Shown: positions 1 through 64,000 of the stretch, piece by piece | Layout: every line of letters starts with the position of its first letter | Numbering within the stretch: the first letter of the stretch is position 1 | Assembly (NCBI GenBank): GCA_965222155.1 | Contig: CBDCTH010000012.1 | Span: 1,376,001 to 1,440,000, forward strand | Source: Gammaproteobacteria bacterium | GTDB taxonomy: Bacteria; Pseudomonadota; Gammaproteobacteria; Eutrophobiales; Eutrophobiaceae | Direction of reading: 5' to 3' | DNA: 64,000 bases | The notes under the pieces: generated by a model | What the model saw: only the letters and a program-made list of their open reading frames with translations | The model's database searches: none | What the model was told of the DNA's origin: nothing | Program-made: the position numbers and the translations under genes

Positions 1-184
1 CACTGATCTGGGCAAACGTCCTGCTGATCCCGGCACCCTCGTCATCGACCCAGAACAGGGCAGGTTTATCGGGTTCCCAGCGGTCGATTACGTCACGGGC
101 GAAATTATATTTTTCGGGGCGCTCCCATTGGAAAGAGGAGTATGTCTCCTGATAGTCCTTCATATTGTATTCGATGCCATTCAT
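1..184 (-). CDS. AMP-dependent acyl-CoA synthetase, N-terminal part (runs off the window)
   Basis: Manual translation MNGIEYNMKDYQETYSSFQWERPEKYNFARDVIDRW..PALFWVDDEG resembles the N-termini of short/medium-chain acyl-CoA ligases. Not in the ORF track. Confidence 0.75.
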   Translation of the reverse strand, partial: MNGIEYNMKDYQETYSSFQWERPEKYNFARDVIDRWEPDKPALFWVDDEGAGISRTFAQIS

Positions 185-250
185 AAGATGATCAACGTAT
201 AAAATTTAAGGTTAAAGGTCAATGGAAATAGTGCCAGGCTGGTTGCTAAA

Positions 251-673
251 TCAAATCTTCATCTGTTCAAGTCGTTTATGGCATTGATATCTGAATTCTT
301 GTAATTCCTGCATAACGCTTTCTATATCTTCAAGCTGTCTTTCAAGCAGACAGATTTTTTCAGCGATCTTGTCGAGTATATGGTTCAACTGGGCTGCTTC
401 TCCCGGTTCGGAATCATACAAGCTGAACATTTCGCCGATTTCGTTCAGGGAGAATCCCAATCGTTTTCCGCGCAGAATCAACTTCAGTCGGGTACGATCA
501 CGAATAGTATATAGGCGGTTTCTGCCCTGTCTGACCGGGGATAACAGACCGGCATCCTCATAGAATCTGATTGTCCGGGTAGTCACATCAAATTCTTTTG
601 ATAAATCTGATATTGAGTATAGTTTTCTTTTATAACTATTTGAAATATCACTATTAATATATTTTTTTGGCAT
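251..673 (-). CDS. liuR: MerR-family regulator, LiuR-like
   Basis: YSISDLSKEFDVTTRTIRFYED...GKRLGFSLNEI MerR HTH. Likely start is the ATG at 673, because the longer ORF overlaps icmF. Confidence 0.85.
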   Translation of the reverse strand: MPKKYINSDISNSYKRKLYSISDLSKEFDVTTRTIRFYEDAGLLSPVRQGRNRLYTIRDRTRLKLILRGKRLGFSLNEIGEMFSLYDSEPGEAAQLNHILDKIAEKICLLERQLEDIESVMQELQEFRYQCHKRLEQMKI

Positions 674-706
674 GATATTTATGATGGTTTGAGTGCTAAA
701 AATATA

Positions 707-734
707 TTGACGTTTACGTAAACGTAAATATAAT
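707..734 (+). promoter_or_regulatory. Sigma70 promoter with a LiuR-type operator in the spacer
   Basis: TTGACG (707-712), palindrome TTTACGT-AA-ACGTAAA (713-728) and TATAAT (729-734). The palindrome matches the known LiuR motif. Confidence 0.85.
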
Positions 735-761
735 ACATTTATATATCTACGACAAATAAGA

Positions 762-3700
762 ATGGGAAATACTTTGCCTGAAAGTAAACAACGTACCTCC
801 GTTCCACGTTTTGTGACGGCTGCCAGCCTGTTTGATGGCCATGATGCGTCTATCAATGTTATGCGGCGGATATTACAGCAGTCCGGTGCTGAGGTAATAC
901 ACCTGGGACATAACCGTTCCGTATATGAGATTGTCACTACGGCATTACAGGAAGACGTGCAAGGAATAGCAGTCAGCTCATACCAGGGAGGACATCTGGA
1001 ATATTTTAAATACATGCTCGACATGTTGCGGGCCCATGATGCCGGTCATATCCGGGTGTTTGGTGGAGGTGGTGGAGTAATCATCCCGGATGAGATACGT
1101 GAATTGCACGATTATGGTGTACAGCGCATCTATTCTCCGGAAGACGGTCATCAGCTGGGATTACAGGGGATGATCGATGACATGCTGGAATCCTGCCGTT
1201 GTGAAACCGATTGTTTACCTTCCTCTACGTTGGATAAGTTCAAGGATGGGGACAGAAATGCCCTGTCGAGGGTAATCAGCGCCATTGAAAATAACAATCT
1301 CAATCCGGATCAAAAAGCTGACCTGAAACGACAGGCGCTCATCCGGGGCGCAGGCACGCCTGTCCTGGGCATTACCGGCACGGGCGGCGCAGGTAAATCC
1401 TCGCTCACGGATGAAATTATTCGCAGGATTCGACTGGATAGCCGGGATGGCCTCAGAATAGCCATCCTCGCTATAGATCCCACCCGTAAGAAAACAGGCG
1501 GGGCTTTGCTGGGAGACAGGATCCGGATGAACGCGATATATCATAAGACGATATATATGCGTTCCCTGGCTACGCGTTCTGCTACAACTGAAATCCCCGA
1601 TTACCTGCCGGAAATCATAAACGCGGTGAAAATGTCGGGATTTGACTTGATCATCGTCGAAACACCAGGTATCGGTCAGGGTGATGCGGGTATTGTGCCC
1701 CTGGTGGATTTTGCCGTATACGTTATGACCCCTGAGTTCGGCGCTGCCAGCCAACTGGAAAAAATTGATATGCTGGATTTTGCCGATGCCGTGGCTATTA
1801 ACAAGTTTGATCGCAAGGGCGCTGAGGATGCCCGCAGGGACGTGGCAAAACAGATGCAACGCAACCGCCAGTTGTTTTCAGAAGATCTTTACGACATGCC
1901 GGTATACGGCACTATCGCCGCCAAATACAACGATGCCGGCATTACCGCACTTTACCAGGGCCTGTTGCCTGCCTTAAAGGAAAGAGGACTACCTGAATAT
2001 AAAAGTCTCCTGCCTGCCGTCAAAGTCAAAACATCTACCGAACGTTCCGTAATTATACCGCCGCAACGGCAGCGTTACCTGGGAGAGGTGGCCGCTGTCG
2101 TTCGAGAGTACCACCAACACACACAAGAACAGGCAGACATAGCGAGACAGCGGCAGCAATTACAAGCCAGTATGGCCATGTTACAGGCTGCCGGCAGTGG
2201 AATTGACCCGGCTTCCAGTGCTGCGTTGGAGGGGCTTGCTGCACAAAAACAGGAATTACTGGACCCCTACTGCACGGAATTACTGGAGCAATGGCCAGTG
2301 CTCCGTAATAGATACCAGGGTGACGAATTTGTCATGCAGGTACGGGATAAGGATATCAGGACAAAAACCACGTTCACCACGCTCTCCGGCACGGTGGTTC
2401 CCAGAATCACGTTGCCGCGCTATGCCGATCATGGTGAACTGTTAAGCTGGCTGATGCGGGAAAACCTGCCGGGCTATTTTCCCTTTACCGCAGGCGTATT
2501 TCCGTTCAAGCGTGAAAATGAGGCTCCGACCCGCATGTTTGCAGGGGAAGGGGATCCGTTCAGGACCAACAGGCGCTTTAAGAACCTATCGGAGCATTCC
2601 GAGGCCAAACGCCTGTCAACGGCGTTCGATTCGGTGACCCTGTATGGTTTTAACCCGGACGAGCGGCCGGATATCTACGGCAAGGTCGGTAATTCCGGTG
2701 TTTCCATCGCCACCCTGGACGATATGAAAGCCTTGTACGACGGCTTTGACCTGTGTGATCCCGATACCTCCGTTTCCATGACCATCAACGGCCCGGCGCC
2801 GGCGATTCTGGCCTTTTTCCTGAACACGGCGGTTGACCAGCAGATAGAGAAATTCAAACAGGCGCATAAGAGGGAGCCGGATGCCGGGGAAGCCGCCCAC
2901 ATCCGGTCACAAACCCTGGAAAACGTGCGCGGCACCGTACAGGCCGATATCCTGAAAGAGGATCAGGGCCAGAACACCTGCATTTTTTCCACGGAATTCA
3001 GCCTGCGCGTGATGGGGGACATTCAGCAGTATTTCATCGATAACAATGTCCGTAATTTTTATTCGGTTTCCATATCCGGTTACCACATAGCAGAAGCCGG
3101 CGCCAACCCCATCTCTCAACTTGCCTTCACCCTGGCGAACGGTTTTACCTTTGTAGAGGCCTACCTTGCCCGCGGCATGCATATCGATGATTTTGCCCCT
3201 AACCTGTCGTTTTTCTTTTCCAACGGTATGGAGCCTGAGTATACGGTGCTGGGCAGGGTGGCGCGGCGCATCTGGGCTATTGCCATGCGGGATAAATACG
3301 GCGCCGGCGAACGCAGTCAGAAGCTGAAATACCATATTCAGACTTCCGGACGCTCCCTGCACGCCCGGGAGATGGCGTTTAACGATATACGTACTACCTT
3401 GCAAGCCCTGATCGCCGTTTATGACAACTGCAACAGCCTCCATACCAATGCGTTTGATGAAGCCGTTACCACGCCTACGGAGGCTTCCGTGCGGCGCGCC
3501 CTGGCTATTCAGTTAATCATCAACAAGGAATGGGGACTGGCCATGAATGAGAACCCCAGTCAGGGATCGTTTATCATTGAAGAGTTGACCTACCTGGTTG
3601 AGGAGGCGGTATTACAGGAGTTTGAACGTATCTCCGAACGGGGCGGCGTTCTCGGCGCCATGGAAACCGGGTATCAACGCGGCAGGATACAGGATGAATC

Positions 3701-4024
3701 GCTGTATTATGAACACAGGAAACATGACGGAAGCTATCCCATCATCGGTGTCAACACGTTCCTCAACCCTTACGAGGAAGAGGGTTCCGGCGCCCTGCTG
3801 AGCCGTTCCACGCAGGAGGAAAAACAAAGCCAGCTGCGGCGCTTGAGAGAGTTCGAGGAAAGGAATACGGATAAGGCGACCGGGCGCTGCAACGCATCCG
3901 TAACGCGGTAATCAACAATGAAAACGTATTCGCAGAACTCATGCACGCAGTGCGATATTGTTCCCTGGGACAACTGACCGATGCCTTTTTTGCCACCGGA
4001 GGGCAATATCGGCGCAGTATGTAA
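762..4024 (+). CDS. icmF: Fused isobutyryl-CoA mutase / MeaI GTPase (B12-dependent), frameshifted near 3883
   Basis: B12 motif DGHDASIN, P-loop GTGGAGKSS and mutase domain. The ORF stops at 3911, but the conserved C-terminus [46 protein letters not shown] continues in another frame to 4024. Confidence 0.9.
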
Positions 4025-4046
4025 TATATCCCGATTTATTCAATCA

Positions 4047-4078
4047 TCCGGTACTGTGCCCGACGGGCCGGTTTTTTT
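4047..4078 (+). terminator. Possible intrinsic terminator
   Basis: GCCCG-A-CGGGC / CCGG..CCGG stem followed by a T7 run, downstream of icmF. Confidence 0.45.
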
Positions 4079-4121
4079 CAGCTATTTAGCCATATGAAGC
4101 AATTCCAAGGAAATTGTTACT

Positions 4122-4144
4122 GGGATATACCATTGATATATCCC
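4122..4144. promoter_or_regulatory. vapBC operator-like inverted repeat
   Basis: GGGATATA-N7-TATATCCC upstream of vapB. Confidence 0.6.
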
Positions 4145-4187
4145 TAATTTGTTCTAGTATCAAATATAACCTGATGCGGAGATTTCG

Positions 4188-4408
4188 ATGGAACAATCCA
4201 CTGTGTTCAAGAGTAACAAAAGCCAGGCAGTGCGACTTCCCAAGCCGGTTGCATTGCCTGATTCGGTTAAAAAGGTGGATATGGTAATGCACGCCTGATT
4301 ACGCCTGCGGGGGAAAGCTGGGCTCACTGGTTCGACAGGCCGGGGGTTTCAGATGATTTTAGGGCGGAGCGGGAACAGCCGGCAATTCAACCAAGAGAGT
4401 CCTTATAG
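4188..4408 (+). pseudogene. vapB: VapB (AbrB-type) antitoxin, frameshifted by a small internal deletion
   Basis: MEQSTVFKSNKSQAVRLPKPVALPDSVKKVD, then in another frame GNARLITPAGESWAHWFDRPGVSDDFRAEREQPAIQPRESL*. The stop overlaps the vapC start. Confidence 0.85.
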
Positions 4409-4818
4409 TGCTCAAATACATGTTGGATACCAACATTGTCATTTACACGATCAAAAACCGGCCTGTGAGAGTGAGAGTAAGGGAAGTATTTAAACGCCAT
4501 TCAGGACAGATGGCAATTTCCGCTGTTACATTTGGTGAACTAATCTATGGCGCTGAAAGATCTTCTCAACCGGAACGTAATCTGAATGACATAGAAGGTA
4601 TGATTGCCCGGCTTGAAGTACTGCCATTCGACGAGTTGGCTGCAGCACATTTTGGGCAACTCCGTGCTGAACTGGCTCGTGCAGGAACACCAATAGGACC
4701 GTATGACCAAATGATTGCGGGTCATGCCCGTGCTGCAGGTCTTGTCCTTGTTACCAATAATGTTGATGAATTTAAACGAGTACCCGGCTTGCGAATCGAA
4801 AACTGGACTCTTCAATAA
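4408..4818 (+). CDS. vapC: VapC PIN-domain toxin (tRNA-fMet endonuclease type)
   Basis: YMLDTNIVIY...IGPYDQMIAGHAR...LVTNN..EFKRVPGLRIENW. Confidence 0.93.
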   Translation: MLKYMLDTNIVIYTIKNRPVRVRVREVFKRHSGQMAISAVTFGELIYGAERSSQPERNLNDIEGMIARLEVLPFDELAAAHFGQLRAELARAGTPIGPYDQMIAGHARAAGLVLVTNNVDEFKRVPGLRIENWTLQ

Positions 4819-4845
4819 GTGTCTTTGAAGGAGAGTTCCATTCAA

Positions 4846-4896
4846 TCCATCGTCGTACTGACCGGCGCCAGTGTATCCGCTAAATCCGGCACACCT
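4846..4896 (+). pseudogene. N-terminal remnant of a CobB/Sir2 deacylase
   Basis: Translates SIVVLTGASVSAKSGTP, compared with the sirtuin motif VVLTGAGISAESGIP. Confidence 0.6.
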
Positions 4897-4919
4897 GGCG
4901 TTGGTAAGGCTGAAATTGC

Positions 4920-5357
4920 TTGAACACTGGATTATTAAAAGGCAGTTGTCTCTGTGGCGGTATCACTTATGTAGTCAGTGCGCCATTGAGGGATGTAATA
5001 AATTGTCATTGTTCCATGTGTCGTAAAGCACATGGGGCGGCGTTTCGGACACGTGCTTCGGTCAAAGCATCTGATTTTAAATTTCTTTCCGGAGAACAAC
5101 TTCTAACGCACTATGAATCTTCCTGTGGGGAATGGCGCTCATTTTGCAGTATTTGTGGAGCCAAAATAATTACGAAGTTTTCTCTATTCCCGGATGTGTA
5201 CGGGTTTGCATTGGGCACATTGGATACTGATTCGGAAATTAAAATCGAACGCCATGTCTTTACCCGCTATAAGGCCCCCTGGCACATAATTACTGATGAC
5301 CTTCCTCAAATTGCGGATCTTAGCGATACTGAATTACAGGACGCTAAAAACAAGTAA
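4920..5357 (+). CDS. GFA/CENP-V family Zn protein
   Basis: GSCLCG...CHCSMCRK...RSFCSICG. Confidence 0.9.
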   Translation: MNTGLLKGSCLCGGITYVVSAPLRDVINCHCSMCRKAHGAAFRTRASVKASDFKFLSGEQLLTHYESSCGEWRSFCSICGAKIITKFSLFPDVYGFALGTLDTDSEIKIERHVFTRYKAPWHIITDDLPQIADLSDTELQDAKNK

Positions 5358-5470
5358 TTTCGTCTTTACGGTTTGGCCGGTGAACAGGTGCCCAATTTCA
5401 TATCTGATCTGCTGAATTAAAACCTGTCATCTTTTCTATTGACGTCCTGATCTAGAGGTACTATATTGAC

Positions 5471-5491
5471 GATTGACGTAATACGTCAATC
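5471..5491. promoter_or_regulatory. higBA operator-like palindrome
   Basis: Perfect inverted repeat GATTGACGTA-A-TACGTCAATC just upstream of higB. Confidence 0.7.
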
Positions 5492-5507
5492 TACGTCGTG
5501 AGGGAAC

Positions 5508-5783
5508 ATGATAAAGAGATTTAGATGTAAGAAAACAAAGCGTCTATACGAGGGTGGAAGAGTGCCTGCTTTTTCAGGTTTTTCGAGACAGGCTGATAAA
5601 AGGTTAAGAATACTGGATGCCTCAGAAACTCTTGGGGCTTTAAAGTCCTTGCCGAGTAATCGTTTCGAGGCTTTATCCGGTGACAGGGCAGGACAGTATA
5701 GTATACGCGTAAATAGACAGTGGCGCGTATGTTTTACGTGGGACGAAGGAGCTAATGATGTGGAAATCATAGATTATCACTAG
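5508..5783 (+). CDS. higB: HigB (RelE/ParE family) toxin
   Basis: PSNRFEALSGDRAGQYSIRVNRQWRVCF...VEIIDYH. Confidence 0.92.
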   Translation: MIKRFRCKKTKRLYEGGRVPAFSGFSRQADKRLRILDASETLGALKSLPSNRFEALSGDRAGQYSIRVNRQWRVCFTWDEGANDVEIIDYH

Positions 5784-5821
5784 ATGGATGCAGTTAAAGA
5801 TATAACAGTGAGGTGTTATTC

Positions 5822-6124
5822 ATGGTGAGAGAACCAATTCACCCAGGCGAATTTCTGGCAGATGAGCTGGAAGAAATTAAAATTACGGCAACTGAGTTAT
5901 CACGACAGATTGATGTGCCTGCTAATCGTATTTCGCAGATAATTCGAGGTAAGCGAGACATTAGCGCGGATACTGCCTTGCGTCTTGGGCAGTTTTTTGG
6001 GACTGGACCGGAACTATGGCTGAACTTGCAAAAGGCTTATGATCTGGACAAGGCTAAAGCAGTATTAGGGACAAAAATTCACAAAATACCTCGCTGGCAG
6101 CCAGAACTGCGAGCAGCAGGATAA
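5822..6124 (+). CDS. higA: HigA antitoxin
   Basis: PIHPGEFL...NRISQIIRGKRDISADTALRL...WLNLQ. Confidence 0.92.
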   Translation: MVREPIHPGEFLADELEEIKITATELSRQIDVPANRISQIIRGKRDISADTALRLGQFFGTGPELWLNLQKAYDLDKAKAVLGTKIHKIPRWQPELRAAG

Positions 6125-6179
6125 TCTCCAACACAATAATAATTTGCTTACGTTGAGGCAAACCGTTCCGGAGAGAAAT

Positions 6180-7310
6180 ATGGCTCTATCCCGTCGTGGA
6201 TTTCTCACACGCTCCACCATGTCTGCCGCAAGCGTGCCGTTCCTCTTGGGGTTCAATATCGATTATTGCGATGCTTCACCAGCATCGACCATTGACTGGT
6301 CCATGGGTTTTCCCAACGGCGCCGTCCTGTTGAATCGCAACGAAAACCCCATCGGCCCATCACCGTTAGCCATTGAAGCTGCCAACAAGGGTATCTCACG
6401 CTCATTCCGCTATGCCGATCCGGACCATATCCGCACTCTCCTTGCTGAGCACCACGGCATTGATAAAGACTATTTGTTGGTGGGGACGGGATCGGGTGAA
6501 CTCCTCAAGCTTGCCCCGCTCGCTTTCGCACGCGCGGGCAATGTGGTGTCTACGCTCGAGTCCTACCGGCAAACCCCACGCTTTGCCGAAAGGCTCGGTT
6601 CTGAAGTGAAATGGGTACACCTTCTGAAAGACAATAATTATGCCTACGATATAAACGGACTCCTGAGTGCGGTCGATGCAAATACAAAACTGTTATTCAC
6701 TGTCACGCCGAATAACCCCACCGGTACGACATTAAGCTACGATGATATGCAAAAATTGGCTGATGGGCTGCCGAAACATATGCTGCTTGTCATCGACGAA
6801 GCTTATGTCCACTTCCAGGCTGATGGAAAAACCGGCATCGACCTGGTGAAAGAGGGTTACGGAAATGTCCTGGTAACGCGCACTTTCTCCAAAGCCTATG
6901 CGCTTGCAGGATTGCGCTGTGGTTATGGTATCGGGCACCCCGACATCATGAAAAAAATTGCTGAATTCGGTTGCGGACCTACCAGTACAAACATGGCGGG
7001 ATTTGGCGCCGCCATCGCTTCACTCAAGGATCAGGCCCACCTGGAACGTTCAAGAAATTTTGTAAATAAAGCACGCGCATTTTATGAGAAGAAATTCCGG
7101 GAACTGGGAATATCTTATGTATCGGGCCCACCGATTTTTATCCTGGCTGAATTAGGTAAGAGAACTACCGCTATCAGGGATGAACTCCGGAAAAAGAAAA
7201 TCTTCGTGCGCGACGGAGTCGAGTGGGCGCTACCTGATCATATACGTATTTCCTATGGCTACGAAAAGGAAAACCAGGCTTTTTTCAGAGTACTGAAACA
7301 CCTGATTTAG
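6180..7310 (+). CDS. Class I/II PLP aminotransferase (HisC-like) with a Tat signal
   Basis: SRRGFL twin-arginine motif; NENP, PNNPTG, DEAY, RTFSKAYALAGLR. Confidence 0.88.
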   Translation: MALSRRGFLTRSTMSAASVPFLLGFNIDYCDASPASTIDWSMGFPNGAVLLNRNENPIGPSPLAIEAANKGISRSFRYADPDHIRTLLAEHHGIDKDYLLVGTGSGELLKLAPLAFARAGNVVSTLESYRQTPRFAERLGSEVKWVHLLKDNNYAYDINGLLSAVDANTKLLFTVTPNNPTGTTLSYDDMQKLADGLPKHMLLVIDEAYVHFQADGKTGIDLVKEGYGNVLVTRTFSKAYALAGLRCGYGIGHPDIMKKIAEFGCGPTSTNMAGFGAAIASLKDQAHLERSRNFVNKARAFYEKKFRELGISYVSGPPIFILAELGKRTTAIRDELRKKKIFVRDGVEWALPDHIRISYGYEKENQAFFRVLKHLI

Positions 7311-7358
7311 TATTGTTTCGCCCAATCCAACCACCGGACCTGTTTTAAAAAATACCGC

Positions 7359-8114
7359 ATGAGTAAAACTCCACATCGAATCTCCCGTCGTTTATTTATG
7401 GGCGCCGGTGGCGCCCTGATTACGATCCCTGAGCTGTCTGCATTCGCTGCAGCGGCAGAAGATACCGCAGTGCGCTCTTCCCTGTTAAGCGGCGCCGGCG
7501 TCAGTTTGATCGCAGACGCGTTGAGGAAGATCGGACAAAATCCCATGAAACTGGTGATGACAACCGAGATCAAACCCCTGGTGAACGTGGGTGCAACGAT
7601 TATCGGTCCTGCAGTGACTACCAAATGGGAACCCGCACAGGGTAAAGGTAGTGCTGAAGATATACGACGCTATGTTTTCCGGCCGCTGGATAACGCCACA
7701 GCCGGTTCCATGTGGGTTGTTGCCAGTGGCACTGAACGGATATTGAGCATGTTTGGTGACGTTATAGCCCGGGCCTGTTTGCGAAACGGCCTGGTGGGGG
7801 TCGTCACAGACAGTGGTTGCCGTGACATTGAGGCTATGCAAGCGGTCGGCTTTCCCGTATTCGGCAAGGCTTCGGTTCCCTACGGCCCGGGGAATATAAT
7901 ACGGCCGGTAGCTGCTAACGTACCGGTTACCTGCGGCGAGATAGAAGTCCATCCAGGAGATCTTGTGGCCGCGGATAGCGATGGGGTGATCGTGATCCCG
8001 AAGGCAGTTATTGGCGATTTAAAGGAAAGCGTCATAAAGCAAGCCGCTCATGAAAAAGAAATGCGCCGTAAAATTGACGCGGGTGAATCCTTAGAGAAGG
8101 CGTATTCTTTATAG
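7359..8114 (+). CDS. RraA/HMG-aldolase family protein with a Tat signal
   Basis: SRRLFMG Tat motif; FGD..GVVTDSGCRD...GDLVAADSDGVIVIP. Confidence 0.85.
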   Translation: MSKTPHRISRRLFMGAGGALITIPELSAFAAAAEDTAVRSSLLSGAGVSLIADALRKIGQNPMKLVMTTEIKPLVNVGATIIGPAVTTKWEPAQGKGSAEDIRRYVFRPLDNATAGSMWVVASGTERILSMFGDVIARACLRNGLVGVVTDSGCRDIEAMQAVGFPVFGKASVPYGPGNIIRPVAANVPVTCGEIEVHPGDLVAADSDGVIVIPKAVIGDLKESVIKQAAHEKEMRRKIDAGESLEKAYSL

Positions 8115-8150
8115 GACACCGGAAAAATCAAGTGCCAAATTGGATACGAT

Positions 8151-9134
8151 ATGAAATTAATCATGCAATCTACCCTGAACTACAGTTTGTGTAAGCTGTT
8201 TTGTTGCCTGCTATTATTATTTTCAGCAACAGCTTGTGAAAAAAGCAATAAAGTCGATATATCAGCAAAAAAACCTGTAGAAAATATAAATTCGGCAAAA
8301 CTCATCCTGGTTTCCGGCATCACCGGCAGGCAGGGGGGCGCAGTGGCAAAGGAATTACTGTCCCGTGGCTATCGCGTGCGCGGTTTAACCCGTAATCCTG
8401 AAAGTGAGCGTGCGCAACAGTTTGCCGGGCTCGGCGTTGAAATGGTCAAGGGTGATTTCAATGATATAAATTCATTAAATCAAGCAACTCAAGGCGTCTA
8501 TGGCGTTTTTTCCGTTCAGAATTTCTGGGAACACGGAAAACAGGCAGAAATTACCCAGGGAAATAACTTCGCCGACGCCGCCAAACAGGCGGGAGTGACG
8601 CATTTCGTTTATTCATCTGTCGCCAGTACCGATAAAAACACCGGTATTCCACACTTTGACAGCAAGTATGAGATTGAGAAACATATTAAATCCATACAGT
8701 TACCTTACACAATAATAAGACCCGTCTCGTTCATGGAAAATTGGGAATATTCCCGCGCTGATATTGAAAACGGGGTCATTTATGGGCCGCTGTCAGCAGA
8801 AACACCCCATCAACATATTGCCGTTAAGGATATTGGACGTTTCGTCGCCGAGGCATTTGATAACCCTGATGAATGGCTTGGGAAATCTTTAGACATAGCC
8901 GGTGATGAATATACGCAACGGGAAATCGCCAGTCTTTTCTCACAAGTGACAGGAAAAGACGTTAAATATGTCCGGACGCCATGGGATGAATTTGAACAGC
9001 AACAAGGCCCGGAGATGACCATTATGGAAAAATGGTTTGAAAACGTGGGCTACAGCGTAGACGTGGATACTCTTCGCAGCCAATACCCCTGGCTTAGTTC
9101 TTTGGAGCAATATCTAAAGGAAAATGGCTGGTAG
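8151..9134 (+). CDS. NmrA/HSCARG family NAD(P)-binding protein with a possible lipoprotein signal
   Basis: GITGRQGG, HFDSK; N-terminal hydrophobic stretch ending in SATA-C. Confidence 0.85.
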   Translation: MKLIMQSTLNYSLCKLFCCLLLLFSATACEKSNKVDISAKKPVENINSAKLILVSGITGRQGGAVAKELLSRGYRVRGLTRNPESERAQQFAGLGVEMVKGDFNDINSLNQATQGVYGVFSVQNFWEHGKQAEITQGNNFADAAKQAGVTHFVYSSVASTDKNTGIPHFDSKYEIEKHIKSIQLPYTIIRPVSFMENWEYSRADIENGVIYGPLSAETPHQHIAVKDIGRFVAEAFDNPDEWLGKSLDIAGDEYTQREIASLFSQVTGKDVKYVRTPWDEFEQQQGPEMTIMEKWFENVGYSVDVDTLRSQYPWLSSLEQYLKENGW

Positions 9135-9378
9135 AGTAAAGTCGCGAAAATCGCTTGTCCTCAAGCTGGCTCTGTTTCATTTCGCGTTAGTTCTCCTATT
9201 CGATGTGCTGGCCGTTTATGCACCCGGCATAATGACCAGGTCGATTGGAAGCGATAGCGCCTTTACTATCGGCATCGTATTTGCCTTAGGTATCGTCCTG
9301 TCCGTTATAGTCTCGGCTTTTTATTATTCCGGGCGCATTAATCAGGAAGATATGAGCCGTGCGGGTGCTTCAGATTAA
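9124..9378 (+). CDS. Small 2-TM partner of ActP (DUF485/YjcH-like)
   Basis: Two hydrophobic segments, directly upstream of actP. Confidence 0.7.
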   Translation: MAGRVKSRKSLVLKLALFHFALVLLFDVLAVYAPGIMTRSIGSDSAFTIGIVFALGIVLSVIVSAFYYSGRINQEDMSRAGASD

Positions 9379-9400
9379 AGAGCAAGGGAAGGCAAATGAT

Positions 9401-11026
9401 ATGAAACGCTTAAATATTGTTTATGCAGGTTTAATTTTCTGTTCGCCCTCCGTGTTTGCGGTCGTGGAGGAGCAAGTTCGTCGACCCGTGAATATTGCTG
9501 CCTTGGTAACCTTTGTAATGTTCATGATATTAACACTGGCGATTACTACCTGGGCTGCTCGTCGAACCCGTTCCCGCAAGGATTATTATGCTGCCGGCGG
9601 GAACATTAGCGGGTTGCAAAACGGTTTTGCCATTGCCGGCGACACAATGTCGGCAGCATCATTTCTGGGTCTGGTGGGTCTTGTCTATATGGTAGGCTTT
9701 GACGCACTTTATTTTATTGTCAGTCTGGTAGTCAGCTGGCTGGTTGTCCTGATTGTTATTGCGGAACGACTGAGGAACCTGGGCTCCTATACCTTCGCTG
9801 ATGCAATATCCTATCGGCTGTCCCGAAAACCTATTCGTATTTTATCCGCCACCTGTGCGCTGGCGATTATGATCCCTTATCTACTCGCACAGCTTGTTGC
9901 AGCGGGCACCCTGGTCGAAGGATTGTTTGGATTAAACTATACTCAGGGTGTGATTATTGTCGGCGTGTTGATGATAATCTATGTGACATTCGGTGGGATG
10001 ATGGCCACGACCTGGGTGCAGATTGTCAAGGCAGTACTGCTGGTCGGCGGAGGCACCATGCTGGCCCTTTGCGTTTTATATGTCTTCAGTTTTAATGCTG
10101 GAGATCTACTCAGTTCAGCTCTTGAGGCACATCCGTCGGGTAAAGATCTGATAGCGCCTGGCGGTTTGTATAGGGATATTATTTCCGCAGTGTCTCTGAG
10201 TTTAGCCTTCATCGGCGGTACTGCGGCCATGCCGCATGTGTTAATGCGCTTTTTTACAGTATCTGATGCGGTTCAGGCTCGTCGTTCTGCCGCCATCGCG
10301 GTCGGCCTGATTGCCTATTTTCAGATAATCGTACTTATCATTGGCTTCGGTGCGGTGGCGATGTTAATAAATAATGCCGATTATTCTACCGGTGGCACCG
10401 GTATTGTCGGCGGCAGTAATATGGTCGCGATCCACCTTGCGGAGTATCTTGGTGGTGACGTGTTTATGGGATTTATTTCCGCTGTCGCCTTTGCCACTAT
10501 TCTCGCAGTGGTATCCGGCATTACCCTGTCCGCCGGCGCCACCGTATCCCACGATCTGTTTTCCAATGTCATACGCCACCAAAAATGCAGTGAATCGGAA
10601 GAGTTATTCATATCAAGAATTACGGTAGTGGTATTAGGGATACTGGGTATGTCCCTCGCAATATTCTTTGAAGGTCAGAACGTGGCTATTCTCGCTACCT
10701 TTCCCCTGGCAATCGGCGCCAGCACGAACTTTCCTGTCCTGTTTTTATCCATGTACTGGGGCGGCTTGACAACCCGCGGAGCGCTCTATGGGGGTTACAC
10801 AGGTCTGTTACTGGCAGTGTTTCTTATTATTCTGGGGCCTAATATCTGGGTGGAAGTGATGGGTTTTGAAAAGGCCATTTTCCCTTACGCCTATCCGACG
10901 ATCATCTCCATGGGAGCCAGCTTTTTATTTTGCTGGTATTTTTCCGTGACGGACAAAAGTGAGCGGGCCCGGCAGGAACAGGAGGCGTTCCCCGCGCAAC
11001 TGTTACGTTCACAAACCGGGAAATAA
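9401..11026 (+). CDS. actP: Cation/acetate (monocarboxylate) symporter, SSS family
   Basis: QNGFAIAGD.MSAASFLG, MPHVLMRFFTV, AVAFATILAVVSG. Confidence 0.88.
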   Translation: MKRLNIVYAGLIFCSPSVFAVVEEQVRRPVNIAALVTFVMFMILTLAITTWAARRTRSRKDYYAAGGNISGLQNGFAIAGDTMSAASFLGLVGLVYMVGFDALYFIVSLVVSWLVVLIVIAERLRNLGSYTFADAISYRLSRKPIRILSATCALAIMIPYLLAQLVAAGTLVEGLFGLNYTQGVIIVGVLMIIYVTFGGMMATTWVQIVKAVLLVGGGTMLALCVLYVFSFNAGDLLSSALEAHPSGKDLIAPGGLYRDIISAVSLSLAFIGGTAAMPHVLMRFFTVSDAVQARRSAAIAVGLIAYFQIIVLIIGFGAVAMLINNADYSTGGTGIVGGSNMVAIHLAEYLGGDVFMGFISAVAFATILAVVSGITLSAGATVSHDLFSNVIRHQKCSESEELFISRITVVVLGILGMSLAIFFEGQNVAILATFPLAIGASTNFPVLFLSMYWGGLTTRGALYGGYTGLLLAVFLIILGPNIWVEVMGFEKAIFPYAYPTIISMGASFLFCWYFSVTDKSERARQEQEAFPAQLLRSQTGK

Positions 11027-11091
11027 ACTCAAGCAGCACCTGATAAAACGGGATTATCGCGAATAATGATGATGCGCTAACGCGCTTGCCG

Positions 11092-11429
11092 CTACTGTTC
11101 TGGTTGCGACACATAAATCCATAGTTGTTCTATTTCTTCGGCGTCAAAAACAGCGCCAAGCGCCGGCATGAAGTCTTTGCCATTTGTGACGGACTCAATA
11201 AAACGTTGTTTTTGGTCTTTGGGAAACTTTTTCAGGCTGAAACTGGATGTGCCTGTGGTTTGCATATTCTTACCATGACAATTGGCACAACCCAGATCAT
11301 AAAGTTCTTTTCCACTTTCATAGTCTTCCTTATCCGGCGGACTTGCAGCAACTACCGGACTGAATATCAGTAACACGCCGACACCCAGGATCGAAAAAAA
11401 TAATGTTTAAGTGACGAACGGAGCGACAT
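11092..11429 (-). CDS. c-type cytochrome (partner of a PQQ dehydrogenase); signal peptide out of frame at the A7 run near 11394-11400
   Basis: CANCHG haem motif and a MPA distal Met. The ATG at 11429 needs one extra base to be in frame. Confidence 0.75.
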
Positions 11430-11452
11430 GGGTAATTTCATAATATTCGAGG

Positions 11453-11914
11453 TCACTCTACCAGGGCAAATGTAATGAGCGTGCCACCCCTGTACAATTT
11501 GTTGTTATATATAGCAGCGCCCCTGTTAGTCACGCCACAGCATGTGTAGCGCAGCGCCTCCTTGTCGTATTCAATAGTGTTTTTCCAAATTTCCCTGCCG
11601 CTGAGACCATCTACTGCCATTGTTGAATCATGGGTAACGAAGTAGACAACGGTTTTGTACACCAATGGAAAAGCCTGTTGACCGCGATCATCATCAAGAC
11701 TGTATATCCACTTTGGCGCCAGCCGGGAGATATTATCTTTATTGATACTTTTAAGGGGGCTGTGGCGTTGTTGGCTGTAGCCCATGCCATAAACCGTTAT
11801 ATTGGCAGTTTCCTGTTCGTCATTTAACAGATCAGTTTTCGTTGGCCCTTGGGCAAAGGAAGTGCTGAAAAGAAATATATTTATCAGAAAACTCGTGGTC
11901 AGGTATCCAACCAT
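11453..11914 (-). pseudogene. PQQ-dependent alcohol dehydrogenase (ExaA/PedH-like), N-terminal fragment only
   Basis: YGMGYSQQRHSPLKSINKDNI..L.PKW, vicinal CC then NRGAA. Ends after about 150 aa of a family that is normally above 550 aa. Confidence 0.85.
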
Positions 11915-12173
11915 GATTGCGCCCCTGCGCTTGTCACCCCGCTCATTAGAGTCCCTCCACAGTATTCCCGACGTGAAATACCCGACTTGTTTCATTAGTT
12001 CATACATATAGTTGAATTATCCTCATGAACGAGCTGTTTGAATATCAGGCAACCCCGTATAAATATGCCTGATTGAACCAGTATGATAGCTTGCTTCAAT
12101 TAAAAAGGCGTTTATTCTTCCTATACTCGCTATTCTATGTCAAAGTAAAACCCTGGAAAACGCAAGGTAATTG

Positions 12174-12349
12174 CAGGTGCTCCCGCTAACTCGAAGTCAA
12201 TACAGTGATTCTTGCCGGATTCGAAGACAGAGGGGACAGATTTAAATCTGTCCCCCAGGAGTCACGGGCATTTTCCCCTGGGAGGGAGGGCGTCTCGCCC
12301 TCCACGAGGGCAGGACGCCCTCGATCCCGGGTGTTAGCGGGAACTGCTG
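12174..12349. mobile_element. MITE copy 1 (176 bp)
   Basis: TIRs CAGGTGCTCCCGCTAAC / GTTAGCGGGAACTGCTG; 9-bp TSD AGGTAATTG at 12165-12173 and 12350-12358; second copy at 20306. Confidence 0.92.
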
Positions 12350-12362
12350 AGGTAATTGCTTT

Positions 12363-13259
12363 ATGAGCGCCTCCGCCGAGATTCATGACTTTACAGAAAA
12401 GGTCGAACCGGAACAACTCGCTGACAAGATAAAAGAGTTCGCTTTGGGCGCCGGCGCGGACGTGGTGGGCATTGCACCCGTTGAACGCTGGGACAAAGAC
12501 GTACCCGAAGGACACAAGCCGGTTGACGTGCTGCCCGGGGCGCGCAGTGTCATCGTTGTGGGCGCCCGTGGACCTACTGCCGGCGCCTGGCAATCACCCA
12601 ATCACCGTCTTATGGAAGTGAATGGCTATGATTTTCGCAATGATCGGGTAGTTCACATGTTGGCAGATAATATCGAAGCAAAACTGGACCACTATGCTAT
12701 CCAGGCGCCGGCTTTATCCGTCAGCGGTCATAACCCGGTCATCAGCATCATGCATGCCGCGGTGCTGGCCGGACTGGGGACCCGCTCGCTGGCGGCGAAT
12801 ATCATTCTTAACCCCAGGTACGGCCTGCTGTACTACTCCGCCTGTATCACCACCCTGGAATTACCGGGCGATGCCATGCTGGAACAGAACGTCTGCCCCC
12901 ATCCCATGTGTGTCGCAACTTACCGGAAAATCGGCAAGACCCCATGTATCGCCTCCTGCCCGTCTGATGACGGCGGCTGTCTGGATGGTGAGATTGACGA
13001 GGAAGGTGAAATATCCTACTCCTGGTACGACCGGGAACGTTGTACTACGAGGGCGATGAATTTCGGCATTAACAGTTTTCAGAAGGCAATGGCGGAAATC
13101 GTCACGGAAGATGACCCGGAGACGCAGACAAACATGATCAATTCCGATTTTTTTAATCGTTCCTGCTCTGCCGTCAGCTTTTTCAAGGAAAGCGTCGCGC
13201 AATGTTTCGAGTGTATGCGTGTCTGCCCGATAACGCGCCCGGAGAGAAAACTGAAATGA
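12363..13259 (+). CDS. QueG/reductive dehalogenase-like Fe-S (probably cobalamin) protein, paralogue A
   Basis: GADVVGIAP..PGARSVIV, HAAVLAGLG, ILNPRYG, C-x4-C..C-x3-CP and a C-terminal CFECMRVCP. Confidence 0.78.
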   Translation: MSASAEIHDFTEKVEPEQLADKIKEFALGAGADVVGIAPVERWDKDVPEGHKPVDVLPGARSVIVVGARGPTAGAWQSPNHRLMEVNGYDFRNDRVVHMLADNIEAKLDHYAIQAPALSVSGHNPVISIMHAAVLAGLGTRSLAANIILNPRYGLLYYSACITTLELPGDAMLEQNVCPHPMCVATYRKIGKTPCIASCPSDDGGCLDGEIDEEGEISYSWYDRERCTTRAMNFGINSFQKAMAEIVTEDDPETQTNMINSDFFNRSCSAVSFFKESVAQCFECMRVCPITRPERKLK

Positions 13260-14125
13260 GTGCGGCTGCAGGCGAACTCGATTTCAGCGTATGCAGGAAA
13301 GAACTGGATGCGCTGTCCCGTAAAGGCGGTGCGGTGATTACCGGCGTTGCCGCTGCGACTGCGTTTACAGACGTGCCTGAGGGGCAGCGCCCAACGGATT
13401 TATTACCGAAAGCCAGGAGCGTTTACGTGGTCGGCGGCGCCCAGCCCCGGGCCGGTGATTGGCAAAGCCCCATCTACCAGCACATGGAAACCACGTCGTT
13501 CGGAGACCGCATGCATAACCTGGCCCAACGGCTTTCCCGGTATATAGAAGATGAGTACGGCTATTACGCAATTTGCGTCCCGCCCGGTACCGACAGCGGC
13601 AACCGCCCCTTTGTGAGCTTCGCCAAAGCGGCTGAACTGGCGGGCTGCGGCACGCCCAGTCTGGCCGGACCGGTATTGAATCCTGAGTATGGTTTCATGT
13701 ATTACTCCATAATTATCAGCACATTACCTTTAATATCGGATAATCCACTTGAGGAACCTGTCTGTCCGGCGCCGGAATGCAAGGATATGTGGGATGAAAA
13801 AGGAACCACACCCTGTATGGCGACCTGTCCCATAGATGAGGGAGGGTGCCTGGGCGGGCGGCTGGAAGACGGTCGCATCGCGGAACGGCGTTATGACGTC
13901 GCCCGCTGCAGTTCACGGGTGGAAACCAGTTGGGTGCCGGGGTTTCAGAAAGTGCTGGATGCTACACTTAAGGAAAAAGACAAGGAGCAACAGAAATTGA
14001 TGCTTTACTCCTCATTATTTACCCGGACTCTCTGGTCGATGACTTACGCCAATGTGAGTCAGGGGCAGTGTTTTGAATGCATGCGCGTTTGCCCGGTAGG
14101 CAGCAAATACCGGCTTAAACAATAA
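13256..14125 (+). CDS. QueG/reductive dehalogenase-like Fe-S protein, paralogue B
   Basis: ATGA overlap with paralogue A; same Cys pattern (CPAPEC..TPCMATCP..GGCL, CFECMRVCP). Confidence 0.78.
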   Translation: MSAAAGELDFSVCRKELDALSRKGGAVITGVAAATAFTDVPEGQRPTDLLPKARSVYVVGGAQPRAGDWQSPIYQHMETTSFGDRMHNLAQRLSRYIEDEYGYYAICVPPGTDSGNRPFVSFAKAAELAGCGTPSLAGPVLNPEYGFMYYSIIISTLPLISDNPLEEPVCPAPECKDMWDEKGTTPCMATCPIDEGGCLGGRLEDGRIAERRYDVARCSSRVETSWVPGFQKVLDATLKEKDKEQQKLMLYSSLFTRTLWSMTYANVSQGQCFECMRVCPVGSKYRLKQ

Positions 14126-14146
14126 CCATCGATACGGGAGACGGCC

Positions 14147-14461
14147 ATGGGGTTTTATTTTGTTGACCCGGAGACATATAAAAAATACAAGGATGAGGTA
14201 CTGTCCTATTCCCAGTCGGTGCAGGTGAATACCCAGGAGTTCCTGCCCGAGGATAAGCGCAAAAGACCGTTATCGGATAAGGAAATCGCAGTAAAGATGG
14301 GGTTGGACGAACGGGTGGTGCGGGAAATACGCGTTGTGGCGGAACGGGATGAATACCCTATCGATGAATGGGAGAAGGCACTGGAATTCAAGGACAAGGC
14401 CTGCCGCGAATACGCCAGGGCCGGCCTGTCTTCGGTCACAAAAAAATATCTGAAGAAATAA
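14147..14461 (+). CDS. Hypothetical protein with an HTH-like segment
   Basis: RBS GGAG; KRPLSDKEIAVKMGLDERVVREIR. Confidence 0.7.
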   Translation: MGFYFVDPETYKKYKDEVLSYSQSVQVNTQEFLPEDKRKRPLSDKEIAVKMGLDERVVREIRVVAERDEYPIDEWEKALEFKDKACREYARAGLSSVTKKYLKK

Positions 14462-14517
14462 TGCGGTAAAATACCTGCGGGATACCTGAATCCCGTCAAA
14501 ACCAAGCGGGGGTAACC

Positions 14518-14907
14518 ATGCAACAAGAAGACAAACTGAAAAATCTGACTATCGCGCTCTATGCCATCGGGGTAATTTACCTGGTCGGGGTCCCTATCCT
14601 GATGATGGGGTTTGACGCGTCAGGCTGGACCTGGCTGCCCAGACAACCAGAATACGAACAGATGATCATGGGTGTGTACGCCACACTGGGCGTTTTCCTC
14701 ATTATGGCGGCGAAAAATCCCCTGGAGCATGCCAGCCTGATTTGGTTCACCGTCTGGTCGAACATTGTGCATGGGGGAATCATGATGGTTCAGGCCATCG
14801 TTGATGAGACCGAGCGGGCCAATCTTGCCGGTGACGTACCGGCATTGTTTCTCGTTGCGTTGATCCTCTGGTACCTGATGCCGCGCCAGGCAAGCAAGCA
14901 GGAATAA
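14518..14907 (+). CDS. Small 4-TM membrane protein (DUF6632-like)
   Basis: YEQMIMGVYATLGVFL..AAKNP.EH.SLIWFTVWS..GDVPAL. Confidence 0.7.
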   Translation: MQQEDKLKNLTIALYAIGVIYLVGVPILMMGFDASGWTWLPRQPEYEQMIMGVYATLGVFLIMAAKNPLEHASLIWFTVWSNIVHGGIMMVQAIVDETERANLAGDVPALFLVALILWYLMPRQASKQE

Positions 14908-15008
14908 CAGACCCGACCTGATTCCTGTTGTTCCGCTAGTTGCCTGGAATCAGGTGATTAGTATAGCGCGCTTGATTATTAATAATCAGTCAGCAGGAGT
15001 AGTTAATC

Positions 15009-16250
15009 ATGACGGCTAAACTCACATTCTGGGTAATGATGATTATTGCCCAGACAGGCGCTTTCTTCCTCTTTAAGGACTTGGCGGATATCAGTCAGTG
15101 GGTCGTGCAGTCCACGCGCCAGTTCACGATGCGTGTCTGGTACAACCGGTACGTGATCACCGGGATATCGTTGGGAGCATTACTGATCGCAGTCATCATC
15201 TGGACTATCGAACCGGATATATGCCCCGGCGCATTATTGGCATTCCTGATTTTTGTATGTATCTTTAACGCTTACTCGGGCCTGATTAATCCGAAATGGA
15301 TGTTCAGGTCGCAACAGCACGAAGCCAGGTTCGTTTCCGTAGAGCAAGCGCCGGATTATATGCAACGCAGTTTGCACCTTGCACATTTCGGCCCGGATTC
15401 CTATGACTCTGTCGATGATATCAATGTCCTGGTGCTGGAAACCGATAACGGCGCCTATGCTTATTCAGATTATTACCTGCTGCAACCCCACGTGGTAAAA
15501 GGCGATACCATAGGCGGTGAAGACGTCATCATGACTTATTGCGGCCTCACGAACCTGGGCATTGCCTACAGTCCGAAAATAAATCAGCGGGAGCTGGACC
15601 TGACCGTGATGACCCAGTTGAAAAACAACCTGGTACTGTTTGATAAAAACAGCGGTGAGCCAATCCAGCAGCTATGGGGCAGCATGGAGCGGGATGAAAA
15701 CAAACATAAAATGACGGAATGGCCGACCATACGCATGCCGTTCAGCTCATTTAAAAAGCTTTACCCGGACGGCAAAGTCTTCATTAATGAAATTCCCCGT
15801 TTCAGCGAGAACCCGGTCATTTCATTGTGGGACAGGCTGGTTCGGCACGTAATGATGCTCTGGGGGGTTGGTCTGAATTGGGTGAAAAATGATAAGCCGG
15901 CCTTTCCCACCGTCGATTTCAAGGATAAACGCCTGCCGATGAAGGAACTGGTTTACACCATCAGCGTTGAGGACGATCATGTTGCCTATTCAAAAGATTT
16001 TATCATTGAAAAGGGCAACATTATCAACGTGGTAATAGGGGGCAAGAAAATAATTGTCAACTATAACCGGGAATATGATGTGGTTACGGCTTATTATAAT
16101 CCGGCAGGACATACAGTCAGCAGTATTGATGTCTTTGGCAACACAGGTGGCGGGAACAAGCTGGAAAGGGTGAATACATTAAAGAGTCGCATAATCTGGT
16201 TTATCTTCGTCGAGTTCTTCCCGAATACAGACGTCAACCGCATTATGTGA
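15009..16250 (+). CDS. DUF3179-like protein with N-terminal TM helices
   Basis: HVV..D.IGG..V.MTYC.LTN.G, NNLVLFD, W.IF.EF.P.T. Confidence 0.65.
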   Translation: MTAKLTFWVMMIIAQTGAFFLFKDLADISQWVVQSTRQFTMRVWYNRYVITGISLGALLIAVIIWTIEPDICPGALLAFLIFVCIFNAYSGLINPKWMFRSQQHEARFVSVEQAPDYMQRSLHLAHFGPDSYDSVDDINVLVLETDNGAYAYSDYYLLQPHVVKGDTIGGEDVIMTYCGLTNLGIAYSPKINQRELDLTVMTQLKNNLVLFDKNSGEPIQQLWGSMERDENKHKMTEWPTIRMPFSSFKKLYPDGKVFINEIPRFSENPVISLWDRLVRHVMMLWGVGLNWVKNDKPAFPTVDFKDKRLPMKELVYTISVEDDHVAYSKDFIIEKGNIINVVIGGKKIIVNYNREYDVVTAYYNPAGHTVSSIDVFGNTGGGNKLERVNTLKSRIIWFIFVEFFPNTDVNRIM

Positions 16251-17782
16251 AAACTTTAGTAGACGTTCTTCTGAATAACGCCGGGACACGCAGCGATGCG
16301 ACCGCTGTTATCGATAGCGAGATCAGTCTTACCTGGAGTGAATTTGTACGGCGGATTTCAAAGCTGGGGAGAGTTTTAAACCGGTCAGGGATCAATCGGG
16401 GTGGCAGATTCGGGATCCTCGCCTTGAATTCCTGGCGCCAGGCTGAGGTTATCCATGCAGGACAGTGGATCGGCGCAACACCGGTTCCGATTAATTTCCG
16501 TCTTGCTCCGGTTGAGATTCGTACCATCATCGACGCTGCAGATTGTAAGCTGGTTATCGTAGACGAGATGTTCAGCCGGTTACTTGAGGAACCTGTATTA
16601 GCCGATTGGAAAAGCAGGCATATTTTAATCTGCGCAGATAAAAACGGCTGTTATGAACGTGACGTCAGTTCCGCTGAGCCGATGGAACCGGTAACAGGTT
16701 CGGCAGACACGGAAGCACTGCTACTTTTTACCGGCGGCACTTCGGGCCGTGCAAAAGGGGTACTGTTAACCCATGGCAATATCATTGCCAATGCAAGACA
16801 AATCGGCAGCAGGTGGTCAGCGCAGCCAAATGATGTCGTTTTGCATGTTCCACCCATGTTCCATTCAGCGGAACTGGTAAAGACTGTTTACTTTATGCAG
16901 GGCGCAGCCAATGTCTATCTGCCCAAATTCGACCCGGATACACTGCTAAGCACGATTGAGCAATTTCGTGTGACCTTCGCTTTATTAGTGCCGACCATGT
17001 TGATGGTAACCTTACAGTCGGGGAAAGCAGCGCACTATGATGTCAGTTCACTGAAACAGATCATCTATGGAGCCTCGCCCATGTCGGCAGACTGGATTAA
17101 ATCGGTATTCAAGGCATTTCCGAACGTGGAAATAGCGCAAGGTTACGGTCTTACTGAAACGGCACCGCTGTTGACCATGCTGGACCACCAGTCCCATATA
17201 GACGCCCTGGCGGCAGGAAATCCAACCCGACTGTCCTCATGTGGCCGTAAACTGGAGGGCGTGGAATTGAAAATAATGGATAACGATGGAGGAGAGTGTG
17301 CAGCGGGACAGGTGGGCGAAATTTACACTCGTGGCGACAACGTGTTCAGGGGTTATCTCAACCAGGAAGAACTCACAAAAGAGGTCCTGATGGATGGATG
17401 GTTCCGTACCGGCGACCTGGGTTACCTGGATAAAGAGGGCTATCTATACCTCAAGGACAGGAAACAGGACCTGATTGTCACAGGCGGTGAAAACGTCTAC
17501 TCCAGCGAAGTGGAGGCCGTATTGAACCAGCACCCCGGTGTACTGGAAGTTGCCGTTATCGGGGTTTCCGATGAAATCTACGGAGAAAAAGTGATCGCCG
17601 TTGTAACGACCCTGTCCGAACCGGTCTTGACCCAGGCTGATCTTATGGATTTTTGCCGTGGCAAGATCGGTGGTTATAAAATCCCAAAAGAAATTCACAT
17701 TGTTGAAAGCTTTCCCAAGAGTGCGTTGGGCAAAATCCTGAAAACTGAACTAAGGAGAAAATATTCGAAGAACAACAGTTGA
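16247..17782 (+). CDS. Long-chain acyl-CoA synthetase
   Basis: FTGGTSGRAKG, GYGLTE, TGDLG, GGENVY, GKILK. Confidence 0.92.
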   Translation: MKTLVDVLLNNAGTRSDATAVIDSEISLTWSEFVRRISKLGRVLNRSGINRGGRFGILALNSWRQAEVIHAGQWIGATPVPINFRLAPVEIRTIIDAADCKLVIVDEMFSRLLEEPVLADWKSRHILICADKNGCYERDVSSAEPMEPVTGSADTEALLLFTGGTSGRAKGVLLTHGNIIANARQIGSRWSAQPNDVVLHVPPMFHSAELVKTVYFMQGAANVYLPKFDPDTLLSTIEQFRVTFALLVPTMLMVTLQSGKAAHYDVSSLKQIIYGASPMSADWIKSVFKAFPNVEIAQGYGLTETAPLLTMLDHQSHIDALAAGNPTRLSSCGRKLEGVELKIMDNDGGECAAGQVGEIYTRGDNVFRGYLNQEELTKEVLMDGWFRTGDLGYLDKEGYLYLKDRKQDLIVTGGENVYSSEVEAVLNQHPGVLEVAVIGVSDEIYGEKVIAVVTTLSEPVLTQADLMDFCRGKIGGYKIPKEIHIVESFPKSALGKILKTELRRKYSKNNS

Positions 17783-17837
17783 AATTTTCATCACATAAGA
17801 TATAAAGCCGATATCGAAAAGTTTCGAGGTGAACAAG

Positions 17838-18200
17838 ATGAATAATCAGCATATCCATGTTGGTGTAGAAGATACCAATCGAGGTTTTGAGAGGTTTGTA
17901 GAAACGTGGGTACGCGCTGAAAAGGGTCAAATCACGGAAACGGAAGTTCATTTGAATTTTCAAGATTTGCGCATGCTGCTATCCATACTGACACCTCGCC
18001 GGCTTGAAGTACTGCAAACCTTGCGACAACAAAGTCTGTCCAGTGTGAGGGCCTTATCCAAAAACTTGAAAAGGGACTACAAAAATGTTCATGCCGATGT
18101 CCAGGCACTTGAAGGCGTTGGTTTATTGGAGAGAACGGAGGAAGGAGCTTTGCAGGTGCCCTGGGATATTATCGATGCTCATCTAAGATTAGTTGCGTAA
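17838..18200 (+). CDS. Winged-HTH regulator / orphan antitoxin (HVO_A0114-like)
   Basis: LTPRRLEVL..SVRALSKNLKRDYKNVHADV..LE..GLL..VPWD. Confidence 0.75.
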   Translation: MNNQHIHVGVEDTNRGFERFVETWVRAEKGQITETEVHLNFQDLRMLLSILTPRRLEVLQTLRQQSLSSVRALSKNLKRDYKNVHADVQALEGVGLLERTEEGALQVPWDIIDAHLRLVA

Positions 18201-18275
18201 ATATTTTTCAGATTGCTTTTGAACTGAAGGATGAAAGGATATATTATTTCCTTACATCCTTACTGGAAAACTACC

Positions 18276-18500
18276 ATGCTAGCCAAATTGACGTCCAAAA
18301 ACCAGTTAACTCTACCGAAAAAGGTGATGGTCGGTTTAGAGGACGCTGAGTATTTCGAGGTAACAAAAGAAAACGACCGCATCGTGCTGACGCCCATGCG
18401 TCTTGCCCGCGCGGGTGCTGTACGCGCTAAACTGGCTGAGATGGGTTTGTCCGAAGCTGACATTGCTGAGGCAATAGTCTGGGCGCGTCGCACTGAATGA
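18276..18500 (+). CDS. AbrB/MazE-family antitoxin
   Basis: MLAKLTSKNQLTLPK; ATGA overlap with the PIN gene. Confidence 0.88.
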   Translation: MLAKLTSKNQLTLPKKVMVGLEDAEYFEVTKENDRIVLTPMRLARAGAVRAKLAEMGLSEADIAEAIVWARRTE

Positions 18501-18946
18501 GTTCTCCGCGAGTTGTCCTCGACACCAATGTGCTGCTCTCGGCCCTGCTGTTCCACGCGGGGGCGCTCTTCTGGCTGCGCAATGCCTGGCAAACGGATGA
18601 CATTCATCCATTATCAAGCCGCGAGACTATGGCTGAGTTAATCCGGGTTTTGTCCTATCCTAAGTTCGATCTGACCGGTGCAGAGCAAGAAGATTTGCTG
18701 ACTGATTATCTGCCTTGGTGCGAGACTGTTGTTGTGTCAAAGCCACCTGCTATACCCCGGTGCCGGGATCCCTATGATCGTCCCTTCCTCGAACTGGCGC
18801 TTGTAGCACACGCTGATGCCTTAATAACCGGCGACAACGATATTCTTGATTTGGCACAAGTCTTTCCGGTCCCGATTCTCACCCCCCGCGCGTTCCGTGA
18901 TACCTGCCTCTTGCCGGACGACCGGGTAAAAAGAAAGAGTATTTAA
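18497..18946 (+). CDS. PIN-family toxin
   Basis: RVVLDTNVLLSALL...CRDPYD.PFL..ALITGD.D. Confidence 0.9.
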   Translation: MSSPRVVLDTNVLLSALLFHAGALFWLRNAWQTDDIHPLSSRETMAELIRVLSYPKFDLTGAEQEDLLTDYLPWCETVVVSKPPAIPRCRDPYDRPFLELALVAHADALITGDNDILDLAQVFPVPILTPRAFRDTCLLPDDRVKRKSI

Positions 18947-18956
18947 AAATCAATGG

Positions 18957-19050
18957 AAATCAATGGGGTCAGACTCGATTGATTTAGCGCATCAGATTCC
19001 TGTTTTCGCAGGTATGGCAGAAAATCAATCGAGTCTGACCCCATTGATTT
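18957..19050. repeat. REP-like long inverted repeat between convergent genes
   Basis: 29-bp perfect IR AAATCAATGGGGTCAGACTCGATTGATTT (18957-18985) and its reverse complement (19022-19050). Confidence 0.9.
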
Positions 19051-19052
19051 TT

Positions 19053-19688
19053 CTACGTGCTTTTAACAAGGGGTCCGGTAATTAATTCCCGGGTTGAAGC
19101 AACTTTCCCGAAGTGGCGCGCAAAATTGGTTAAGAACACTCTCTGTAATGTATCGGAATCCACTTCACCCCAGCCTAGATCCGGTATGCCTGATGCGGCT
19201 GTGACATCACTTAACATGTAAACGGAATAATCTCGTGAAACCGCGTCTCGCGCGGTCGATTCAACGCAAGCTCCGGTTGAAACCCCCGCAATCAGAAGAT
19301 TGACAACCTTTAATTCCTTGATTGTTGCATCCAGTCTTGTGTACATAAAACCGGATTGCCTGATCTTTTCAATGACTATATCACCGGCCTGGGGCGCAAT
19401 CTCCGGCCAGATAGTGACACCCTCAGTTCCGGCACGTACAGCTTTCCCATAGCGAATAACAGAAAAACGCTCCGCTAAAGAACCCATGTCATTGGCTCCC
19501 GGATGGTGGACATGATTCAAATAAATTATCGGTAGTTTTACCTCACGACAATGCCGGATAAATCTGATCAGGTTGGGCATCATATCCCGTCCTTCTTCAG
19601 TTTCAAACGGGGCGCCGATTTGTAAAAAGTCCAGACTCATGTCTATGACTATCAAAGCTGTATTGTCGGGTGATAATTCTGAGAACAT
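19053..19688 (-). CDS. Isochorismatase-family cysteine hydrolase
   Basis: TALIVID, K..QSGF, GVSTGACVESTARDA catalytic triad. Confidence 0.9.
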   Translation of the reverse strand: MFSELSPDNTALIVIDMSLDFLQIGAPFETEEGRDMMPNLIRFIRHCREVKLPIIYLNHVHHPGANDMGSLAERFSVIRYGKAVRAGTEGVTIWPEIAPQAGDIVIEKIRQSGFMYTRLDATIKELKVVNLLIAGVSTGACVESTARDAVSRDYSVYMLSDVTAASGIPDLGWGEVDSDTLQRVFLTNFARHFGKVASTRELITGPLVKST

Positions 19689-19757
19689 TTTATTTTTTGC
19701 CTCACATGTTTATGTAAATAGTATGGGGTTAACCATATATGCAGGTTAAGGGCTTTC

Positions 19758-20276
19758 CTAAATAAATACCTGTAAGGGTTCGAAGGGAGCGTCACAGTTT
19801 ATTAAATCTACCCGTTTGAGACTGATTTTAAAATCCCGGTTATCCCGGCGCAGGTGGTAACGGTAAGTCCCGGCGAAAAGGCGTTGTTCACCCCGTTGGT
19901 ATTCGACCATCTGAAAACGCGTCGTGATGATGAGCTCGCTTGTATCGGGATTGATGCCCTCGATCACCTTATCCCCGGTAATATGGCTCGTGGTAATCGG
20001 ATGGACCAGGGAATGCGCGCGCGGATGTTGAATTCTTGCAATGCGCATTTCCATCAGGTCACGGTCTTCATAAAACAGGGAAATATCATTAACGGGATCC
20101 GTCTGTTCTTTCCTTGCCGGCACCCAGTACCTGCAGTCATCGGTGAATAATACCAGCCAGTCCGCGTAACGGCACTGGTCCAGGTATTCCGTTTCCCGGT
20201 AAAGTAACAACTCAATCGCTTCCAGAGCATCATCCGTGAGCTTGCTTGAGGTTATTTTGTCGGCAAAAATAATCAT
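19758..20276 (-). CDS. Aromatic ring-hydroxylating oxygenase beta subunit
   Basis: LLYRE..YLD..W..LF..D..YWVP, KRVDLINCD. Confidence 0.92.
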   Translation of the reverse strand: MIIFADKITSSKLTDDALEAIELLLYRETEYLDQCRYADWLVLFTDDCRYWVPARKEQTDPVNDISLFYEDRDLMEMRIARIQHPRAHSLVHPITTSHITGDKVIEGINPDTSELIITTRFQMVEYQRGEQRLFAGTYRYHLRRDNRDFKISLKRVDLINCDAPFEPLQVFI

Positions 20277-20305
20277 GGTTCGTCAACCCGGATTAAGCGT
20301 TTTCG

Positions 20306-20494
20306 CAGCAGTTCCCGCTAACTCCCGGGATCGAGGGCATCCTGCCCTCGTGGAGGGCGAGACGCCCTCCCAGGGAAACAGGCCCCTTTATCTCCTGGGG
20401 GACAGATTTAAATCTGTCCCCCCTGTCTATGGTCAGAGTATGCCCGAATCCAGCAATAATCACTGTATTGACCTCGGGTTAGCGGGAGCACCTG
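20306..20494. mobile_element. MITE copy 2 (189 bp, opposite orientation)
   Basis: Same TIRs as copy 1; 9-bp TSD GCGTTTTCG at 20297-20305 and 20495-20503. Confidence 0.92.
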
Positions 20495-21813
20495 GCGTTT
20501 TCGATACTATCCGGGCTGCACATATATGCCAGCCAGGCTCGATATTGGTTGCGGATGTACTGCTCACTTAGCGCAGATTGTGGTGAGACGTCGTCCAATT
20601 CAGGGTCAAACAAGCTATGCTGGCTTATCCATTCCCGGCCGGAAGAGTGCAATCCCTCCTGTACGCGGCGGTAGGCCTCGAGATCGTCGGGTTTTATCAG
20701 CGAGGAGGGGGAGTGAACAGTGTTGGCATAAGTGATATTTCTCCGGTTGATTTCATCGGGCGCGCCTTTCCAGCGGAATATGCTGATTTCAACAGCCGTT
20801 CTATCCACTGAAACCGGTCTGATCACTCGCATTTGCAGGAAACGCGGGTGAGCTGAGGCATTCGGGTAGAAACTCACATTGTGCAGGTTGGTATTCAGGA
20901 TTTTTCCGGACTTTTCCAGGCCGTACTGCCGCTGATGGCGGTTGACGTATTCCCGGTAGACCGGATCTGTCTCATTATCAGGATTACGGAAGCCGCGCAT
21001 GTCACTGTGGCCATATTCATAGCAGGTAACTTCCAGTTCTCCCATCTGCCGGTAACTCTGTGCGTTTGCCTGCACCAGTTGCAGGGCGAGCGGAGGAAGT
21101 TTACCTGGTGTTTTTTCAATTCTGCTGATTTGCTCCCGACTCGCCGCAATGGAGGATTGATGCACGCTCAACGGATGCATGCCGTCATGGAGGTTTTCCA
21201 GGTAAATCTTCCAATTATTACGGTAAATAGCGCGGAAACAAGTTCCGATAGCTTCCAACTCTCCCTGCGGCGAACGATCAACCATATTATCCAGGGCGCG
21301 CCGGGCGCCTCCCAGACAACCGGCCAGCCCGGGTGCGACAGCGGACAGGTTGGCAAATATGAAACCGCGGTAACTCCCCGACCTGATTTCGGAGAGACCG
21401 TAATCGGCCTGGTTGGTTCCAATTTCCGTATACTGATAATTATCCCGGCAGGGGATAGACAGCAACTCGCCATTTGTCTGATAGCACCAGCCGTGATAAC
21501 TACAGTTTAAGACTGCTGCATTGCCTTGTTTGTTTTCCAGCAGTTTTGCGCCGCGATGGGCGCAACGGTTGTGCAATACCCTGGTGGTATTATCCTCGTC
21601 GCGAATAACAATAACAGGATTGTCGGCGATTTCAGTGGTCAGGTAATCACCAGGATGCGCTATCTGGCTCTCATGGCACAGGTAGTTCCAGGAACGGGCA
21701 AAGATACGTTTTACTTCCAGGTTGAAAATTTCCGAGTCAAGATACACATCTTTATGTACGCAATCCGGCTGCACCAGAGAGCAGATATGATCTGTGTCAT
21801 ATGTATACTTCAT
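20479..21813 (-). CDS. Rieske non-haem iron oxygenase alpha subunit
   Basis: CAHRG...CSYHGW Rieske motif; ENLHDGMHPLSVH and DDLE iron ligands. Confidence 0.93.
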   Translation of the reverse strand: MKYTYDTDHICSLVQPDCVHKDVYLDSEIFNLEVKRIFARSWNYLCHESQIAHPGDYLTTEIADNPVIVIRDEDNTTRVLHNRCAHRGAKLLENKQGNAAVLNCSYHGWCYQTNGELLSIPCRDNYQYTEIGTNQADYGLSEIRSGSYRGFIFANLSAVAPGLAGCLGGARRALDNMVDRSPQGELEAIGTCFRAIYRNNWKIYLENLHDGMHPLSVHQSSIAASREQISRIEKTPGKLPPLALQLVQANAQSYRQMGELEVTCYEYGHSDMRGFRNPDNETDPVYREYVNRHQRQYGLEKSGKILNTNLHNVSFYPNASAHPRFLQMRVIRPVSVDRTAVEISIFRWKGAPDEINRRNITYANTVHSPSSLIKPDDLEAYRRVQEGLHSSGREWISQHSLFDPELDDVSPQSALSEQYIRNQYRAWLAYMCSPDSIENARCSR

Positions 21814-21894
21814 GTTTTTATCCAATAACCTGTTAGAGTAAGCATAAACCTTAATGCCATCCAATCTCATTATATTTATCCCAGTATAAGACCA

Positions 21895-23148
21895 ATGAGA
21901 AATATCGCCACACGTCGGCAGGGATTGACTGGAGAAAATCAAATTGCCTATCGCGGCTGGTGGATTGTGGCGATTGCCGCCGTTGCCATGTCGACCGGGC
22001 CGGGACAGTTTGCATTCGGCGCTCTGGGTCTGTTCATCAAGCCGCTGGGGGAAGAGTTTGGCTGGGACCGCGCCCAGGTGAGCCTTGCTGCGACCTACTT
22101 CACCATCGCTCTTGCATTCAGCATACCTGTCATCGGCCAGTTGGCTGATCGTTCCGGCAGCAGACGGGTGTTATTGCCCTCCATCCTGGTCTTTGCCGCG
22201 TTGCTGGCGTTGCCTGCCTTGCTGGTCGATACCCTGTGGAAACTGTATCTCATTTATATTCTGATGGGCTGCCTGGGCGCCGGCGCGAATGCGCTGCCTT
22301 ATTTACGCACCATAGCGACCTGGTTTGATGCCCGGCGCGGACTGGCAATCGGGATCGCGATGGGCGGCAGCGGGATGGGGTTTGCCTATGTGCCGCCCCT
22401 GGTCCAGTATGTCATTGATACTTACGACTGGCGCGCCGGTTATATCTGCCTGGCGATTTTTACCATGGTTGTGACAATACCCCTGGTGTATTTTTTTCTG
22501 CGTGACGCGCCGGCCGCACAGGGCAGGGTAGATGACCGCTACGGAGACTCCGAAAAATCTTCTCTGAAGCTGCTGCCCGTGCTTAAATCACGGTTGTTGT
22601 GGCAGTTATTCCTGATCTTCTGCCTGTTGTCGTTCGGTCTTTACGGTGTATTGGCACACCTGGCGCCGATGATGTCCGACCGTGGTATGACGATGGCTGA
22701 TGCCGCCCTGGTACAGTCCACGCTGGGTATCTCGATCGTTGTTTCACGTATTTTTGTCGGCTATTTAATCGACCGGTTTGTCGCCACCCGGGTCGCCTTT
22801 GTTTGCTTTTTGATCAGCGCCGGTGGGGTAGGTGTTCTCGCCGCCGGCGCAGTCAATGCGCCGGCTTTTTTAGCCGCTCTTTGCATCGGTCTGAGCCTGG
22901 GTGCTGAGATTGACATGCTGGCCTATCTAACCAGCCGTTACTTCGGCGTGGATAATTTCGGCAAGATATACGGCATCCTGTTTGCCTCCTTCCTTATCGG
23001 CACGTCGCTCGGCCCCTACGCATTCGGCCTGGCTTATGAAACGTATGGCTCATACCGGGAAGTATTGATATCAGCCGTCATTGTCATCATTATCTCGGCC
23101 GTCACTACCCTGTTGCTGCCGTCTTATAAAAGGTCGAAATTATTCTGA
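21895..23148 (+). CDS. MFS transporter
   Basis: About 12 TM segments; GQLADRSGSRR motif A. Confidence 0.9.
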   Translation: MRNIATRRQGLTGENQIAYRGWWIVAIAAVAMSTGPGQFAFGALGLFIKPLGEEFGWDRAQVSLAATYFTIALAFSIPVIGQLADRSGSRRVLLPSILVFAALLALPALLVDTLWKLYLIYILMGCLGAGANALPYLRTIATWFDARRGLAIGIAMGGSGMGFAYVPPLVQYVIDTYDWRAGYICLAIFTMVVTIPLVYFFLRDAPAAQGRVDDRYGDSEKSSLKLLPVLKSRLLWQLFLIFCLLSFGLYGVLAHLAPMMSDRGMTMADAALVQSTLGISIVVSRIFVGYLIDRFVATRVAFVCFLISAGGVGVLAAGAVNAPAFLAALCIGLSLGAEIDMLAYLTSRYFGVDNFGKIYGILFASFLIGTSLGPYAFGLAYETYGSYREVLISAVIVIIISAVTTLLLPSYKRSKLF

Positions 23149-23591
23149 TGTTCCTGGAGGGGGAGTAGAATTCATATGATAACTGTTTGTTATCACTAAA
23201 TAAAATCTGTTGTATTCTGCCTTTCTCAACAATATTTACAACATTTATACCAAAGGGATACAGTTGAATCGCCGCGTGTGCTACGTAGACCCTAGAGCTC
23301 AAGCGAACCTATCTCTGCTGGCCCCTATCGTCAATGTGCCATCGGCTAAGATTGATAAACCGTGATTTTCCTAAACAGTTCGTGGTACAAGAAAGGGAAG
23401 AGGGTCGGCTCGTAACCACTGCTGTATAAGACATATATCCGTAGAAAAAGAAGAAAAAATCACAATACCAATAGAAATTTCAATCAAATGATTTAATTTA
23501 TAGCCATATTGGTTAAAATATTGGTACAATATGTATTGACATCAGCTATTTTATATCATATGATTGGAATGAATGAGGATTTTCTACGAGC

Positions 23592-23948
23592 ATGGTGCTA
23601 GACGAGTCGATAAGGCACCAGTTGGTTCTCCTTGCACGAAGGCGTAAAGCCCGCGTGACTGAGTTTCGTTCTGATCGGCCGAGTGACTGGCGCCCTGGCC
23701 AGGTACGCAATCCAAATGGGGTGCTCGACAGCCACTTCACGGATGCATCAGCCTGGGAGTATATTGCGACCAAGCTTGAGAACGGACACCCTGTCGATGC
23801 CATGCGATTAGATAAGCCACCCGGGGCTAAGGGTTATGTGATGAAGATCGATATTGAGCCTGATATGCCTCAACTCTATGTCAAGCTGCAACTGGGATCC
23901 GGGAAGATCATCGGACGCAGTTTTCACTACTCTGAACGAAAAGACTGA
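23592..23948 (+). CDS. MqsR-like toxin (divergent)
   Basis: C-terminal LYVKL..IIGRSFH resembles the MqsR family; sits directly upstream of an MqsA-like gene. Confidence 0.6.
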   Translation: MVLDESIRHQLVLLARRRKARVTEFRSDRPSDWRPGQVRNPNGVLDSHFTDASAWEYIATKLENGHPVDAMRLDKPPGAKGYVMKIDIEPDMPQLYVKLQLGSGKIIGRSFHYSERKD

Positions 23949-23959
23949 AGAGCCTTGAA

Positions 23960-24520
23960 ATGAATCCAAATCAATCAACAACTGGGCTGCAGACAGTGCA
24001 GCAAGAACTTACGTGTCCACTGTGTGGCAACGCTGGCATAACGACATCATGGAAACCTGACGTATTCAACTATGGGTCCGGCGAATCCATGGCGGAACTG
24101 ACAGTGGATGTTCCTGTGCGCCGATGTGAAGACTGCGACCTCGAATATCTTGATGATGAGGCCGAACGATTGAAACACGGGGCGGTATGCCGGCATCTTG
24201 GCGTCCTGACGCCAGACGAAATTCGGCATATCAGAAAGGGGTTTGGTATGACACAAGCAGAATTTGCTCAGGTAACCGGTATCGGTGTAGCATCACTAAA
24301 CCGCTGGGAGAACGGCCTGACTATCCAGACGCAGGCGTACGACCGGTACCTGCGCCTCTTGACGGCGCACCCGAGCAATATCCGGGATCTTGAGAGGTTT
24401 ACGAACCTCGTCCCTTCCCTACAGTCCGAAGTCCCCTCCGGGAACCGATTCCGCGTCTTGGATGTGACCCAGAATTTACTGAAGGAACAAGAAAGCTTTA
24501 AGCTACGCAAAGCTGCGTGA
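23960..24520 (+). CDS. MqsA-like antitoxin (Zn ribbon + XRE HTH) with a C-terminal extension
   Basis: CPLCG...CEDC, LTPDEIRHIRK.FGMTQAEFA..GIG.ASLNRWENG. Confidence 0.88.
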   Translation: MNPNQSTTGLQTVQQELTCPLCGNAGITTSWKPDVFNYGSGESMAELTVDVPVRRCEDCDLEYLDDEAERLKHGAVCRHLGVLTPDEIRHIRKGFGMTQAEFAQVTGIGVASLNRWENGLTIQTQAYDRYLRLLTAHPSNIRDLERFTNLVPSLQSEVPSGNRFRVLDVTQNLLKEQESFKLRKAA

Positions 24521-24524
24521 CGTC

Positions 24525-26375
24525 ATGTACATCACAACATTTTATTCCTTCAAGGGTGGTGTTGGCCGCACGATGGCCCTGGTCAACGCCGCCGTCAATC
24601 TCGCCCTGGCGGGCCGCCGAGTCCTTGTCGTGGACTTCGATATTGAGGCACCCGGACTTGATACCTTCGACGTTCTGAAGCCGCATAAAGAAGTTCCCGG
24701 GATCATCGATTTCGTCACCCAGTATCTGGGAACCGGGCAAGCTCCGAATATCTCCGACTTTATCGGCGAGTGTCCCCCTATCGGCGAACGAGATGGAAAG
24801 CTGTGGATCATGCCATCAGGCAGAAACGAGACTTATGCTACGACTTTCAATCAGGTTGACTGGGGTGATCTATATGAAAGGCGCGATGGATATTTGCTGT
24901 TTGAAGATATCAGGGGGCAATGGAAACAGACCTTAAAACCGGACTACGTGCTGATTGATTCCCGCACCGGACATACAGATACGAGCGGAATCTGCACTCG
25001 GCAGCTTCCCAATTCTGTTGTAGTCCTGTTCTTTCCGAATGAACAGAACTTGCGGGGCCTGGTCGATGTGGTCAGGGATATTCGGGCCGAGGCTGAGAGT
25101 CCGCGTAAAAAGAATATCGAATTTCACTTTGTGATGTCTAATGTCCCGGATATGGATGATGAAGATCGGATTCTCGAAAGTAAGATCAAGGCTTTTCAGA
25201 ACCAACTCGGTTTCCGGCAGGAACCGATGATTGTACATCGGTACGACAGTCTTTCCCTTCTTAACCAGGTGGTTTTTTCTAAGGACCGCCCGAAAAGCCG
25301 ACTGGCAAAGGAGTACAGCAAGATCGTGGGTGAAATTGCTGTGCGCAACCCGGATGATCGGGATGGAGCACTAGAGTATATCCGAAGGGCAGAGCGACCC
25401 CGAAAATGGATAGACGACGATTCGATACGCAGGCGGCAGGAGATGCTTGACAAGATCAAACGGGCGCACCCGACTGATGGAGAAGTTCTGTTTCGCCTGA
25501 GTGTGCTTAAAGAATCTCATGATGATCTGGAATCTGCGTCCTTACTGTATAACCAGGCAATTGATGCTGGGTACGATAAACCAGAAGCCTATTTAAAACG
25601 CTCAAAATTCAGCGAACAAAACAGCTATCCGGACGGAGCGAGCGAAGATGCCTGGCATGTGCTGAATTTTAAGCAAGTTCCTCCGACTATGGTAAGAGAA
25701 GCAATTTCCCGACTGATGCGTTTGGGGGCATATGACTTGAACGAGGTAGTCAATTCTCCCGCGGTAATGTCGCTGGACCCTGATGACAAGCTCTGGATAG
25801 CCGATCCGTTCGATAGTTCATTAAACGATGTACAGCTTACAATATCCCTCCTTGAACCAATCCTCGATGTCAGCGAACTATCGGAAAGCGATCGCTATTG
25901 CACAAAACATTACCTAGGGTTGTCGTATATGGGGTTAGGAAGATGTTTAGAGGCAGTGGGGATGTTTCGAATCGAGGACGAGGATATAACTGACCTGTAT
26001 ATTGCATATACGTTTAATTACGCAATGGCAATGTGGGGCGCAACCGGGACGATTCATGCTGAGATTTTTCAACGTGCCGTAGAGCTTGATCGCTCTGACC
26101 CTTCAGATGACGTCGGCCCGAACCACCTTCAGTGCATGGCGATTGCCTACTGGGCGGCTGGCGACGATAACGCAGCACTTAACTACGTGGACCAAGCACA
26201 GCGGGCTATTAATGACTTTCGAGGTCGAACGGAGTTTAGTTGCTGGCGTTATCTCCAGGTCGAAGTAAGGTCATTCGATGAGGATCTAGGTGAAATTCGT
26301 ACCTTGATCAAAAAACCTGGTTCTGTAGTGCCTAAATTTATGGCTGTGAAAGGTAACGGATCTGCCGAGGCGTAG
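24525..26375 (+). CDS. ParA/MinD-like ATPase (KGGVGR variant Walker A) with a C-terminal helical/TPR-like region
   Basis: TFYSFKGGVGRT, VDFDIEAPG, DYVLIDSRTG, followed by repeated helical pairs. Confidence 0.85.
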   Translation: MYITTFYSFKGGVGRTMALVNAAVNLALAGRRVLVVDFDIEAPGLDTFDVLKPHKEVPGIIDFVTQYLGTGQAPNISDFIGECPPIGERDGKLWIMPSGRNETYATTFNQVDWGDLYERRDGYLLFEDIRGQWKQTLKPDYVLIDSRTGHTDTSGICTRQLPNSVVVLFFPNEQNLRGLVDVVRDIRAEAESPRKKNIEFHFVMSNVPDMDDEDRILESKIKAFQNQLGFRQEPMIVHRYDSLSLLNQVVFSKDRPKSRLAKEYSKIVGEIAVRNPDDRDGALEYIRRAERPRKWIDDDSIRRRQEMLDKIKRAHPTDGEVLFRLSVLKESHDDLESASLLYNQAIDAGYDKPEAYLKRSKFSEQNSYPDGASEDAWHVLNFKQVPPTMVREAISRLMRLGAYDLNEVVNSPAVMSLDPDDKLWIADPFDSSLNDVQLTISLLEPILDVSELSESDRYCTKHYLGLSYMGLGRCLEAVGMFRIEDEDITDLYIAYTFNYAMAMWGATGTIHAEIFQRAVELDRSDPSDDVGPNHLQCMAIAYWAAGDDNAALNYVDQAQRAINDFRGRTEFSCWRYLQVEVRSFDEDLGEIRTLIKKPGSVVPKFMAVKGNGSAEA

Positions 26376-26551
26376 TTCTGTTCAACCTCGGCATATCGGC
26401 TTAGACAGCACTCTACCGATTGGTGGTGGGGGAAAGAACACTATGAAATGGCTAAGAATTTAGGTGAGGCTATCCTGACTTTAATATCGATGATTACTAA
26501 CATCAATACTTTAGGAGGTTGAAGCTGCTACCTTCAACATATAACAAAAAT

Positions 26552-27873
26552 CATTAGTGTCCCAACGATTAATCGAATAAAATCAACTGGTTAGGTGTAT
26601 CGGGTTGTTTCATATTGTAATCAGTTTTGGTAAGTATATGATCCAGCGGCATTTTCTCAAAGACGGACACGCTCAAAATCTGTAATAGTGTGTAGAGACT
26701 AAGGGGGATATTGAGGCGTTTTTTGATAATGGCGACCAGGACATAGACCGTCATGGCGGTCCAGATTTGGGTTTTGACCGCGTGCTCGGCGGTGCCGTAG
26801 AAGGCGTTGATACGTAGAGGCTGCTTCATCCATTTGAAGAACAGTTCAACCTGCCAACGGCAGCGATACAGTTGGGTAATCGTGTGTGCAGGCAAGGTGA
26901 AGTGGTTAGTGAGGAAGACCAGTTGCCGGGTCGGTCACTTTGACTCTGCGGAGTTTATCCGGGTAGTGTTTGGCCGCGTAGAAGCCGGTGAGGACGACGG
27001 TCTGGTGGCACTGGAGGCCGGTGTGTTTATCGACGGGGCGGGCATAGCGGCGGCGCTAACGCCAGTGGGCCTTGGCCCGGACGATGAAGCAGGCGGCGGC
27101 CTGCTGCAAGGTGTAGCGGCGGCGGCAGTCCAGGTGGCCGCGCTCCATGATGTAGCGGGCGCCGGCTTCGGGCAGTAGCAGGTCGAGGCCCTTGACAGCG
27201 TGCAGTTTGCCGTCAGAGAGGTGGATAAACGTGGGAATACTGCCCCGCAGGTCGAGTAGCGTATGCACTTTGACGGCGCCTTTGGTGGTACGGACGCGGG
27301 CCCAGGGAAAGACGGACAAGCACAGGTCGATGGGGGTGGCATCAAGGGCATAGACGGTGTGTTTGAGTGCGAGGCCGACGTCCTCGTCGAGAGACAGTTG
27401 TCGGGCGCTGTGGATTAAGGCGTGGGCGACGTCGGCGTAGATGCGCCCGTCGCGGGTCGGGTTGGCATGGGCCAAGGTGTTGCATGAGACGGTGCCGCGC
27501 AAGCCCCTGTGGTACAACGTGTGGCGCTGTGCGCGCAGGCCGGCTTCGCTATCCCGCCGGCTCTCCCGGTAGGTGAGTTGAGCGAAGGCCAGACATAGGA
27601 ATTGGTCGAGGCAGGTGACGCGTTTGACTTTGTGGTGGCCGCGATAACGCTGCACACAGCGTCGGAAGGTATGCCTGGGCAGATGGGCCATGACTTGAGA
27701 GACGATGACGTTGCCGGTATACATGGGGCAAAACTCCCTGGTAATGAATAGGAGTGAGCGCAGGACAGGCAGGCGCCGCCGAATTCAAGTCGATGACAGG
27801 CAAAAATGATTTGTTTATTAAGCTATATCAATAAGTTACAACTACCCAGGCCTCAAACGTTGGGACACTAGTG
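26552..27873 (-). mobile_element. IS4-family insertion sequence, decayed
   Basis: Terminal IRs CATTAGTGTCCCAACG (26552-26567) and CGTTGGGACACTAGTG (27858-27873), 15/16 match. No flanking TSD seen. Confidence 0.92.
26569..27724 (-). pseudogene. IS4 transposase (DUF4372 + DDE) with an in-frame stop at 27056 and a frameshift near 26935
   Basis: FAQLTYRES, VYALDAT, LYRCRWQVELFFKW, NQL.LFD. The second catalytic Asp motif reads MERG rather than MDRG. Confidence 0.93.
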
Positions 27874-27919
27874 AAGTCTTATAAAAAGACAGATCATTAA
27901 TCACCAGCGCTGAACGACG

Positions 27920-29311
27920 CTAAGCCGGCAGGATGTTGGCGTTCAACCGGAACAGGTTGCCAGGGTCGTACTGTCGCTTGACCTCGCGCAGGCGCTGGTA
28001 ATTTACACCGTAGGTTTCCTTAACCAGGCCTTCGCCGTGTTCGTTGTAGGAAGTCATATTGAGGTAGCCGCCATTGCCGGACGAGAAACGGGCCACCATA
28101 TCGTCCCACACTTTGCGTGTCCAGGCGATGTTGGCAGCCGTGTCCCCGGGCTCTGTCCACGATGAGTTGAACTCCATGAGATACGGCATGGAGCGGCTGC
28201 CGAACGCTGTCGCGTCGGCATCGATACGGGAACTGGCGCCGCGCAAATCATGCAGTACGAACGGCGTGCGTTTGGCCGGGCGTTCATTAAAGACCGTGAT
28301 CAATGCATCGAACACATCGTCCGTCATACGATCAAGGTATAGCGATTTCCAGTAATTCAGCAGCTCACCTTTCGGCAGGTACACGTCGAACATTTGCTGC
28401 ACGGCCGTGAAAGGTCGTGGGGCACTGAGATCAATGAGCGGCGTCGCAAGTTCCCGCAAAGGCTGTACGTATCGCTCACCTTCATCGGCTGGTCCGGCGT
28501 AGACACCGGCCGGGATAACGACTTCCTCGCCACGCAGTTCCGGCGGGAAGGTGTCGTGATCCGGGATCGTCCAGAAAAAGAATTCGGTCGTGAACGCATC
28601 GGGCGCCGTCTGCATGAATTCCCGCCAACCCTGCAGGATGGCGCGCGCCTGCGTCCCGGCGTACACCGGTGCACAATGCATGACCACGGGTCCCAATGGG
28701 TGCAAGCGGAACTCGAAGGTCGTGACGATACCAAAATTACCCCCTCCGCCGCGTATTGCCCAGAAGAGATCCGGATTCTCCGATGCATTTGCATGGCGCA
28801 ACTCGCCATCGGCAGTGACGATATCGACACTGAGAATGTTATCGACACTCATCCCGTACTTGCCGCGCACCCAGCCAAATCCACCACCGAGTGCGAGACC
28901 GGCAATGCCCGTTTCCGACACCACGCCGGCCGGCGCCACCAGGCCAAACGGCTGGGTTTCGTGGTCGATGTCGCCCAGCGTGGCGCCACCGCTGACCCAG
29001 GCAATTCGCTGCCCGGCATCGACCCGGACGCCGCGCATCAGCGACAGGTCTATCATCAGACCACCATCACAACTGGCATTACCCGCCACCCCATGACCGC
29101 CGCCGCGAACGGCCGGCAACAGGTCGTTCTTACGCGCCGTATTAACGCAATAACGCACGTCGGCAACACCCGTGCAGCGCACGATTGCCGCCGGACGCTT
29201 GTCGATCATGCCGTTGTGCAGGACCCGCGTTTCGTCGTAGGCCGCGTCACCCTGGCATAACACCGCGCCGCGAACGTTGTCGCGTAAAGATTGGATAATG
29301 GATTCGTGCAT
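27920..29311 (-). CDS. FAD-linked oxidase, BBE/VAO family
   Basis: VRGGGH, GGGGNFGIVT, YLN..Y..NY.RL..VK..YDP.NLF..N.N. Confidence 0.92.
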   Translation of the reverse strand: MHESIIQSLRDNVRGAVLCQGDAAYDETRVLHNGMIDKRPAAIVRCTGVADVRYCVNTARKNDLLPAVRGGGHGVAGNASCDGGLMIDLSLMRGVRVDAGQRIAWVSGGATLGDIDHETQPFGLVAPAGVVSETGIAGLALGGGFGWVRGKYGMSVDNILSVDIVTADGELRHANASENPDLFWAIRGGGGNFGIVTTFEFRLHPLGPVVMHCAPVYAGTQARAILQGWREFMQTAPDAFTTEFFFWTIPDHDTFPPELRGEEVVIPAGVYAGPADEGERYVQPLRELATPLIDLSAPRPFTAVQQMFDVYLPKGELLNYWKSLYLDRMTDDVFDALITVFNERPAKRTPFVLHDLRGASSRIDADATAFGSRSMPYLMEFNSSWTEPGDTAANIAWTRKVWDDMVARFSSGNGGYLNMTSYNEHGEGLVKETYGVNYQRLREVKRQYDPGNLFRLNANILPA

Positions 29312-29339
29312 GTGTCGGATATTTTAGCGCAAAGTCAGT

Positions 29340-30314
29340 CTAATAACAGCCTGCGACACGCGCCCTTTGTTGTACTAGAGTCAATACCAGGTCGATTACC
29401 GGGGTTGCTACGCCAACCAGTTGTCCCAGTTCATTTACCACACCCAGAAGAGCATCGATTTCCATGGTCCTGCCGGCTTCAAGGTCCTGCAGCATGGATG
29501 TTTTATGGGCGCCGACAGCGGCAGCGCCATTGATCCTCTGTTCCACGTCAATGCCAAACCGGACCCCCAGCTTTTCACCGATAGCCTGTGCTTCCAGCAT
29601 CATGGATTTTGCTATACCGCGCGTACCCGCCTCAGTCGCAATCACATCCAGGGTTGCGTGTGTCAGTACACTGATGGGATTAAAGCAGAGGTTGCCCCAT
29701 AACTTCACCCAGATTTCATTGCGTACTTCAGACCTCACCGGTGATTTGAAACCTGCACTGATAAGCGCTTTGCTCAGTTGGATACAACGTTCCGATTTTT
29801 CACCGTCGGGTTCACCCAGGGTAAATCTGTTTCCCTCTATGTGTTTAATAACACCCGGTTCACTGATTTCACAGGCAGGGTAGACAACACAACCGATAAC
29901 ACGCTGCGGACCGATCTCATTCCATTGGCGGTTACCAGGATCAACACTTTTCAGCCGGTGATTCTCCCAGGGACCCTTGAGCCCGTAAAAATACCACCAG
30001 GGGATACCATTGGCTGTAGTTACTACACAGGTTCGCTCTCCCAGCAACGGTTGCATCGCATCCAGGACATTCGGCACCGATGGTGCTTTCAGCGTAATAA
30101 TCACATAATCCTGGGGACCCGCTTCAGCGGGATCATGCGTACACTGCGGATAAGCGGTTATTTCCTGCCCGTCAGAAATTATTTTCAAGCCGTTTTTTTT
30201 CATCGCCTGCAGGTGCGGTCCGCGGGCAACCAGGGTGACGTCAACCCCCGATAAGGATAGCCGGGCGCCCATATACCCCCCGATAGCGCCGGCGCCATAA
30301 ATACAGATTCGCAT
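29340..30314 (-). CDS. Ketopantoate reductase family protein (oxalyl-CoA reductase-like PanE2)
   Basis: GAGAIGG, NGIPWWYF, W.KLWGN, HKTSMLQD; ATGA overlap with the upstream ligase. Confidence 0.85.
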   Translation of the reverse strand: MRICIYGAGAIGGYMGARLSLSGVDVTLVARGPHLQAMKKNGLKIISDGQEITAYPQCTHDPAEAGPQDYVIITLKAPSVPNVLDAMQPLLGERTCVVTTANGIPWWYFYGLKGPWENHRLKSVDPGNRQWNEIGPQRVIGCVVYPACEISEPGVIKHIEGNRFTLGEPDGEKSERCIQLSKALISAGFKSPVRSEVRNEIWVKLWGNLCFNPISVLTHATLDVIATEAGTRGIAKSMMLEAQAIGEKLGVRFGIDVEQRINGAAAVGAHKTSMLQDLEAGRTMEIDALLGVVNELGQLVGVATPVIDLVLTLVQQRARVAGCY

Positions 30315-31846
30315 CAAACCAGCCCCAATTTCCCGGCCAGGCCTATTCGTTGTACTTTTCCGGTCGCGCCTTTCGGAATATCATCCAGCAGCAAGATTTT
30401 CTTTGGTACCTTAAAACCGGCCAGATATTCTGCGGCAAAGGCGCGAAGTTCACTCTCGCTTGCTGTCTGACCGTCTTTTAACACAACAGCAGCAGCCACT
30501 TCTTCGCCCAGTTTAGAGTGGGGGACGGCGAAGGTGACAGCCTGGTTCACCGCAGGGTGATCCAGCAAAATTTCATCCACTTCCCTTGGTGAAATCTTTT
30601 CTCCCCCCCGGTTTATGATTTCCTTTAAACGGCCGGTGATGGTCAGGTATCCGTCCTCATTCATAACTCCCTGATCACCGGTTCGGAACCAGCCGTCTAC
30701 AAAATTTTCCCGGTTTGCGGTCGGATTATTTTCATACCCGGCCGTGACGTTTTTCCCTTGAATCACTACCTCGCCGATGGAACCTGCCCGGAGCAGATTA
30801 CCGGTGTCGTCCATTATCGCCACCTTCGGCCCGGCGGCGATACCTACGGTACCGGGCTTTCTGGTTCCGGGGGGTAACGGATTGCTCGTCATCTGGTGGG
30901 AAGCTTCCGTCATCGCATAAGCCTCAATAACCGGTGATTTAAACGTCTCCTCCAACTCACTCATCACCTGGGGGGGTAATGACGACGATGAAGAACGAAT
31001 AAATCGCAAGGCGGAATTCATCGCTATCTGTTTATTTTTACCGGCTCTGGACAGAATTGCCTGGTGCATGGTCGGAACCGCGGTATACCAGCTTGGCTGC
31101 GCGTCCTCCAACCAGGCAAAAAATTTCAATGCATTAAACCCGGGAGTACAAAAGATACTCGCACCGGCGCAGATACTCGAGAGAACGGCTGCAATCAGGC
31201 CATGAATATGAAACAGGGGCATCACGTTCAAACAACGGTCTTCGGCTGTGAGGTTCAGGGTAGTACGGATATTTTCTGCACTGGCACAAATGTTCCTTTG
31301 CGTTAACGGGACAATCTTGGGCCGCGAAGTGGTCCCGGAAGTGTGTAAAACCAGGGCAATATCGTCTCCACCGGCAAATTCAGGGGGGATGACTGCCTGT
31401 TCCTGCTGCCGTTTATCGACAGGTTCCAGTTCAAATTCACCCGCGGTCAAAGAGGCCCCCTTTTTCAATGTCAATATGGGGATATGCAGATCCCGCGCAG
31501 CGTCAATTGACGGGGACTGACTGTTTTCTTCCACGATCAGCACAGCGGCCTTGAGGTCTGAAAGATAAAAATCAAATTCCGCCTTTTGATATGCAGGATT
31601 GAGGGGAGCGGCAGTGGCGGCACAGGAAGTTGCAATAAAACATGCCGCCATCTCAGGGCCGTTAGGCAATACGATCGCTACCCGGTCATTTCTGTGTATG
31701 CCATTCCGGTTCAGTGTTGCTACCGTGTTTTCAACCAGTTGCAGTAAATCGCCGTAGCTGAGGGCTTCCTGTCCGGGGGCGTTTATTACAGTGGATTCAC
31801 TGTTTGCCGCTTTTATTAATTCCAAAACAGGCGTAATTTCAGACAT
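30314..31846 (-). CDS. Acyl-CoA ligase, oxalate--CoA ligase-like
   Basis: HTSGTTSRPK.VPL, PLFHIHGL, WYTAVPTMHQ, EAYAMTEASHQMTSNPLPP. Confidence 0.85.
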   Translation of the reverse strand: MSEITPVLELIKAANSESTVINAPGQEALSYGDLLQLVENTVATLNRNGIHRNDRVAIVLPNGPEMAACFIATSCAATAAPLNPAYQKAEFDFYLSDLKAAVLIVEENSQSPSIDAARDLHIPILTLKKGASLTAGEFELEPVDKRQQEQAVIPPEFAGGDDIALVLHTSGTTSRPKIVPLTQRNICASAENIRTTLNLTAEDRCLNVMPLFHIHGLIAAVLSSICAGASIFCTPGFNALKFFAWLEDAQPSWYTAVPTMHQAILSRAGKNKQIAMNSALRFIRSSSSSLPPQVMSELEETFKSPVIEAYAMTEASHQMTSNPLPPGTRKPGTVGIAAGPKVAIMDDTGNLLRAGSIGEVVIQGKNVTAGYENNPTANRENFVDGWFRTGDQGVMNEDGYLTITGRLKEIINRGGEKISPREVDEILLDHPAVNQAVTFAVPHSKLGEEVAAAVVLKDGQTASESELRAFAAEYLAGFKVPKKILLLDDIPKGATGKVQRIGLAGKLGLV

Positions 31847-32033
31847 CTTACATCCCGACCTTCGCATGGTTAATTCATGCAGTTTATAACATTATGCTGA
31901 AGGGAAGGCTACCGGGACGATACGGAATCCACGATCGCGACGACTTGTTAAACTTGACAAACTTCGTAGAAGACGGTGCCATTGGCTACAATTATAAATT
32001 ATCAGTCTGCAGAGAATAACGAGGAAAGCACTC

Positions 32034-33284
32034 ATGAATCTGATACGTCATCATACATTGCCCGTAAACAGCGAGACCGTACATTGGGGTTATTTCAGCA
32101 AAGATATTGAGCCCAGGCTGACCGCCGCATCGGGTGATTTCATCACCATCGAAACATTGACCCATCACGCCAATGACGACGCTTCACTGATGGTTGATGG
32201 TGATCCGGGCGCAGAGAGCGTATTCCGCTGGACCAGGGATCACAAAAGCGTTGACCGGCGTGGAGCGGGGCCTATGGATGCGTCGCTGTTTGGCCGCGGT
32301 GCGGGTGAAGGACTTGGGGTGCATCTGTTGACAGGGCCGGTTTATATCGAGGGGGCCGAACCGGGTGATATCCTGGAGGTCCGCATCCTTGACGTCAGAC
32401 TCCGTCCCAGCGCCAATCCCGATCACCCGGGTAAAGCCTTCGGCAGCAATGCCGCCGCCTGGTGGGGCTACCAGTACAACGATTTGATCACCGAACCCAA
32501 ACCACGCGAAGTAATCACAATCTATGAGATCGACGCAACCGGACAACGCCCCTGGGCCAGGGCATTGTATAACTTCCGCTGGACGCCGCAGACCGACCCG
32601 TTCGGCGTAGAGCATGCCACTATCGATTACCCCGGAGTGCCGGTAAACCATGATACGATCAAGAAAAACAGTTCGATTTTATCCGGAGTGCGGATACCTA
32701 CCCGCCTGCACTTCGGCGCCATAGGGTTGGCGGCGGCGGAAGCAGATATCGTAGACTCCATCCCACCAAGCTACTTTGGCGGCAACATCGACAACTGGCG
32801 TATCGGCAAGGGCACTAGCATGTATTACCCGGTAGCAGTCCCTGGCGGTCTTCTGAGCGTCGGCGACCCGCACGCCGGCCAGGGCGACTCCGAGTTGGCA
32901 GGCACGGCAATCGAAACCTCGCTGACCGGCGATTTTCAGATCGTCCTGCACAAAAAAAATCTACTCAGCGGGACCTTGTTACAGGGATTGGACTATCCGC
33001 TGTTGGAGACGGGCACCGAGTACATCGTTCACGGCTTCAGTTATGCCAACTACCTGGCCGAGCTTGGCGATGCGGCGCAGAGCGAGATATTTAAAAAATC
33101 CTCAGTTGACAATGCCATGCGCGATGCGTTCCGCAAGATGCGTAAATTCCTGATGGACACAAAAGGCTTGAGCGAAGATGAAGCGATTACCCTGATGTCA
33201 GTGGCAGCAGACTTTGGCGTGACGCAGGTGGTTGATGGCAACTGGGGCGTGCATGGCATCATTCAGAAAGGGATTTTTCCTTAA
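32034..33284 (+). CDS. Acetamidase/formamidase family protein
   Basis: VHWGYF, HLLTGPV, GGNIDN, GDPH.GQGDSE..GTAIE. Confidence 0.9.
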   Translation: MNLIRHHTLPVNSETVHWGYFSKDIEPRLTAASGDFITIETLTHHANDDASLMVDGDPGAESVFRWTRDHKSVDRRGAGPMDASLFGRGAGEGLGVHLLTGPVYIEGAEPGDILEVRILDVRLRPSANPDHPGKAFGSNAAAWWGYQYNDLITEPKPREVITIYEIDATGQRPWARALYNFRWTPQTDPFGVEHATIDYPGVPVNHDTIKKNSSILSGVRIPTRLHFGAIGLAAAEADIVDSIPPSYFGGNIDNWRIGKGTSMYYPVAVPGGLLSVGDPHAGQGDSELAGTAIETSLTGDFQIVLHKKNLLSGTLLQGLDYPLLETGTEYIVHGFSYANYLAELGDAAQSEIFKKSSVDNAMRDAFRKMRKFLMDTKGLSEDEAITLMSVAADFGVTQVVDGNWGVHGIIQKGIFP

Positions 33285-33357
33285 CCGTCAGAGGATACGG
33301 TGTTCCCTACCGATATGACGTTAACCGGTGTGAGAATGGAGTTAAATCATTAAGCCA

Positions 33358-35472
33358 ATGAAACTCTACTGTATTCCATGCATCTTATATTTGTCGATAA
33401 ATCTATGTTCAGCCGATAACAGTTATACAACCTGGGAAACCTATGGTGGCGATAAGCGTAACACCAGATACTCTTCGCTGGACCAGATCAACATAAGCAA
33501 TATAAACCGGCTGCAGGTTGCCTGGCGATATTCAACAGGTGATGCTGAAGAGCGGGGCACGCAAATCCAGTGTAATCCCATTGTGGTTGAAGGGAAGTTA
33601 TACGCTACATCACCGAAACTTAAAGTCTTCGCACTGAACGCAGCGACAGGGGAGTTGATATGGCGTTTTGATCCGTTTAAGGGCGCCAGTACCGGGCAGG
33701 GTATCAATCGAGGCCTTTCCTATTGGCATAGCAATGCGGATAAACGAATCCTGTTTGGCGCCGGCCCTTATTTGTATGCGTTGAATGCTGATAATGGAAA
33801 GCTGATTAATAACTTTGGGGAAGATGGAAGAGTGGACCTGCGTAAAGGCCTCGATCGTAATCCACAGGAACAGCAAGTCGATATCACGACCCCGGGCATA
33901 ATTTATAAGGACCTCATAATCCTGGGATCAAGAACCGGCGAAACGCCGGGAGCGGCGCCGGGACATATCCGTGCTTATGATGTGAATACAGGAAGAATGG
34001 AATGGATATTTCATACCATTCCACACCCGGGCGAGTTTGGTTATGAGACGTGGTCACCGGATTCCTGGCAAAAAGTCGGAGGGGCCAATGCCTGGGCTGG
34101 AATGAGCCTGGACGAGGAAAACGGCATCGTCTTTGTGCCGACCGGTTCGCCGTCCTATGATTTTTATGGCGGCAATCGTGTCGGTGATAACCTGTTTGCC
34201 AACAGCCTGGTTGCATTAAAAGCCGACACAGGTGAACGGCTCTGGCATTTTCAGACAGTCCATCATGATTTATGGGATCGGGACCTTGCTTCGCCACCTA
34301 ATCTTGTAACAGTTATACACGATGGCAAATCAATTGACGCTGTTGCCCAGGTAACCAAGTCAGGCTTCATATATCTGTTTAACAGGTTCAACGGAACACC
34401 GCTGTTCCCTGTTGAGGAACGGCAGGTGAGAAATTCTGATGTCCCTGGCGAAGTGACATCACCGACCCAACCCGTACCGCTCAAGCCACCACCATTTACA
34501 CGACAAAGTTTCACGATTAAGGATGTAACTGATATTTCAGAACGTGCACGGTTGTATACAAAAACTCAACTGATGAATATGCGCTCCGGGGAACCGTTTA
34601 TTCCTCCCGCTATCACAAAAGATACAATCATGTATCCCGGATTCGACGGCGGTGCGGGGTGGGGAGGGGCAGCTTATGACCCGGTGTCCAATCTGCTCTA
34701 TGTGAATGCAACCGAATTGCCCTGGTCCTTTGAACTGGTCGATATCACTGATGCCACACACAACCCCGGTAAGACAATTTATCTGAAATATTGTGCCGGC
34801 TGCCATGGAATTAATCGGGAAGGCATGGGTAAGGACTTCCCGTCGCTGCAAAATGTGGGAGAGAAGCTGTCTTATCCTGTTATTGCAGCAATCATAAGAA
34901 ATGGTAAAGGCCGCATGCAGGGCCTTCCGCAACTGGGATTTGAAAATATATTATTGCTGCTCGACTATCTGAATGTAACGGATGTGGACACAACCGGGGG
35001 AAGCCTGAATGAATCTCCAGCTGAAATTAAACTGGATGTTCCTTATCTTCATACCGGATATAAAAGGTTGCTGGACCCTGATGGCTATCCGGGCATTAAA
35101 CCTCCATGGGGAACGTTAACTGCGATAGATTTGAACCTGGGCGCCATTGTGTGGCAAGTCCCGTTGGGGGAATACCCGGATCTGGTTAAACAGGGAATAC
35201 GACATACGGGGACAGAAAACTATGGAGGTCCTGTTGTGACAAAAGGAGGTTTGGTTTTTATTGCTTCGACAATGGATGAAAAGTTACGCGCATTCAATAA
35301 GACCACGGGAGAAGTTGTTTGGGATTACCAATTATCGGCAGGCGGGTTCGCTACACCCGCCACTTATGAGGTTGACGGTGAACAATTTATCGTGATCGCG
35401 GCAGGAGGCGGTAAATCCGGATTGAAATCCGGAGACGAGTACATTGCATTTTCACTTCAGGATAATTTGTGA
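33358..35472 (+). CDS. PQQ-dependent dehydrogenase (glucose DH-like) with an internal cytochrome c domain
   Basis: Signal peptide; FQTVHHDLWD, PPWG.L.AIDL; CAGCHG. Confidence 0.9.
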   Translation: MKLYCIPCILYLSINLCSADNSYTTWETYGGDKRNTRYSSLDQINISNINRLQVAWRYSTGDAEERGTQIQCNPIVVEGKLYATSPKLKVFALNAATGELIWRFDPFKGASTGQGINRGLSYWHSNADKRILFGAGPYLYALNADNGKLINNFGEDGRVDLRKGLDRNPQEQQVDITTPGIIYKDLIILGSRTGETPGAAPGHIRAYDVNTGRMEWIFHTIPHPGEFGYETWSPDSWQKVGGANAWAGMSLDEENGIVFVPTGSPSYDFYGGNRVGDNLFANSLVALKADTGERLWHFQTVHHDLWDRDLASPPNLVTVIHDGKSIDAVAQVTKSGFIYLFNRFNGTPLFPVEERQVRNSDVPGEVTSPTQPVPLKPPPFTRQSFTIKDVTDISERARLYTKTQLMNMRSGEPFIPPAITKDTIMYPGFDGGAGWGGAAYDPVSNLLYVNATELPWSFELVDITDATHNPGKTIYLKYCAGCHGINREGMGKDFPSLQNVGEKLSYPVIAAIIRNGKGRMQGLPQLGFENILLLLDYLNVTDVDTTGGSLNESPAEIKLDVPYLHTGYKRLLDPDGYPGIKPPWGTLTAIDLNLGAIVWQVPLGEYPDLVKQGIRHTGTENYGGPVVTKGGLVFIASTMDEKLRAFNKTTGEVVWDYQLSAGGFATPATYEVDGEQFIVIAAGGGKSGLKSGDEYIAFSLQDNL

Positions 35473-35528
35473 TCCAACAAACTTGGTTTGACAATACAAT
35501 ATCGGGTAGCCTGCGTTGATTAAAATAT

Positions 35529-36839
35529 CTATTGTGATGATTTAGCTTTATTCCAGAACCTTTCATAAATAAAGACAGAGCCAAAGATAACCAGGAGAAA
35601 CAAGGGAAGAATCGCGATTGTTTGAAAGGTCTCTTCCGCGGCAGCACGAGAAACCAGATCCAATTGAGAACCGCTGAGCTCTGCTAAAACCCGCTCACCA
35701 CCTGCTGCATGTAATTTGGCTTTGTCATAAATAGCGCCGAATTGCGGCAGAATGAAATGGATAGACAAGGCGCCGGCCGTGCCTATGAGCCCAATTGTCC
35801 AGGGGCCACCGCGTGGATAGCGTTCAGCCGCCTGGGCCAACATGGTCGGCCACATAAAGCAAACTCCGGCACCCCAAAATGTCGCTGCAACGATAGCACT
35901 GGCAGGTGATGTGGCTACGCTGAGAAGATAAAGGCCTATTGCAGCAAGCAGGCTGGAACACCATAATAATCCTACCGGAGAGAGAAAGTGTGAGAGCGGC
36001 CCGGCAAAGTGGCGGAACACAAACATCATGCTACTTACGTAGACTAATATGATAATACCTTGCATCCCGACCGTTTGAGAAAGGATGAGTTCAACCAGTT
36101 GTCCTGGTGCAAGCTCTGAAGCAGCGGTCAGAAACATGGCGCCAAACCAGATGAAAAAACTCGGTCGGCGAACTATTTCATACACCATATCCCTGAAACT
36201 AACCCCGGACTGCACTCGCTGTGTCTGTGGGAATTCTGATATAAGGCTGAGACACGTCGTTGCGATGGCAGGCAGTATCAGCGCACTGAGTACAATACGC
36301 CAGTCCAGAGCCATCGAATCGGCAAACAATGCCCAAAGCCCGCCTATCACCAATCCGGCAGGCCACCAGGCATGCAACACGTTGATGCGATGAGTCGTGT
36401 CTTTTGGATATATGGTTGCAGCTAACGGGTTGATGGCGGCTTCTACTGAACCCCAACCCAGGCCCTGCAATGCCATGCCGAGCCACACAAGCCGGTAAAC
36501 ACGTTCACCTTCGGCTAGAGAGTCGGAAAAAATCACCAACAATGCCCCAGCGCTGAAAGCAATTCCGGAGAACGATAACATCCGGCGAATACCGATAAAG
36601 TCCAGAGCCAGACTCCCGAAAAACAGGGTGATGGCAAATCCTAAAAAGGAAACTCCAAGCGCCTGGGTCATCAAGGTGACTGAATTTGAGGGATCTATGA
36701 GGCTGAACAGTTCAACTGATATTTCATCCGATACGGCCACCCGTAGTGACAGGCTGATGGCAGCAGATGTCAATGCCAGTATCGCGATCCAGAATAAGAC
36801 AGCGGGCCGCCGCAGCGGTAAGTTTTTCATGTTTGCCAT
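35529..36839 (-). CDS. MFS transporter (sugar-associated)
   Basis: VEAAINP, LHAWWPAG, GVCFMWPTML. Confidence 0.88.
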   Translation of the reverse strand: MANMKNLPLRRPAVLFWIAILALTSAAISLSLRVAVSDEISVELFSLIDPSNSVTLMTQALGVSFLGFAITLFFGSLALDFIGIRRMLSFSGIAFSAGALLVIFSDSLAEGERVYRLVWLGMALQGLGWGSVEAAINPLAATIYPKDTTHRINVLHAWWPAGLVIGGLWALFADSMALDWRIVLSALILPAIATTCLSLISEFPQTQRVQSGVSFRDMVYEIVRRPSFFIWFGAMFLTAASELAPGQLVELILSQTVGMQGIIILVYVSSMMFVFRHFAGPLSHFLSPVGLLWCSSLLAAIGLYLLSVATSPASAIVAATFWGAGVCFMWPTMLAQAAERYPRGGPWTIGLIGTAGALSIHFILPQFGAIYDKAKLHAAGGERVLAELSGSQLDLVSRAAAEETFQTIAILPLFLLVIFGSVFIYERFWNKAKSSQ

Positions 36840-36851
36840 AGATATCGAGAG

Positions 36852-37184
36852 TCAGTCCTTTCCCATGTAGTCTACTTCCATAAAATCCGATACCTCCTTA
36901 AGCCAGCGTTGAATTACGAAGGCCTGGTGAGTGGGGTGATCGTTGTAGGCGTCGTAGGCAGCCTGATTTTCAAATTCCATTGAAAAACCAAAATCGAAAT
37001 CATTCTTTCCACTGACCTCTCTAAGAACCTGAAAGTTCTCAACCTGGGGTATACCGGTCAGAATTCGCTCTGCGTCACGCAAAAAAATCTGTGTTCCAGG
37101 CGCATCCTTTGCATAACGCAGACGAAAGGCAACCGTATGCAGAATGCGTTCTCCGCTTAGCCTGTTCATGCCATCCTCACTCAT
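36852..37184 (-). CDS. Dabb family protein
   Basis: ILHTVAF..FGFSMEF..AY.AY..HP.H..FV..W. Confidence 0.85.
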   Translation of the reverse strand: MSEDGMNRLSGERILHTVAFRLRYAKDAPGTQIFLRDAERILTGIPQVENFQVLREVSGKNDFDFGFSMEFENQAAYDAYNDHPTHQAFVIQRWLKEVSDFMEVDYMGKD

Positions 37185-37225
37185 AGTTATTATATTCCTG
37201 GAATTAGTTGCATTGTCAGGGGGAG

Positions 37226-38386
37226 TCAGAATTCCACCCAGGTGCCGCCAAGATGATTTGACTCGACGCACTTTTCTATGAATCGAACACCTTGTACACC
37301 GTCTTCAACTGTTGGAACCAGCAGGGATGCAGGGTCGGGTTCGCGCTTTTGAATCTTTGCGATGATTTGCTCCGCCGTATCCTTGTACAATTGCGCAAAT
37401 GCCTCCAGATAGCCTTCGGGATGTCCTGCCGGTATGCGCGTGGCCAGTTCGGCAGCTTGTCCCAATTTATTACCAGCTCTTGTCAGCTTCTGTGGCACAC
37501 CTTCTAATGGGTTCCAGAATAAGACATTCGGGTTTTCCTGGTCCCAGACCAAACCTCCCTTTTCCCCATAGATACGTATACGCAGGGCATTTTCGTTGCC
37601 TGGCGCTACCTGACTGGACCATAACATCCCCTTCGCTCCCTTGGTGAAGTGCAGCAACACATGTGCATTATCATCGAGCAGGCGCCCTTCCACAAAGGTA
37701 TGCAGGTCGGCCGCCAGTTCTTCTATTTCAAGCTCTGTGATGAAACAAGCCAGATTGATCGCATGTGTTGCAATATCGCCGACACAGCCCGCCGGGCCGC
37801 TGCGTTTCGGATCAGTGCGCCATTCAGCCTGTTTTTGCCCTTCATCTTCTATTTTGGTTGCCAGCCACCCTTGTGGATACTCCAGTTGTACAACGCGAAT
37901 CCGGCCTAACTCACCTTGCTGTACCATTTCACGCGCATGGCGTACCAGAGGGTAACCGGTATAATTATGCGTCAGCGCGAAAATTAAACCGCTCTTTTTG
38001 ACTAACCCGGCCAGAGATTCGGCATCCTCCAGGCAAGTTGTTAACGGCTTATCACAAATTACATGAATACCTACCTGAAGGAACGCCCTGGCCGCATCGT
38101 AATGGACGTGATTAGGCGTAACAATGGCGACCACGTCTACACCATCGTCCCGTCCCGCTTCGGTACTTGCCATCACCTGAAATGAGTCGTAACACCTTTC
38201 CGGAGCGATAAGTAATTCACTTGCGGACATCCGGTTTCGATCCGAATCAGTAGATAATGCACCCGCTACAAGTTCATATCGATCATCGAGGCGTGCGGCT
38301 ATCCTGTGGACTCCACCGATGAAAGCGCCTTGCCCACCGCCTACCATACCGAGCCGCAGCCGCCTTCCCAGAGTTAATCCTGTCAT
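37226..38386 (-). CDS. Gfo/Idh/MocA oxidoreductase
   Basis: GMVGGG.GAFIG.VHR, CDKP, GDIATH, GHPEGY. Confidence 0.92.
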   Translation of the reverse strand: MTGLTLGRRLRLGMVGGGQGAFIGGVHRIAARLDDRYELVAGALSTDSDRNRMSASELLIAPERCYDSFQVMASTEAGRDDGVDVVAIVTPNHVHYDAARAFLQVGIHVICDKPLTTCLEDAESLAGLVKKSGLIFALTHNYTGYPLVRHAREMVQQGELGRIRVVQLEYPQGWLATKIEDEGQKQAEWRTDPKRSGPAGCVGDIATHAINLACFITELEIEELAADLHTFVEGRLLDDNAHVLLHFTKGAKGMLWSSQVAPGNENALRIRIYGEKGGLVWDQENPNVLFWNPLEGVPQKLTRAGNKLGQAAELATRIPAGHPEGYLEAFAQLYKDTAEQIIAKIQKREPDPASLLVPTVEDGVQGVRFIEKCVESNHLGGTWVEF

Positions 38387-38407
38387 GGTGGTATCTTTAC
38401 ATGTATT

Positions 38408-39463
38408 TTATGTGAGCCCCAGAAGCCGGCGATTGCCCTCTTCATCAGTCCCGCTATCGGCAAAATCGTCAAAGGAACGCTCCGTTACCCGTATGATATG
38501 TTCCCTGATGAACTCAGCACCTTCCCGGGCGCCATCTTCCGGGTGCTTCAAACAGCACTCCCATTCGAGCACCGCCCAGCCGACGAAATCGTTTGCAGCC
38601 ATTTTTGAAAAGATCGACTTAAAATCAACCTGGCCATCCCCTAAAGAACGAAAACGACCTGCCCGATCTACCCAGGATTGGTAACCGGAATACACCCCCT
38701 GGCGGCCACTGGGATTAAATTCGGCATCCTTGACATGGAAAGCCTTAATTCTTTCCTGATAGATATCAATAAATGACAGGTAATCAAGTTGCTGTAAAAC
38801 GAAGTGGCTTGGATCGTATAAAATGTTACAGCGTGAATGGGAGTTGACTCGTTCCAGAAACATTTCAAAAGACGCTCCATCAAATAAATCTTCACCCGGA
38901 TGGATCTCGTAACACAAATCTACCCCGGCATCGTCAAATACATCCAGTATTGGCAGCCAGCGTTTCGCCAGTTCGTCAAAGGCAGTTTCAACCAGGCCAG
39001 CTGGACGCTGCGGCCAGGGATAGACGTATGGCCATGCCAAAGCCCCTGAAAACGTAGCGTGTGATACCAGTCCAAGATTGGCGGATGCCTTGGCTGCGTT
39101 GTACATCTGTTCTACAGCCCAGCGCTGGCGAGCCGTGGGGTTGCCGCGCACTTCCGGTGCAGCGAAGCCATCGAAAGCAGTATCATAGGCAGGGTGTACA
39201 GCTATTAACTGTCCTTGCAGGTGTGTGGCGAGTTCCGTAATTTCCAGACCATGTTGACCGACAATGCCCTTCACTTCATCACAGTAAGCTTCGCTCTCTG
39301 CCGCTCTCGACAAATCAAATATACGCGTATCCCAGGATGGGATCTGAATACCTTTAAAACCTAATGACGCAGCCCATTCAGTAATGGAATCCAGACTGTT
39401 AAAAGGTGCTTGATCGCCGGCAAATTGCGCAAGGAAAATGGCCGGACCTTTGACTGTTCTCAT
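38408..39463 (-). CDS. Sugar phosphate isomerase/epimerase (xylose isomerase-like TIM barrel)
   Basis: YEIHPGED, YDPSH, FHVKD, LEWE. Confidence 0.9.
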   Translation of the reverse strand: MRTVKGPAIFLAQFAGDQAPFNSLDSITEWAASLGFKGIQIPSWDTRIFDLSRAAESEAYCDEVKGIVGQHGLEITELATHLQGQLIAVHPAYDTAFDGFAAPEVRGNPTARQRWAVEQMYNAAKASANLGLVSHATFSGALAWPYVYPWPQRPAGLVETAFDELAKRWLPILDVFDDAGVDLCYEIHPGEDLFDGASFEMFLERVNSHSRCNILYDPSHFVLQQLDYLSFIDIYQERIKAFHVKDAEFNPSGRQGVYSGYQSWVDRAGRFRSLGDGQVDFKSIFSKMAANDFVGWAVLEWECCLKHPEDGAREGAEFIREHIIRVTERSFDDFADSGTDEEGNRRLLGLT

Positions 39464-39495
39464 GGATGCTCCCCCTAAATCATTCTCGGCAGACG

Positions 39496-39505
39496 ATAAC
39501 GTTAT
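39496..39505. promoter_or_regulatory. Possible LacI-family operator
   Basis: Palindrome ATAACGTTAT with a central CG, in the divergent promoter region of the sugar cluster. Confidence 0.4.
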
Positions 39506-39760
39506 TGCGCTGTGATTAAATTATAAGCATAACTTATCAATTATTCGGAAAATTGAGTACATATCAACTAGTATACAGTATTGGAAAACTGGGGCAGACT
39601 CATCTGGATGCCATGAAAAAGTGTACTGGCACTCCGGAATAGTCGCTGTGAATAGCCCCGTAGGCCCTGTTCCACGGGGCTAACTTTTCCGATTGTCTTA
39701 CTGATTGCGGAGTCATTACGATTTTGCAATTGCTGTTAAATGTGAACGAGGGGGGATCAG

Positions 39761-41950
39761 ATGAGCAGCCAAAAGACCAGACCATTGTACTTCACAGGCC
39801 TGATTGTATTCATTATTTCAATTGCTGCTACACCAGCCGCCATAAGCCAGGAGAATGAAAATAATCCTGATACGGGCGTGCTCGAGGAGATAGTGGTCAC
39901 GGCGGAAAAACGCCAGGCCACACTTCAGGACACTGCGATTTCCATCACTGCAGTAACTGGAGACATGATGAGGCGCATGGGCGTGCGCGACATCAGCGAC
40001 CTTATCAGCATGGTGCCTAATATGCGGGTTGCCGACAGTCGCGAGGATTTCATCATCAACGTCAGGGGTATTCAATCCAATAACACGACGGAAGTGGGTG
40101 ACCCCGCAGTCGCGGTACATATCGATGGCGTCTATCGTCCGCGCCCAAGGGGGGCGAGAGCGCTTTTTTTCGATACTGAGCGTGTCGAGGTGTTAAGAGG
40201 CCCCCAGGGAACGATTTACGGGCGAAATGCGACCGCAGGTAATGTCAACATCATTACGAATAAACCGGGAAATGAATTCGATGCATCGGCGGAGGTATCG
40301 TACGGAAACTACGATAATATCAGCGCGACAGGCATGATCAATGTACCGGTAATCGATGATCGGCTCATGCTGCGGGCAGCGGTTCTGACCAATGACCGGG
40401 ACGGTTTCAACATCAACAACCGCGCGGTGAAGTCAATAAAAAATACCAATGATGCCGACCAGTTTGCAGCCCGTGGGCACATCCTGGCAAGACCAACAGA
40501 TAACCTTTCTGTCCTGGTGTCGGCAAACTATCAGGAGATCAGGGGTGTCGGACAATCCAGAGCCTTTCTCAACCTGATTGAAGATCCCGGTAACGAGCGT
40601 GTTTTTTCCCTGGACTCGCAAAATTCAATTGCAATTGATGTGTATGGTATTTCCACCGAGATAAACTGGCAGTTCGGGAATATGGAGATGACATATCTGG
40701 GCGCCCGCCAGGTTGACGATATGAAGAACCAGCTCCAGGACTGTGATCAGACGACACCCATCGGCGCTTTTGCCATATTCAGTGGTGACAGTGTCTGCGA
40801 ATTCGGCCCGTTCTCCCAGGACAGTCAATCCTGGTCCCATGAATTTCGAGTCAATTCAACCGATCCGGATGCGCGGATACGCTGGCTGGGCGGTCTGTAC
40901 TACTTTGACGAAGATCAGGATGCTCACCTGGTGTTCAATCCTAACCCCGGCGGAATCAGCCTGGTTTTTGACCAGCACAGCACCGGATCGCTTACGAAGG
41001 CGGTGTTCGGCCAGGTTGATCTCAGTGTTACGGAGCAGATTGAACTTGTCGGTGGTATTCGCTACACCGATGATGAGAAAGCGCGGTATGGAGAGACCAG
41101 AACCGTTATTGCAGATATTCTGGTAGTTGGAGTAAGTCCGAATATAGGCAAGACCACATCAACGAGCACCGACTGGAAAGCGGGGATCAACTGGCATTTT
41201 TCCGATGACGCATTATATTATTTCAGTGCAGGCACGGGCTACAAGGCGGGCGGTTTCAGTGATGGGGTAGGTTTTCCCTACCTGAAAGAGGATGTGAAAT
41301 CCTATGAAATCGGCGCGAAACACACCTTGCTCGACGGCCGGCTGCAACTGAATACTGCTGTTTTCTACATGGACTATACCGACCTGCAGGTTTCCTCGGT
41401 CGGGACCGGTCCGAATGGTCTGCCAGGGTTGTTTACCAGTAATGCTGCGGCCGCGACAAACTGGGGATTTGAACTGGAAGGCAAAGTCGTACTGGTGGAG
41501 AATGCCCTGCTCGATTTTGCCTTGTCATACCTCGATGCTGAATACGATGAATTCATTACCGACGATCCAACTATCCCCGGATTGACGGCGGAGGACCTCG
41601 CCGGCAAGGACCTGACCAATTCACCCAACTGGACATTAAATATCGGGGCGGAGTATCAGTTCAGTCTTGGCGCGATGGGTACACTCACCCCCCGGATCAA
41701 TTTCTATTTCAATGATGATATGTACCTCAGGGAGTTCAATAAACCGATCGACAAACAGGATTCCTTCACCAAGACGGATATCGTAGTGGGCTATCGCCAC
41801 ACGGGAGGCAACCTCTACGTTGAGGGGTATGTAAACAATGTTGAAAATGAAGACGTGAGGTCATTGATGCAATCTTTCCCCGGCCATGGCCTCCAGTTCC
41901 AGTTGGCTGAGCCCAGGACATACGGAGTACGAATCGGCTACGAGATGTGA
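39761..41950 (+). CDS. TonB-dependent receptor
   Basis: LEEIVVTAEKR, RVEVLRGPQGTIYGRNA, PRTYGVRIGY. Confidence 0.95.
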   Translation: MSSQKTRPLYFTGLIVFIISIAATPAAISQENENNPDTGVLEEIVVTAEKRQATLQDTAISITAVTGDMMRRMGVRDISDLISMVPNMRVADSREDFIINVRGIQSNNTTEVGDPAVAVHIDGVYRPRPRGARALFFDTERVEVLRGPQGTIYGRNATAGNVNIITNKPGNEFDASAEVSYGNYDNISATGMINVPVIDDRLMLRAAVLTNDRDGFNINNRAVKSIKNTNDADQFAARGHILARPTDNLSVLVSANYQEIRGVGQSRAFLNLIEDPGNERVFSLDSQNSIAIDVYGISTEINWQFGNMEMTYLGARQVDDMKNQLQDCDQTTPIGAFAIFSGDSVCEFGPFSQDSQSWSHEFRVNSTDPDARIRWLGGLYYFDEDQDAHLVFNPNPGGISLVFDQHSTGSLTKAVFGQVDLSVTEQIELVGGIRYTDDEKARYGETRTVIADILVVGVSPNIGKTTSTSTDWKAGINWHFSDDALYYFSAGTGYKAGGFSDGVGFPYLKEDVKSYEIGAKHTLLDGRLQLNTAVFYMDYTDLQVSSVGTGPNGLPGLFTSNAAAATNWGFELEGKVVLVENALLDFALSYLDAEYDEFITDDPTIPGLTAEDLAGKDLTNSPNWTLNIGAEYQFSLGAMGTLTPRINFYFNDDMYLREFNKPIDKQDSFTKTDIVVGYRHTGGNLYVEGYVNNVENEDVRSLMQSFPGHGLQFQLAEPRTYGVRIGYEM

Positions 41951-41954
41951 TTGC

Positions 41955-42911
41955 ATGGACCGAAGAACTTGCATCAAGCTGGCGCTCCTTGCCGCCGGCG
42001 GTTTGCTAAGCAATTCAATACTAGCGCAGCCGTCTACTTCGTCCAGGAGATGGGGTGGAATTCGGGAAAACCTGGGTTTCGAACTATTTACCGTACGTCA
42101 TTTGCTGGCTGAAGACTTCAGAGGCACGCTTGAGGCTATAGCCGCAATCGGGTATCGCGAATTCGAAATGGTTGGTTTCGGCGGATCGATATTCCTTGAT
42201 GACCCTCTATACGGATATACCTCCAGAGAGTTCAGGCAATTGCTTGATGATCTGGGTGTACGCGTGCCTACCGCCCAGTTTTCCGGCCGGGCGGAAAACC
42301 TTGGTGAAATAGCTGCGACGGCGAACGAGATTGGCATCGAATATCTGATACTGGGAATGCCTCCTGAATTTCTGTCAATTACGCCGGATGGAGTGACTGT
42401 ATCCGGTGTTACGGGACTCGACCAGGTCAAACGGATTGTGGACCGTCTGAATGGTCTCGGAGAGACTTTCAGGCAGCATGGAATTGGTTTCGCGTTCCAT
42501 AATCACCATATGGAGTTTGCGTGCGTGGGTGAGCAGACCGCTTATGACTTTATTATGAGACACACTGATTCGGATCTCGTAAAAATGGAATTTGATGCGG
42601 GGTGGGCGGCAGTCGCCGGCGTGGAAGCAGGCGATTATCTTGCCCGTTATCCAGGTAGATTTATCGCAACCCACATGAAAGATTATGATCCACGGCGGCC
42701 ACGGAGTGAGGCATCGGCCCGGTCCCCCATACCGGAGATGACACAACTGGTAACGCCTGGAGACGGCACGGTTAACTTCGGTGCAATAATGGCTGAGATG
42801 GAGCGTACCGGTGTCAGACACGCATACGTGGAAGTCGATCTTCCGGACGATGCGCTGGATACTGCGCGCCGCGCCTACCACTATCTTAGTAACCTCAATT
42901 ATTCCGCATGA
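41955..42911 (+). CDS. Sugar phosphate isomerase/epimerase, Tat-like signal
   Basis: MDRRTCIK; FHNH..EF, EFD.GW, HMKD, VE.D. Confidence 0.87.
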   Translation: MDRRTCIKLALLAAGGLLSNSILAQPSTSSRRWGGIRENLGFELFTVRHLLAEDFRGTLEAIAAIGYREFEMVGFGGSIFLDDPLYGYTSREFRQLLDDLGVRVPTAQFSGRAENLGEIAATANEIGIEYLILGMPPEFLSITPDGVTVSGVTGLDQVKRIVDRLNGLGETFRQHGIGFAFHNHHMEFACVGEQTAYDFIMRHTDSDLVKMEFDAGWAAVAGVEAGDYLARYPGRFIATHMKDYDPRRPRSEASARSPIPEMTQLVTPGDGTVNFGAIMAEMERTGVRHAYVEVDLPDDALDTARRAYHYLSNLNYSA

Positions 42912-43483
42912 AGCGTCGCACCTTTCTCGCTGCTTCAGCCGTATTCGGTGGAATGGTGTCTGCTACGGTACAGCAGGCTCTGATTGCTGTCGCAAATGCA
43001 GGTGAGGTGAATAGTGTTCTCGATTCGCAAAGACGTCGTTGCCTTGAAGCGCTGGTTGAGCGCATCATACCCGCCACCGACACACCTGGCGCCCTTGAGG
43101 CCGGCGTACCCGATTTCATTGAGCTTATACTTGCGAAGGGGTTTGTGGCGGACGACGCAAAACGGTTCATTGCCGGGATCGACGAAGTGGAGGACTTGAG
43201 TCACGGCAATTACGGAAGTGATTACATTATGCTGAGCGCTGCTCAACAGGACACGATATTGACCCGACTGGAGCAGAATACAGCAACATTGAAGCAGGAT
43301 GACCCTACACCGTTTTTTCAGGTGCTAAAGGAACTTACCCTGGTCGGTTATTATACCTCGGAGATTGGCGCCACCGAGGAAATTCGATACCTGCCCGCTC
43401 CCGGTCGTTATGATGGGTGCGTTGAGTGGAAAGAAGGGGATCGTGTTTTTTTCTTCGGTTCACCACTGGATAAGTTCATATGA
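42908..43483 (+). CDS. Gluconate 2-dehydrogenase subunit 3-like (Tat) protein
   Basis: KRRTFL; IIP.TDTPGA, GYYTSEIG. Confidence 0.9.
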   Translation: MKRRTFLAASAVFGGMVSATVQQALIAVANAGEVNSVLDSQRRRCLEALVERIIPATDTPGALEAGVPDFIELILAKGFVADDAKRFIAGIDEVEDLSHGNYGSDYIMLSAAQQDTILTRLEQNTATLKQDDPTPFFQVLKELTLVGYYTSEIGATEEIRYLPAPGRYDGCVEWKEGDRVFFFGSPLDKFI

Positions 43484-45189
43484 ACACACAAAGTATATCC
43501 GATATCACAGATTTCGACGCTATCGTCATCGGTTCAGGGATCACAGGCGGTTGGGCGGCGAAGGAACTATGTGAGGCCGGGCTTAAGGTTTTGATGCTGG
43601 AACGTGGTCGCAATGTAGAACATATCAAGGACTACACGACCGAGCACAAGGCCCCCTGGGAAATGCAGTTCAGGGGAGAAGGTTCACAGCAGGAGAATCA
43701 GCGGGATTATGCCCTTCAAAGTACCCATTGGTTGTTCAACGAATATTCACAACAGTATTTCGTCAAGGATGCGGATCACCCTTATATCTCTGATCCTGAT
43801 CACCCGTTCAAATGGTACCGGGGTTACCAGGTCGGCGGGCGTTCCCTGATTTGGGGGCGCCAGTCCCTGCGCTGGAGTGACCTCGACTTCGAGGCCAATG
43901 CCAAAGACAGGCACGGCATCGACTGGCCGATTCGCTATCGCGACATTGCCCCCTGGTACGAGTACGTTGAGGATTTTATCGGTGTCAGTGGTGAGGCGTT
44001 AGGGCTACCGCAACTGCCGGACGGAAAGTTCCTGCCACCTATGCAGTTTAACTGTGCAGAGCAATTTTTCAAGGATAAGGTTGAAACAATTTTTCCTGAC
44101 CGGGTGGTGGCCATGGGTCGCGCTGCTGTCAATACTGTTCCGCATCGCGGGCGGGGGGCGTGTCACTATTGCGGTCCCTGTGAGCGCGGCTGCTCAGTCG
44201 GCGCCTATTTCAGCACACAAAGCTCTACCCTGCCGGCGGCACAGGCAACCGATAATCTCACACTGAAAGCGGATCAGATTGTGGAGCGGGTTAATTACGA
44301 AAATGAATCGAAGCGCGCGAGTAGTGTTTCTGTCATCGACGCAAATACCCGCGAACGTCAGAATTACTCTGCACGCGTGATCTTCGTCTGCGCATCGACT
44401 GTCGCCAGTAATCATATTTTGCTCAATTCGCGCTCAGAGTCTTTTCCCACCGGCCTCGGTAACTCAAGTGGGACGCTGGGCCACTATCTGATGGATCACG
44501 CCTTTGCGGTAGCCGTAACCGCGCGTTTTCCCGGCATGCGCGACCGTTATTACTACGGCAACAGACCGAACACTATCTATGTTCCCAGGTTTCGTAACCT
44601 GGCTGACTCACAGGCGCAAGAAGCATATATTCGCGGTTACGCTTACCAGGGCAGGGCCTGGCGTCCGGGGTGGCGCCGCGGTTACTCACTGCCGGGCTTC
44701 GGCGCAGACTTAAAACAGGAGTTACGCCGGCCGGGACCCTGGGTACTGGTCCTGGTCACGGAGGGCGAATGCTTGCCGCGCTACGACAACGCGATTGAAT
44801 TGGACGACAAACAGACCGATAAATGGAATATACCGCAGATACGCATTCGGTTCGATTGGGGAGAAAACGAGCTTAAGCTTGCCGAGGATGGAAGACAGCA
44901 GGCGATCGCGATGGCGGAGACTGCGGGCTGCGAGATATTATCATCGTCCAATGAACTCATGCCTGGCGGTGCCGGCATTCACGAGATGGGCGGTATTCGC
45001 ATGGGACACGATCCCCGTGAGTCGGTCTTGAACAGCCACAACCAGATGCATGATGTCCCCAATGTATTCGTTACCGACGGGTCGTGCATGACGTCCTCCG
45101 GCTGGACAAATCCATCCTTGAATTATATGGCGCTGACCGCGCGGGCATGTGCTTACGCAGTTGAACAGCTAAAAACGGGTGTTATTTGA
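43480..45189 (+). CDS. GMC oxidoreductase (glycoside 3-dehydrogenase-like)
   Basis: GSGITGGWAAKEL, CHYCGPCERGC, IHEMGG, NPSL..MAL. Confidence 0.92.
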   Translation: MNTQSISDITDFDAIVIGSGITGGWAAKELCEAGLKVLMLERGRNVEHIKDYTTEHKAPWEMQFRGEGSQQENQRDYALQSTHWLFNEYSQQYFVKDADHPYISDPDHPFKWYRGYQVGGRSLIWGRQSLRWSDLDFEANAKDRHGIDWPIRYRDIAPWYEYVEDFIGVSGEALGLPQLPDGKFLPPMQFNCAEQFFKDKVETIFPDRVVAMGRAAVNTVPHRGRGACHYCGPCERGCSVGAYFSTQSSTLPAAQATDNLTLKADQIVERVNYENESKRASSVSVIDANTRERQNYSARVIFVCASTVASNHILLNSRSESFPTGLGNSSGTLGHYLMDHAFAVAVTARFPGMRDRYYYGNRPNTIYVPRFRNLADSQAQEAYIRGYAYQGRAWRPGWRRGYSLPGFGADLKQELRRPGPWVLVLVTEGECLPRYDNAIELDDKQTDKWNIPQIRIRFDWGENELKLAEDGRQQAIAMAETAGCEILSSSNELMPGGAGIHEMGGIRMGHDPRESVLNSHNQMHDVPNVFVTDGSCMTSSGWTNPSLNYMALTARACAYAVEQLKTGVI

Positions 45190-45234
45190 GATAACAGCCG
45201 GCCGCTATTTGCATCCAGCCAGGCTGAATCCGTA

Positions 45235-46449
45235 ATGGGCGCCATCTATATCGTTGTAACCTGCGATACCAAAGGCCATGAAGCCGATTGGCTGCGGAAC
45301 CGTTTTCTGGAACTCGGCGCGCAGGTTTGCCTGCTTGATGCCGGATGTCTTGGCACTCCCCAGACCTCCCCTGATATTCCGCGTGAGGCCGTTTTCCATG
45401 CTGCAGGCACAACCCATTCCGAAGCCGTTCGCCGTGGTGATCGAGGTGTGGCAGTTGACGCCGCGGCGAAAGGCGCCGCAGAGATCGTGCGTCAGGCATT
45501 CGAACATAATGAACTCAGCGGAGTAATTGGCCTCGGCGGATCGGCAGGAACCACGATCGGTACCGCGGCCATGCGAGCGCTGCCCATCGGGATTCCAAAG
45601 ATCATGATCTCAACCTTGACTTCCGGGGATGTGCGCGCCTACGTGCGTGATAAAGACATTGTAATGTGGAACCCGGTTGTTGACGTTGCAGGAATGAACC
45701 GGATAAGCCGTATGGTGCTTGGTAATGCCGCTGCGGCAATGGTCGGTATGGTGAATGCTATACCCATGGATAATGAGTCCCCGGAGCGTCCAATCATTGC
45801 GGCCACGATGTTTGGCGTCACAACACCCTGTGTAGATCATGCACGCGGACTCCTTGAAGATACCGGGTACGAGGTCTTGATCTTCCATGCAACCGGTACC
45901 GGAGGTGAGACACTGGAAGCGCTTGCGCGTGAAGGCTTGTTCGCGGGGGTACTCGATATAACTACAACCGAGATTGCAGACGAATTAGTAGGAGGCGTCC
46001 TTTCGGCGGGCCCGGATCGCTTGAGTGCGGCGGCGCAAGCCGGTATACCCCAGGTGGTTTCCGTGGGCGCCACCGACATGGTGAATTTTCTGGCCCGTGA
46101 TACAGTCCCCGAGTGTTTCGCACAACGTACCTTTTATCAGCATAACGCTAATGTTACGCTTATGCGTACGACGATAGAGGAGAACCATAAGATTGGTGCA
46201 GCGATCGGAGCCAGGGTCGCGAAATCAAAAGGCCCGGCTGCAATGCTGCTGCCGCTCAAGGGCGTTTCAGCTATGGATCGAGAGGGGAAGCCGTTCCATT
46301 CGCCGCACGCGCGTGCGACCTTGTTTGAAGCCGTGCGTCAAAACTGCGGCAGCGTGCCTTGCATTGAACTCGATTTACATATTAATGACCCGGAGTTTGC
46401 GGCAATGTCAGCCAACAAGCTCCTGGAGTTGATACAGGAAGGGATTTAG
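45235..46449 (+). CDS. UPF0261 / Tm-1-like ATP-binding domain protein
   Basis: T.DTKG.E, GGS.GT, TMFGVTTPCV, FHATG.GG, GATDMVNF. Confidence 0.9.
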   Translation: MGAIYIVVTCDTKGHEADWLRNRFLELGAQVCLLDAGCLGTPQTSPDIPREAVFHAAGTTHSEAVRRGDRGVAVDAAAKGAAEIVRQAFEHNELSGVIGLGGSAGTTIGTAAMRALPIGIPKIMISTLTSGDVRAYVRDKDIVMWNPVVDVAGMNRISRMVLGNAAAAMVGMVNAIPMDNESPERPIIAATMFGVTTPCVDHARGLLEDTGYEVLIFHATGTGGETLEALAREGLFAGVLDITTTEIADELVGGVLSAGPDRLSAAAQAGIPQVVSVGATDMVNFLARDTVPECFAQRTFYQHNANVTLMRTTIEENHKIGAAIGARVAKSKGPAAMLLPLKGVSAMDREGKPFHSPHARATLFEAVRQNCGSVPCIELDLHINDPEFAAMSANKLLELIQEGI

Positions 46450-47301
46450 ATGAAAGCAGTTATAGACAATTCACGTAGTGCGATTCTGAAGCGGTTCCAC
46501 GGCCAGATTGTCCGTAGTGAACCAATTATCGGCGGTGGTGCCGGCGTCGGTATTTCCGCCAAGAGCGAGGAGGCAGGCGGCATCGATCTGATCATCATCT
46601 ACAATTCGGGGCGCTATAGAATGGCGGGACGTGGTTCGACGGCCGGTCTCATGCCCTACGGTAACGCCAATGAGATCGTGAAGGAGATGGCGTACGAAAT
46701 TATTCCGGTGGTGAAGAAGACCCCGGTGATTGCCGGAGTTTGCGGAACCGATCCGTTCATTATCCCACACCTTTTCCTGCGTGAACTGAGTGAACTCGGG
46801 TTTGCCGGAATCCAGAATTTTCCCACAGTTGGTCTGTGCGATGGTCAGTTTCGCAATTCACTGGAGGAGACCGGCATGAGCTTCAAGCTGGAAGTTGATA
46901 TCATAGCCCTTGCCCACGAGATGGACCTGCTGACCACACCCTATGTGTTCAATACCGAAGAGGCCAGGTGGATGACGGAGGCCGGCGCTGATATCGTGGT
47001 CGCTCATATGGGCTGCACCAGTGGCGGATCCATTGGCGCAAAGAATGTTACTCCGCTTGATGAATGCGTGATCAGGGTTCAGGAAATAGTCGATGTCTGC
47101 AAGTCCATCCGAACCGATGTCATCTGTCTTTGCCATGGCGGCCCGATCGCTATGCCGGATGATGCTGCATATATCATTGAAAATGTCCGGGGCGTAGACG
47201 GGTTTTATGGGGCAAGTTCTACCGAGCGATTCCCGACCGAGATTGCCATCAGGAAACAAGTCGAAGCATTCAAGGCAATTCGCCTGCCGAATGGAGATTG
47301 A
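46450..47301 (+). CDS. Tm-1-like TIM-barrel (PEP hydrolase-like) protein
   Basis: [37 protein letters not shown]. Confidence 0.9.
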
Positions 47302-47303
47302 GC

Positions 47304-47729
47304 ATGTCTGATATATGCAATTGCCTGCGCTTTGTGAGTGGCTCAGAGGTAGAAATAGAGGAGTTACCCTGGGGACCGCATGAATGGCTGGTCAAGGAAG
47401 GCCTGACCGATAACGAACACCTGATGCTGGTGCGCGTGTGTATGCCGCCGGGTTGTGCCCACCAGTTTCATCGTCATCCACATATGGAAGAGATACTTTA
47501 CTACCTTGAGGGCCGGGCTCAGCAGTGGGTCGGCGAGCAACAGCGCATTCTGGGTCCGGGAGATGTCGCCCATATCCCCATGAACGAAGTACACGGGACC
47601 TACAATGTTTTTGAAGAACCCGTCACCTTTCTGGCTATTCTGGGACCGGCAAAAATACAGGGTCCGATGCTGATCGACGTCTACAAGGACGAACCGTGGT
47701 GCTCAATCAAGCACCCCATGGAATATTGA
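47304..47729 (+). CDS. Cupin domain protein
   Basis: H.FHRHPHMEE and IP..EVH metal motif. Confidence 0.88.
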   Translation: MSDICNCLRFVSGSEVEIEELPWGPHEWLVKEGLTDNEHLMLVRVCMPPGCAHQFHRHPHMEEILYYLEGRAQQWVGEQQRILGPGDVAHIPMNEVHGTYNVFEEPVTFLAILGPAKIQGPMLIDVYKDEPWCSIKHPMEY

Positions 47730-47833
47730 ATGACATGGCCGGGGAGTGGATAAAGATCAGATGGTGCTGTCGTTACCTTCTGTGGCCCGCATCTTTAACA
47801 GGCAAAAGCAGTAGATCGAAATAGGAGAGTGTT

Positions 47834-48808
47834 ATGAAACGTAGAACCTGTGTCAAACTTGGGTTGCTTTCGACAGGTGCAATCCTGTCGGGACTCGGAC
47901 CAATACTCGGTGTGTCTGCTAATGCAGATATGGAGACTTCCAACAAGGGTAATGGCTTTAGATCCATTCAAGCGAACCTGGGAATTGAGTTGTACCTGGT
48001 GCGCAGCGTGTTACAACAGGATTTCGAGGGCACACTCAATACATTAGCGGAGATTGGCTACAGCGAAGTAGAACTGTTCGGCTTCGGTCAAACGATATTC
48101 GTTGATGATCCCCTGTTTGGCTATAGCCCGCATGCAATGAAGCAATTGCTCGAGGACTTTGGTTTTGGGCTACACAGTGTGATGTATTCCGGGGCTGCCG
48201 ATGATCTGGCAAAGGCCGCAGTCACGGCAAATGAACTGGGCGCCTCTTATCTGATTGAGGGAATGGCTGGAGAGTTTATTGAGAGAAGGCCGGAAGGACC
48301 CATTGTATCCGGAGTGACGGGCATCGATCAGGTTAAACGGATTGCCGACCGATTGAATACATTTGGTCAAATCTGCAAAAATAACGCCATCGGTTTCGCC
48401 TATCACAACCATCATATGGAGTTTGTACAACTGGGAGATGAGCCGGCCTATGACATTATCCTCCGGGAAACTGATCCGGAACTGGTAAAAATGGAGCTTG
48501 ATGTAGGCTGGGCCAAGGTTGCCGGTGCCGACAGTGCAGGCTACATCGAGCGTTATCCCGGGAGGTTTATCGCCTGCCACTTCAAGGATTACAATCCCGG
48601 GCTGCCTCCGTCAGAGAATTTTCCAATACCTGAGATGACGCAATTAGTCGCACCTGGTGACGGAACGGTTGATTATGCAAAGATAATGGCCGCAATGGAC
48701 CGCACCGGTGTTGAGCATGCTTACGTCGAAGTCGATCTGACGGACGAACCGTTAAAGCTGGCGCAGCGAGCCTTTACCTACCTTCGCAGTCTGGCGTACT
48801 CCGCCTGA
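47834..48808 (+). CDS. Sugar phosphate isomerase/epimerase, paralogue of 41955..42911
   Basis: MKRRTCVK; shared blocks DDPL.GY, VSGVTG.DQVKRI, PIPEMTQLV.PGDG. Confidence 0.87.
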   Translation: MKRRTCVKLGLLSTGAILSGLGPILGVSANADMETSNKGNGFRSIQANLGIELYLVRSVLQQDFEGTLNTLAEIGYSEVELFGFGQTIFVDDPLFGYSPHAMKQLLEDFGFGLHSVMYSGAADDLAKAAVTANELGASYLIEGMAGEFIERRPEGPIVSGVTGIDQVKRIADRLNTFGQICKNNAIGFAYHNHHMEFVQLGDEPAYDIILRETDPELVKMELDVGWAKVAGADSAGYIERYPGRFIACHFKDYNPGLPPSENFPIPEMTQLVAPGDGTVDYAKIMAAMDRTGVEHAYVEVDLTDEPLKLAQRAFTYLRSLAYSA

Positions 48809-48821
48809 GACGACCCATGTA

Positions 48822-50318
48822 ATGGCTGTTTTCCTGGGTATCGATATTGGTACGCAAAGTGTCAAACTGGTTGCCTATGACGCTGAACGGCGCACTATTG
48901 TAAAATCCTGTCCTGCTGCTCTCGAGTTGATCAGCCGGGATGACGGCAGTCGTGAACAGTTGGCCCACTGGTGGATTGCGGCTATCCGCTCCTGTTTTGA
49001 CCAACTTGATCAGACAATCAAGACCCGGGTCAGGGCAATAGGAGTTTCAGGTCAACAACATGGATTTGTTCCCATGGATCAGTACGGCCGGGTACTTGCG
49101 CCGGTGAAACTCTGGTGCGACACATCAACAGTAAAGGAGTGTGAAGAGATAACCGAGACACTCGGCGGCACTGAAAAAGCAATCGCAATTGCCGGCAATC
49201 CAATCCTGCCGGGATATACGGCCTCCAAGGTACGCTGGTTAAAAAAACATAAGCCGGACGCTTATGCAAAGATGAAAACGATTCTGCTACCCCATGACTA
49301 TGTAAATTACTATTTGACTGGAGAATTATTCATGGAATATGGAGATGCCTCAGGGACGGGATGGCTGAATATTCGTACACGCCAATGGAGTGACGAAGTA
49401 CTGGCGGCTATGGATAACGAACGTGATTTGAAGGAATGTCTACCCTCACTGGTCCAACCGGACGAAGCGCAATTGATTTCTAAATCTGCCGCGGACGAGT
49501 TCGGGCTGTCTTATGACACCATAGTGTCTCCGGGAGGAGGGGACAATATGATGACCGCCTTCGGAACCGGCAACGTCAAGGAAGGATGTTTAACCATGAG
49601 CCTGGGCACATCCGGGACAATTTTTGCCTGTTCAGACAGCCCCGTAATTGACCCGGAAGGGGAGTTTGCTGCATTTTGCTCATCTTCGGGTGGCTGGCTG
49701 CCTTTGCTTTGCACCATGAACTGTACAGTCGCGACAGAAACCATACGGAAACTGGTGAAACTGGAATTGGCACAGGTTGAGACTATACTCAATAACACTC
49801 ACTCAGGGGCGGGCGGCATTGTTACATTGCCATTCTATAACGGTGAGCGCACACCCGATTTACCCCGTGGGAAGGGTTGTATCATGGGGATGGACCTGAA
49901 AAATGCAACTGAAGAAAATCTTTTTCGTTCGGCAATGGAAAGTGCGACATTTGGCCTGAAGAATGGATTTGAGGCGTTTGAACGAACAGGTTTGTCGTTT
50001 AGCAGTATCCGTGTGACGGGTGGCGGGGCTGCCAGTGCCGGTTGGAGGCAGATGATCGCAGATATCTTTGACTTGCCTGTTATCGTGCTGAAGCAGCAGG
50101 AAGGCGGGGCACTGGGCGCGGCGATACAGGCGCTCTGGGTTTGTCAATCCAGCCAGGGTGGAAGGGGAAGTATCAGTGAAATCGTCGATGAATACCTGCT
50201 CATTGAAGATGCCGCCACTCATGAACCGGATTCCCGGACTTCCGCTGAATATGGAGAATATTATCAAACTTACCTGAGACACCTCGAAGTCATCTCACCA
50301 CTTTATGCAGGAGACTGA
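48822..50318 (+). CDS. xylB: Xylulokinase
   Basis: [31 protein letters not shown]. Confidence 0.9.
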
Positions 50319-50319
50319 T

Positions 50320-51660
50320 ATGAAGAGCAACTATTTCATCGGAAACAGGGAATATTTTGCGGGGATTCAGAAGATTCAATATGAAGGGCCCGAGTCTGAT
50401 AATCCTCTGGCTTTTAAACATTATGATGAAAACAAAGTCATTGGAGACAAGACCATGAAGGACCATCTGCGCTTCTCCGTGTGTTACTGGCATACTTTTT
50501 GTGGTACGGGCGGCGATCCGTTCGGCCCGGGAACTCAGGTGTTTGCTTGGAATGAACCAGCGGCTCCAATGGACGCTGCAAAAGCGAGAATGGATGCCGC
50601 TTTTGAATTTTTTACGAAACTGGGTGTACCGTATTTTTGTTTTCACGATCGTGATATCGCACCTCAAGGGGCAACGGTATCCGACTCCGAGGCAAATCTT
50701 GCCGTTATGACGGATATTGCTTTACAACGACAAAAGGAAACGGGGATGAAATTATTATGGGTGACGGCGAATTTGTTCAGCCACCCTCGTTACATGAACG
50801 GAGCCGCTACCAATCCGGACTTTTACGTACTTGCTCACGCCGCTGCGCAGGTCAAGAGCGCACTGGATGCAACAGTGAAGCTTAATGGTGAAAACTACGT
50901 CTTCTGGGGCGGCCGGGAAGGTTATGCGTCCCTGTTAAACACCGATACAAGATGCGAGCTTGATCACATGGCAAAATTTCTCAGTCTTGCCAGAGACTAC
51001 GGTCGCAGCATTGGTTTTAAAGGCAATTTTCTGATTGAACCGAAACCAATGGAACCCATGAAGCATCAATATGATTTTGATGCTGCGACTGTGATTGGCT
51101 TTCTGCGGCACTATGGACTCGATAAGGACTTTAAACTCAATATAGAGGCCAATCATGCGACGCTTGCCGGTCATAGCTTTGCCCATGATTTACAGGTGAG
51201 TGCCAATGCGGGAATGCTCGGTAGTATTGATGCCAATCGAGGCGATCCTCAAAATGGCTGGGACACTGATCAATTTTCTGTGGATTTATACGATACCGTA
51301 ACGGCAATGCTTGTAGTGCTTCAAAATGGCGGACTGAATCCCGGTGGTTTAAACTTTGATGCCAAAGTGAGACGTGAATCCATTGACATGGAAGACATCT
51401 TCATCGGGCATATCGGTGGGATTGATGCTTTTGCCAAAGGGTTGGAGGTAGCTTATGAACTGATTGAAAATTCTTCAATGATTACGGACAAGAAAAACCG
51501 GTACAGAAATTTCAATGAAGGGAGGGGAGCTGACTTTGAAAACGGCAGGCTTGACCTGATCGCGTTAAGGGATATTGCTGCCGAGCATGGTGAACCAGCA
51601 ATTGAAAGCGGTAAACAGGAGCATTATGAAAATCTACTTAACCAATATATGACTAAATAA
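50320..51660 (+). CDS. xylA: Xylose isomerase (class II)
   Basis: [35 protein letters not shown]. Confidence 0.96.
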
Positions 51661-51743
51661 TAATAAGTAGTATCTGCTGTACAATATCGCTGACCAAAGC
51701 CGTTAATTTAAAAACTGATAACATAATCTCAGGGAGACTTGTT

Positions 51744-52364
51744 ATGGTTCCAGACACTATCACTGCCCCACAGTCATTGCGCGAACACTTTGGCGAACCT
51801 CTGCACATAGCCGTCGCGGTCGAAAAGCCGCAGCTTGACAAGCATCATCGGCGTTTTATTGAGCACTCACCATTCATTTGTATGGCAAGCGCCGGTGCCG
51901 ACGGCCAACCCGCCGTATCGCCAAAAGGCGACAAACCCGGTTTCGTCATGGTCCTGGACGATAAAACGCTCTTGATTCCTGACCGGCCGGGGAATAACAA
52001 GGTCGAAGGTTTCCATAACATGCTGGAAAACCCTAAAGTATCCCTGATATTTTTTATTCCCGGCATCATGGAGACCTTGCGTATCCACGGCGAAGCGGAA
52101 ATCGTGCTGGACACGGCTCTGCTTGAACTCGGTAAGACCGGGTCCAAGTTGCCTGCAACAGCCACGCTGGTAAAAGTCTCCAAAGCGTACATGCACTGTG
52201 GCAAGGCCCTTATCCGGTCGAAGCTCTGGGACCCTGAACAGCACATAGCCGAGGGCGTAATACCGCCGTTTGGCCAGGTTATCAAAGACCAGGCCAACGC
52301 GCCGATGACCCTGGAGCAGGTACAGAGCAAAGTGGATCAGGAGTACCAGGAAAACCTGTATTGA
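51744..52364 (+). CDS. Pyridoxamine 5'-phosphate oxidase-like FMN-binding protein (MSMEG_1061 type)
   Basis: SPKGD.PGF, PDRPGNN, HCGKALIRS.LW. Confidence 0.88.
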   Translation: MVPDTITAPQSLREHFGEPLHIAVAVEKPQLDKHHRRFIEHSPFICMASAGADGQPAVSPKGDKPGFVMVLDDKTLLIPDRPGNNKVEGFHNMLENPKVSLIFFIPGIMETLRIHGEAEIVLDTALLELGKTGSKLPATATLVKVSKAYMHCGKALIRSKLWDPEQHIAEGVIPPFGQVIKDQANAPMTLEQVQSKVDQEYQENLY

Positions 52365-52374
52365 AACTTGTCGG

Positions 52375-53730
52375 ATGATCAATATAAACCGCCTCCTGCT
52401 GGCATCAGTACTATGCCTCCTGTCCCAGGTAGCGCAGGCGCAGGGTGGTGCCGGACAGGGCACGGCAATGCAGTTGCGAGAGGAGGGAATGGCATCCAAC
52501 CTGGCCTGGGAGATAGTCGAGGGGCTGACGACGGAAGTAGGCCCCCGTCTCGCCGGCACGGAAGCGGACCATCGCGCAGTCGAATGGGCGAAACAAAAAC
52601 TGGAGTCACTCTCGTTTGACAAGGTATGGCTGGAACGCATCGAATTCCCCGTCTGGACCCGTCATCACGAAAGCGCAAGGATTGTGTCACCTTTCCCGCA
52701 GCACCTGCATATCACAGCACTGGGTTACAGCGGCTCTACCGATGACGAAATTACTGCGGAAGTGGTTGGTTTTGTAAGCCTGGAGGCATTGAAGGAGGCC
52801 TCCCTGGAACAGATAAAAGACAGGATCGTTTTTATCAATTATTTTACCGAACGCACCCGTACCGGAGAGGGTTACAGCAATTCCGTCAATGTGCGTTATG
52901 AAGCGGGTTTGCTTGCCAGTGAAAAAGGCGCTGCTGCTGTATTGATCCGGTCTATCGGTACGGATAGCCACCGCTTCCCCCACACAGGCGTATCAACATT
53001 GAGCAAAGCCCCCCTGCCGGCTGCAGCGCTCTCTGCTCCGGATGCCGATCAACTGGCGCGTATTATGGAGCGCACTGAAACCGTCAGGATCTCCCTGGAT
53101 ATTAAAGTGGACTACCAGGAAACCGGGTATGGCTTCTGGTTGGAACTGATACTGCCAACCTCGCCAGGTCCCGGGATGGATATACTGGAAGAACAGGGAG
53201 ATGGTGCAATTGTTGAGATCAATTTTGAAGCGGTGTTGAATGATATGAAGGCAAGGAGTATCCCGATGTTTAACATGGACGGTTCGTCATTAGGGGAAGA
53301 TGGCTCAAGGAGGGCTGGAATGTGATTGCCCAGGTCAATGGCCGTGAGACACCTGAGAAAGTTGTCTTGATTGGCGCCCACCTGGATTCCTGGGACCTGG
53401 GAACAGGCGCGCTGGACGATGGGGCAGGTGTTGCCATCACCAGTGCCGCTGCGCACCTGATAGGTGAACTGCCGCGTAAGCCGCGCAGCAGTATTCGTCT
53501 GGTACTGTTCGGGAACGAGGAAGCCGGTTTATGGGGAGCGAAGCAATATGTGGCGGACAATACCGGTATTCTGGACGATCACCTCTATGCCTCCGAATCG
53601 GATTTTGGCGCAGGACCGGTCTGGCGCTTCGATACCGACAATCCCGTATTGATGGAAACCGGAAATGGTGCCATGCCTGTGCTGGAAGTTCTGGGTATTG
53701 AAAAAGGGGAGGCTGCCAGTTCCGGCGCGA
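52375..53730 (+). pseudogene. M28 peptidase (carboxypeptidase Q-like), interrupted by a 182-bp insert and 3'-truncated
   Basis: GPRLAGT, PHTG; after the insert GAHLDSWD.GTGALDD and NEE.GL. The last metal-ligand region is missing. Confidence 0.85.
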
Positions 53731-54544
53731 GCGCACCGGCAAAATCCCTTACGGAAATCTTCTCTTTTACAAGTTTTAAATCATCGGCAAAACCGGCAGA
53801 TGCGCACACTCGGCATAGGCCGGTGAAGACTTCTCAGCAGTGGCAAACTGCATGACCTGTCCACGGTTCAAATCAAATGCATTATCGTTTTCAGTTACCA
53901 GGGTTTAAAGAATTACTGATGACGAAATTATCCAGACTGCGCCCTGTTTTCCGGGCGCCGGCCTGTAACCTGGGTTGTACAACATCATTAACATACGATA
54001 CGGGAAACAGTGTACCGAGCAGGCCATCAGCAATCTCCCCGGAGAGTTCAATCATCCTGGGACCAATCGCCGCCATGTATATCGGCACGGGATGTTTAGG
54101 CGGTATCTTCAACTGAAAGTCCTTGATCCGGAATATATCACCTTCATAAGTCACCCTGTCCCCTGAGAGTATCCCCTTAAGAATAGTGATGTATTCCCGC
54201 ATCGCTCTCAGCGGTCTCTCATAATGACGACCATGCCAGTTTTCAACATAAGGCCGCGCCTGAGTACCGAGTCCGAGTATTATGTGTCCCGGACAAATAT
54301 ATGACAGTGTCGAAATGGTCATGGCCATCACTGCCGGTGAACGACCCCACGGGCCTACAATACACGTCCCGAGCATGAGGTTTTCCGTCTCGGTCGCCAC
54401 CACGGTCATGGGTGTAAATCCATCACTGAATATGATTTCCGGAAACCAGGCACTATGAAAACCGGCCGTATCCATTTGCAACGCAAATCGCCGGATCTCG
54501 TCGAGGGGCAGGGCGTTCAGGGAAATGCCTATTCTATTATGCAT
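53725..54544 (-). pseudogene. LLM-class (luciferase-like, possibly F420) oxidoreductase, frameshifted and truncated
   Basis: LGLG.Q, PIYMAAIGPRM..L.GEIADG. Coding-like sequence continues past the 53891 stop in other frames. Confidence 0.8.
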
Positions 54545-54783
54545 TAACTACAGAACATTGATTAAACAAGGATTACTCAAAATAATCCTATCACATTAGA
54601 ATGTTAACTTAATCAATCATTGCCGGGGGGCACTTCAAAGTACGGGTACGGCATCGCCCCAAATACATTAATGGTAAACTGAATGCTGAGACCGGAAATA
54701 AATCAGCAATGAGATAGTTGTGTCATTAATACAAAAAAATCGCCCGCTAAGGATCGTATCAGCTTTTCTGCAGGAGATGCCTT

Positions 54784-55422
54784 TTGTCTACACCCGTTAA
54801 GCAATACGGAAGCAGCGCCGCTCAGTTGCCTGAAGTCGGTGAGAAAGACCGTTTGCTTGCCGAGGCGATCGGCGCGCAGATCCGGGAATTCCGCAAACAA
54901 CTGAAAATGACTGTCGTTGAGGTTTCAAAACAGGCAGGTTTATCCCAGGGCATGTTGTCAAAGATAGAACGGGGTGTGACGTCTCCATCACTCAATACCT
55001 TATCTGCTATTGCCGGGGCATTAAACGTCCCCGTAACCGCTTTTTTCAGGAAATATGAAGAACAGCGGGATTGCAGTCACGTGAGGGACGGAGAGGGCCT
55101 GGTTATCGAAAGGCAGGGATCACGGGCCGGACATCAATACCGGTTGCTGGGACATAACATCAGTAAGCGCATCAATACGGAACCCTACCTGATCACCTTG
55201 ACGGATGAGTCCGAAGTGTTTCCATTATTTCAGCACCAGGGCGTGGAGTTCATTTACCTGCTGGAAGGGGAAGTAGTCTATCGTCATGCCAACCGGACAT
55301 ACCTGTTGCGCCCGGGAGATTCCCTGTTTTTTGACGCGGAAGCCCCCCATGGACCGGAGGAACTCATCCGCCTGCCAATCCGTATGATCGCGGTGCTTTC
55401 CAGTTCAAACGTCGAAGAATAA
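54784..55422 (+). CDS. XRE-HTH + cupin regulator of the N-methylglutamate cluster
   Basis: LSQGMLSKIE.G.TSPSL, FQH.G.EF, FFDA.APHGP. Confidence 0.9.
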   Translation: MSTPVKQYGSSAAQLPEVGEKDRLLAEAIGAQIREFRKQLKMTVVEVSKQAGLSQGMLSKIERGVTSPSLNTLSAIAGALNVPVTAFFRKYEEQRDCSHVRDGEGLVIERQGSRAGHQYRLLGHNISKRINTEPYLITLTDESEVFPLFQHQGVEFIYLLEGEVVYRHANRTYLLRPGDSLFFDAEAPHGPEELIRLPIRMIAVLSSSNVEE

Positions 55423-55531
55423 TATTCATAAAAAGAAAATAATATTCTTGATATTACCAGGCATTCATAATATTCTTAACCGGTCATTGATTATAAGAAT
55501 ATAGAGGCGGTGTTTACCTGCGTGGCATGTC

Positions 55532-56428
55532 ATGTGCGGAATAGTCGGTTTATTCAGTAAATCCCCGTTCATTGAAGATCGGTTAGGTGAGTTGTTGTCA
55601 CGTATGCTGACGGAGATGGCGGAACGTGGGCCTGACAGTACGGGTATAGCCGTTTACCGTGATCGCGTACACGAGTCGATGACGAAGATTACCCTGCTCA
55701 GCACGGCGGCGGAGTTCGACTGGCAGCAGATGGGCGACGAGATTTCCAGCGTATTCCCGGGGTCCAACAGCGTCAGGTCAAAGGAAAACCACGCCGTCGT
55801 AACCACTGCCGTGTCGGCAGGCCGGTTTCGGGAATGGGTTAACCGGGAATATCCGGCATTGCATATCAACAGCACGGGCGCCAGTATTGAAATATACAAG
55901 GAAAAAGGCCTGCCGGCGGAGGTGATAGAGCGCTTCGGCGTTGCCGGAATGCAGGGTACGCACGCCCTGGGGCACACGCGCATGGCTACGGAGAGTGCGG
56001 TAACCACTGAACATTCTCATCCTTTTTCCACAGGCGAGGATCTATGCCTGGTCCATAACGGGTCTCTCAGCAATCATAATGGTTTACGTGAGTTTCTCAT
56101 AAAACGGGGCATTGATATCTATACGGATAACGACAGCGAGGTGGCGGCGGCTTACCTGACCTGGCGCATGCGTGAGGGCATGTCGCTTGATGAAGCCCTG
56201 CAGGCGGCGTTACAAGACCTGGATGGTTTTTTCACATTTGCCATCGGCACAAAAGACGGCTTTGCGGTATTGCGCGACCCGATTGCCTGCAAACCTGCGG
56301 TGATGGCGGAAACCGCCGACTGGGTGGCAATGGCGTCCGAATACCGTGCAATTGCCGTATTGCCAGGCGCCGACCAGGCCAAATACTGGGAACCCGAACC
56401 GGCGACGGTCTATAGCTGGAGTCATTGA
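55532..56428 (+). CDS. mgsA: N-methylglutamate synthase subunit A (class II GATase; GlxB)
   Basis: MCGIVG, GHTRMATES, HNGSLSN. Confidence 0.88.
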   Translation: MCGIVGLFSKSPFIEDRLGELLSRMLTEMAERGPDSTGIAVYRDRVHESMTKITLLSTAAEFDWQQMGDEISSVFPGSNSVRSKENHAVVTTAVSAGRFREWVNREYPALHINSTGASIEIYKEKGLPAEVIERFGVAGMQGTHALGHTRMATESAVTTEHSHPFSTGEDLCLVHNGSLSNHNGLREFLIKRGIDIYTDNDSEVAAAYLTWRMREGMSLDEALQAALQDLDGFFTFAIGTKDGFAVLRDPIACKPAVMAETADWVAMASEYRAIAVLPGADQAKYWEPEPATVYSWSH

Positions 56429-57120
56429 CGCCCGTGCACGAGTTTAACCTGGACGAAGTCAGTATCAGGGAGCTCAACCAGGCATTGCACAACCATAACG
56501 GCAGTGATGAGCATTCTGCCTGGTCGGTGACAAACACAAAAGGAAAACATGCGGTCGCCGTTGGTATTGATGCGCCGCTTGAAGTCACGATTGACGGGCA
56601 CGTGGGATACTACTGCGCCGGTATGAACAAGCGGGCGTCGGTGACGGTACGCGGTAATGCCGGACCCGGGGTCGCGGAGAATATGATGTCGGGGAGGGTG
56701 CGGGTGACGGGTAATGCATCCCAGTACGCCGGCGCCAGCGCACACGGCGGATTGCTGGTTATTGAGGGCAATGCGAGTTCCCGCTGCGGCATCTCCATGA
56801 AGGGCGTGGATATTGTCGTCAGGGGTTCCGTCGGACACATGGGCGCGTTCATGGCCCAGAAAGGGCGCCTGGTCATCTGCGGCGACGCCGGCATTGCGCT
56901 GGGGGATTCGTTGTATGAAGCGCATATCTATGTGAAGGGGAAGGCTGCCGGCCTGGGAGCAGACTGTGTGGAGAAGCCGATGACCGCGCAGCATGAACAG
57001 GAAATAGACCAATTACTGGAGCAAGCGAGCGTCACCGGCGTAGTCGCGGCTGATTTTCGCCGGTACGGTTCCGCCCGTAAGCTGTATCACTTCGATATTG
57101 ACAACGTGGACGCTTATTGA
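56425..57120 (+). CDS. mgsB: N-methylglutamate synthase subunit B (GXGXG; GlxC)
   Basis: GYYCAGMN, GVAENMMSG, YGSAR.LYHF. Confidence 0.88.
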   Translation: MTPVHEFNLDEVSIRELNQALHNHNGSDEHSAWSVTNTKGKHAVAVGIDAPLEVTIDGHVGYYCAGMNKRASVTVRGNAGPGVAENMMSGRVRVTGNASQYAGASAHGGLLVIEGNASSRCGISMKGVDIVVRGSVGHMGAFMAQKGRLVICGDAGIALGDSLYEAHIYVKGKAAGLGADCVEKPMTAQHEQEIDQLLEQASVTGVVAADFRRYGSARKLYHFDIDNVDAY

Positions 57121-58448
57121 TGTCTGAAAAGAATACACCGGATTGGCTGCGTGAATCCGCGACCTTTCCGCGGCCGGTCATTGCCGACATCCAGCGTGCC
57201 GCGCGCACCGGGATATATGATATACGCGGTTTCGGAGCGAAACGCCGGCTACCGTCTTTTGACGATTTGGTCTTCCTCGGCGCCAGCATGTCGCGTTACC
57301 CCCTTGAAGGCTATCGGGAACGTTGTGATACCAGCGTGGTGCTGGGCACGCGCTATGCGAAAAAGCCCTTAGAACTGAAAATTCCCGTCACCATAGCCGG
57401 GATGAGTTTCGGCGCCCTGTCGGCGCCGGCAAAGGAAGCATTGGGCCGGGGCGCCTCCGAAGTGGGTACCAGCACCACCACCGGTGACGGCGGCATGACG
57501 CCGGAAGAGCGGGAACATTCCAACCTGCTGGTTTATCAATTGCTGCCTTCCCGCTACGGCATGAACCCGGATGATTTACGTAAGGCGGATGCCGTAGAAG
57601 TGGTGGTGGGGCAGGGCGCCAAGCCCGGCGGTGGCGGTATGTTGCTGGGCCAGAAGATCAGCGAACGGGTTGCGGAAATGCGCGATCTGCCGGAAGGGAT
57701 TGACCAGCGCAGCGCCTGCCGCCACCCGGACTGGACCGGGCCGGATGACCTGGAGATCAAGATCCGGGAGTTACGTGAAATCACAGACTGGGAAAAACCC
57801 GTTTATATTAAAGTGGGGGCTGCCCGAACTTATTACGACACCATGCTGGCAGTTAAGGCAGGGGCAGACGTTATCGTCGTGGATGGTATGCAGGGAGGCA
57901 CCGCGGCAACCCAGGATGTATTTATCGAACACGTAGGCATTCCCACACTGCCGGCGGTAAGACTGGCCGTGGAAGCCCTGAAAGAAATGGATATGCACCG
58001 GAAAGTACAGTTGATCGTGTCCGGGGGCATACGCAGCGGCGCGGACGTGGCCAAGGCGCTGGCCCTTGGCGCCGATGCAGTTTCCATAGGGGTCGCAGCC
58101 TTGATAGCCCTGGGTGACAACAGCCCGGAATTTGAAGATGAATACCGCAAACTGGGTACTTCTGCGGGTTATTATGATGACTACCAGGATGGCCGGGACC
58201 CTGCGGGCATTTCCACGCAAAGCGATACACTTGCAGAAAAACTTGATCCGGCCAAGGGAGGAAGGCGGCTTGCCAATTATCTGCGGGTATTGACATTGGA
58301 AACCCAGACCCTGGCGCGCGCCTGCGGCAAGAGCCACGTGCACAACATGGAACCTGAGGACCTGGCGGCGCTGACTATAGAAGCCGCCGCCATGGCCAAA
58401 GTGCCGCTTGCGGGCACTGACTGGATTCCCGGAGACAACAAATTCTGA
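57120..58448 (+). CDS. mgsC: N-methylglutamate synthase subunit C (FMN-binding; GlxD)
   Basis: MSFGALS, GQGAKPGGGG, RHPDWTGPDD. Confidence 0.9.
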   Translation: MSEKNTPDWLRESATFPRPVIADIQRAARTGIYDIRGFGAKRRLPSFDDLVFLGASMSRYPLEGYRERCDTSVVLGTRYAKKPLELKIPVTIAGMSFGALSAPAKEALGRGASEVGTSTTTGDGGMTPEEREHSNLLVYQLLPSRYGMNPDDLRKADAVEVVVGQGAKPGGGGMLLGQKISERVAEMRDLPEGIDQRSACRHPDWTGPDDLEIKIRELREITDWEKPVYIKVGAARTYYDTMLAVKAGADVIVVDGMQGGTAATQDVFIEHVGIPTLPAVRLAVEALKEMDMHRKVQLIVSGGIRSGADVAKALALGADAVSIGVAALIALGDNSPEFEDEYRKLGTSAGYYDDYQDGRDPAGISTQSDTLAEKLDPAKGGRRLANYLRVLTLETQTLARACGKSHVHNMEPEDLAALTIEAAAMAKVPLAGTDWIPGDNKF

Positions 58449-58489
58449 TCCGGACACATTAAAATCGAGGCATTGTAGAGGAAACCAAC

Positions 58490-59797
58490 ATGACAACCGA
58501 CCTGGCACAAGTTGCAAAACAAAATGGCATCAAATATTTTCTTATCAGTTTTGTCGACCTGTTTGGCACATTGAGATCAAAACTGGTCCCGGCGCGGGCA
58601 ATCGGGGATATGCAGAGAGAAGGCGCCGGGTTTGCCGGATTTGCCGCGTGGCTGGATATGACTCCGGCCGATCCTGACATGTTCGGCATACCGGACCCGG
58701 ACAGCCTGATCCAGCTACCCTGGAATAAGGAAGTGGGCTGGCTGGCTTCAGACCTGTGGATGAACGGAAAAGAAGTGGAAGCATCGCCGCGCATCGTCCT
58801 GAAACGGCAACTGGCCAAAGCGGAACAGGACGGATACCGGATGAAAACGGGTGTTGAATGTGAATATTTCCTGATTAACCAGGAGGGCACGGCCATCTCC
58901 GACCCGGCCGATACGCAGAGCAAACCCTGTTACGACCAACAGGCGCTGATGCGCCGTTATCCCGTCATTAAAGCCATCTGTGACTGTATGCTGGAACTGG
59001 GTTGGGGGCCGTATCAAAACGACCACGAGGATGCCAACGGTCAATTTGAGATGAACTGGGATTATGCCGATGCCCTGACGACGGCAGACCGGCACGTCTT
59101 TTTCAAGTACATGGCCAAAACCATTGCGGAACAGCATGGTTACCGGGCGACATTCATGCCTAAACCGTTTGCTGATTTAACCGGCAACGGTTGCCATACC
59201 CACGTTTCCGTATGGGATCAAACAGGCGAAACAAACCTGTTCCTGGAAAACAGCGATGAACTGGGCTTGTCCGGACTCGCCTACCATTTTCTTGGCGGGG
59301 TCATGCACAATGCCACTGCGCTTTGTGCGCTGTTCAACCCGACCGTTAACAGCTACAAGCGCATTGACGCGCCGCGCACCCTGTCCGGGGCAACCTGGTC
59401 GCCCAGTTCGGTCACCTACACCGGCAATAATCGTACTCACATGATCCGTGTCCCGGATGCCGGACGGTTTGAACTGCGCCTCATGGATGGTTCCACCAAT
59501 CCCTACCTGTCCCAGGCCGGCATCCTGGCCGCCGGACTGGATGGGATAAACAACGGGCGTGACCCGGGCAAACCGCTGCATATCAACATGTACGAAGAGG
59601 GACACAAGGTAAAATCCGCACGCAAATTACCGGCCACCCTCCTGGATGCCTTGCGCCTGCTGGAAAAAAACAGGGTACTACGCGCAGGACTGGGGGATGA
59701 ATTTGTCGATTCCTATATCAAGTTGAAAATGCAGGAATGGGGGGAGTACACCTCACATCTCAGTGACTGGGAGCGGCGGAACACACTGGACTGTTGA
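58490..59797 (+). CDS. gmaS: Gamma-glutamylmethylamide synthetase (GlnT-type glutamine synthetase homologue)
   Basis: GAGFAGFA, KPCYDQ, NDHEDANGQFE, SGATWSP; adjacent to mgsABC. Confidence 0.88.
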   Translation: MTTDLAQVAKQNGIKYFLISFVDLFGTLRSKLVPARAIGDMQREGAGFAGFAAWLDMTPADPDMFGIPDPDSLIQLPWNKEVGWLASDLWMNGKEVEASPRIVLKRQLAKAEQDGYRMKTGVECEYFLINQEGTAISDPADTQSKPCYDQQALMRRYPVIKAICDCMLELGWGPYQNDHEDANGQFEMNWDYADALTTADRHVFFKYMAKTIAEQHGYRATFMPKPFADLTGNGCHTHVSVWDQTGETNLFLENSDELGLSGLAYHFLGGVMHNATALCALFNPTVNSYKRIDAPRTLSGATWSPSSVTYTGNNRTHMIRVPDAGRFELRLMDGSTNPYLSQAGILAAGLDGINNGRDPGKPLHINMYEEGHKVKSARKLPATLLDALRLLEKNRVLRAGLGDEFVDSYIKLKMQEWGEYTSHLSDWERRNTLDC

Positions 59798-59861
59798 AAT
59801 CTGTCAGGAATGATACAGCCTGGACTTCTGGTTCAGGCCAGATAGTTGCCTAATTCATGAT

Positions 59862-61262
59862 TTGGCTGTACATTCAGCCAAAGAGATGAAGAATCAACCT
59901 GAAACCGGTTCCTCAACTAACGCCGGGCGAGAAGACTATCCAAACCAGGTCTATGCCTGGTATGTCGTCAGTGTCTTGACGGTGGCCTATATCTTTTCGT
60001 TCATTGACCGGCAAATACTGAACCTGCTGGTGGAACCAATCCAGCAGGATCTGAATCTGTCCGACACGCAGATATCTCTGCTGCAGGGGATTGCCTTCGC
60101 GCTGTTCTACACCCTGATGGGTATTCCGATTGCCCGTCTTGCAGACGTATCCAACCGCCGTTCCATTATTGCCGCCGGCGTGTTTCTCTGGAGCCTGATG
60201 ACTGCCTTGTGTGGACTGACGAAAACGTTCTGGCAGTTGTTTGCCGCGCGCGTAGGAGTGGGTGTCGGTGAGGCTGCATTATCTCCTCCGGCATATTCGT
60301 TGTTCAGCGATTATTTTCCGCCCGGTAAAGTCACGCGGGCTATCGCGGTCTTTACCGGGGGCAGCTTTCTAGGTGCGGGGTTGGCGTATATTATCGGCGG
60401 CTTCGTCGTTGATTATGTGACCAGCCTCGATACTGTAGAAATACCTTTTATCGGGCAGTTGCGGGCCTGGCAACTGGCATTCATCGTCGTTGGTTTACCC
60501 GGAATATTACTGGCGCTGCTGGTGATGACCCTGCGTGAACCGGCGCGCAGAGGCCTGCTTGGAGATGAACCGGGCGCTACCCCGAAAGGCATTCCGATTA
60601 AGGACATAATCGGATTTCTGCGTAAAAACCGGCGTACTTACGGGCATCACCTGATCGGGGTTTCCATGTTTGTGATGCTCGCTTATGCGATTTTGGCCTG
60701 GACGCCCGCATTCTTTATACGCAAGTATGGCTGGACGCCGGGTGAGGTCGGTCTCATTTATGGATTTATGCTATTGATCTTCGGGACTTCCGGCGTAGTC
60801 AGCGCGGGATGGATAGCAGATGCGTTGCGCCGGCGCGGCTATACGGACGCCAACCTGAGAGTCATCATGATCGGGGCGCTCTGTGCCACCCCGTTCGGTA
60901 TAGCCGCGCCGCTGGTCGACAATGTCTGGCTTGCGCTGGCACTCATGGCGCCGTTTACCTTTCTATGGAGTCTGCCCCACGGCATCGCGCCGGCCGCACT
61001 GCAACCTGTGACACCCAACCAGATGCGCGCGCAGGTTTCTGCGCTGTACCTGTTGAGTGTCAACCTGATAGGTCTGGGGATAGGTCCAACCTTCGTTGCC
61101 CTGATGACTGATTATCTATACAAGGATCCGGCCCTGGTAGGCCATTCCCTGGCGACAGTGGCTGCGATTTCAGCGCCGTTGTCGGCGCTTATTCTGTACA
61201 CGGGATTAAAATATTACAGAGCCAGTCTGGCGGAAGCAGAGGAGGGATGGCAGAAGATGTAA
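59862..61262 (+). CDS. MFS transporter (spinster-like)
   Basis: SFIDRQIL.LL, GVGVGEAALSP. Confidence 0.9.
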   Translation: MAVHSAKEMKNQPETGSSTNAGREDYPNQVYAWYVVSVLTVAYIFSFIDRQILNLLVEPIQQDLNLSDTQISLLQGIAFALFYTLMGIPIARLADVSNRRSIIAAGVFLWSLMTALCGLTKTFWQLFAARVGVGVGEAALSPPAYSLFSDYFPPGKVTRAIAVFTGGSFLGAGLAYIIGGFVVDYVTSLDTVEIPFIGQLRAWQLAFIVVGLPGILLALLVMTLREPARRGLLGDEPGATPKGIPIKDIIGFLRKNRRTYGHHLIGVSMFVMLAYAILAWTPAFFIRKYGWTPGEVGLIYGFMLLIFGTSGVVSAGWIADALRRRGYTDANLRVIMIGALCATPFGIAAPLVDNVWLALALMAPFTFLWSLPHGIAPAALQPVTPNQMRAQVSALYLLSVNLIGLGIGPTFVALMTDYLYKDPALVGHSLATVAAISAPLSALILYTGLKYYRASLAEAEEGWQKM

Positions 61263-61269
61263 AAATACA

Positions 61270-61303
61270 ACACACTGTCGATTATTACACACTGTCGATT
61301 ATT
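61270..61303. repeat. 17-bp tandem duplication
   Basis: ACACACTGTCGATTATT twice, immediately before TTGACA. Confidence 0.85.
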
Positions 61304-61370
61304 ATTGACAAATTTATTTACAAAGATTATCCTGACATTGGCTTAGAGTTTCATATTATTAAGGGGGATA

Positions 61371-63725
61371 ATGATGATTACCTGCTCAATGACAGGGAGA
61401 GATCCCATTTATCGGTTTACTACTTCAGTCCTTTCTTTTGTTAAAAATATCCACTTATATCAACGAGTAATAATTGCTATTTCATGTATTACTTTATTTT
61501 CTCTGCCCGTATTCGCGCAAATTGAGGAAATCATCGTTACGGCGCAAAAGCGCGAACAGAATGTCCAGGACGTATCTATTTCGATAACGGCATTTACCGG
61601 TGATACGTTACAGGACCTCGGTGTTGCCCAACCCCGGGACCTGGCACAGTTCACGCCTGGGTTGACGGTTAACGCCAGTTCCTCCTATGAGGGCGATTCG
61701 GTGTTCACCATTCGCGGGGTAGGGATGAACGACGTCACCAGCAAACAGAACCCGGCGGTCATGATCTACCTGGATGAAATCGCCCTGCCGTCGCACGTCA
61801 TGCTGGGCTTCCAGATGTTCGACGTGGACCGGATTGAGGTACTGAAGGGACCGCAAGGGACTCTGTATGGTCGCAATACCACGGGCGGCGCCATAAAGGT
61901 CGTGCCGCGCAAGCCCACCAAGGAGTTCGACCTGCAGGCGCGCTTCGATTATGCGGAATATGACAGGACGGAGTTGGAACTGGGTATCGGTGGTCCTTTG
62001 AGCGATACCCTGTCGGCACGGGTTGCCACGAATATTAACGTATCGCAGAACGGCTGGCAGACTCTTGAGACAATACCGGAAGTACCGTTCGGTCCAGGGG
62101 TGGATCCCGATAACGGGGAGATTGACAGGAAGGCCTATCGCGGATCGATACTGTGGGAACCCACTGAGCAATTTGACATCCTCATCAGCGGCGACTATTC
62201 AGAGGATAAATCCGAGGTAATGGCATTCAAACATGCGGGCAACCTGAGGGCGGATGGTAACGGTTTCTGTTCCTATGCAACCGAAGGCATACGCAATGAG
62301 GTGGAATGCGCCTCATTCGCGCAGATACGCGACCGCACGGGTGGAACGGCTTTGACGCCTAAAAGAGAGGTAATCCAGGACCGCAACCCGGATATACGCA
62401 CGGTACTGGGCGAATTCTCCAGCGGCAATCAGGTAGATGCCGAATCCTGGGGAATTTCAGCGACAGTCAACATTGATTTCGGCCGGTTTACCGCCACCTC
62501 CATCACCGGTTACCGGGAATTTGACCGGTACCAACCCCTGGACCAGGGCGGTTCGCCTGCGCTTATTCACGAAATCAGGAACTGGGAAGATATCACTAGT
62601 TTTACCCAGGAGATACGCTTTGCTTCCGACGATAGCTGGGGCTCAATAGACTGGATTGTCGGCGGCTTCTATAGCAATGACGATAATGATTTCTTCTCCG
62701 ATACTGATTTTCGCGACCATGCTTCGTTCTCCGGGTTTTTTGAAAGCGAATCGACCCAGGAAACGGAAGGCATCTCTGCATTTGCACAGGTGGACTGGCG
62801 TATTCATGAGCAATTGAACCTGTCCATGGGCGTGCGTTATACCGATGAAGACCGCGAGTTTACCTTCGGGGGTATGATAAGCGGCAGCGGACCGGTGCCG
62901 CTCGCTGAGTTCACACATCCCAAACTCAATACCGAGGAGGTGGGCGGCAGGGTGGCGCTGGAGTTCACGCCGACCGACAACCTGTTGCTCTATGCCAGTT
63001 TCAACCGCGGCTTCAAGAGCGGCGGATTCCCGGCGTCGATTGCCTTTACCCGCAACCAGCTTTTGCCGTTTCAATCCGAGGAATTACTGGCGTACGAAGC
63101 CGGCTTCAAGTCCACGCTGCTTGACGGCAGCGTACGGTTCAACGCCGCGGGCTATTACTATGACTGGAATGACATGCAGGCGAGAGCGGCGCTCGATAGA
63201 ATCGACCCCGTTTCGGGACAGAATGTCAGGGTGATTACGTTGGGTACTGCAGGTGATGTTGAAATCTACGGCGCCGAGGCGGAGTTCACCTGGCAGCTTA
63301 CCCCTGGATTGCTGGTATATACCGGCGTTAACCTGATGGATGCGGAAATCAAAAACGGTGATTATGAGGACCAAACCCCTGCCCATGCGCCTGATTTCAC
63401 GATAAACGGCCTGGTCAGCTACACGGCGTCACAGGGAATAGGCGGGTTCCGGCCTTTTGCCCAGTTCGATTACAGCTATACCGATTCAAACCAGTTTATT
63501 CTGCCGAATCACCCGGGCGCCGTGCAGAATTCCTATACGCTGCTGAATGCCCGGATAGGTCTCAGGTCCGATGACGGGCACTGGGAACTGGTCGGCTGGG
63601 GTCGTAACCTGTCCGACAAGGAATACTTCAGTGAAATATTCGGGCCTGCTTCAGGCTTTCTGCCCGGCCGTATTCAGTACGGCCCACCGAGGATATTCGG
63701 GGTAAGCATCAGTTACAGCCATTGA
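61371..63725 (+). CDS. TonB-dependent receptor (true start uncertain)
   Basis: IEEIIVTAQKREQ, RIEVLKGPQGTLYGRN, PR.FGV...Y. Confidence 0.93.
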   Translation: MMITCSMTGRDPIYRFTTSVLSFVKNIHLYQRVIIAISCITLFSLPVFAQIEEIIVTAQKREQNVQDVSISITAFTGDTLQDLGVAQPRDLAQFTPGLTVNASSSYEGDSVFTIRGVGMNDVTSKQNPAVMIYLDEIALPSHVMLGFQMFDVDRIEVLKGPQGTLYGRNTTGGAIKVVPRKPTKEFDLQARFDYAEYDRTELELGIGGPLSDTLSARVATNINVSQNGWQTLETIPEVPFGPGVDPDNGEIDRKAYRGSILWEPTEQFDILISGDYSEDKSEVMAFKHAGNLRADGNGFCSYATEGIRNEVECASFAQIRDRTGGTALTPKREVIQDRNPDIRTVLGEFSSGNQVDAESWGISATVNIDFGRFTATSITGYREFDRYQPLDQGGSPALIHEIRNWEDITSFTQEIRFASDDSWGSIDWIVGGFYSNDDNDFFSDTDFRDHASFSGFFESESTQETEGISAFAQVDWRIHEQLNLSMGVRYTDEDREFTFGGMISGSGPVPLAEFTHPKLNTEEVGGRVALEFTPTDNLLLYASFNRGFKSGGFPASIAFTRNQLLPFQSEELLAYEAGFKSTLLDGSVRFNAAGYYYDWNDMQARAALDRIDPVSGQNVRVITLGTAGDVEIYGAEAEFTWQLTPGLLVYTGVNLMDAEIKNGDYEDQTPAHAPDFTINGLVSYTASQGIGGFRPFAQFDYSYTDSNQFILPNHPGAVQNSYTLLNARIGLRSDDGHWELVGWGRNLSDKEYFSEIFGPASGFLPGRIQYGPPRIFGVSISYSH

Positions 63726-63801
63726 GGGATATGTCGCGCATCCTTGTAAAACAGGGTGCGCGACTTTTGCAATTCGGATTCAGTACGTTGGGATGATCAC
63801 C

Positions 63802-64000
63802 ATGAAAAATATTTTTCCAGTCATCGTATGCATCTTTTTGTTTGCCTCACAAGGTATCAGCACAGCCCGGGAGGCAACTTTTACCACTTCAGATGATACC
63901 CGGCGCGTACCTGTCCCACCGCATGACTATTCGGACGACCCGGTGCTCGTATTACAGGGCGGAACCCTCATCGACGGAACCGGAGTTCAGCCTGCAACCG
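63802..64000 (+). CDS. Exported amidohydrolase-family protein, N-terminal part
   Basis: Signal peptide MKNIFPVIVCIFLFAS.., then VLQGGTLIDGTG. Confidence 0.65.
   Translation, partial: MKNIFPVIVCIFLFASQGISTAREATFTTSDDTRRVPVPPHDYSDDPVLVLQGGTLIDGTGVQPAT

What the first reader, a model, noticed from the sequence alone, without database searches (positions are those of the whole stretch)
26552..27873. IS4 element saturated with A:T->C:G transversions: possible transposon-targeted hypermutation (RIP-like genome defence)
Seen: the transposase codons at conserved positions differ from the IS4/DUF4372 consensus (recalled, not aligned) almost only by single A->C or T->G changes. Examples: RESLRDIEAC->RESRRDSEAG (cgg, agc, ggc); LYHMG->LYHRG (agg); RDWRIYADF->RDGRIYADV (ggg, gtc); DATTID->DATPID (ccc); HDVNVLD->HAVKGLD (gct, aag, ggc); MDRG->MERG (gag); Tyr->stop (tag, 27056); WIKQHLRIK->WMKQPLRIN; GTSENA->GTAEHA; and repeated F->V/C, N->H and S->A. 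My hand count is roughly 40 such changes against about 3 exceptions (R->C, Y->H, D->H). Both A->C and T->G occur on the coding strand, so the process is strand-symmetric. The interior has become GC-rich while both ends stay AT-rich with intact IRs. Flanking genes keep normal motifs, and the cobB remnant shows ordinary G->A decay. Established: neutral decay in bacteria is dominated by GC->AT transitions, and A:T->C:G is the mutT/8-oxo-dGTP signature, which should act genome-wide. Inference: a localized mechanism that recognises and mutates repeated or mobile DNA, analogous to fungal RIP. I know of no characterised bacterial system that does this.
Basis: partly seen in the sequence, partly recalled or inferred. 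Interest (0 to 1): 0.92.

Follow-up and report, generated by a model that had tools for sequence, protein, structure and literature searches.

The report
Dead transposon with localized A:T-to-C:G mutation tract
A broken jumping gene in this bacterium carries a 0.73-kb stretch in which almost every change at conserved sites is an A:T-to-C:G swap, the mark of oxidised-nucleotide damage; the rest of the chromosome lacks it, and it does not behave like a defence that attacks repeated DNA.

Summary
Window 26552-27873 (- strand) is a 1322-bp IS4-family element (DUF4372 + DDE_Tnp_1) with intact inverted repeats, an in-frame TAG and an 11-bp deletion.

- **Signature:** at 255 nucleotide columns conserved in 164 relatives it deviates 23 times, and 20 of these are A:T>C:G. 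The relatives pooled give 114 of 921.
- **Polarised count:** on the branch leading to this element and its one near-identical copy, 28 of 82 changes are A:T>C:G. Six control branches give 21 of 320.
- **Chromosome:** 25 of 361 changes are A:T>C:G, and mutT is present.
- **Reads:** contigs from public runs of two studies carry the same bases.

The RIP-like reading is not supported.
- The second copy shares 41 of 42 hits, so the hits arose once, before the element was copied.
- Other repeat families are ordinary (149 of 1462).
- Two dead sister elements are nearly clean (2 of 62).

New points:
- 36 of 42 hits lie in one tract, window 27043-27770, which matches the residual ORF.
- One other IS remnant (34 of 105) shows the same enrichment.

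Best reading: local MutT-type mutagenesis of a dead gene, cause unknown. The main rival is import from a mutator background.

The parts
26552..27873 (-). IS4-family insertion sequence (DUF4372 + DDE_Tnp_1 type), 1322 bp, non-functional copy. No target-site duplication at this locus.
   Evidence: The second copy L002 (G000:C12:2712586-2713918, 1333 bp, 99% identical) has a 9-bp duplication GGCGGTTTT. The window copy has unlike flanks.
27855..27874 (.). Inverted repeat at the transposase-start end of the element.
   Evidence: The first 11 nt, CACTAGTGTCC, are identical to the end of the intact paralogues L005/L006.
26551..26570 (.). Inverted repeat at the transposase-stop end of the element.
27056..27724 (-). 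N-terminal 222 codons of the transposase, ending in a premature TAG at 27056-27058 (codon 223).
   Evidence: Relatives carry TAT, TAC, TTT or TTC at this codon.
27043..27770 (-). A:T>C:G mutation tract, element positions 104-831. It runs from 46 nt upstream of the ATG to 13 nt past the TAG.
   Evidence: 36 of 42 hits fall here; 36 of 279 A/T sites inside the tract against 6 of 274 outside (Fisher p 1e-6). Other kinds of difference are evenly spread, 13-23 per bin.
26919..26932 (-). Site of an 11-bp deletion relative to the second copy, between 7-bp direct repeats CAACTGG. It shifts the frame.
26569..26895 (-). C-terminal remnant ORF of 108 aa, carrying the end of the DDE domain.

Best explanation
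This is a dead IS4-family insertion sequence. The promoter-proximal 0.73 kb of its transposase gene carries a nearly pure A:T>C:G mutation tract.

Shown:
- The signature is real and is specific to this lineage.
- It hits codon positions 1 and 2 without regard to amino-acid conservation.
- It occurs on both strands.
- It is confined to one tract.
- It arose before the element was copied to its second locus.
- It is absent from chromosomal genes.

Inferred:
- The chemistry is that of MutT deficiency. Oxidised dGTP (8-oxo-dGTP) is misincorporated opposite template A and then fixed as C:G.
- Here it acts through a locally raised rate on a stretch free of selection, not through loss of mutT.
- The tract matches the residual open reading frame. 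I therefore favour repeated repair-type resynthesis tied to expression of that stub (transcription-coupled repair or gap filling by a low-fidelity polymerase). Rho-type polarity after the premature stop would shield the downstream part.
- The dead element was later mobilised in trans, giving the second copy with a clean 9-bp duplication. The likely helper is a related intact transposase whose ends share the first 11 nt.
For: - Conserved columns: 20 of 23 deviations are A:T>C:G, against 114 of 921 in 164 relatives.
- Polarised branch count: 28 of 82, against 21 of 320 on six control branches (p 1e-9).
- All 28 polarised coding hits are nonsynonymous, while 17 of 18 coding C:G>T:A changes are synonymous. 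So the hits came after selection ended.
- Tract: 36 of 279 A/T sites inside against 6 of 274 outside. The tract spans element positions 104-831 and the residual ORF spans 150-818.
- Chromosome: 25 of 361 overall, 6 of 231 A/T 4-fold sites, and 3 of 48 on the deeper stem.
- mutT is present and scores over the cut-off in 20 of 23 genomes of the genus.
- The second copy's two private changes are both to C, at positions 511 and 707, and both lie inside the tract. Position 511 is a clear A>C. Position 707 is ambiguous, because relatives carry G or A there.
- The window copy's three private changes are all transitions.
- Contigs of four public runs from two studies carry the element, differing only at those five sites.
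- Precedent for transcription-biased, Mfd/MutY/PolI-dependent mutagenesis: PMC4962003 (abstract and passages read).
Against: - No mechanism is known that gives an A:T>C:G-only tract of this density in a wild-type bacterium.
- A sigma-70 consensus scan found no promoter-like site near the tract start.
- Hits show no strand clustering (20 runs against 21.6 expected, my hand count) and only a weak strand bias (24 T>G, 18 A>C). Transcription-linked damage is usually strand-biased.
- The dead sister elements L003/L004, which also have a premature TAG, show only 2 of 62.
- The fit between tract end and stop codon rests on one element.
- An unrelated IS remnant has the same per-site dose (34 of 431 A/T sites, against 42 of 553 here). 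A shared genome-wide episode elsewhere would predict exactly that.
- The papers read give no mutation spectrum.
Confidence: 0.45

Rival explanations
1. Import from a mutator background. The element decayed as neutral DNA in a long-lived mutT-deficient relative, plasmid host or sub-lineage. It was then transferred into this genome and mobilised in trans. The hit-poor 3' 0.5 kb and the first 100 bp were restored by gene conversion from a clean sibling copy.
For: - MutT loss is the one established cause of a nearly pure A:T>C:G spectrum (my knowledge). The purity here is 20 of 23.
- The element is not found in the closest genome G019, nor at more than 83% identity in the 60 relatives searched.
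- The window copy sits in an insertion absent from G019. The second copy's flanks have no counterpart in G019.
- An unrelated IS remnant, also in an insertion absent from G019, has the same dose: 34 of 431 against 42 of 553 A/T sites.
- Recombination among IS copies does occur in this genome. All three 2:2 site patterns are seen among four copies, at 36, 29 and 22 sites.
Against: - The hits are strongly non-uniform (p 1e-6), so an extra conversion event with a clean sibling is needed, and no such sibling exists in this genome.
- No mutated relative or intermediate was found. The best match is 77% aa in one genome per species and 63% in metagenome contigs. The best full-length protein is 83%.
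- All chromosomal branches examined in the genus are ordinary: G000 25 of 361 and G019 15 of 371; G001 12 of 233, G020 12 of 242, G018 17 of 218.
- The second copy gained changes to C after a duplication that appears to have taken place in this chromosome.
- A dose of about 8-13% of A/T sites would need a very long-lived mutator.
Confidence: 0.3
2. RIP-like genome defence. A system detects repeated or mobile DNA and mutates A:T pairs in it.
For: - The signature sits in IS-derived DNA and not in chromosomal genes.
- A second IS family has one copy with 34 of 105 A:T>C:G and another with 10 of 35. A fragment of a third family has 10 of 23.
Against: - The two copies share 41 of 42 hits, so the copies were not mutated independently after duplication.
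- Most repeats are untouched. Seven of the ten 2.56-kb copies have 0-3 private changes, and six families pooled give 149 of 1462.
- Intact and dead sister ISs are ordinary.
- Only part of the element is hit.
- No candidate effector gene was found. Two literature searches found no report of such a system.
Confidence: 0.06
3. Ordinary pseudogene decay, or amelioration toward a GC-richer host composition.
For: The element is a pseudogene and is slightly GC-richer than its relatives: 0.569 against 0.542 and 0.539.
Against: - General GC pressure would also raise A:T>G:C transitions. At conserved columns these number 1, against 20 A:T>C:G.
- The chromosome's 4-fold sites give 6 A:T>C:G against 42 C:G>T:A, whereas the element's conserved columns give 20 against 2 (p 3e-10).
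- Third-position composition is not shifted.
Confidence: 0.04
4. Sequencing or assembly artefact.
For: T>G and A>C are known error classes of some short-read chemistries (my knowledge).
Against: - Two loci in the assembly carry the same bases.
- Contigs assembled independently from four public runs of two studies hold the whole element. Only five letters differ, and these are the variants of the second copy. Depth is about twice that of the flanks.
- One of those runs may be the source of this assembly.
Confidence: 0.02

Closest known systems
IS4-family insertion sequences with DUF4372 + DDE_Tnp_1 transposases (named 'IS4 family transposase' by NCBI for homologues)
   Same: Domain pair, 388-codon gene, about 1.33-kb length, terminal inverted repeats. 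A 9-bp target duplication is present at five of six copies in this genome.
   Different: The transposase is dead (premature TAG and an 11-bp deletion) and carries about 40 replacements at otherwise conserved residues. This copy has no target duplication.
MutT (8-oxo-dGTP diphosphatase) deficiency mutator signature
   Same: Nearly exclusive A:T>C:G transversions on both strands (20 of 23 at conserved columns).
   Different: It is not genome-wide (25 of 361 in chromosomal genes). mutT is present. The hits are confined to a 0.73-kb tract.
Repeat-induced point mutation (RIP) of fungi
   Same: Dense point mutation of a mobile-element copy that leaves it non-functional.
   Different: RIP gives C:G>T:A transitions and mutates each repeat copy (my knowledge). 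Here the class is A:T>C:G, the copies share their hits, most repeats are untouched and only part of the element is hit.
Transcription-associated, Mfd/MutY/PolI-dependent mutagenesis in Bacillus subtilis (PMC4962003; PMC10318952)
   Same: Mutagenesis biased toward transcribed DNA and linked to oxidative damage and repair synthesis. Here the tract coincides with the residual ORF.
   Different: No spectrum or tract of this kind is described in the passages I read. Transcription of this tract is not shown. The organism is different.
Diversity-generating retroelements
   Same: Localised, base-specific hypermutation.
   Different: DGRs mutate adenines of one strand to any base, through a template repeat and a reverse transcriptase (my knowledge). 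Here T>G (24) is as common as A>C (18), the product base is fixed, and no template copy exists in the genome.

Membership tests
IS4-family insertion sequence (DUF4372 type) | DDE_Tnp_1 transposase domain | tested here: met
   PF01609 matches both ORF pieces: E 2.9e-6 at 27.6 bits (cut-off 23) and E 3.2e-12 at 47 bits.
IS4-family insertion sequence (DUF4372 type) | N-terminal DUF4372 domain | tested here: met
   PF14294, E 2e-25, 89.2 bits, cut-off 25.
IS4-family insertion sequence (DUF4372 type) | Terminal inverted repeats | tested here: met
   20-nt arms, 90% complementary.
IS4-family insertion sequence (DUF4372 type) | Target-site duplication (9 bp in this family) | tested here: not met
   The window copy's flanks are unlike each other. 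The sister copy L002 and the copies L003-L006 each have a 9-bp duplication. An adjacent rearrangement is the likely reason.
IS4-family insertion sequence (DUF4372 type) | Intact transposase, making the element autonomous | tested here: not met
   TAG at codon 223 in both copies, plus an 11-bp deletion in the window copy.
MutT-deficiency mutator signature | A:T>C:G nearly exclusive, on both strands | tested here: met
   20 of 23 at conserved columns. T>G 24 and A>C 18.
MutT-deficiency mutator signature | Genome-wide distribution at neutral sites | tested here: not met
   25 of 361 overall and 6 of 89 at 4-fold sites, in 18.5 kb of chromosomal genes. 3 of 48 on the deeper stem.
MutT-deficiency mutator signature | mutT lost or broken | tested here: not met
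   TIGR00586 scores 118.5 bits against a cut-off of 97.9, with no stops. The NUDIX domain is confirmed.
RIP-like repeat-targeted mutation | Each copy of a repeat is mutated after duplication | tested here: not met
   41 of 42 hits are shared by the two copies, which differ at 5 SNPs in all.
RIP-like repeat-targeted mutation | Repeats are affected in general | tested here: not met
   Six other repeat families give 149 of 1462 A:T>C:G. Seven of the ten copies of a 2.56-kb repeat have 0-3 private changes.
Diversity-generating retroelement target | Adenine-specific change on one strand, with a template repeat | tested here: not met
   T>G 24 against A>C 18 on the coding strand. The only other copy in the genome is 99% identical. 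I did not search for a reverse transcriptase.

The most novel reading that the evidence does not exclude
This bacterium has a local, expression-linked mutational process that converts A:T to C:G at roughly 10-50 times the chromosomal rate in the still-expressed stubs of broken mobile-element genes. It would be visible here and in at least one unrelated IS remnant. Such a process would be a previously undescribed bacterial counterpart of clustered hypermutation. It might act as a one-way ratchet that keeps dead transposases dead.
Probability: 0.15. Interest if true: 0.8.

Novelty: new variant of a known kind. Interest (0 to 1): 0.6.

Why it matters
Bacterial mutation is usually treated as roughly uniform along the chromosome and biased toward A:T. 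Here one mutation class, A:T>C:G, reaches about 13% of A/T sites in a 0.73-kb tract, while the surrounding genome has an intact mutT and an ordinary spectrum.

If the rate is raised locally, that points to an unrecognised source of clustered, signature-specific mutation in bacteria. It would also give a new way to read the history of pseudogenes.

If the tract was imported, it is a rare fossil of a long-lived natural mutT-type mutator, preserved only in dispensable mobile DNA. Either outcome can be tested with the strain in hand.

Tried and rejected
- **Three-taxon comparison with distant paralogues.** This gave a mixed spectrum, 37 of 147 A:T>C:G. The paralogues are only 71-75% identical, so ordinary divergence swamped the signal. 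Closer relatives replaced this count.
- **Search for mutated relatives or intermediates.** None was found. The best hits were 83% aa among the 120 listed of 8000 scored proteins, 77% in genome contigs and 63% in metagenome contigs. The protein search lists by score, so a short broken relative could have been missed.
- **Genome-wide mutator.** Rejected on the terminal and stem chromosomal spectra and on the presence of mutT.
- **G001 as a natural mutator.** G001 lacks a mutT hit over the cut-off but has an ordinary spectrum, 12 of 233.
- **Strand-coordinated clusters.** Not seen.
- **Dislocation-type T>G context or a simple motif.** None was evident by eye from the contexts.
- **Promoter at the tract start.** None found by consensus scan.
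- **Spill-over of hits into the right flank.** The 11 chromosomal A:T>C:G changes there are not clustered near the element.
- **Cluster of C1-versus-C12 differences in a 13-kb duplicate.** This turned out to be largely shared variants, that is, gene conversion among IS copies, not a fresh burst.
- **Third IS family (IS1182-like).** It had only three copies, so the private-change count was empty.
- **External relatives of the IS5-like family.** Too few were found to use: 3 of 150 other genomes.
- **General repeat clustering.** Too fragmented. I picked six IS-sized families by hand out of 41 clusters.
- **RNA evidence.** No RNA holder was listed among the runs.
- **Phasing the two copies.** The contigs laid cannot phase them, nor confirm the 11-bp deletion.
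- **The search of earlier findings.** Closed.
- **Supplementary files of papers.** Not consulted. Mutation spectra for the Mfd papers may sit there.
Full report
**What is there.** Window 26552-27873 on the minus strand is a 1322-bp insertion sequence. Its 20-nt inverted repeats are 90% complementary. Its transposase gene carries DUF4372 and DDE_Tnp_1. The gene is split into a 222-codon piece that ends in TAG at 27056-27058 and a 108-codon C-terminal piece.

The window's own genome (4.55 Mb, 12 contigs, 53% G+C) holds one near-identical copy, L002, at C12:2712586-2713918. L002 is 99% identical, 1333 bp long, and flanked by a 9-bp duplication GGCGGTTTT. It shares the TAG and is otherwise open over 388 codons. 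The window copy has in addition an 11-bp deletion between 7-bp direct repeats, and it has no target duplication.

More distant family members in the same genome fall into two pairs.
- L003 and L004 are 75% identical to the element. Both are broken by a different TAG, and each has its own 9-bp duplication.
- L005 and L006 are 71% identical, with an intact 388-aa gene.

**Is the substitution bias real?** Distant paralogues gave a mixed picture, so I looked for closer relatives.
- A protein search with the read-through product (X at the stop) found only intact 388-aa transposases, at most 83% identical.
- An alignment with 16 of them shows about 40 replacements private to this element at invariant or nearly invariant columns.
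- At the DNA level, 20 of 60 related genomes hold a match. The two nearest are L009 (83%) and L010 (82%), both intact.
- A maximum-likelihood tree groups the window copy and L002 with L009 and L010 at 100% support. Their common stem is long, 0.158, against 0.050 and 0.075 for L009 and L010.

I therefore counted only sites where the element differs from a base shared by its living relatives.
- With at least half of six outgroups agreeing, the stem has 82 changes: 28 A:T>C:G, 12 A:T>G:C, 1 A:T>T:A, 6 C:G>A:T, 15 C:G>G:C and 20 C:G>T:A.
- Six control branches of the same family total 21 A:T>C:G of 320, with 2-6 each (Fisher p 1e-9).
- All 28 coding A:T>C:G hits are nonsynonymous, 13 at first and 15 at second codon positions. 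By contrast, 17 of 18 coding C:G>T:A changes are synonymous.

So the branch combines ordinary divergence under selection with a set of unselected A:T>C:G hits.

The cleanest test used 164 other family members from three collections.
- At 255 columns of the first 222 codons that are at least 90% conserved, the window copy deviates 23 times: 20 A:T>C:G, 1 A:T>G:C and 2 C:G>T:A.
- It is the strongest deviator of all 166 sequences.
- The 164 others pooled give 114 of 921 (p 4e-15).

A few nonsynonymous third-position changes (D194E, H207Q, I303M) read as C>G against today's relatives. The premature stop is TAG where the nearest relatives have TAT or TAC.

**Is it an artefact?** Both loci carry the hits. 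Contigs assembled from four public runs of two studies cover the whole element at about twice the depth of its flanks. They differ from the window at only five letters, which are exactly the variants of the second copy. One of those runs may be the source of the assembly, and contigs cannot phase the copies.

**Is it genome-wide?** No.
- mutT is present and unbroken and scores over the cut-off in 20 of 23 genomes of the genus.
- The closest genome, G019, is 93% identical in flanking genes.
- In 18.5 kb of orthologous chromosomal sequence polarised by three outgroups, this genome's branch has 25 A:T>C:G of 361 changes. At 4-fold sites it has 6 of 89, which is 6 of 231 A/T sites against 42 C:G>T:A of 1141 G/C sites.
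- The next deeper stem has 3 of 48.
- Other branches give 12 of 233, 12 of 242 and 17 of 218.
- The element's conserved columns (20 A:T>C:G against 2 C:G>T:A) differ from the chromosome's 4-fold sites (6 against 42) with p 3e-10.

**Is it a property of repeats?** Mostly not.
- Private changes in six other repeat families total 149 A:T>C:G of 1462. Seven of the ten copies of a 2.56-kb repeat have 0-3 changes each.
- The dead sister pair L003/L004 has 2 of 62.

There are outliers.
- In an IS5-like family of 15 copies, the remnant at C12:3195559-3196862 has 34 of 105, and another copy has 10 of 35. The intact copy of that family has 2 of 74.
- A fragment of a third family has 10 of 23.
- The IS5-like remnant lies in a 3.9-kb insertion absent from G019. 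Its dose, 34 of 431 A/T sites, equals that of the element studied here, 42 of 553.

**Anatomy of the hits.** Measured on the second copy, which has no deletion, against sites where L009 and L010 agree, there are 42 A:T>C:G differences. The window copy shares 41 of them.
- 36 lie at element positions 104-831, which is window 27770-27043. That is 36 of 279 A/T sites inside against 6 of 274 outside (p 1e-6).
- All other kinds of difference are evenly spread, 13-23 per 250-bp bin.
- The tract runs from 46 nt before the ATG (position 150) to 13 nt after the TAG (816-818), so it coincides with the residual open frame.
- T>G (24) and A>C (18) are interspersed.
- The five differences between the copies resolve as follows. 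The second copy has two private changes to C, at positions 511 and 707, both in the tract. Position 511 is a clear A>C. Position 707 is ambiguous, because relatives carry G or A there. The window copy has three private changes, all transitions.
- The only two A:T>C:G changes on the L003/L004 stem fall on two sites also hit here, positions 415 and 426, with unlike sequence between them. This suggests hotspots, or sites of relaxed constraint.

**Interpretation.** The hits arose once, in one copy, after the gene had stopped being selected and before that copy was duplicated. They are local in the genome and local within the element. That excludes three readings:
- a plain mutT mutator;
- ordinary decay or GC amelioration, since only 1 A:T>G:C transition accompanies 20 A:T>C:G at conserved columns;
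- a RIP-like process that mutates every repeat copy.

The chemistry most like it is misincorporation of oxidised dGTP opposite A (established knowledge of MutT). Two accounts of the localisation remain.

I favour a locally raised rate, at 0.45. The tract is sharply bounded and matches the expressed stub, and the second copy kept gaining changes to C in the tract. Transcription-biased, repair-dependent mutagenesis has precedent in PMC4962003 (abstract and passages read) and in PMC10318952 (its title and significance statement as shown in the search listing; the passage search found only a reference-list entry).

Against this account:
- no promoter was predicted;
- strand bias is weak;
- the dead sister elements are clean;
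- no known pathway gives this spectrum at this density.

The main rival, at 0.30, is import from a long-lived mutator background followed by partial conversion. The equal dose in the unrelated IS remnant supports it, as does the accessory location of both elements. It is weakened by the non-uniformity of the hits and by the absence of any intermediate or donor.

**Literature.** Two searches for IS-targeted or RIP-like point mutation in bacteria found nothing on point in the listings I saw. I did not open those papers.

**Verdict.** The defence interpretation is not supported. The localised, ORF-bounded, single-class tract is unusual and can be tested directly in the strain.

Noticed in passing
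G000:C12:3195559-3196862 (L239; L256:9560-10863): A remnant of an unrelated IS5-like family has 34 A:T>C:G among 105 private changes, which is 34 of 431 A/T sites. The intact copy of the same family has 2 of 74. The remnant lies in a 3.9-kb insertion absent from the closest genome.
   Followed up: partly
G000:C12:3368508-3370063 and G000:C12:2605130-2605795: Two further IS pieces have a raised A:T>C:G share among private changes, 10 of 35 and 10 of 23. In the first, 6 of the 10 hits sit in the first 130 nt.
   Followed up: partly
L003 (G000:C1:44040-45205) and L004 (G000:C12:2746695-2747861): These sister elements are dead through a different in-frame TAG, where relatives have TAC, yet each has its own 9-bp target duplication. 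So a dead copy was mobilised here too. Their only two A:T>C:G stem changes coincide with two hit sites of the window element (Q89P and W93G codons).
   Followed up: partly
window 23124-27900: The IS sits at the right edge of a roughly 4.7-kb insertion into the 3' end of an MFS transporter gene. The insertion is absent from the closest genome and bounded by a direct repeat TCTTATAAAA (23125-23134 and 27878-27887). It carries an MqsA-like HTH gene (23960-24520) and a 616-aa ParA/CbiA-type P-loop plus TPR gene (24525-26375).
   Followed up: partly
Its N-terminus matches the CobQ/CobB/MinD/ParA nucleotide-binding domain (PF01656, E 9e-8). It is open throughout, not a remnant.
   Followed up: partly
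G000:C1:6108-19105 versus G000:C12:21262-34260: A 13-kb duplicate is 99.7% identical. 3 of its 43 differences fall in the first 10.8 kb and 40 fall within 2.1 kb of a nested IS. A four-copy comparison shows all three 2:2 patterns, which points to gene conversion among IS copies.
   Followed up: yes
window 26300-27875: In one public run, a single contig joins the window copy's left flank to an element carrying the five base variants of the other copy, with no gap reported. This could be a graph-assembly mosaic or a real strain difference.
   Followed up: no
G000:C12:526041-526406 (L037): The mutT match lies inside a 335-aa open frame, so the NUDIX domain is probably fused to another domain. Open frames of similar length occur across the genus.
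   Followed up: no
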